Shown here: one piece after another, positions 1 through 64,000 of the stretch | How positions within the stretch are numbered: position 1 is the stretch's first letter | How the letters are laid out: each line of letters begins with the position of its first letter | NCBI RefSeq assembly: GCF_902713615.1 | Contig: NC_052168.1 | Location: 5,890,001-5,954,000 of the forward strand | Length of the DNA: 64,000 nt | From: Scyliorhinus canicula | Lineage: Eukaryota | Direction of reading: 5' to 3' | Notes under the pieces: generated by a model | What the model was told of the DNA's origin: nothing | Databases searched by the model: none | What the model saw: only the letters and a program-made list of their open reading frames with translations | Made by a program: the position numbers and the translations under genes

Positions 1-244
1 CAAACACCCTGTGATGGTTCTGGTGTCTCAACGCAATCGGTAATATAAATGGGAGAAAAAGATTGCAAAGGCACTTGGTTAGATTGTGAGTGGGCAAATC
101 TGCGGCAAATGCAGTTCGATGTGGGGAAGTGCCAAGATCATCCATTTTGGAATGAAAAAGATAAATCAGTGTTTTCCACATGGTGAGGACTGAGGAGCAA
201 TGAGAGTTCAGGATCCATGAAGCAAAAATTGCTAATAGTGGACA

Positions 245-473
245 GGGCAGCACGGTGGCGCAGTAGTTCGCACTGGGATGAACGTGCTGAGGACCCGGGT
301 TCAAATCCCAACCCTGAGTCACTGTCCATGTGGAGTTTGCACATTCTCCCTGTGTCTGCGTGGGTTTCACCCCCACAGCCCAAAAGATGTGCTGGTTCGG
401 TGGACTGGGCACGCTAAATTGCCCCTTAATTGGGAAAAATAAATAATTGAGTACTCTAAATCTATTTTTTTAA
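245..473 (+). mobile_element. HE1/V-SINE-type SINE (short form)
   Basis: tRNA-like head GGGCAGCACGGTGGCGCAGT...GGTTCAAATCC, V-domain GTGGAGTTTGCACATTCTCC; approximate TSD TAGTGGAC; absent at the homologous site upstream of copy 3. Confidence 0.85.
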
Positions 474-615
474 AAGCTAGTGGACTGCTTCAAAAACAAA
501 TTACAAAGGCTAATAGAATTTTATTCTTCATTTCATCAGGGCTGGAGCACTTATTCACACAAAGAATGTTGGAAATATGGAACTCTCTCACCAAAAAGGT
601 TGGAGGTCATTTTTT

Positions 616-958
616 CAAAGAATTTACAGTGCAGAAGGAGGCCAATCGGCGCATTGAGTCTGCACCGGCTCTTGGAAAGAGCACCCTACCCAAGGTCAAC
701 ACCTCCACCCTATCCCCATAACCCAGTAACCCCATCCAACCCTAAGGGCAATTTTGGACACTAAGGGCAATTTACCATGGCCAACCCACCTGACCTACAC
801 ATCTTTGGACTGTGGGAGGAAACCGGAGCACCCGGAGGAAACCCATGCACACACGGGGATGTGCAGACTGCGCACAGACAGCGACCCAAGCCGGAATCGA
901 ACCTGGGACCCTGGAGCTGTGAAGCAATTGTGCTATCCACAATGGTACCGTGCTGCCC
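616..958 (-). mobile_element. HE1 SINE with CR1-type tail
   Basis: Reverse complement has tRNA head, V-domain and GGCCTCCTTCTGCACTGTAAATTC tail; empty site near 18195. Confidence 0.88.
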
Positions 959-1139
959 GTAACATTTCAAAACCGATGTTGTTAAATTTTGTTATGTAAG
1001 GGGATGTAGGTAACTGGGACCGAGGCGAGTGTACAGAGTTAAAAGTCAATCTAGTCAAAATATAATTGAATAGTAGAAAATGTTTGAAGGGTTGAATGAA
1101 CCAATCACGAGTAGCCATCCTTATTTTTCCTGTATTCCA

Positions 1140-1300
1140 CAGACCTGATTTGCTCTGGGTGTCACACCCAACCCCCTCTCATTGATTAATTGGTGCCTGG
1201 ATTCATGGCAGATTCCTGATTGGCTATCAGGGATTGTCAATCATCATTGGTGATGTCATTCCCTGTTTGGATGTAGGATGTCCCAGTTGTATAAATACAA
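1140..1300 (+). promoter_or_regulatory. Copy 1 promoter: inverted CCAAT boxes, TGATGTCA, TATAAA 1290-1295
   Basis: Motif block conserved in all nine copies; distal ATTGG mutated here (ctgatttgct). Confidence 0.75.
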
Positions 1301-1359
1301 GAGCTTGTGAGGACAGAGGTCATGTTGTTGCTGTTTGCATTGGGCCATTAACCAGTAAG

Positions 1360-4030
<2,671 letters not shown>

Positions 4031-6141
4031 CTGGGCTTGTAGAATCATTGCTTCTCTATATAATAAAATGTAAATTAAGGTTGCATTCTCTGTACAGAAA
4101 TAAAAAAAAAAAGCAATTACTTGATGGATAATTTTCTCTCTCTCTAATTCAGTAGCTCATGTATTCCTAAGATTCATTACTTCCCCAGATGAGTTTGCTG
4201 ACTGGATTCGGTGACATTGCATCTTGTCTTTTGTGCTGTGAAGACAGCTTGCCCACAAGTTGTGGGAAATGTGGAGAGGACACCCAATTGTCTGTTCACT
4301 CATTGTCTCCTTGGTCAGGGTAATAATCTGCATTTTGGCCAATGTTTACTGCTACCCGAAATCTGTCCTCTCTGAAGATAATTGCCTGATGTGCAAGGTC
4401 TTAAGTGTTTCATCTGTTGAATATTTGTACAAATTAGTCATAAAATTGAAATTTACAGCAGGGGACAATCACTTCTTCCTTTAGGGAATGTGGGCATCGC
4501 AGGTTAAGCCCAGCCGTTGTTGCCCTTCAGAAGGTGGTCAGTTGCCTTGTATAGATGGTATACACACTATGCTGTTAGTGTTCCTGGAGTTCGCCCCAGT
4601 GGTAGTGAAGGAGTAGTGATTATATTCCACAGTCAGGAGAGTGAGTGACTTGGAGGGGAGCCTCAGGGATGCGGTTCCTAGGCTTCTATTGCTCTTGTCC
4701 TTCTCTGACTAGATGGGAGTGGTCATGGGTTTGGAAGGAGCTATTTCCTGCAGTGCATCTTGAAGATGGGACACACGGCTGCCACTGTGGCAGAGTTCTT
4801 CTGGCTGCGTTTCATATTTGCAGATTGTTTTTTATTACAAGCAGCAGCGACCACTATATACACTAAACCTGGATCACTACAATGTTTCTTGAGGAATTCA
4901 CTCGAATGAAATTGGTGACTTGCCACTTGTGTGCATTTAGCCAGAATTACGCACATCACCTAAATGCTCAAGTGTCAGATAATCCCAGAGTGGCTGACAG
5001 GACACATAGGCCAGGGACAGACACTACCACATCAGGCCCTGGATGCGTTGATACAGGCTGTCTGCAAGAACACGTGAGTCAACATAGTTACCCACTCACT
5101 TTTACACAAAGAACTAGATCATACTGTGGGTATCTAACTATTTTCCAGATGCAGGTGATCAACTTCGCAGAAGCCATCAGACTCCAGAATGGGCTAGTAT
5201 CTGGTCAGATGAGGGTTTTCCGAAGACAGTGGATCTTGATTGAATCATCCTGAATAAACAGGAGTATCTTCCCCCATTAACAAGATGGGGTGTGGCTGGG
5301 ACAATGGAACTCCAACCAGTTGGGGTGTATACCTATGACTCAATGCTAGCCGACATGTATAAAGGAAGGGACATTGGAACAGATCTTCAGTGATAACCTG
5401 GGAGTCCGCCAGGCACAATCATCGCAAGAAGGGACCTTGGGTTTCAAACCCAGGGACGACATCCACATCGAGTAATCGTAGCTTGGCCAGCCTCCTTCAC
5501 TAAGTAAGGGTAATACCTAGAGCTCAGCTGTGGGTCTGAGTCAGAGAATTGTGAATCAAATTGCATTAAACCGTGAACCTGATCTGTCCTTTGTTCATCT
5601 CGCAAATAAAGGTACCTGGGCAAAACCTTTGAGTAATTAACTGATAAAAGTATGTGAGATTTTACAAACACAACACCAGAAAAAATAATGATCTTGAAGA
5701 TCCACGCTAATAATGCTTATTTTCCTTCTTGGAGTGATATTCAGATATCAATATACATGATCAATGTATGTAAATGTAGTAAAGTCATTTCAACACTTGA
5801 TGGCTCGCAGTCAGATACTATAAGAACTGATTGCCCACCTTTTGTAAGTCACATGATTGAGAACAGTGAACAAGCAAAACATAGTACAGCTAGACTGAGA
5901 GAAGTTAGAACTAATTTATTATAATAGTGTACAGTTATATAGTTATCTGTGTTGTACTTTATGAGTTTAGTATTGAGTAAAAGAACTCACAGTTTATTAT
6001 TTTATTACTCGTCAAATAGTTAATCTTTCAACAAGAAGACTATTGGTCATTTTATCATCCTGGTGGATTCAAGAGTAATATATATATTTTATATAAGTCA
6101 TTATTTAAAATATAACACTTCTTCTGACTTGATGTTTTCAG

Positions 6142-6286
6142 CTTTGTGACTTCCTGGAGACACTACTTGGATGAACAAGTGAAGATGATCAAGAAGCTCG
6201 GAGATCACATCACCAACCTGAAGAGACTGGGAGCCCCTGAGAATGTCACGGGAGCTAACCTGTTTGACAAGCTCACCCTGGACTGA
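6142..6286 (+). pseudogene. Orphan ferritin exon 4 with 2-nt deletion
   Basis: Acceptor ttttcag followed by exon-4 sequence; GAGACTCAC has become GAGACAC, a frameshift giving [10 protein letters not shown]; no associated exons 1-3. Confidence 0.88.
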
Positions 6287-7206
6287 CTGAAACTCAAGAT
6301 TACTTCTATGTCTGGTGGAAGTTGTGATCAAATTCGGTGACTAGTTTGTACTCAATTCCCATTTGATTGTTGCTGCATTTGAAAATGAAAATAACAATGT
6401 TGATCACTGAGTTGATCTTTGTCTTTATTTGTATCATTAATTCAGCGACAGATATGATTATTCAGATCATGAAGGTTCCTACCTGTCTAACATCTAGTCC
6501 AAACTTTCCTTTAAATTTCCCTCAGTCCTGCCCAGCTACCTAAACGTGATTGAATCCCTGCCCACAGTCAGCGCTGACCGCAATAGATGGATAGAGAATG
6601 ACCTGCACCCGAAAGGCCACAAGAATCTGCCAAGTGGCGGCACAGTGGTTTGCACTGCTGCCTCACAACACAAGGCTGAATCACAATCTCTCAATTTGGA
6701 TTCCGAAACATTCCGGGCGTCTCTGAAACTGTAACCTGCTACTTCCTCCTGCCGGGGGGATGGAATATCGTGCCATTGTGGGAAAGGGCAGTGAATTGAT
6801 GTCTTTACTTCACTTGCATCTGTCAAGGTGGGAGGCGCAATTTGAGTTTCTGTATTAGGTTGTCACAAACCGCACTCTGTATAGCTGAAGATTTGGATTG
6901 TTTTTGTATTCAGTACATAATAAAGCATCAACCAGCTTGAGGACATTTAACTGCTGCTTACATCCTATTGTCCGAGGGTTCCTACTGAGCAGAAACTGGA
7001 CAATAGAAGCACAAGAAACCCTTGATTCAGAGAGAATTGTTTTTTTTCTCGACAAGTCCTCACAATAGAATTTAGGTTTGCAGAAGGTGATGAACACTGG
7101 GGTGTTCATTGTCATTCAATTTGGGGATGAAATGCCACATCACGCTTTACAGTGACTGAGCAATTGTATTTTCCACTCTAACATTTTCCTTCCTCCAACT
7201 TGGAGC

Positions 7207-7455
7207 CATGGAATCACTACAGTGCAGAAGGAGGCCATTCAGCCCATCGGGTCTGCACCAACGCTCCAAAAGCTCACCCTACCTAGGCCCGCAACCAATT
7301 CCACTAACCCCACCTAACCTTTTGGACACTAAGGGGGAATTTACTGTGGCCAATCCATCTAACCTGTGGGAGGAGCAGACGCGGGGAGAATATACAAACT
7401 CCAGGCAGTCAACCAAGGTTGGAATTGAACCTGGGTCCCTGGCACTGAGGCAGCA
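7207..7455 (-). mobile_element. Degenerate HE1-type SINE
   Basis: Same tail as 616-958; a fuller paralog lies at ~15477-15791. Confidence 0.75.
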
Positions 7456-7889
7456 CCTTGGCAGATTCTTCTGCTGATCGCTCTCTTTTCCATGTTGTGT
7501 GGTCATTGCGGCAAATGTTGGAATCGTGGATTCACAAGAGGTAACGCGCATGCCATTGTGATTATTAGGAAAAAAGTAAGCACCTGGAATTGTCAGAATT
7601 CTTCGGACATGATGGTCAGGGGTTAGGATGTACGAGTGTAGAAATACTGGGTGGCATCTTATCAGAATTTGGCCACCACCATGAAACTATCGCCTGTACA
7701 AGGGAGCAGTGCCTTGTCCCTTGTTTCCCCCATTGTCCACGCTGGCTAGACTTACTCTAGCACCCTCATACTGATCCCCTCAACATCACATCAGCGATGT
7801 ATGAATATTTAGTGCGAGGGCAACGTGTGGCAGGGAGACTCGTTAATAATAAAGTTTATTAATTTCCATTAAAATGATATTCCCGGTTC

Positions 7890-8103
7890 GGCAGGGTGGC
7901 GCAGTGGGTTAGCACTGCTGCCTCACGGTACCGAGTCCCAGGTTCGATCCTGGCTCTGGGTTACTGTCCATGTGGAGTTTGCACATTCTCTCCATGTTAG
8001 CATGGGTTTTGTCCCCACAACCCAAAAAAATGTGCAGGCTCGGTGGATTGGCCATGTCAAATTGCCAATGAATTGGGTCATCGAAATTCATTTTAAAAAT
8101 TTA
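7890..8103 (+). mobile_element. HE1-type SINE (short form)
   Basis: tRNA head and V-domain; absent in the homologous region near 16915. Confidence 0.8.
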
Positions 8104-8541
8104 TATTCCCACCGTTGCGGGGGTGACCATGTGACGTCACTGATGAGGGCTGGGGAACATCGGGAAACATCCGGAGAGAATTGCATTTCCTGATTTTTCC
8201 GGAATTTCAGTCCATGTCGCCACGCCTTCTGACGGCGATCCCGGGCGACAAGTCGCCCTCATTGGATGTGGACCAAAACTGGTAGGATGTGATGGGTCAA
8301 ACACCCTGTGATGGTTCTGGTGTCTCAACGCAATCGGTAATATAAATGGGAGAAAAAGATTGCAAAGGCACTTGGTTAGATTGTGAGTGGGCAAATCTGC
8401 GGCAAATGCAGTTCGATGTGGGGAAGTGCCAAGATCATCCATTTTGGAATGAAAAGGATAAATCAGTGTTTTCCACATGGTGAGGACTGAGGAGCAATGA
8501 GAGTTCAGGATCCATGAAGCAGAAATTGCTAATAGTGGACA

Positions 8542-8770
8542 GGGCAGCACGGTGGCGCAGTAGTTCACACTGGGACGAACGTGCTGAGGACCCGGGTTCA
8601 AATCCCAACCCTGAGTCACTGTCCATGTGGAGTTTGCACATTCTGCCTGTGTCTGCGTGGGTTTCACCCCCACAACCCAAAGATGTGCTGGTTAGGTGGA
8701 TTGGGCACGCTAAATTGCCCCTTAATTGGGAAAAATAAATAATTGAGTACTCTAAATTTATTTTTTAAAA
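8542..8770 (+). mobile_element. HE1-type SINE (paralog of 245-473)
   Basis: Duplicated with the repeat unit. Confidence 0.85.
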
Positions 8771-8911
8771 AGCTAGTGGACTGCTTCAAAAACAAATTAC
8801 AAAGGCTAATAGAATTTTATTCTTCATCTCATCAGGGCTGGAGCACTTAATCACACAAAGAATGTTGGAAATATGGAACTCTCTCACCAAAAAGGTTGGA
8901 GGTCATTTTTT

Positions 8912-9257
8912 CATAGAATTTACAGTGCAGAAGGAGGCCAATCGGCCCATTGAGTCTGCACCGGCTCTTGGAAAGAGCACCCTACCCAAGGTCAACACCT
9001 CCACTCTATCCCCATAACCCAGTAACCCCACCCAACACTAAGGGCAATTTTGGACACTAAGGGCAATTTACCATGGCCAATCCACCTGACCTACACATCT
9101 TTGGACTGTGGGAGGAAACCGGAGCACCCGGAGGAAACCCATGCACACACGGGGAGGATGTGCAGACTCCGCACAGACTGTGACTCAAGCCGGAATCGAA
9201 CCTGGGACCCTGGATCTGTGAAGCAATTGTGCTATCCACAATGCTACCGTGCTGCCC
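8912..9257 (-). mobile_element. HE1 SINE (paralog of 616-958)
   Basis: Duplicated with the repeat unit. Confidence 0.88.
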
Positions 9258-9439
9258 GTAACATTTCAAAACCGATGTTGTTAAATTTTGTTATGTAAGG
9301 GGATGTAGGGAACTAGGACTGAGGCGAGTGTACAGAGTTAAAAGTCAATCCAGTCAAAATATAACTGGATTGTAAAAATGCTTGAAGGGTTGAATGACAC
9401 GATTACAGAGTAACCATCCTTATCTTTCCTGTATTCCAC

Positions 9440-9600
9440 AGACCTGATTGGCTCTGGGTATCACACCCAAACCCACTCTCATTGATTAATTGGTGCCTGG
9501 ATTCATGGCAGATTCCTGATTGGCTATCAGAGATTGTCAATCATCATTGGTGATGTAATTCCCTGTTTGAATGTAGGATGTCCCAGTTGTATAAATACAA
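9440..9600 (+). promoter_or_regulatory. Copy 2 promoter: ATTGG at 9447, 9489, 9519, 9546; TGATGTAAT 9551; TATAAA 9590
   Basis: Direct motif reading; conserved across paralogs. Confidence 0.75.
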
Positions 9601-9659
9601 GAGTTTGTGAGGACAGAGGTCATGTTGTTGCTGTTTGCATTGGGCCATTAACCAGTAAG

Positions 9660-12329
<2,670 letters not shown>

Positions 12330-14414
12330 CTGGGCTTGTAGAATCATTGCTTCTCTATATAATAAAATGTAAATTAAGGTTGCATTCTCTGTACAGAAAT
12401 AAAAAAAACAATTACTTGATGGATAATTTTCTCTCTCTCTCTAATTCAGTAGCTCATGTATTCCTAAGATTCATTACTTCCCCAGATGAGTTTGCTGACT
12501 GGGTTCGGTGACATTTCATCATGTCTTTTGTGCTGTGAAGACAGCTTGCCTGCAAGTTGTGGGAAATGGGGAGAGGACCCCCAATTGACTGTTCACTCAT
12601 TGTCTCCTTGGTCAGGGTAATCATCTGCATTTTAGCCAATGCTACGTGACATTCATCCTCTCTGAAGATCATTGCCTGATGTGCAAGGTCTTGAGTGTTT
12701 CATCTGTTGAATATTTGTACGAATTAGTCATAAAATTGAAATTTGGAGCAGGGGACAATCACTTCTTCCTTTAGGGGATGTGGGCAGTGCAAGCTAAACC
12801 CAGCTGTCAGAAGGTGGTCAGTTGCCTTAAATAGATGAAGGTATACCCACTATGCTGTTAGTGTTCCTGGAGTTTGCCGCAGTAGTGATTATATTCCACA
12901 GTCAGGATAGTGAGTGACTTGGAGGGGAGCCTCCAGGGCTGCGGTTCTTAGGCTTCTATTGCTCTTCTCCTTCTCTGACTAGATGGGAGTGGACATGGGT
13001 TTGGAAGGAGCTATTTCCTGCAGTGCATCTTGTAGATGGGACACATGGCTGCTACTGTGGCAGAGTTCTTCTGGCTTTATTTCATATTTGCAGATTGTTT
13101 TTTATTACAAGCAGCAGAGACCGCTATATACACTAAACCTGGATCACTACAATGTTTCTTGAGGAATTCACTCGAATGAAATTGGTGACTTGCCACTTGT
13201 GTGCATTTAGCCAGAATTACGCACATCTCCTAAATGCTGAAGTGTCAGATAATCCCAGAGTGGCTGACAGGAAACATAGGCCAGGTACAGACACTACCAC
13301 ATCAGGCCCTGGATGCGTTGATACAGGCTGTCTGCAAGAACACGCGAGTCAACATAGTTACCCACTCACTTTTACACAAAGAACTAGATCATACTGTGGG
13401 TATCTAACTAAGTTCCAGATGTAGGTGATCAACTTTGCAGAAGCCATCAGACTCCAGAATGGGCTAGTATCTGGTCAGATGAGGGTTTTCCGAAGATAGT
13501 GGATCTTGATTGAATCATCCTGAATAAACAGGAGTATCTTCCCCCATTAACAAGATGGGGTGTGGCTGGGACAATGGAACTCCAACCAGTTGGGGTGTAT
13601 GCCTATGACTCAATGCTATCAGACATGTATAAAGGAAGGGACATTGGAACAGATCTTCAGCGATAACCTGGGAGTCTGCCAGGCACAATCATTGCAAAAA
13701 GAAGGGAACTTGGGTTTAAAACTCAGGGAAGACATCCACATCGAGTGATTGTAGCTTGGCCAGCCTCCTTCACTAAGTAAGGGTAATAACTAGAGCTCAG
13801 CTGTGGGTCTGAGTCAGAGAATTGTGAATAAAATTACATTAAACCGTGAACCTGATTTGTCCTTTGTTCATCTCGCAAATAAAGGTACCTGGGCAAAACC
13901 TTTGAGTAATTAACTGATAAAAGTATGTGAGATTTTACAAACACAACACCAGAAAAAATAATGATCTTGAAGATCCACGCTAATAATGCTTATTTTCCTT
14001 CTTGGAGTGATATTCAGATATCAATATACATGATCAATGTATGTAAATGTAGTAAAGTCATTTCAACACTTGATGGCTCACAGTCAGATACTATAAGAAC
14101 TGATTGCCCACCTTTTGTAAGTCACATGATTGAGAACAGTGAACAAGCAAAACATAGTACAGCTAGACTGAGAGAAGTTAGAACTAATTTATTATAATAG
14201 TGTACAGTTATATAGTTATCTGTGTTGTACTTTATGAGTTTAGTATTGAGTAAAAGAACTCACAGTTTATTATTTTATTACTCGTCAAATAGTTAATCTT
14301 TCAACAAGAAGACTATTGGTCATTTTATCATCCTGGTGGATTCAAGAGTAATATATATATTTTATATAAGTCATTATTTAAAATATAACACTTCTTCTGA
14401 CTTGATGTTTTCAG

Positions 14415-14559
14415 CTTTGTGACTTCCTGGAGACACTACTTGGATGAACAAGTGAAGATGATCAAGAAGCTCGGAGATCACATCACCAACCTGAAGAGAC
14501 TGGGAGCCCCTGAGAATGTCACGGGAGCGAACCTGTTTGACAAGCTCACCCTGGACTGA
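14415..14559 (+). pseudogene. Orphan ferritin exon 4 with the same 2-nt deletion
   Basis: Duplicate of 6142..6286 within repeat unit 2. Confidence 0.88.
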
Positions 14560-15476
14560 CTGAAACTCAAGAATACTTCTATGTCTGGTGGAAGTTGTGA
14601 TCAAATTCGGTGACTAGTTTGTACTCAATTCCCATTTGATTGTTGCTGCATTTGAAAATGAAAATGTTGATCACTGAGTTGATCTTTGTCTTTATTTGTA
14701 TCATTAATTCAGCGACAGATATGATTATTCAGATCATGAAGGTTCCTACCTGTCTAACATCTAGTCCAAACTTTCCTTTAAATTTCCCTCAGTCCTGCCC
14801 AGCTGCCTAAACGTGATTGAATCCCTGCCCACAGTCAGCACTGACCGCAATAGATGGATAGAGAATGACCTGCACCCGAAAGGCCACAAGAATCTGCCAA
14901 GTGGCGGCACAGTGGTTTGCACTGCTGCCTCACAACACAAGGCTGAATCACAATCTCTCAATTGGGATTCCGAAACATTCCGGGCGTCTCTGAAACTGTA
15001 ACCTGCCACTTCCTCCTGCCGGGGGATGGAATATCGTGCCGTTGTGGGAAAGGGCAGGGAATTGATGTCTTTACTTCACTTGCATCTGTCAAGGTGGGAG
15101 GCGCAATTTGAGTTTCTGTATTAGGTTGTCACAAACCGCACTCTGTATAGCTGAAGATATGGATTGTTTTTGTATTGTGTACATAATAAAGCATCAACCA
15201 GCTTGAGGACATTTAACTGCTGCTTACATCCTATTGTCCGAGGGGCCCTACTGGAGTAGAAAGCGGGCAATAGAAACACAAGAAACCCTTGATTCAGAGA
15301 GAACTGTTTTTTTTTTTCTCGACAAGTCCTCACAATAGAATTTAGGTTTGCAGAAGGTGATGAACACTGGGGTGTTCATTGTCATTCAATTTGGGGATAA
15401 AATGCCACATCACGCTTTACAGTGACTGAGCAATTGTATTTTCCACCCTAACTTTTTCCTTCCTCCAACTTGGAGC

Positions 15477-15791
15477 CATGGAATCACTACAGTGCTGAAG
15501 GAGGCCATTCAGCCCATCGGGTCTGCACCAACGCTCCAAAAGCTCACCCTACCTAGGCCCGCAACTAATTCCACTAACCCCACCTAACCTTTTGGACACT
15601 AAGGGACAATTTAGCATGGCCAATCCACCTAACCTGCACATCTTTGGACTGTGGGAGGAAACCGGAGCACCCGGAGGGAAACCCACGCACACACGAGGAG
15701 AAAGTTCAAACTCCACTCAGACAGTCAACCGTGGCAGGAATTGAACCCGGGTCCTGGCGTTGTGAGGCAGCAGTGCTAACCACTGTGCCAC
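15477..15791 (-). mobile_element. HE1-type SINE
   Basis: tRNA head, V-domain and CR1-type tail on the minus strand. Confidence 0.82.
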
Positions 15792-16304
15792 CACTTCCAG
15801 ATTCTTGTGTCCTTTCTGGCGCAGGTCAGTCTCTATCCATCTATTGTGTTCAGCGCTGGAAATGTTGGTATCAGGGAATCATTCGCGAACCACCAGAACC
15901 TGCATCAATCTCCACAGTGGGTAACACAGAAGCCGCTGTGTTCAGCACCACCTGCAGCACAGAGTGTCTATTTGCCACCGGAGATGTTGCGACACAATGA
16001 TTCGAGAACGGGGTTCAGTTTGAGCAAAGTCGATGAAACAAAAGCTCCATCGTTTACAAAATTCCACACATGATCATTCGGAAAAATGGAAGCGCCTGGA
16101 ATTGGCAGAATCCTTTACACATGGTTGGGAGGTGGTTAGGATATCGGGCGGTAGAAATACTGGGTGGAACCTGACCAGAATTTGGCTACCCCCTATCACC
16201 ACCACCACCATCACGGAACTATCACCTGTGCAAGGGAGCAGTTCTGGGGGACAGTGCCCGTCCCCTTCTACCCGCGCCCCCCGCTCCCCAGGGGCTATAC
16301 TTAC

Positions 16305-16782
16305 TGTGGTGATATGCATCACTGTAAATTCACAAGGAGTTAATGTAAGTACATGTAGACTAGCGAGACACTAGAGGGAGCACCAGATACATGACACACA
16401 GGCATTCAACCAATAGGTCAGTAAGATAGGACACGACCAATGGGCATTCACGATACACACAGAGGTGACACTACCACAGGGGGGGCATTACACCAACCCA
16501 TATATAAAGGACACAGCACACATGATCTTCCTCTTTCTAACGGAGACACTCAGTGAGTACAGACACAGGGTTGATTGAACATCACACCCACCACGTGGAT
16601 TGTAGCAGACTGGTTCGTCAGTCTCAGTAGCTATAGAAGGATTAACAGTAGAGTCGAATCCAAGTCGGAGAATTGTTAATAGTTCAATAAACGTGTTAAA
16701 GCTATCTCCACGTCTGAACCTTCCTTTGTCAGAGTGAACATCAAGGAAGCAGCTTATGCGACATCAAGAGCATAACAAGACA
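16305..16782 (+). mobile_element. Solo LTR (478 bp)
   Basis: TG...CA termini, perfect 5-bp TSD CTTAC, internal CCAAT x2, TATATAAA near 16501, AATAAA near 16686; single CTTAC at the empty paralogous site 7751-7755. Confidence 0.88.
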
Positions 16783-16979
16783 CTTACCTTTGCATCCTCA
16801 TAAAGATCCAATCAACATCATATCTGCGATGTGTGGACATTTGCTGCGTGGGAATTGTGTGGCAGGAAGACCCGGTAATAATATTAAAGTTTATTAAATT
16901 CCATGAAAATGATATTCCCACTGTTGCAGGGGTGACCTTCTGATGTCGCTGGTGAGTGCTGGGGAAAATCGGGAAACAT

Positions 16980-17674
16980 GGGGGGGAATCGGAGGGGCGG
17001 GAAACTCCGGCGAGTCGGAGTAGCGTGAATCACTCCGGCGTCGGGCCGCCCCAAAGGTGCAGAATCCTCCGCACCTTCAGGGGCTAGGTACACCCCGGAG
17101 TGGTTTGTGTGCCGCCTGCCAGCGGGGAAGGGGCGAGTTGGTGCATGCGCTGGAGTGCCAACGTGTGCTGGCGTCATCCCCGCGCATGTGCAGAGGCCTT
17201 TGTTTCCGCATCGAGAATGGCGGACCGGTACAGCCTCCGGTGCGGAAGGATAGAGTGCCCCCCACGGCACAGGCCGGCCCGCGGATCAGTGGGCCCCGAT
17301 CGCGGGCCAGGCCACCTTGGGAGCACCTCCTGGGACCAGATACCCCCGGGCCCCCCCAAGAACCCCGAAGGCCGCCCGCGCCGCCAGGTCCCGCCGGTAA
17401 GGACCTACTCCAATTTACGCCGGCGGGACTGGCAAAAAGCGGGCAGGACTTGGGGCCATCGTGGGCCGGAGAATTTGGGAAGACCCCGTGGCCCATTGAG
17501 TCGCGCCGGTCCCCGCCATTTTCCAAGGCGGGCGGCGCGATTCACGCCCAGGCCATATTTGGGGGGCCAGAGAATCCGGAGGACGGCAGGGGCGGGATTC
17601 ACGCCGACCCCGACGATTCGCCGACCCCGACGATTCTCCGACCCGGCGGGAGGGGGGATCGGCGAATCCTGTCC
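16980..17674. mobile_element. GC-rich MITE-like insertion
   Basis: CpG-rich block with GGGCGGGATTC / GAATCC-type inverted motifs; absent at the paralogous site near 8170. Confidence 0.65.
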
Positions 17675-18377
17675 ATGATCTCTCCAGCGAGAATTACGTT
17701 TCCTGATTTCTCCTGATTTTCCGTCCAAGTCGCCGCACCTTCTGACAACAATCCCGGGCTAAAAATCACCCTCATTGGATCCGTACAAAAGCTGGCAGGA
17801 TGTGACGAGTCAAACACCACGTGATGGTTCTGGTGTCTCAACGCAGTGGGTAATATAAATGGCAGCAAAGGTTGCAAAGGCACATGGATAGGTTGTGAGT
17901 GGGCAAATCTGTGGCAAATGCAGTTTGATCTGAGAGAGAGCCAAGGTCATCCATTTTGGAACGAGAAAGATAAATCAGAGTGTTTTCCAAATGGTGAGGA
18001 GTGAGGTATTCTGGAGGAGCGGTGAGAGTTCAGGATCCATGAATAGAAATTACTTAAAGCTAGCGGATAGCTTCAAAAACAAATTACAAAAGCTAATAGA
18101 ATTTTATTCTTCATCTCATGAGGGCTGGAGCACTTATTCACACAAAGAATGTTGGAAATATGGAACCCTCTCACCAAAAAGGTTGGAGGTCATTTTAACA
18201 TTGCAAAACTGGTGTTGTTAAATTTTGTTATGTAAGTGGATGTAGGTAACTGGGACCGAGGCGAGTGTACAGAGTTAAAATTCAGTCCAGTCAAAATATA
18301 ATTGAATGATAAAAATGCTTGAAGGGTTGAATGACACGATCACAGAGTAACCATCCTTATCTTTCCTGTATTCCACA

Positions 18378-18537
18378 GACCTGATTGGCTCTGGGTATCA
18401 CACCCAACCCCGCTCTCATTGATTAATTGGTGCCTGGATTCATGACAGATTCCTGATTGGCTATCAGAGATTGTCAATCATCATTGGTGATGTCATTCCC
18501 TGTTTGAATGCAGGATGTCCCAGTTGTATAAATACAA
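18378..18537 (+). promoter_or_regulatory. Copy 3 promoter, TATAAA 18527
   Basis: Same CCAAT/CRE-like/TATA block. Confidence 0.75.
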
Positions 18538-18596
18538 GAGCTTGTGAGGCCAGAGGTTATGTTGTTGCTGTTTGACTCTGACTCTAAATCTGTAAG

Positions 18597-22071
<3,475 letters not shown>

Positions 22072-24449
22072 CTGGGATTGTAGAATCATTGCTTCTCTAT
22101 GTAATAAAATGTAAATTAAGTCTGCATTCTCTGTACCGAAATAAAAAAAACAATTACTTTATGAATAATTTTCTCTCTAATTCAGTAGCTCATGTATTCC
22201 TAAGATTCATTGCTTCCCCAGATGAGTTTACTGACTGGATTTGGTGACATTTCATCTCCATTTGTGCTGTGAAGCAGCTTAATGTCAATAAGTTGTGGGA
22301 AATGTGGAGAGGACACCCACTTGTTTCCTCCTTGGTCAGGATAATATCCATAAGGAATAATATGCTCTTGGTGGCATCTCCACATTAGATTGTGAGAAAT
22401 GTTTTTCCTCTTGACCCTTTTTGGGGTCATACCTCCCATCCCATAATCGTACTCATGTGCCTGAGTCTCTTTCTTGCAGTTAGTTATGACACTGGTGCAT
22501 CATTACTCAACAGTCAATGTGCATTGTCATAACCGTTAGTCCCACTATAACAGCCTGCAGTGGGTTTTGGATTGCTTGGGGTGTTTTGCCTGCCTACATG
22601 GATAAATCTGCATTTTGGCCAATGTTTGCCGCAGCCTGACATCTATCCTTTCCCAACATCATTGCCTGATGTGCAATGTTTTGACCGTTTCACATTTTGA
22701 TAACAGAAGAGCCACAAACTTGAAATTCACAGCAGGGGACAATCACTTCCTTTATGGAATATGGACAATCGCTTTTGTCCCTCCCTAGTTGCTCTTCAGA
22801 AGGTGGGTGATGGTGAGTTGCCTAAAACTGCTCCACTCCCTGAGCTGTAAGTGCATCCACTGTGCAGTTAGGGAGACAGTTCCTGGATTTTGCCCCTAAG
22901 CCAGTGAAGGAATAGTGATTATATTCCCCAGTCAGGATAGTGAGTGGCTTGGAGGGGAGGATTCCGATGGTGGGGTTCCCAGGTTTCTCCTGCTCCTGTC
23001 TTTCTAGGCAGTAATGGTCATGGGTTTGGTAGATGCTAGTTCCTGCAGTGCATCTTGTAGATGGTGCACACAGCAGCCACTGTAGAATAATTCTTGGAGC
23101 CTTGTGTTCCATACTTGCAGATCTTTTTTTTAAATTTGAAACAGGAGAGGCCATTGTTATATTACCCGTGGTGGTAACATGTAGTGTTCTTTGTCTTTTC
23201 TTCTCAAATGATCCAATGTGTTAACAAAGAATCCACTAATTAAATGAAGTTCGCACACTACTGAGCTACAGTTAATAATAAAGTAATATTGAATCTGTCT
23301 AGCAAAAGTCACTGTACATGATCTAACCTCGTGTTAACACTCTCTAATCTAATCCTCTCTCTAATCTAATCATCTTGTGTTTTCATACTTAGCGATCCAG
23401 AATTCTTTTTGGTCTGATTTATATACAGCCAGGTGGTGGATGCTAGTGTTTGAATTACACAGATGTCAAAGTAATCCTTCACTAACCTGACTCTATACAT
23501 ATCATTACAACTACTGTTTGCATTAAACCTGGATCACTAAACTGTTCTGATGCATCAATATGTTTCTTGAGGATTTCACTTGAATGAAATTGGTCACTTG
23601 TCACATTTAGACAGAATTACACACCTCATCCAAATGCTTAAGTGTCAGATCATCCCAGAGTGGCTGGTAGGACACATGGGCCAGGAACAGAAACTGGCAC
23701 AGGAGGCCCTGGATGAAATTGATATTGGCTGCCTGCACGAACACTCAAATTAGTCCCATTCATGTTTACACAAAGTAAAGACCATACTATGAATATGTAA
23801 CTAATTGCAAGACATAGGTGATCAACTTTACAGCAGGATGAAGATCAGACAGAAGAAGCCATCAGACTCCAGAATGGGCTAGTAGCTGGTCCGATGAGGG
23901 TTTTCAGACGACAATGGATCTTGATTGTACCATCCTGGATAAACAGGAGTATCTTGGTTTTATTTCTTCCCATTAACAAGTTGGGGTGTGGATGGGACAA
24001 TGGAACTCCAGCCAGTTGGGGTGCATACCTATGACTCAATGCTAGCAGACCTGTATAAAGGAAGGAACATTGGAACAGATCTTCAGCGATAACCTGGGAG
24101 TCTCCCAGGCACAATCATCGCAAGAAGAAGGGAACCTGGGTTTCAAAGGCCGGAGAAGATATCCACATCGAGTGATCATAACCTGGCCTTCCACCTTCAC
24201 TAAGTACGGGTAATACCTAGAGCTCAGCTGTGCGTCTGAGTCATATTTTGTGTGTGCGAGAATTGTGAATAAATTTGTGTTAAACCATAATTCTGTTTTG
24301 TCCTTTGTTCCTCTTGCACAGAAAGGCACTTTTGAGTATTAAACTGGCCGAAATATGTGAGATATTACAGACACAAACACCAGAAAAAATAATTATCTTG
24401 AAGTTCCATGCCAATAATGCTTATTTTTCTTCTGACTTGATGTTTCCAG

Positions 24450-24596
24450 CTTTGTGACTTCCTGGTGTTTCAATACTTGGATGAACAAGTGAAGATGATC
24501 GAGAAGCTCGGAGATCACATCACCAACCTGAAGAGACTGGGAGCCCCTGGGAATGGCACGGGAGAGTACCTGTTTGACAAGCTCACCCTGGACTGA
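24450..24596 (+). pseudogene. Orphan ferritin exon 4, in frame (relic or alternative last exon)
   Basis: Acceptor tttccag, 147 nt, open frame [48 protein letters not shown]. Confidence 0.75.
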
Positions 24597-24918
24597 CTGA
24601 CTCACATGATGATTTCTTGTGCTCCATTTCTATTCTGTTATTGTATTTGCAAATAGAAAATGAAAAACAATAATAATTGAGCAAATTCATGTCTATATAT
24701 AATTCAGTAGCTTTGGATCATGAATCCCAACTGTCTATACATTAAGTATTTGACATGACAATTTAAGTGTTCCTTCTGCTCAGACACATGATCAATCCCG
24801 GCCAAAGATAGTTTATTCCTATATCTCCATGTGACTCAGAAGCTTGGAGGGGGTTTCTGCAATTCTCGATGCAAATGGGGTTTCTAGCATTTCCAGGTTG
24901 TCATGAATCTGTGAATAT

Positions 24919-25303
24919 TGAAGTGTTGGCTAGTGTAGACTTGAGAGATGAACAGACACTTCCAACACTGATGAAGGCTCAACTCAATTTTATTAACTAA
25001 CTTCCAACTAACTAACACACGATGACTGTGGGTCTAAATGATGCTAACTTAAACTAGAGACCTAAGCCTTGTCCGAACCAGTTGATTCTCTCAGCACGTG
25101 GTGTGCGTCTGTGCTGGGCTGGATGAGTTCCTGTTACACTCAGAGGCAGCACCCAGAATGAGCGGGAACCGTGGTGCCCTCTGCCTTTATAGTGTGTGTA
25201 TTCTAACTGGTGATTGGCTGCGGTGTTTGTGCATGTTGATTGGTCCCTGTGTGTGTCCATCAGTGTGTGTCTGCACCATGATATACTAGTGTATATTATG
25301 ACA
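24919..25303 (-). mobile_element. Probable solo LTR (~385 bp)
   Basis: TG...CA ends, near-TSD AATAT/GATAT, minus-strand CCAAT, TATAAA and AATAAA in LTR order. Confidence 0.65.
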
Positions 25304-26036
25304 GATATGAAGGAAGGACACTAAATTTCAGCCGCTGTGATCAGCATCAATAACGCAGACTCATTCTGGACATGACAAGAGATGCATCAATTTGTGGATT
25401 ATCCGCTTTATATCTATTAATAAAAATGAAAGAGGATGAGTATGATTGAGATATTGGGCTGCCACAAAGGACTATTTGCCTCCTGGGAATCTAGATTGGG
25501 GCACAGTTTCAAATAAAGCTCTCTTTTCAGCATGAGGCAGCTGAGGAAAAGATTCTTCGGAGGGTTGTAAATCTTTAGAATTCTCTACCTTGCCTTTCTT
25601 TCCTTTCCCACCCATGGAGGCTGGGTTATTTCGAGTTGGTCAGCTTCCCATCTACAAATATAGAGATCAATTCGGGCATTAGAATTGGTGCCTGAATTCG
25701 ATCAGCTGCTCTTGTCAAAGGGAACGAATGATCTTGTCCTGTTCTTCACTGGAAACCCCTCCAAATTTTTGTTTTGTCCTGTATACCTAATCGAGCACTG
25801 ACCACTCTCCTCACCCTTTTAGGGCAGCTAGTCATTGTTCAACCCCATGCCCCTGTCTCCAAGAGCTGTACTTCCCCCAATGTCTTCAATGAGTAAAAAT
25901 AGATGGTCTTGGGTCAGACACCCAACACTTAGGTTACAGATATAAAATCTTCCCTTCAGTCTCTCAAGCGACTTGAGATTTGCAGAAGGGACCCTTAAAT
26001 TTGATTGGGGGCAGAATTTACATCGATGGAACATTA

Positions 26037-26394
26037 GAGCAGCACGGTAGCATTGTCGATAGCACAATTGCTTCACAGCTCCAGGGTCCCAGGTTCGATT
26101 CCGGCTTGGGTCACTGTCTGTGCGGAGTCTGCACATCCTCCCCGTGTGTGCGTGGGTTTCCTCCGGGTGCTCCGATTTCCTCCCACAGTCCAAAGATGTG
26201 CAGGTTAGGTGGATTGGCCATGCTAAATTGCCCTCAGTGTCCAAAATTGCCCTTAGTGTTGGGTGGGGTTACTGGGTTATGGGGATAGGGTGGAGGTGTT
26301 GACCTTGGGTAGGGTGCTCTTTCCAAGAGACGGTGCAGACGCGATGGGCCGAATGGCCTCCTTCTGCACTGTAAATTCTATGATTCTATGATTC
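26037..26394 (+). mobile_element. Full-length HE1 SINE
   Basis: Head, V-domain and tail ending in TCTATGAT repeats. Confidence 0.9.
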
Positions 26395-27058
26395 ACTTTC
26401 CATTTTCCCCAACTTGTCTCATTGGTTGCTCGATTCGCTGCAGTCTACCTAGCGCAGGTCTGTCCATTTCAGCCACTGCGATCAGCGTCACTAACGCAGA
26501 CTCTGGACATGACAAGAGATGCATCAATTCTCCAAGAGATTGCTTAATATAAATACAGTTGTGCTCAATACCATCTATAGGGCTCAATTTCCATTTGCAA
26601 ACTCATCAAGCCGGTCTATTGTGAAGCTCTGATTTGGAGAAGAGATTGCATCAGTTTCAGTTTGCGGAAAGTCAAAGGAATCAACATCAAATGTGTTAAT
26701 GACAAGGTTCCTTTAAAAAACAGGGAAACGTGAAGCACATGGAATTGGAGGAAACCCTTAGATATGGTTAGGAATTGATTAAGACATAGCAGACAGAGTA
26801 GGGGTAACGATGGTGAACTCCCAAGACCGGACACAGGGTTTGAGATGAATGGGGGGGGGGGGGGGGGGTACTCAGATTTGCATTCTATCCATAAATCCCA
26901 TCGACGAACAATTAGGGAGATGCATATTGAAATTTCCAGCAGCACAGTATTATTATAAATGGGAGCAGAAGTTTGCAAAGGAATTGTAATAGAAAAAAGG
27001 AGTTTATTTTTACTTATTCGTCCACAGGGTGTGGGCCTCCCAAGTGTGTCAGAACTGC

Positions 27059-27692
27059 TGGGCGGCACAGTGGTTAGCACTGTTGCTTCACAGTGCTAGG
27101 GGCCCGGGCTCGATTCCTGACTTGGGTGACCGTCTGTGCGGAGTCTGCATGTTGTCTGCATGGGTTTCCTCCGGGTGCTCCGGTTTCCTCCCACAAGTCC
27201 CGAAAGATGTGCTTGTTAGGTGAATTGGACATTCTGAATTCTCCCTCAGTGCTCCCGAACAGGCGCCGGAGTGTGGCGGCTAGGGGATTTTGACAGTAAC
27301 TTCATTGCAGTGTTAATCATCATAGAATTTACAGTGCAGAAGAAGGCCATTCGGCCCATCGAGTTTGCACCGGCTCTTGGAAAAAGCACCCTACCAAAGG
27401 TCAACACCTCCCCCTATCCCAATAACCCAGTAACCCACCCAACACTAAGGGCAATTTTGGACACTAAGGGCAATTTATCATGGCCAATCCACCTAACCTG
27501 CACATCTTTGGACTGTGGGAAGAAACCGGAGCACCCGGAGGAAACCCATGCACACACGGGGAGGATGTGCAGACTCCGCACAGGCAGTGACCCAAGCCGG
27601 AATCGAACCTGGGACCCTGGAGATGTGAAGCCATTGTGCTATCCACAATGCTACCGTGCTGCCCTAATGTGACACTAATAAGGTTATTATTA
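27059..27692 (+). mobile_element. V-SINE with alternative tail, interrupted by an inverted HE1 SINE (27319-27664)
   Basis: The host tail resumes (TAATGTGACACTAATAAGGTTATT) after the nested minus-strand element. Confidence 0.8.
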
Positions 27693-28149
27693 TATGACTG
27701 ATCTGGAAGACATGGGCTGACATGGGGCGAGGCACAAATCACAGCACAAGGCAGGACCTGATGCAGGAACATTGTTACAGCTTCATATCCCATCTGGGAC
27801 TCGGAAGATAACTATAGGGTAGAGAGAGAGAGAAACCATTTCCTCTTGTGGTCCAGGACAGGGGCAGCATGGCATTAATATTAGAGCGGGGCTGTTCATG
27901 GAGGGTGTGAGGAAACACTCCTTCACACAAAACCATTGAGGGCTATTCAAAGATTTCAAAACTGAGATTGCTAGGTATTTGTTCGTTAAGGTTATAAAGG
28001 GATACGAAATCAAGGCAGGTTAATGGAGTTAAACTAATGATCAGCCAAGATCAAATTCAATGGTGGAACAGGCATGAGGGGCTGAATGGCCTCCTCCAAT
28101 TCCAATTTTCCAATCACAGAAAAACCATCTAACCCTATCTGTATTCCAC

Positions 28150-28290
28150 TGATGTGATTGGTTCTGGGGAACACACCCCACTCCCTCACCTTAATTGGTC
28201 TCTTGGCAGTTTCCTGATTGGCTATCGGGGAATGTCAATCATCATTGGTGATGTCGTTCCCTGTTAGGATGTCCCAGTTGTATAAATACA
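28150..28290 (+). promoter_or_regulatory. Copy 4 promoter, TATAAA 28281
   Basis: Same block with small deletions; CRE-like site reads TGATGTCG. Confidence 0.72.
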
Positions 28291-28342
28291 AGAGCTGGTG
28301 GTAGGGAGAGTTAGTCTGAGAACAGTGATAGCAATAGTCAAG

Positions 28343-31173
<2,831 letters not shown>

Positions 31174-32705
31174 CTGGGGTTCTGTTTTTCATTGTATGAA
31201 ATGTAATCTAAAATAAAGTATTCATCATGGACCTGGTAATCATGACACTTGTTCTTGAACTGAATGGTTTGCTGGACCATTTAAAGATTGGTGAGTTGCT
31301 GTGGCATGGAGGGACAACAGGTTTCCTGAAGATATACATGAAGCTGAGTTTGGGGTGGGGAGCAGTAGAGTAATTTGACCTTTGCCCCCTCCCAACCTCT
31401 GACTAGTTCCTGACAATGGTTTCCATCTCTGTGCAGAACTACTCCTCCCTCCCCCCACCCCCACTAATAAGCAAAGCTCACTGAACCTTGTCCAAGCAGG
31501 TCTAACAAGCCACAACTCCTTTTTGTCTTTCTACCTTGCTGTGCACTAGCTGAGTGTTACAGCTAGCAAAGGTTTAAACCCCCACACAGGCTCGAAAGGT
31601 AAATAGCGTTACAATACTTGAGCTCCCTCTGGGGGCCATATGTTTTGTCCATACTGTTACCTTGACAACTGCAGCCCCACAATCCCAAACATACACAATC
31701 CCAAACATACTACAGCGTATCATCGGAACTCTAAACGTTAGCTCTTTTCTCTCCCTACGAACGCTGCCAGACCTCCTGAGTTTTTCCAGCATTTTGTTTC
31801 TAAAATCTCGTCCATGCTGCTTAACAAAAACCTCAACCTCCTGCATGTTGGGGGGAAAAATAATCTTTTGAGTGGAAGGTTGCTCTCAACCTTTCTGGAT
31901 GCACAAACCCCAAATCTGACTCCATTAGTGCTGATTTTGCCTTGTTGCAGTGTTCTTTGCCTTATTCACGTGCCACTTGCCAACTCTGCTCTGACAAATT
32001 CCTTATCCCAGACAACAGGCTGGTTGTGATAACAAAAATCCCTGAAAGTCAAGACCATGGTAGGTGCTACCTCCATGTGCAGCCATCTCCTCCCCCTCAC
32101 CACCGGAAGTCCTTCAATTCCAGAGTTAAATTCTATTGGCTGCTATTGTGGGATTTGCACCCATGTCCCCAAAGCGTTAACCGAGGCCTTCGATCACTTG
32201 TCCTTCACCACTGCGAACCCCTGGTCACATTCCTAGGTGTGTAAAAATGTAGTTTTCATTAAAACTTCCTCTATGCACCCCTTGTCCCAACTTCCTAGAG
32301 TTGATTCAACACCTGCTCTAACTTCTGAATTGTAGCATCAGCAGGCAACATGCGTAGAAAGTGCGGAATGTTAGAAATTAAGCAAAGGGACTGAATTGGT
32401 GTGTTGCTCCAGACTTTCACCTGTCTGGGGAGAAGGCATGCAATTGATATTTCTTACTAGACTGACAAGCCACATTCTAGTGATGCTTCAAACCTGTGTT
32501 ACCCACTTATCCTTTAGGCCGGTTCACATTTTGTTCAATTGCTGCTGGCCCCTCTCTAAACGATTATGCTTCTGAATCTTGGGTGAGCAAACGCCCACAC
32601 TTGAATCAGCTGGACATAACTTCTATGTTCCAGGTGTAAAATCTTTCCTCACAATCCAGGCTTGAACCTCGATTTGCAGAAAGGAACAATCGGTGGCAAT
32701 TCAAG

Positions 32706-32927
32706 TTTTTTTAAATTATAAATTTAGAGTACTCAATTCATTTTTTCCAATTACGAGGCGATTTAGCGTGGCCAATCCACCTAGCCTGCACACCTTTGGC
32801 CTGTGGGGGCGAAACCCACGGGGAGAATGTGCAAACTCCACATGGACCGTGACCCACAGTCGGGATCGAACCTGGGACCTCGGCATCGTGAGGCAGCAGG
32901 GCTAACCCACTGCGCCACCTTGCTCCC
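32706..32927 (-). mobile_element. HE1-type SINE (short form)
   Basis: Reverse-complement head and V-domain. Confidence 0.8.
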
Positions 32928-32984
32928 TAGCAGTTCGAGTTTGATGGGATCAGAAATCCACACCACAATTCAATGAAGAGTTGA

Positions 32985-33884
32985 AAAATGAAATGAAATG
33001 AAATGAAAATCGCTTATTGTCACGAGTAGGCTTCAATGAAGTTACTGTGAAAAGCCCCTAGTCGCCACATTCCGGCACCTGTCCGGGGAGGCTGGTACGG
33101 GAATCGAACCGTGCTGCTGGCCTGCTTGGTCTGCTTTAAAAGCCAGTGATTTAGCCCAGTGAGCTAAATCAGCCCCATAATAATAATAACCGCTTATTGT
33201 CACAAGTAGGCTTCAATGAAGTTACTGTGAAAAGCCCCTAGTAGCCACATTCCGGCGCCTGTTCGGGGAGGCTGTGAATGGGACTTGAACCCACGCTGCT
33301 GGTCTTGTTCTGCATTACAAGTCAGCTGTCTTAGCCCACTGTGCTAGACTAGCCCCTAATAAAATCGCTTATTGTCACGAGTAGGCTTCAATGAAGTTAC
33401 TGTGAAAAGCCCCTAGTCGCCACATTCCGGCGCCTGTTCGGGGAGGCTGGTACGGGAATCGAACCGTGCTGCTGGCCTGCTTGGTCTGCTTTAAAAGCCA
33501 GTGATTTAGCCCAGTGAGCTAAATCAGCCCCATAATAATAATAACCGCTTATTGTCACAAGTAGGCTTCAATGAAGTTACTGTGAAAAGCCCCTAGTAGC
33601 CACATTCCGGCGCCTGTTCGGGGAGGCTGTGAATGGGACTTGAACCCACGCTGCTGGTCTTGTTCTGCATTACAAGTCAGCTGTCTTAGCCCACTGTGCT
33701 AGACTAGCCCCTAATAAAATCGCTTATTGTCACGAGTAGGCTTCAATGAAGTTACTGTGAAAAGCCCCTAGTCGCCACATTCCGGCGCCTGTTCGGGGAG
33801 GCTGGTACGGGAATCGAACCGTGCTGCTGGCCTGCCTTGGTCGGCTTTAAAAGCCAGCGATTTAGCCCAGTGAGCTAAACCAGC
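32985..33884 (-). repeat. Head-to-tail array of five ~175-bp tRNA-derived SINEs, A-B-A-B-A', 355-bp period
   Basis: AAAATCGCTTATTGTCAC recurs at 33006, 33361, 33716; minus strand shows A-box/B-box-like motifs (GGTTCGATTCCC); (TTTCA)n and (TTA)n tails. Confidence 0.88.
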
Positions 33885-34310
33885 TCACCCTTGAATCTCT
33901 GCAGCGGTGCACATTTCATTTCCCAACTCTCTGCTGGTTTTGACATTCACTACAACTTGTCTGATCCAGCTCCAACCCTTTTATTCCATTGGGGTTAACA
34001 TGGTGAAAGTGCGCAATGTGGGCATGTTTGGGACCTCCACCACCACCCAAGAACTTCTGCGATGAATGGGTTAGACAGGATCCAGCTGTGCTAACACTGT
34101 GCAGGCTTTGTAAAGGCTCTGAGTGAGAGAATACGCAATCAGATTCGGTTTGAGGGAAGTCAATGAAACCAACCATAATGACATCGCTGGTAAGCCTCTG
34201 CAGGATATTCGGAGAATCGGATGCAGCCTGTAGACATTGTTGGAATTTGGATATGGAATACAGAGTTAGGCTGATGGGTGTGCAGTGCAGTCGGCAGGGT
34301 GGGACTAGAC

Positions 34311-34665
34311 CAGGGGTGGGCAAACTTTTCCGTGCAAGAGCCACATTCAGAAATTCACAATTTTAAAGGGCCGCATTGTATATTAAGTAAAATAATTACT
34401 TCACCCGGTTATGATTCTGGGCACCTCATATAGAACATAGAACATAGAACAGTACAGCACAGAACAGGCCCTTCGGCCCTCGATGTTGTGCCGAGCAATG
34501 ATCACCCTACTCAAGTCAACGTATCCACCCTATACCAGTAAGTAATCCAACAGCCCCCCCCCCCCCCCCCATTAACCTTGAAAAAAAAATTTATTTAAAA
34601 AAAAAAAATTTTTTTTTAAAAAATTTTTTTTAATGACTTGGCGGGCTGTAGTTTGCCCACCCCTG
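34311..34665. mobile_element. Non-autonomous hAT (Charlie-like) DNA transposon
   Basis: Perfect 16-bp TIR CAGGGGTGGGCAAACT/AGTTTGCCCACCCCTG and 8-bp TSD GACTAGAC. Confidence 0.9.
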
Positions 34666-34779
34666 GACTAGACATCTCCTCTGGGATCTGTGCAGGGGGC
34701 TCCACTTTTGAACCCGGGACCCTGAAGCTGTGAAGCAACTGTACTAACCACTGCGCTACCGTGCTGCCCATGCATCATG

Positions 34780-35190
34780 GTCTCAGAGAGAGAGCAGCAC
34801 AGATTCAACAGAATGTTAGCAGGTCTAAAAGGGTTCAATTATGCGGACAGTTTGCACAGAATCATCTTGCATTCTAGGACCAGGGGGAATAATCTTGTTG
34901 GTAAGAGTAAGGGGTTGGTCATTTCATACAGAGATGAGGAGGACTTTCTTCTCTCAGAGGGTAGTGAATATGGGGAATTCTTTACCGCAGAGAGCTGTAG
35001 AGACTGGGTCATTACGTATGTTCAAGGCTGAGATAGACAGATACTTAATCACAAGGGAATCAAGGGTTATGGGGCTAAGACAGGAAAGTGGAGTTGAAGA
35101 TGATCACATCAGATCAGTCATGATCTGATTGAATCGCGGATCAGACTCGATGGGCTGAATTGTCTACTCCTGGCTCCTATGTCTTATGGT
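34780..35190 (+). mobile_element. CR1 LINE 3' end
   Basis: Degenerate RRTFFSQRVVN..NSLPQRAVE..FKAEIDRYL followed by a GGGCTGAAT..CTACTCCTG..TCTTATG tail. Confidence 0.8.
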
Positions 35191-35564
35191 CATTCTCTTG
35201 TGCACAGAAGAATAAGGGATGATTATTATTGAGGAATTGAAGATGATAAATGGAGTTGATTAGACAGATAGAAACAATTTCCTTTGGAACAAAGCAATAA
35301 ACTTAAGACCAGATCTTGGCCATTTAAGGCTGATGCTCGTAATAATTTATTCCCAAGAAAGGAGAGCGTCAATGTAGACACTCTCTCCCTAAAACATTGG
35401 GAGGAAACAACAATTTCAAAACCGAGATGTTTAGGTTTTTGTTCAGTAAGGGGCTGAAGACAGGCGGACAGTGGCATTAAGATTCAGAGCAGCCATGATA
35501 TCATTGGCTTGAGGGACTGAATGGCCTCCCCCTGTTGCTATATTGCAATCATGCATTCCAATGC

Positions 35565-35720
35565 TCTGATTGGCTCTGGGTATCGCACTCCAGCCCCTCT
35601 CCTTTGTCAATTGGTGCCTGGATTCATGGCAGAGTCCTGATTGGCTATCAGTGATTGCCAATCATCATTGGTGATGTCATTCCCTGTCTGAATGCAGGAT
35701 GTCCCAGATGTATAAATACA
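35565..35720 (+). promoter_or_regulatory. Copy 5 promoter, TATAAA 35711
   Basis: Same block. Confidence 0.75.
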
Positions 35721-35778
35721 AGAGCTTGTGTTGGGGAGGGTCAGTTCTAGAACTTTCTAGGTGATAGTAGCAGTGAAG

Positions 35779-37754
<1,976 letters not shown>

Positions 37755-38464
37755 CTGGGATTTGGGAAGCCCTGTGGCTAATTTTGGTTTTTCTCTTGCT
37801 AAATATGGAAATAAAAATATTTATCAATTTAGCTGTTGTTCTTCATTGGTAAGATACCGAGCAGTAAGGACTTTTCCACTTCTATATTTCTTGGCTTGTG
37901 TTTACTTCAATTTGTAAGCTTTGTGGGGCTGATTTACTCCATGGTAACATTTCTCAGAAGGAGCGAGTTGGTGTACTCAGTGCATAGGGAGTAAAAGTGG
38001 TTTGTTTGTGTCCAACCACAAGCTTCTACATAAGTAATAAGACACTTTAAGCCTACTGCCGCTCGCCATGCTACAGATGAGCCAATTCCCTGAGGTTGGT
38101 CTGCAGGTCAGTCTCGTGCTAGTCTAGCCAACACCGTTCAGTCTGGAACACCAACCCCAGCCTCACCTTCCACACCCTGCCAAATTGTCTATGAATTCCC
38201 CTCAAGATTGACTGTCAACCTGCTTTATGTTTGATGCCATCTTGAATTGATCTTCCCAAAAGCCCTTTGACCTTCATCTGCCTGCGTTTGACCCAGTCAC
38301 CACATATCCCAAAGTGCGATCATCCACTCTGGAATGGCAAGATGAATCCGTGTTCTTTTTTAAATAGTGCGGAGCTCTGGGCTGAGGCAGTAGAGAGATT
38401 AATGGGCCCATGCACAGGAAACCGAAAGCTCTGGCGCAGGTACAACAAATAGTTGAAAAAGCAA

Positions 38465-39332
38465 TGGTCTAGGGGTGGATGCCCTAAGCAGGGTTAATAC
38501 CTCCTCATCGTGTGCCAGGCTCAGCCTGATACATAAGGCAGTCCACCGGGCAGACATGACTAGGATGAGCAGGTTTTTCGGGGTAGAGGACAGGTGCGTG
38601 GGAAGCCCAGCAAATCATGTCCACTGGTTTTGCTAAGGCAATGTCCACGGTGCTAAAAACACAGGTGGTAGCGACCTTTGGAGTGTCAGAAGAGCCGGGA
38701 GTTCAGAGGTCAAAAGAGGCTGACGTCTCGGCCTTTGCCTGCCTGGTAGCCCGGAGACGGGTCTTATTAATGTGGAGGGGCTCGAAGCCCCCGAGTGGAG
38801 AGACCTGGGTTAGCAACATGGCTGGGTTTCTCAGTCTCGAGAAAATAAAGTTCACCTTCAGAGGGTCAATGGTCGGGTTCACCCGGAGGTGGCAGCCATT
38901 CGTCAACTTTCTCGGAGAAAATTAAAATGTCAGCAGATGCAGAATTCCAGGGGTGGTGAGGGGGGGTAATTGGGGGAGGGAGGGTTGAAGGGGGAAATTG
39001 GGGGGTGGGGGATGAGGGAGGGTTGAAGGGGGAAATTGGGGGGTGGGTGATGAGGGAGGGTTGAGGGGGGAATTGGGGGGGTGGGGAATGGGGTGGTGGG
39101 GACATGGGGGAATGGGGTGGTGGGGACATGGGAGAATGAGGGGGTGGGGTGATGGGGAAGGATGAGGGGGGGATGGGGGGAGATGAGGGCCCGCTTGTTG
39201 TTGGGGTGGGTGAAGATTGAGATGGGGGGAGGGGGGAGAAATGATTATTATACCATTTTGATGTCATTGTCTATGTTATTTTTCTAAAAATTTTCAAATA
39301 CCTTAATAAAGTTATTTGTTTTAAAAAGAAAA
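38465..39332 (+). mobile_element. L1-clade LINE 3' fragment with G-rich 3'UTR
   Basis: ORF2 C-terminus (ARRRVLLMWR..PPS..W...FLSLEKIKFT.RGS..FTRRWQPF), G-tract, AATAAA and A-rich tail. Confidence 0.8.
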
Positions 39333-39350
39333 AGCAAATGGAATGATGGA

Positions 39351-39672
39351 TCATATAATTTACAGTGCATAAAGAGGCCATTCAGCCCATTGAGCCTGCA
39401 TCAGCCCTTGGAAAGAGCACCCTACGTAGGTCCACACCTCCACCCCATCCCTGTAACGTAGTAACCCCACGGGTAACACGGCCAATCCACCGAACCCGCA
39501 CATCTTCGGACTGTGGGGGAAACCGGAGCACCCGGAGGAAACCCACGCAGACACGGGGAGAACCTGCAGACTCCGCACAGACAGTGACCCAAGCCAGGAA
39601 TCGAACCTGGACCCTGGTGCTGTGAAGCAACTGTGACGCAACTGTGCTAACCACTGTGCTACCGTGCCGCCC
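39351..39672 (-). mobile_element. HE1 SINE in family B spacer
   Basis: Paralogs at ~45880-46202, 52130-52481, 58326-58647. Confidence 0.85.
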
Positions 39673-40049
39673 TTGTTTGGGATGTAAAGTGATGGAGATT
39701 TTTGCTACAGTTGTGTAAATCTCTGCCTGACATCTGAAGAGCTGCATTCAGTTCTGATCATTTAACTTTGGAGGAGATGTAGCAGATTCTCCGGAATGAC
39801 ACCAGAGCTAAACAGGTTAAATGATGAGGACAATTTGCATAGTAGCAATCCCTTGTGTATTAAAGGTAAAGGGATGATTAATGTATATAGTTAGGTAGAT
39901 AGCCAGAGGCTATTTCCTCTTGGACAGGGTCTATTCTCTGAATGTTGCACCTTGACCATTTCTTCACAAAGGAACAGACCACTTTATGGGGCCACTGCTC
40001 CAAAATGCTGATATCAAACAAATATTTCAGAATGGAGACTGTGGACACG

Positions 40050-40890
40050 ATACAATGACCTCGTCGCGCCTGACTTGGTGATGTAATGGGGCTATTTAAT
40101 CTTGCTCCGGAACGCCTCGTGAGATTTAACAAAATCTTTCGAGACTTTGCAATCTGTGTTTGGCCCAGATTAACACACTTAATGAGCAATTGGGCTTATT
40201 TGAATCTGTCGATGCTGCATTCTCCCATGGCCCGGGACCTAACGGCCGTGCGTGGGACACCTCGCCATGGCCCTGTTTAGTATTGGTCCTTACAAACATG
40301 GCACCTGGGGGGGGGGGGGGGGGGGGGGGAGAGTCTCCCAGCCCATTGGAGGCCCCCAGATGGTCGGCCTCTCGGTACCTTGACGCTCCTGCTGGCACTT
40401 GGGCACACTTGGCACCGTCACCTGGGCACCCTGGCACTGCCAGGAGGCCAGTGGCATGGCCAGGATGGCAGAGGCACTGCCAGGAGGCCAGTGGCACATC
40501 CAGGATGGTAGGGGCATTGCCAGGGTGGCACTGCCTATGTGTCCGGGTGCCAGGTTGCCCATGCCTGGGATCGGGCCCAGGAGAGCCCTCCCCTGAAGAG
40601 GTGGGGTGAGGGTGGGATGGGGTGGGGGGGGGGGGGGGGGGGGTGCTTGGGGAGCCCCTAAGAGGTAGGTTGGGGCAATGTGGATCTGAAGGCCACGGTG
40701 GGCGAGCTGAACTCAGCAGTGCAGGGAATTAAGGTAAGTGCGGCCTCGGATGGACGTCCCTCACCGAGGCCAGAAAAGCAGCAGAGTCCCGTTAGATAGC
40801 GGGGTCGTGCTCGGTGCTGCAGATGCCAAGAAGCACCCCACCGTACGTGCCCAAAACGGGACTCTGTTTTTTTCATGTTAAATCGCGCCC
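40050..40890. mobile_element. GC-rich MITE-like element with internal 40-bp VNTR
   Basis: Ends TTAAATCGCGCCC then TA; paralogs end near 47432, 53601, 59769; 5' boundary uncertain. Confidence 0.6.
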
Positions 40891-40970
40891 TATAGGTTTT
40901 TGTTAGGTAAGGGAATGAAGGCATATGGAACCCAAGTGGACACGCGGCACTAAAAATCGGAACAGCCATG

Positions 40971-41296
40971 ATAATAATAATAATACTCTTTATTGTCACA
41001 AGTAGGCTTACATTAACACTGCAATAAAGTTACTGTGAAAAGCTCCTAGTCGCCACACTCCGGCGCCTGTTCGGGTACACAGAGGGAAAACTCAGAATGT
41101 CCAATTCACCTCACAAGCACGTCTTTCGGGACTTGTGAGAGGAAACCGGAGCACCCGAAGGAAACCCACGCAGACACGGAGAGAACGTGCACACTCACGT
41201 GCACACTCCGCACAGACAGTGACCCAAGCCAGGGATCGAATTTGGGTCCCTGGCGCTTTGAAGGAACAGGGCTAACCACTGTGCTACCGTGCCGCC
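40971..41296 (-). mobile_element. V-SINE with alternative tail just upstream of the copy 6 promoter
   Basis: Paralogs at ~47513-47839, 53682-54008, 59849-60175. Confidence 0.85.
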
Positions 41297-41387
41297 AATT
41301 GAATGGCTGAACAGGCTTAATGGGCTGAATGGCCTCCTCCTCCTGTTCCTGCATTGCAATCATCCAAATCCGCCTGCTTTCCAAAGC

Positions 41388-41542
41388 TCTGATTGGCTCC
41401 GGATATTGCACACCACCCCCTCCCCTTTATTAATTGGTGGCCGGATTGATGGCCGATTCCTGATTGGCTATCGGGGATTGGCAATCATCATTGGTGATGT
41501 CATTCCCTATTTGCATACAGGATGTCCCAGTTGTATAAATAC
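41388..41542 (+). promoter_or_regulatory. Copy 6 promoter: five ATTGG (41392, 41433, 41463, 41477, 41490), TATAAA 41534
   Basis: Direct motif reading. Confidence 0.75.
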
Positions 41543-41608
41543 AAGAACTCATGGTAGGAAGGCTCAGTTTGAGAACTTTCTAAATAACATTGAGCAGTAA
41601 TAGCGAGG

Positions 41609-43752
<2,144 letters not shown>

Positions 43753-44711
43753 CTGGGATTTGGGAAGCCCTGTGGCTAATTTGGTTTTTCTCTTGCTAAA
43801 TATGGAAATAAAAATATTTATGAATTTAGTTGTTCTTCAATGGTCAGATACTGAGCAGTAATTACTTTTCCACTTCTATATTTCTTGGCTTGTGTTTACT
43901 TCAATTTGCAAGCTTTGTGGGGCTTTTGTATTTACTCCATGGTAACATTTCTCAGAAGGAGTGAATTTGTGTACTCAGTGCATAGGGAGTAAAAGTGGTT
44001 TGTTTGTGTCCAACCACAAACTTCTACATCTGTAATCAGACAATTTATTCAATAATTTTAAATGTCTACCTGGGCTCTAGCTGCTATAAGCCAACAATTG
44101 TTGCCCTTCCTGTAACATGGTAGAACATTAAAAACCTGTCTCAGGCCAGTTGCTTTGAGGCATCTCAATCAATTATCAACATCAGGCCAATAAATTTGTC
44201 ACGATTGATTTGCACCAACAATCATGCAGGCTGAACCTTACTCTTCAATGCCATCATTGTAAAACTCCTTTCACACTTCACGAGTAAAGTAAGAGTTGAA
44301 TTGGCATTCCCATGTCTACTGCCACTTGCCATGCTACAGATGAGCCAATTCCCTGAGTTTGGTCTGCAGGTCAGTCTCGTGCTATTCTAGCCAACACTGT
44401 TCAGTTTGGAATACCAACCCCTGCCTCACCTTCCACACCCTGCCAAATTGTCTATGAATTCCCTTCAAGATTGACTGTCAACCTGCTTTATGTTTGATGT
44501 CATCTTGAATTGATCTTCTCACAAGCCCTTTGACCTTCATCCGCCACAGTTTTACCCAGTCACCGCATATCTCAATGTGAGGAAGTGAGATCATCCACTC
44601 CGGAATGGCAAGATGAATCAGTGTTCTTTTTTAAAGAGTGAGGAGCTCTGTGCTGAGGCAGAAGAGAGAGATTAATGGGCTCCTGTGCAGGTACAGCAAA
44701 TAGTTGAAAAA

Positions 44712-45871
44712 GCAATGGGTGGATGCTGTAAGCACGGTTAATATGTCCTCATTGTGTGTCTGATATAGTCCACCGGGCACACATGACAGTGACTAGGATG
44801 TGCAGGTTATTTGGGGTAGAGGACGCGTGAGGTACGTGGGAAGCCCCGCAAATCATGTCCATGTGTTTTGGGCATACCTGAAGCTTAGTGGGTTTTGGCA
44901 GGGTTTTGCTAAGGCAATGTCCACGGTGTTAAAAACACAGGTGGTGCTGAGTCCGGAGGTAGCGATCTATGGAGTGCCAGAAGAGCCGGGAGTTCAGAGG
45001 TCAAAAGAGGTTGACGTCTTGGCCTTTGCCTGCCTGGTAGCCCGGAGACGGGTCTTATTAATGTGGAGGGGCTCGAAGCCCCCGAATGTAGAGACCTGGG
45101 TTAGTGACATGGCTGGGTTTCTCAGTCTCGAGAAAATAAAGTTCACCTTAAGAGGGTCAATGGCCGGGTTCACCCGGAGGTGGCAGCCATTCGTCAACTT
45201 TCTCGGAGAAAATTAAAATGTCAGCAGATGCAGAATTCCAGGGGAGTGGGGGGGGGGGGATGAGGGCGATGGGATGAGGGGGGAATTGAGGGAGGTGGGA
45301 TGAGGGGGGGTAATGAGGGGAGTGGGATGAGGGGGGGAATTGGGGGGGGGAGTGGGATGAGGGGGGGAATTGAGGGGGGTGGGATGAGGGGGGAATTGGG
45401 GGGGTGGGGGATGAGGGGAGTGGGATAAGGGGGGGAATTGGGGGGAAGAGGAGGGGGGAATTGGGGGAGGGAGGGATGAGGGCGGGAATTGAGGGGGGTG
45501 TGATGAGGGGGGAATTGGGGGGTGGGGGATGAGGGGGGTGGGATGAGGGGGTGGGATGAGGGGGGAATTGGGGGGTGGGGATGAGGAGGGGGAGATGAGG
45601 GGGGGAATTGGGGGGTGGGGATGGGGTGGTGGGGCGATGGGAGAATGAGGGGGGAGTGAGGGGGGTGAGGTGAGGAGGGATGGTGGATGAGGGGGTGGGA
45701 TGAGGGGGGGATGAGGGGGGAGATGAGGGCCCGCTTGTTGTTGGGGTGGGTGAAGATTGAGATGGGGGGGGGGGAGAAATGTTTATTATACCATTTTGAT
45801 GTCATTGTCTATGTTATTTTCTAAACATTTTCAAATACCTTAATAAAGATATTTGTTTTAAAAAGAAAAAG
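44712..45871 (+). mobile_element. L1-clade LINE 3' fragment with expanded G-tract
   Basis: ORF 44800..45216 includes HVFW.Y.KLSGFW (degenerate Cys-rich domain); paralog of 38465-39332. Confidence 0.8.
45241..45775 (+). repeat. G-rich minisatellite (GGGATGAGGGGGGAATT-like units)
   Basis: Longest of four paralogous tracts (also ~38950-39237, 51791-52017, 57906-58210). Confidence 0.85.
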
Positions 45872-47929
45872 CAAATAGATCATATAATTTACAGTGCATA
45901 AAGAGGCCATTCAGCCCATTGAGTCTGCATCAGCCCTTGGAAAGAGCACCCTACGTAGGTCCACACCTCCACCCTATCCCTGTAACCTAGTAACCCCACG
46001 GGTAACACGGCCAATCCACCGAACCGCACATCTTTGGACTGTGGGGGGAAACCGGAGCACCCAGAGGAAACCCCGCACACACGGGGAGGATGTGCAGACT
46101 CCACACAGACAGTGACCCAAGCCGGGAATCGAAACCTGGGACCCTGGTGCTGTGAAGCAACTGTGACGCAACTGTGCTAACCACTGTGCTACCGTGCCGC
46201 CCTTGTTTGGGAATGTAAAGTGATGGAGATTTTTGCTACAGTTGTGTAAATCTCTGCCTGACATCTGAAGAGCTGCATTCAGTTCTGATCATTTAACTTT
46301 GGAGGAGATGTAGCAGATTCTCCAGAATGACACCAGAGCTAAACAGGTTAAATGATGAGGACAATTTGCATAGTAGCAATCCCTTGTGTATTAAAGATAA
46401 AGGAATGATTAATGTATATAGTTAGGTAGATAGACAGAGGCTATTTCCTCTTGGACAGGGTCTATTCTCTGAAGGTTGCATATTGACCATTTCTTCACAA
46501 AGGAACAGACCACTTTATGGGGCCACCGCTCCAAAATGCTGATATCAAACAAATATTTCAGAATGGAGACTGTGGACACGATACAATGGCCTCGTCGCGC
46601 CTGACTTGGTGATGTAATGGGGCCATTTAATCTTGCTCCGGAACGCCTTGTGAGATTTAACAAAATCTTTCGAGACGTTGCAATCTGGGTTTGGTCCAGA
46701 TTAACACACTTAATGAGCAATTGGGCTGATTTGAATCTGTCGATGCTGCATTCTCCCATGGCCCGGGACCTAACGGCCATGCCTGGGACACCTCGCCATG
46801 GCCCTGTTTAGTATTGGTCCATACAAACATGGCACCTGGGGGGGGGGGGAATCTCCCAGCCCATTGGAGGCCCCCAGTTGGTCGGCCTCTCGGTACCTTG
46901 ACGCTGCTGCTGGCACTTGGGCACACTTGGCACCGCCACCTGGGCACCCTGGCACTGCCAGGAGGCCAGTGGCACAGCCAGGATGGCAGGGGCACTGCCA
47001 GGAGGCCAGTGGCACAGCCAAGATGGCAGGGGCACTGCCAGGAGGTCAGTGGCACAGCCAGGATGGCAGGGGCACTGCCAGGGTGGCACTGCCTATGTGT
47101 CCGGGTGCCAGGTTGCCCATGCCTGGGATCGGGCCTAGGAGAGCCCTCCCCTGAAGAGGTGGGGTGAGGGGGGGAGGGGGGGGGGTGCTTGGGGAGCCCC
47201 TAAGAGGTAGGTTGGGGCAATGGGGATCTGAAGGCCACGGTGGGCGAGCTGAGCTAGTCAGTGCAGGAAATTAAGGTAAGTACGGCCTCGGCTGGGCGTC
47301 CCTCACCGAGGCCAAAAAATCAGCAGAGTCCCGTTAGATAGCGAGATCGTGCTCGGTGCTGCAGATGGCAAGAAACACCCAGCCGTACGTGCCCAAAACG
47401 GGACTCTGTCTTTTTCATGTTAAATCGCGCCCTATAGGTTATTTTTTGGTTTGGGGATGAAGGTGTATGGAACCCAAGTGGACACACGGCACTAAAAATC
47501 GGAACAGCCATGATAATAATAATACTACACTTTATTGTCACAAGTAGGCTTACATTAACACTGCAATAAAGTTACTGTGAAAAGCTCCTAGTCGCCACAC
47601 TCCGGCACCTGTTCGGGTACACAGAGGGAAAACTCAGAATGTCCAATTCACCTCACAAGCACGTCTTTCGGGACTTGTGAGAGGAAACCGGAGCACCCGG
47701 AGGAAACCCACGCAGACACGGAGTGAACGTGCACACTCACGTGCACACTCCGCACAGACAGTGACCCCAAGCCAGGGAACGAATTTGGGTCCCTGGCGCT
47801 TTGAAGGAACAGGGCTAACCACTGTGCTACTGTGCCGCCAATTGAATGGCTGAACAGGCTTGATGGGCTGAATGGCCTCCTCCTCCTGTTCCTACATTGC
47901 AATCATCCAAATCTGCCTGCTTTCCAAAG

Positions 47930-48085
47930 CTCTGATTGGCTCCGGATATTGCACTCCACCCCCTCCCCTTTATTAATTGGTGGCCGGATTGATGGCTGAT
48001 TCCTGATTGGCTATCGGGGATTGGCAATCATCATTGGTGATGTCATTCCCTAGTTGCATGCAGGATGTCCCAGTTGTATAAATAC
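47930..48085 (+). promoter_or_regulatory. Copy 7 promoter, TATAAA 48077
   Basis: Same block as copy 6. Confidence 0.75.
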
Positions 48086-48151
48086 AAGAACTCATGGTAG
48101 GAAGGCTCAGTTTGAGAACTTTCTAAATAACATTGAGCAGTAATAGCGAGG

Positions 48152-50379
<2,228 letters not shown>

Positions 50380-51289
50380 CTGGGATTTGGGAAGCCCTGT
50401 GGCTAATTTGGTTTTTCTCTTGCTAAATATGGAAATAAAAATATTTATCAATTTAGCTGTTGTTCTTCAATGGTCAGATACTGAGCAGTAATGACTTTTC
50501 CACTTCTATATTTCTTGGCTTGTGTTTACTTCAATTTGCAAGCTTTGTGGGGCTTTTGTATTTACTCCATGGTAACATTTCTCAGAAGGAGTGAATTTGT
50601 GTACTCAGTGCACAGGGAGTAAAAGTGGTTTGTTTGTGTCCAACCACAAACTTCTACATCTGTAATAAGACACTTTATTCAACAATTTTAAATGTCTGGC
50701 TGCTGAAAGCCAACAATTGTTGCCCTTCCTGTAACATAGTACAACATGAGAACCTGTCTCATGCCAATTGCGTTGAGGCATCTTGATCAATTACCAACAT
50801 CAGGCCAATAAATTTGTCACAATTGATTTGCACCAGCAATTACGCAGGCTTAACCTGAACCTTACTCTTCAATGCCATCATTGTAAAACTCCTTTTGCTA
50901 CCGATGATCCCATACCCTGAGGTTGGTCTGCAGGTCAGTCTTGTGCTAGTCTAGCCAACACCGTTCAGTTTGGAACACCAACCCCAGCCTCACCTTCCAC
51001 ACCCTGCCAAATTGTCTATGAACTCCCCTCAAGATTGGCTGTCAATCTGCTTTATGTTTGATGCCATCTTGAATTGATCTTCCTAAAAGCCCTTTGACCT
51101 TCATCTGCCCGAGTTTGACTCAGTCACCACATATCCCAATGTGAGATCATCCACTCCGGAATGGCAAGATGAATCAGTGGTCTTTTTTAAATAGTGAGGA
51201 GCTCTGGGCTGAGGCAGAAGAGAGATTAATGGGCCCATGCATAGGAAACCGAAAGCTCCTGCGCAGGTACAACAAATAGTTGAAAAAGC

Positions 51290-52112
51290 AATGGTCTATG
51301 GGCAGATGCCCTAAGCAGGGTTAATACCTCATCGTGTGCCAGGCTCAGCCTGGTACAATTTAAGGTAGTCCACCGGGCGTACATGACAGTGGCTAGGATG
51401 AGCAGGTTTTTCGGGGTAGAGGGAAGCCCAGCAAATCATGTCCACGTGTTTTGGCCATACCTGAAGCTCAGTGGGTTTTGCTAAGGCAATGTCCACGGTG
51501 CTAAAAACATGGGTGGGGCCGAGTCCAGAGGCCGCGATCTTTGGAGTGTCAGAAGAGCCGGGAGTTCAGAGGTCAAAAGAGGCTGAAGTCTCGGCCTTTG
51601 CCTCCCTGGTAGCCCGGAGATGGATCTTATTAATGTGGAGGGACTTGGGTTAGTGACATGGCTGGGTTTCGCAGCTCTCAAGAAAATAAAGTTCACCTTA
51701 AGAGGGTCAATGGTCGGGTTCACCCGGAGGTGGCAGCCGTTCGTCAACTTTCTCGGAGAAAATTAAAATGTCAGCAGATGCAGAATTCCAGGGGGGTGAG
51801 GAGGGGGGGAATTGGGGGCGGGAGGGATGAGGGGGGGAATTGGGGGTGTGGGGGATGAGGAGGGGGGTGGGATGAGGGGGGATATTGGGGGATGGGGGAT
51901 GGGAGGCATGAGGGGGGGCGATGGGGGGATGAGGGGTGGGATATGGGCGGATGGGGGGGAGATGAGGGCCCGCTTGTTGTTGGGGTGGGTGAAGATTGAG
52001 ATTGGGGGGGGGGGGGAGAAATGTTTATTATACCATTTTGATGCCATTGTCTATGTTATTTTTCAAAAAAATTTCAAATACCTTAATAAAGATTTTTTTT
52101 TAACATGAAAAA
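51290..52112 (+). mobile_element. L1-clade LINE 3' fragment
   Basis: Paralog of 38465-39332. Confidence 0.8.
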
Positions 52113-54099
52113 GCAAATGGAATGATGGATCATATAATTTACAGTGCATAAAGACGCCATTCAGCCCATTGAGTCTGCTTCAGCCCTTGGAAAGAGCACC
52201 CTACGTAGGTCCACATCCACCCTATCCCTGTAACCTAGTAACGCCACCCAACGTTTTTGTTGGACACTAAGGGGCAATTTAGCACGGCCAATCCACCGAA
52301 CCCGCACATCTTTGGACTGTGGGAGGAAACCGGAGCATCCGGAGGAAACCCACGCAGACACGGGGAGAACGAGCAGACTCCACACAGACAGTGACCCAAG
52401 CCGGGAATCAAAACCTGGGACCCTGGTGCTGTGAAGCAACTGTGACGCAACTGTTCTAACCACTGTGCTACCGTGCCGCCCTTGTTTGGGATGTAAAGTG
52501 ATGGAGATTTTTGCTACAGTTGTGTAAATCTCTGCCTGACATCTGAAGAGCTGCATTCAGTTCTGATAATTTAACTTTGGAGGAGATGTAGCAGATTCTC
52601 CGGAAGGACACAGGAGCTAAACAGGTTAAATGATGAGGACAATTTGCATAGTAGCAATCCCTTGTGTATTAAAGATAAAGGGATGATTAATGTATATAGT
52701 TAGGTAGATAGACAGAGGCTATTTCCTCTTGGACAGGGTCTATTCTCTGAAGGTTGCACCTTGACCATTTCTTCACAAAGGAACAGACCACTTTATGGGG
52801 CCACCGCTCCAAAATGCTGATATCAAACAAATATTTCAGAATGGAGACTGTGGACACGATACAATGGCCTCGTCGCGCCTGACTTGGTGATGCAATGGGG
52901 CCATTTAATCTTGCTCCGGAACGCCTCGTGAGATTTAACAAAATCTTTCGAGGCGTTGCAATCTGGGTTTGGTCCTGGGACACCTCGCCATGGCCCTGTT
53001 TAGTATTGGTCCATACAAACATGGCACCTGGGGGGGGGGGGGGGGGGGGTCTCCCAGCCCATTGGAGGCCCCCAGATGGTCGGCCTCTCGGTACCTTGAC
53101 GCTCCTGCTGGCACTTGGGCCACACTTGGCAACGCCACCTGGGCACCCTGGCACTGCCAGGAGGCCAGTGGCATGGCCAGGATGGCAGGTGCACTGCCAG
53201 GAGGCCAGTGGCACAGCCAGGATGGCAGGGGCATTGCCAGGGTGGCACTGCCTATGTGTCCGGGTGCCAGGTTGCCCATGCCTGGGATCGGGCCCAGGAG
53301 AGCCCTCCCCTGAAGAGGTGGGGTGAGAGGGGAGGGGGGGGGGGGGGAAAGGGGTGCTTGGGGAGCCCCTAAGAGGTAGGTTGGGGCAATGGGGGTCTGA
53401 AGGCCACGGTGGGCGAGCTGAGCTAGTCAGTGCAGGAAATTAAGGTAAGTGTGGCCTCGGCTGGACGTCCCTCACCGAGGCCAAAAAATCAGCAGAGTCC
53501 CGTTAGATAGCGGGGTCGTGCTCGGTGCTTCAGATGCCAAGAAACACCCCGCCGTACGTGCCCAAAACGGGACTCTGTCTTTTTCATGTTAAATCGCACC
53601 CTATAGGTTATTGTTAGGTTAGGGGATGAAGGTATATGGAACCCAAGTGGACACACGGCACCTAAAATCGGAACAGCCATGATAATAATAATACTACACT
53701 TTATTGTCACAAGTAGGCTTACATTAACACTGCAATAAAGTTACTGTGAAAAGCTCCTAGTCGCCACACTCCGGCGCCTGTTCGGGTACACAGAGGGAGA
53801 ATTCAGAATGTCCAATTCACCTAACAAACACGTCTTTCGGGACTTGTGAGAGGAAACCGGAGCACCCGGAGGAAACCCACGCAGACACGGAGAGAACGTG
53901 CACACTCACGTGCACACTCCGCACAGACAGTGACCCCAAGCCAGGGATCGAATTTGGGTCCCTGGCGCTTTGAAGGAACAGGGCTAACCACTGCGCTACT
54001 GTGCCGCCAATTGAATGGTTGAACAGGCTTGATGGGCTGAATGGCCTCCTCCTCCTGTTCCTACATTGCAATCATCCAAATCTGCCTGCTTTCCAAAGG

Positions 54100-54255
54100 T
54101 CTGATTGGCTCCGGATATTGCACTCCACCCCCTCCCCTTTATTAATTGGTAACCGGATTGATGGCTGATTCCTGATTGGCTATCGGGGATTGGCAATCAT
54201 CATTGGTGATGTCATTCCCTATTTGCATGCAGGATGTCCCAGTTGTACAAATACA
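54100..54255 (+). promoter_or_regulatory. Copy 8 promoter, TATA mutated (TACAAA 54246-54251)
   Basis: Same block as copy 6 with T>C at 54248. Confidence 0.7.
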
Positions 54256-54320
54256 AGAACTCATGGTAGGAAGGCTCAGTTTGAGAACTTTCTAAGTAAC
54301 ATTGAGCAGTAATAGTGAAG

Positions 54321-56552
<2,232 letters not shown>

Positions 56553-57432
56553 CTGGGATTTGGGAAGCCCTGTGGCTAATTTGGTTTTTCTCTTGCTAAA
56601 TATGGAAATAAAAATATTTATCAATTTAGCTGTTGTTCGTCATTGGTAAGATACTGAGCAGTAATGACTTTTCCACTTTGTGGGGCTTTTGTATTTACTC
56701 CATGGCAACATTTCTCAGAAGGAGTGAATTTGTGTACTCAGTGCACAGGGAGTAAAAGTGGTTTGTTTGTGTCCAACCACAAACTTCTACATCTGTAATA
56801 AGACACTTTATTCAACAATTTTAAATGTCTGGCTGCTGTAAGCCAACAATTGTTGCCCTTCCTGTAACATAGTACAACATGAGAACCTGTCTCGTGCCAA
56901 TTGCGTTGAGGCATCTTGATCAATTATCAACATCAGGCCAATAAATTTGTCACAATTGATTTGCACCAGCAATTAAGCAGGCTTAACCTGAACCTTACTC
57001 TTCAATGCCATCATTGTAAAACTCCTTTCGCTACCGATGATCCCATTCCCTGAGGTTGGTCTGCAGGTCAGTCTCGTGCTAGTCTAGCCAACACCGTTCA
57101 GTTTGGAACACCAACCCCAGCCTCACCTTCCACACCCTGCCAAATTGTCTATGAATTCCCCTCAAGGTTGACTGTCAATCTGCTTTATGTTTGATGCCAT
57201 CTTGAATTGATCTTCCTAAAAGCCCTTTTGACCTTCATCTGCCAGAGTTTGACCCAGTCACCACAGATCCCAATGTGAGGCAGTGAGATCATCCACTGCG
57301 GAATGGCAAGATGAATTCGTGTTTTTTTTTTAAATAGTGAGGAGCTCTGGGCTGAGGCAGAAGAGAGATTAATGGGCCCATGCACAGGAAACCGAAAGCT
57401 CCGGCGCAGGTACAACAAATAGTTGAGAAAGC

Positions 57433-58308
57433 AATGGTCTATGGGCAGATGCCCTAAGCAGGGTTAATACGTCCTCATCGTGTGCCAGGCTCAGCCTGAC
57501 ACAATTTAAGGCAGTCCACCGGGTGTACATGACAGTGACTAGGATGAGCAGGTTTTTCAGGGTAGGGGTCAGGTGCGCGGGAAGCCCAGCAAATCATGTC
57601 CACGGTGCTAGAAACACAGGTGGTAGCGACCTTTGGAGTGTCAGAAGAGCCGGGAGTTCAGAGGTCAAAAGATGCTGACGTCTCGGCCTTTGCCTGCCTG
57701 GTAGCCCGGAGATGGGTCTTATTAATGTGGAGGGACTCAAAGCCCCCTAGTGTAGAGACCTGGGTTAGTGACATGGCTGCGTTTCTCAGTCTCAAGAAAA
57801 TAAAGTTCACCTTCAGAGGGTCAATGGTCGGGTTCACCCGGAGATGGCAGCCGTTTGTCGACTTTCTCGGAGAAAATTAAAATGTCAGCAGATGCAGAAC
57901 TCCAGGGGGGGTGAGGGGGGGTAATTGGAGGAGGGAGGGATGAGGGGGGAGGGATGAGGGGGGCGGGATTTGGGGGGAGTGGGGGAGATGAGGGGGGGAT
58001 GGGGGGATGAGGTGGGATGAAGGGGGAAGATGGGGGATGAGGGAGGGTTGAGGGGGGAATTGGGGGGGTGGGGAATGGGGTGGTGGGGACATGGGAGAAT
58101 GAGGGGGGTGGGGTGAGGGGGGATGGGGAAGGATGATGGGGGGAGATGAGGGCCCGCTTGTTGTTGGGGTGGGTGAAGATTGAGATATTGAGATGGGGGG
58201 GGGGGGGGGGAGAAATGATTATTATACCATTTTGATGTCATTGTCTATGTTATTTTTCTAAAAAATTTCAAATACCTTAATAAAGTTATTTGTTTTAAAA
58301 AGAAAAAG
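57433..58308 (+). mobile_element. L1-clade LINE 3' fragment
   Basis: Paralog of 38465-39332. Confidence 0.8.
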
Positions 58309-60272
58309 CAAATGGAATGATAGATCATATGATTTACAGTGCATAAAGAGGCCATTCAGCCCATTGAGCCTGCATCAGCCCTTGGAAAGGGGCACCCTAC
58401 GTAGGTCCACACCTCCACCCCATCCCTGTAACCTAGTAACCCCACGGGTAACACGGCCAATCCACCGAACCGCACATCTTTGGACTGTGGGGGAAACCGG
58501 AGCACCCGGAGGAAACCCACGCACACACGGGGAGAACGTGCAGACTCCGCACAGACAGTGACCCAAGCCGGGAATCGAACCTGGGACCCTGGTGCTGTGA
58601 AGCAACTGTGACGCAACTGTGCTAACCACTGTGCTACCGTGCCGCCCTTGTTTGGGAGGGTAAAGTGATGGAGATTTTTGCTACAGTTGTGTAAATCTCT
58701 GCCTGACATCTGAAGAGCTGCATTCAGTTCTGATCATTTAACTTTGGAGGAGATGTAGCAGATTCTCCAGAATGACACAGGAGCTAAACAGGTTAAATGA
58801 TGAGGACAATTTGCATAGTTGCAATCCCTTGTGTATTAAAGATAAAGGGATGATTAATGTATATAGTTAGGTAGATAGACAGAGGCTATTTCCTCTTGGG
58901 CAGGGTCTATTCTCTGAAGGTTGCACCTTGACCATTTCTTCAGAAAGGAACAGACCACTTTATGGGGCCACTGCTCCAAAATGCTGACATCAAAGAAATA
59001 TTTCAGAATGGAGACTGTGGACACGATACAATGGCCTCGTCGCGCCTGACTTGGTGATGTAATGGGGACATTTAATCTTGCTCCGGACCGCCTCGTGAGA
59101 TTTAACAAAATCTTTCGAGACGTTGCAATCTGGGTTTGGTCCCGATTAACACACTTAATGAGCAATTGGGTTTATTTGAATCTGTCGATGCTGCATTCTC
59201 CCATGGCCCGGGACCTAACGGCCATGCCTGGGACACCTCGTCATGGCCCTGTTTAGTATTGGTCCATACAAACATGGCACCTGGGGGGGGGGGGGGGGGG
59301 GGGGGGGGAGTCTCCCAGCCCATTGGAGGCCCCCAGATGGTCGGCCTCTCGGTACCTTGACGCTCCTGCTGGCACTTGGGCCACACTTGGCAATGCCAGG
59401 AGGCCAGTGGCACAGCCAGGATGGTAGGGGCATTGCCAGGGTGGCACTGCCTATGTGTCCGGGTGCCAGGCTGCCCATGCCTGGGATCGGGCCCAGGAGA
59501 GCCCTCCCCTGAAGAAGTGGGGTGAGGGTGGGATGGGGGGGGGGGTGCTTGGGGAGCCCCTAAGAGGTAGGTTGGGGCAATGTGGATCTGAAGGCCATGG
59601 TGGGCGAGCTGAGCTAGTCAGTGCAGGAAATTAAGGTAAGTGCGGCCTCGGCTGGGCGTCCCTCACCGAGGCCAGAAAAGCAGCAGAGTCCCGTTAGATA
59701 GCGGGGTCGTGCTTGGTGCTGCAGATGCCCAAAACGGGACTCTGTTTTTTTCGTGTTAAAATCGCGCCCTATAGATTATTGTTAGGTAAGGGAATGAAGG
59801 CATATGGAACCCAAGTCGACACGCGGCACTAAAAATCGGAACAACCATGATAATAATAATAATACACTTTATTGTCACAAGTAGGCTTACATTAACACTA
59901 CAATGAAGTTACTGTGAAAAGCCCCTAGTCGCCACACTCCGGCACCTGTTCGGGTACACAGAGGGAAAACTCAGAATGTCCAATTCACCTCACAAGCACG
60001 TCTTTCGGGACTTGTGAGAGGAAACCGGAGCACCCAAAGGAAACCCATGCAGACACGGAGAGAACGTGCACACACACGTGCACACTCCACACAGACAGTG
60101 ACCCAAGCCAGGGATCGAATTTGGGTCCCTGGCGCTTTGAAGGAACAGGGCTAACCACTGTGCTACCGTGCCGCCAATTGAATGGCAGAACAGGCTTGAT
60201 GGGCTGAATGGCCTCCTCCTCCTGTTCCTGTTCCTACATTGCAATCATCCAAATCCGCCTGCTTTCCAAAGC

Positions 60273-60428
60273 TCTGATTGGCTCCGGATATTGCACTCCA
60301 CCCCCTCCCCTTTATTAATTGGTGGCCGGATTCATGGCCGATTCCTGATTGGCTATCTGGGATTGGCAATCATCATTGGTGATGTCATTCCCTATTTGCA
60401 TGCAGGATGTCCCAGTTGTATAAATACA
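60273..60428 (+). promoter_or_regulatory. Copy 9 promoter, TATAAA 60419
   Basis: Same block as copy 6. Confidence 0.75.
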
Positions 60429-60478
60429 AGAACTCATGGTAGGAAGGGTCAGTTTGAGAACTTTTTAAGTAACATTGA

Positions 60479-62713
<2,235 letters not shown>

Positions 62714-63695
62714 CTGGGATTTGGGAAGCCCTGTGGCTAATTTGGTTTTTTCTCTTGCTAAATATGGAAATAAAAATATTTATCAATTTAGCTGTTGTTC
62801 TTCATTGGTCAGATACGATTGGGCAGTAATGACTTTTCCACTTCTATATTTCTTGGCTTGTTTACTTCAATTTGCAAGCTTTGTGGGGCTGATTTACTCC
62901 ATGGCAAGATTTCTCAAAAGGAGTCAGTTAGTGTACTCTGTGCAGAGGGAGTAAAAGTGGTTTGTTGTGTCCAACCACAAGCTTCTACATCTGTAGTAAG
63001 ACACTTTATTCAATAATTTTAAATGTCTACCTGGGCTCTGGTTGCTATAAGCCAACAATTGTTGCCCTTCCTGTAACCTGGTGAAACACGAAAAACCTGT
63101 CTCAGGCCAGTTGCTTTGTGTCATCTCAATCAATTATCAACATCAGGCCCATAAATTTGTCACAATTGATTTGCACAAACAATCACGCAGGCTTAAGCTG
63201 AACCTTACTCTTCAATGCTATCATTGTAAAACTACTTTCACACTTCACGAGTAAGAGTTGAATTGGCATTCCCATGCCTACTGCCACTTGCCATGCTGCA
63301 GATGAGCCAATTCCCTGAGGTTGGTCTGCAGGTCAGTCTTGTGCTAGTCTAGCCAACACCGTTCAGTTTGGAACACCAACCCCAGCCTCATCTTCCACAC
63401 CTGCCAAATTGTCTGAGTTCCCCTCAAGATTGGCTGTCAAACTGCTTTATATTTGATGCCAACTTGAATTGATCTTCTCAAAAGCCCTTTCACTTTCATC
63501 TGCCAGAGTTTGACCCAGTCACCACATATCCCAATGTGAGGCAGTGAGATCATCCACTCTGGAATGGCAAGATGAATCCGTGTTCTTTTTTAAATAGTGA
63601 GGAGCTCTGGGCTGAGGCAGAAGAGAGATTAATGGGCCCATGCACAGGAAACCAAAAGCTCCTGCGCAGGTACAACAAATAGTTGAAAAAGCAAT

Positions 63696-64000
63696 GGTCT
63701 ATGGGCAGATGCCCTAAGCAGGGTTAATACCTCCTCATCGTGTGCCAGGCTCAGCCTGATACAGTTTAAGGCAGTCCACCGGGTGTACATGACAGTGACT
63801 AGGATGAGCAGGTTTTTCGGGGTAGAGGACAGGTGCGCGGGAAGCCCAGCAAATCATGTCCATGTGTTTTGGCCATACCTGAAGCTTAGTGGGTTTTGGC
63901 AGGGTTTTGCTAAGACAATGTCCACGGTGCTAAAAACACGGGTGGTGCCGAGTCCGGGGGTAGCGATCTTTGGAGTATCAGAAGAGCCGGGAGTTCAGAG
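63696..64000 (+). mobile_element. L1-clade LINE fragment, cut by the window end
   Basis: Reads RVNTSSSCARLSLIQFKAVHRV..HVFWPYLKLSGFWQGF. Confidence 0.8.

What the first reader, a model, noticed from the sequence alone, without database searches (positions are those of the whole stretch)
1290..1362. All nine copies appear to lack the iron-responsive element
Seen: the TATA box lies only 62-75 nt upstream of the ATG in every copy, implying a ~30-45 nt 5'UTR, and none contains a C-N5-CAGUGN-N5 hairpin (CAGTGA in copies 4 and 5 has no pairing stem or bulged C). Known: canonical vertebrate cytosolic ferritin mRNAs are translationally repressed by IRP1/IRP2 through a 5' IRE. Inference: an amplified ferritin system uncoupled from IRP control and set by transcription, suited to bulk accumulation in one tissue or stage (oocyte, epithelium, lens/cornea and immune tissue are untested possibilities).
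Basis: partly seen in the sequence, partly recalled or inferred. Interest (0 to 1): 0.85.

Follow-up and report, generated by a model that had tools for sequence, protein, structure and literature searches.

The report
Shark ferritin gene array without IRE
Nine intact, tandem iron-storage (ferritin) genes of a shark each have a compact TATA promoter and a short, unstructured leader with no iron-responsive element, so they most likely escape the iron-sensing translational switch that controls ordinary vertebrate ferritin. The gene array was already published; the missing switch was not.

Summary
The window holds nine intact four-exon, 173-aa, ferroxidase-competent ferritin genes. Each has a TATA box 62-75 nt before the ATG (copy 8 reads TACAAATA) and an initiator-like motif 32 nt downstream of it, which predicts leaders of 30-43 nt.

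No IRE exists anywhere in the 64 kb on either strand, by Rfam at gathering score, Rfam at E<=10, and my own stem/bulge/loop scan. The same tools found canonical IREs (42-47 bits) in skate and shark FTH1 controls. The leaders are unstructured and diverge like introns (59% identity, against promoter 84% and CDS 98%; pN/pS 0.21).

The same promoter and IRE-less leader occur in chimaera, skate, sawfish and distant sharks. These proteins form their own clade, apart from IRE-bearing FTH1. Decayed IRE fragments just after the predicted start site in some Heptranchias copies point to secondary loss.

A Greenland shark genome preprint already reported the amplified ferritin clusters and their ovary-specific expression, but it does not mention iron or the IRE. 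This scan had already reached the same reading on a neighbouring window of the same genome (s1-200264).

IRP-independence and the start site are inferred from sequence, not shown by experiment.

The parts
1140..1359 (+). Copy 1 promoter and leader: inverted CCAAT / Y-box-like boxes, CRE-like TGATGTCA, TATA at 1290, predicted start near 1322, 38-nt leader, no IRE
   Evidence: fold -6 kcal/mol, z +0.7
1360..4030 (+). Copy 1 ferritin gene; exons 1360-1461, 2632-2778, 3434-3559, 3884-4030; 173 aa
9440..9659 (+). Copy 2 promoter and leader, TATA at 9590, no IRE
9660..12329 (+). Copy 2 ferritin gene, 4 exons, 173 aa
18377..18596 (+). Copy 3 promoter and leader, TATA at 18527, no IRE
18597..22071 (+). 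Copy 3 ferritin gene, 4 exons, 173 aa
28131..28342 (+). Copy 4 promoter and leader, TATA at 28281, initiator A at 28313, 30-nt leader; CAGTGA at 28323 has no stem
28343..31173 (+). Copy 4 ferritin gene, 4 exons, 173 aa
35561..35778 (+). Copy 5 promoter and leader, TATA at 35711, initiator A at 35743, 36-nt leader; CAGTGA at 35771 has no stem
35779..37754 (+). Copy 5 ferritin gene, 4 exons, 173 aa
41384..41608 (+). Copy 6 promoter and leader, TATA at 41534, initiator A at 41566, 43-nt leader, no IRE
41609..43752 (+). Copy 6 ferritin gene, 4 exons, 173 aa
47927..48151 (+). Copy 7 promoter and leader, TATA at 48077, initiator A at 48109, 43-nt leader, no IRE
48152..50379 (+). Copy 7 ferritin gene, 4 exons, 173 aa
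54096..54320 (+). Copy 8 promoter and leader, variant TACAAATA at 54246, initiator A at 54278, 43-nt leader, no IRE
54321..56552 (+). Copy 8 ferritin gene, 4 exons, 173 aa
60269..60493 (+). Copy 9 promoter and leader, TATA at 60419, initiator A at 60451, 43-nt leader, no IRE
60494..62713 (+). Copy 9 ferritin gene, 4 exons, 173 aa

Best explanation
These nine genes belong to a cartilaginous-fish family of H-type (ferroxidase-competent) cytosolic ferritin paralogues that has lost the 5' iron-responsive element. Each unit is most likely transcribed from a compact conserved promoter: several inverted CCAAT / Y-box-like boxes, a CRE-like TGATGTCA, a TATA box, and an initiator 32 nt downstream of the TATA box. 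The predicted mRNA has a 30-43 nt unstructured leader, a 522-nt coding sequence and a 3'UTR of about 55-95 nt. With no IRE near the cap, IRP1/IRP2 cannot block 43S recruitment. Output would therefore be set by transcription multiplied by gene copy number, not by cytosolic iron. Homologous clusters in Greenland shark are reported to be ovary-specific, so the most likely role is bulk ferritin supply in the ovary or oocyte, for iron provisioning of large yolky eggs and/or protection of long-lived oocytes from iron-catalysed damage. What is shown: intact genes, IRE absence, conservation of the promoter and leader architecture, and purifying selection. What is inferred: the start site, IRP-independence, and the tissue and function in this species.
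For: All nine genes are intact, with GT/AG splice sites and 173-aa products. They match Pfam PF00210. The ferroxidase residues E24, Y31, E58, E59, H62, E104 and Q138 are present in the translations.

No IRE was found by Rfam at gathering score or at E<=10 or by my structural scan. The same tools detect the IRE in skate FTH1 genomic loci and in skate and shark FTH1 transcripts at 42-47 bits.

The leaders fold weakly (-2 to -6 kcal/mol, z>0), while the control IRE folds at -12.8 kcal/mol. RNAalifold places no conserved pairs in the leader.

Mean pairwise identity is 59% for the leader, 55% for intron 1, 84% for the promoter and 98% for the CDS. Pooled pN/pS is 0.21.

The initiator consensus has its A exactly 32 nt after the first T of the TATA box in copies 4-9, with a one-mismatch version at the same place in copies 1-3.

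The same promoter and an IRE-less short leader occur in whale shark, bamboo shark, Heptranchias, Callorhinchus, Amblyraja and Pristis.

The IRE-less elasmobranch proteins form a supported clade (98/91) separate from IRE-bearing FTH1.

Amplified clusters and ovary-specific expression are reported in bioRxiv 10.1101/2024.09.09.611499.
Against: No transcript, CAGE or RACE data for this species could be reached, so the start site rests on TATA/initiator logic. IRP binding and the iron response were not tested. The ovary expression comes from one preprint on another shark, and that preprint gives no per-gene detail. Copies 1-3 lack a perfect initiator and carry an ATG at the predicted +1, so their start site is less certain. 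Copy 8 has a weakened TATA box. Only 1359 nt upstream of copy 1 lie in the window.
Confidence: 0.78

Rival explanations
1. An IRE is present but sits in an unrecognised upstream non-coding exon or alternative first exon, so the mRNAs are still under IRP control.
For: Start sites are not measured. Canonical ferritin leaders are longer (IRE about 100-136 nt before the ATG in the controls).
Against: No IRE_I or IRE_II match and no CAGUGN hairpin occur anywhere in the 64 kb on either strand. That span includes every complete spacer between copies. The same holds for 6-10 kb upstream of related genes in six other species. The conserved TATA box and initiator lie directly before the ATG exon.
Confidence: 0.03
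2. The leaders carry a non-canonical IRP-binding or other iron-sensing RNA element that standard IRE models miss.
For: Non-canonical IREs exist in other mRNAs (my own knowledge). Copy 4 keeps a 9-nt match to the loop region of the skate IRE (159 of 20000 shuffles score as well).
Against: The leaders are as diverged as introns (59%), are unstructured (z>0) and share no conserved pairs. A relaxed scan with alternative loop motifs found nothing in any leader.
Confidence: 0.05
3. Most copies are transcriptionally silent duplicates, and IRE loss is just decay in genes that no longer matter.
For: Very high copy number. Orphan exon-4 fragments lie next to copies 1-3. Copy 8 has a mutated TATA box.
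Against: All nine ORFs, splice sites and ferroxidase residues are intact. pN/pS is 0.21, and the promoter is far better conserved than the introns. The promoter architecture is conserved from chimaera to sharks. Expression of the homologous cluster is reported.
Confidence: 0.06
4. Iron still controls these genes, but at the level of transcription (as in plants) rather than translation.
For: This is not excluded by any test here. Transcriptional iron and oxidant control of ferritin is known elsewhere (my own knowledge).
Against: No ARE (TGACNNNGC) occurs in any promoter. A metal-response core occurs only in copies 6-9 and is not conserved across copies. The conserved elements are CCAAT / Y-box-like, CRE-like, E-box and TATA.
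Confidence: 0.08

Closest known systems
Amplified ferritin clusters of sharks (Greenland shark / white shark; bioRxiv 10.1101/2024.09.09.611499)
   Same: Tandem clusters of full-length ferritin genes conserved between distant sharks. The window proteins are 91-95% identical to array-type ferritins of Scyliorhinus, Mustelus, Carcharodon and Chiloscyllium. The scan's earlier notes place further ferritin arrays up to at least 250 kb upstream in the same genome.
   Different: The preprint reports copy numbers, synteny and ovary expression only. It contains no occurrence of 'iron' or 'IRE'. The absent IRE, the conserved promoter and the IRE relics are added here.
Canonical vertebrate FTH1 (IRE/IRP-regulated ferritin H)
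   Same: Same fold, ferroxidase centre and four-exon layout, at about 74-76% identity.
   Different: Skate and shark FTH1 have a 42-47-bit IRE about 100-136 nt before the ATG, and the skate gene (L003) sits behind a GC-rich promoter in which I saw no TATA box. The window genes have a TATA/CCAAT promoter, a leader of about 30-43 nt and no IRE. They also fall in a separate clade.
Snail yolk ferritin (Lymnaea, Biomphalaria)
   Same: A ferritin used in reproduction whose 5'UTR lacks an IRE, implying that iron does not control it (PMC10799875).
   Different: The snail protein has a signal peptide and a 42-aa insertion and is secreted. The shark proteins start directly at the conserved N-terminus and have neither feature.
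Mammalian IRE-less ferritins FTMT and FTHL17 (my own knowledge, not tested here)
   Same: H-type ferritin paralogues without an IRE and with tissue-restricted expression.
   Different: Those genes are intronless retrocopies, and FTMT has a mitochondrial presequence. The shark genes keep all three introns and have no presequence.

Membership tests
Ferritin, H-type (ferroxidase-active) | Ferritin-like four-helix domain (Pfam PF00210) | tested here: met
   The four exon translations match consecutive parts of PF00210 (profile positions 2-21, 25-68, 76-113, 114-141). A 93%-identical full-length relative scores 130 bits.
Ferritin, H-type (ferroxidase-active) | Ferroxidase-centre residues (human E27, Y34, E61, E62, H65, E107, Q141) | tested here: met
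   E24, Y31, E58, E59, H62, E104 and Q138 are present in all nine translations. The mapping to human numbering is from my own knowledge.
Ferritin, H-type (ferroxidase-active) | Four-exon gene with 147- and 126-nt internal exons | tested here: met
   Coding exons of 102/147/126/147 nt with GT/AG borders in all nine copies.
IRE/IRP-regulated mRNAs | IRE hairpin (CAGUGN loop, 5-bp upper stem, bulged C, lower stem) in a UTR | tested here: not met
   Rfam IRE_I/IRE_II: no match at gathering score or at E<=10. Structural scan negative. Controls positive.
IRE/IRP-regulated mRNAs | IRP binding and iron-dependent translation | not testable with these tools
   Needs EMSA, polysome profiling or reporter assays.
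Shark amplified ferritin clusters (Sahm et al. preprint) | Tandem array of full-length ferritin genes shared among sharks | tested here: met
   Nine tandem copies. Homologous tandem genes in Rhincodon, Heptranchias and Chiloscyllium loci. Clade support 98/91.
Shark amplified ferritin clusters (Sahm et al. preprint) | Ovary-specific expression | not testable with these tools
   Only reported for Greenland shark. No transcript data were reachable for this species.
Mitochondrial ferritin (FTMT) | Intronless gene with an N-terminal mitochondrial presequence | tested here: not met
   Three introns. The protein begins [10 protein letters not shown] with no extension.
Molluscan yolk ferritin | Signal peptide and 42-aa insertion | tested here: not met
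   173-aa products collinear with cytosolic ferritins. Features as listed in PMC10799875.

The most novel reading that the evidence does not exclude
Cartilaginous fishes have kept, for roughly 400 million years, a dedicated ferritin lineage that is independent of IRP and expressed in the ovary or oocyte. It arose from an IRE-bearing ferritin by decay of the cap-proximal IRE, of which fragments survive directly after the initiator in some Heptranchias and skate copies. In this lineage, massive gene amplification and a Y-box/CCAAT-TATA promoter replace translational iron sensing. That would make it a vertebrate counterpart of invertebrate yolk ferritin.
Probability: 0.45. Interest if true: 0.7.

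Novelty: new variant of a known kind. Interest (0 to 1): 0.55.

Why it matters
The 5' IRE is treated as a hallmark of vertebrate cytosolic ferritin mRNAs. Here a whole vertebrate class appears to carry a large, conserved ferritin family without it. Some sharks have more than 100 copies according to the preprint, and these are reported to be switched on in the ovary. That separates bulk ferritin production from cellular iron sensing and gives a natural system for asking three things: why the IRE is normally retained, how eggs of long-lived, large-yolked animals are provisioned with iron or protected from it, and how copy number can substitute for translational control. It also matters for annotation. 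These genes are currently named 'ferritin heavy chain A/B-like' or 'oocyte isoform-like', and they should not be assumed to share FTH1 regulation.

Tried and rejected
1. A permissive Rfam search of the whole window gave only sub-threshold miRNA-like hits on a poly-G/poly-C hairpin at 2830-2987 and a few chance hits. None was an IRE.

2. A relaxed structural scan with alternative loop motifs hit only SINE copies, antisense coding sequence and introns. None lay in a leader.

3. I looked for transcripts of array-type genes through exact-protein look-ups. Only genomic contigs came back, and DNA of the Scyliorhinus canicula, Chiloscyllium plagiosum and C. punctatum chromosome assemblies could not be delivered. 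The start site therefore stays inferred.

4. The window's own proteins were not among the database clusters examined.

5. Cytoplasmic polyadenylation elements in the 3'UTRs: none found.

6. Conserved ARE or MRE in the promoters: none found.

7. Conserved RNA structure in the leader plus the start of the CDS: none in the leader.

8. A test for residual similarity of the window leaders to the canonical IRE was not significant, apart from a 9-mer in copy 4.

9. A literature search for 'FTH1B' plus 'shark' gave nothing. The one paper holding 'ferritin', 'iron responsive element' and 'cartilaginous fish' concerns iron-metabolism genes in a notothenioid fish, by its title and abstract, and I did not read it further.

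Full report
**What is there.** The window is shark DNA. The best protein matches are array-type ferritins of Scyliorhinus (95%), Mustelus (93%), Carcharodon and Chiloscyllium. A 25-nt probe from exon 1 hits nine times on the + strand, where none is expected by chance. tblastn and explicit exon assembly give nine complete genes, each with coding exons of 102/147/126/147 nt, GT/AG borders and a 173-aa product. The exon translations match consecutive parts of Pfam PF00210. All seven ferroxidase-centre residues are present in every copy (the mapping to human numbering is from my own knowledge). Coding sequences are 98% identical with pooled pN/pS of 0.21. The first 300 nt of intron 1 are 55% identical and intron 3 is 36% identical. 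These are therefore functional-looking genes, not decaying copies.

**Checking the observation.** The first T of the TATA box lies 70, 70, 70, 62, 68, 75, 75, 75 and 75 nt before the ATG, exactly the stated range. CAGTGA occurs in the leaders of copy 4 (28323) and copy 5 (35771). Only 1/5 and 2/5 of the flanking positions can pair, and T replaces the bulged C.

Rfam finds no IRE_I or IRE_II in the 64 kb on either strand, at gathering score or at E<=10. My own scan required a CAGUGN loop or alternative loops, at least 4/5 upper-stem pairs, a C bulge and at least 3/5 lower-stem pairs. It finds no CAGUGN candidate anywhere and nothing in any leader.

The negative result is meaningful because the same tools score the IRE of skate FTH1 (two genomic loci and one transcript contig) at 46.7 bits. 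Two cDNA-like contigs encoding a bamboo-shark FTH1 score 42-43 bits, against a gathering score of 34. My scan recovers all five of these controls with perfect stems. The spacers between copies lie entirely within the window, so an upstream IRE exon is excluded for copies 2-9.

**Anatomy of the control region.** Upstream of each ATG lies a block that is 84% identical among copies. It contains:
- three to five inverted CCAAT boxes, two of them in the form CTGATTGGCT;
- a CRE-like TGATGTCA, exact in seven of the nine copies (one mismatch in copies 2 and 4);
- an E-box directly before the TATA box;
- the TATAAATACAAGA box itself.

Exactly 32 nt after the first T of the TATA box, copies 4-9 have a perfect initiator consensus (YYANWYY), and copies 1-3 have a one-mismatch version. 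This T-pyrimidine-A triplet is the only near-invariant feature between the TATA box and the ATG in a cross-species alignment. It predicts leaders of 38, 38, 38, 30, 36, 43, 43, 43 and 43 nt.

The leaders are only 59% identical, no better than introns. They fold at -2 to -6 kcal/mol with positive z-scores, against -12.8 kcal/mol for the control IRE. They have no conserved pairs in a 12-sequence consensus fold. Poly(A) signals lie 32-69 nt after the stop codon, and there is no cytoplasmic polyadenylation element. No ARE is present, and no metal-response core is conserved across copies.

**Relatives.** I fetched array-type loci from whale shark, brownbanded bamboo shark, Heptranchias (three loci, eight genes), Callorhinchus, Amblyraja and Pristis. 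None holds an IRE at Rfam gathering score within 6-10 kb upstream.

The promoter module (Y-box-like box, CAATCATCATTGG, CRE-like site, TATAAATACAAGAG) and the short leader are recognisable from chimaera to sharks. In a maximum-likelihood tree the IRE-less elasmobranch proteins, including those of the window, form a clade with 98/91 support. The chimaera protein P0073 branches next to it. The IRE-bearing FTH1 proteins group with bony-vertebrate ferritin H. The IRE-less state is therefore old and is a property of the lineage, not a quirk of this window.

**Origin of the leader.** One Heptranchias gene (L008, ATG at 10001) carries a 19-nt stretch directly after its initiator that matches 17/19 positions of the 5' arm and loop of the shark FTH1 IRE. 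None of 20000 shuffles scores as well. Its loop is mutated to UAGAGU, the 3' arm is missing, and it scores only 12.4 bits against IRE_I.

A dispersed Heptranchias copy (L013) matches the shark IRE at 22/36 positions without gaps, starting at the initiator-homologous position. The match includes the loop end and the 3' arm. The Amblyraja gene and window copy 4 show weaker traces. The other window leaders show nothing significant.

The simplest reading is that the family descends from an IRE-bearing ferritin whose cap-proximal IRE decayed. Occasional conversion from FTH1 is an alternative I could not exclude.

**Mechanism.**
- Shown: intact genes under purifying selection, no IRE, and a conserved TATA/initiator promoter with an unconstrained, unstructured leader.
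- Inferred from the established IRE/IRP model (IRP bound to a cap-proximal IRE blocks 43S recruitment): these mRNAs are translated regardless of IRP activity, so ferritin output depends on transcription and gene dosage.
- Inferred from literature: the Greenland shark genome preprint reports 155 'FTL' and 179 'FTH1' copies, about 80% of them in three clusters syntenic with white shark. It reports ovary-specific expression of the largest cluster and does not mention iron or the IRE.

The CTGATTGG boxes resemble the Y-box that germ-cell Y-box proteins bind in amphibian oocyte genes. That comparison is from my own knowledge and is only a lead. Bulk ferritin for oocytes, either for iron provisioning or for protection of long-lived oocytes, is the most likely use. 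Snail yolk ferritin is a known IRE-less parallel, but it is secreted (PMC10799875).

**Prior notes of this scan.** The same conclusion was reached on a neighbouring window of the same genome (s1-200264). Other notes place further ferritin arrays up to about 250 kb upstream, and more IRE-less ferritins 5.5 Mb downstream. I re-derived the result independently here. The cross-class promoter conservation, the tree and the IRE relics are not among what those notes record.

**Verdict.** The array is published. To the extent of the searchable library, the lack of an IRE is not. IRE-less ferritins exist elsewhere, so this is a new variant of a known kind and moderately interesting. The decisive experiments are start-site mapping, IRP binding assays and tests of iron-dependent translation.

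Noticed in passing
window 6161-6265, 14434-14538, 24447-24593: Orphan copies of ferritin exon 4 (88-91% identical at protein level) lie about 2.1-2.4 kb downstream of copies 1, 2 and 3, with no exons 1-3 beside them. They are remnants of partial duplications or possible alternative last exons.
   Followed up: no
window 2830-2987 (intron 2 of copy 1); weaker at 11135-11272: A run of about 27 G and a run of about 30 C, some 100 nt apart, form a long hairpin. It attracts sub-threshold matches to many miRNA families in Rfam (best 41.6 bits against a gathering score of 83). It is probably a low-complexity artefact rather than a miRNA.
   Followed up: partly
window 1322-1351, 9622-9651, 18559 onward: Copies 1-3 have an ATG at the predicted +1 of the transcript. 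If transcription starts a few bases earlier, this opens a 9-codon uORF in copies 1-2 and an out-of-frame ORF overlapping the ferritin start in copy 3. Copies 4-9 lack it.
   Followed up: partly
window 54246-54253: The TATA box of copy 8 is mutated to TACAAATA, while its ORF and the rest of its promoter are intact. It may be a weaker copy.
   Followed up: no
window 38962-39157, 45249-45711, 51801-51941: G-rich minisatellites (units such as GGGGGGTGGGGATGA, periods 24-119) lie in the spacers after copies 5, 6 and 7. They could form G-quadruplexes and may be recombination hot spots of the array.
   Followed up: no
window 40432-40530, 46951-47088, 53150-53247: A 20/40-nt tandem repeat (GGCACTGCCAGGAGGCCAGT...) lies about 1.1 kb upstream of the ATG of copies 6, 7 and 8. 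It is duplicated together with the unit.
   Followed up: no
window 33006-33884: 2.5 tandem copies of a 355-nt unit (98% identical) that looks like a tRNA-derived SINE, in the spacer between copies 4 and 5.
   Followed up: no
window, all nine coding sequences versus introns: Synonymous divergence among copies is only about 5%, while introns and leaders differ by 40-60%. This suggests gene conversion focused on exons or selection on synonymous sites.
   Followed up: partly
L008 9950-9973; L013 9943-9978: Decayed IRE fragments lie directly after the predicted start site in two Heptranchias ferritin paralogues (17/19 and 22/36 matches to the shark FTH1 IRE). L008 also shares an 11-mer, GTTTAGTTTTG, with the distal part of the skate FTH1 leader.
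   Followed up: partly
window 240-470 and 640-960: tRNA-derived SINE copies in opposite orientation flank the start of the window. The same element recurs in several spacers and accounts for most of the relaxed IRE-scan hits on the minus strand.
   Followed up: no
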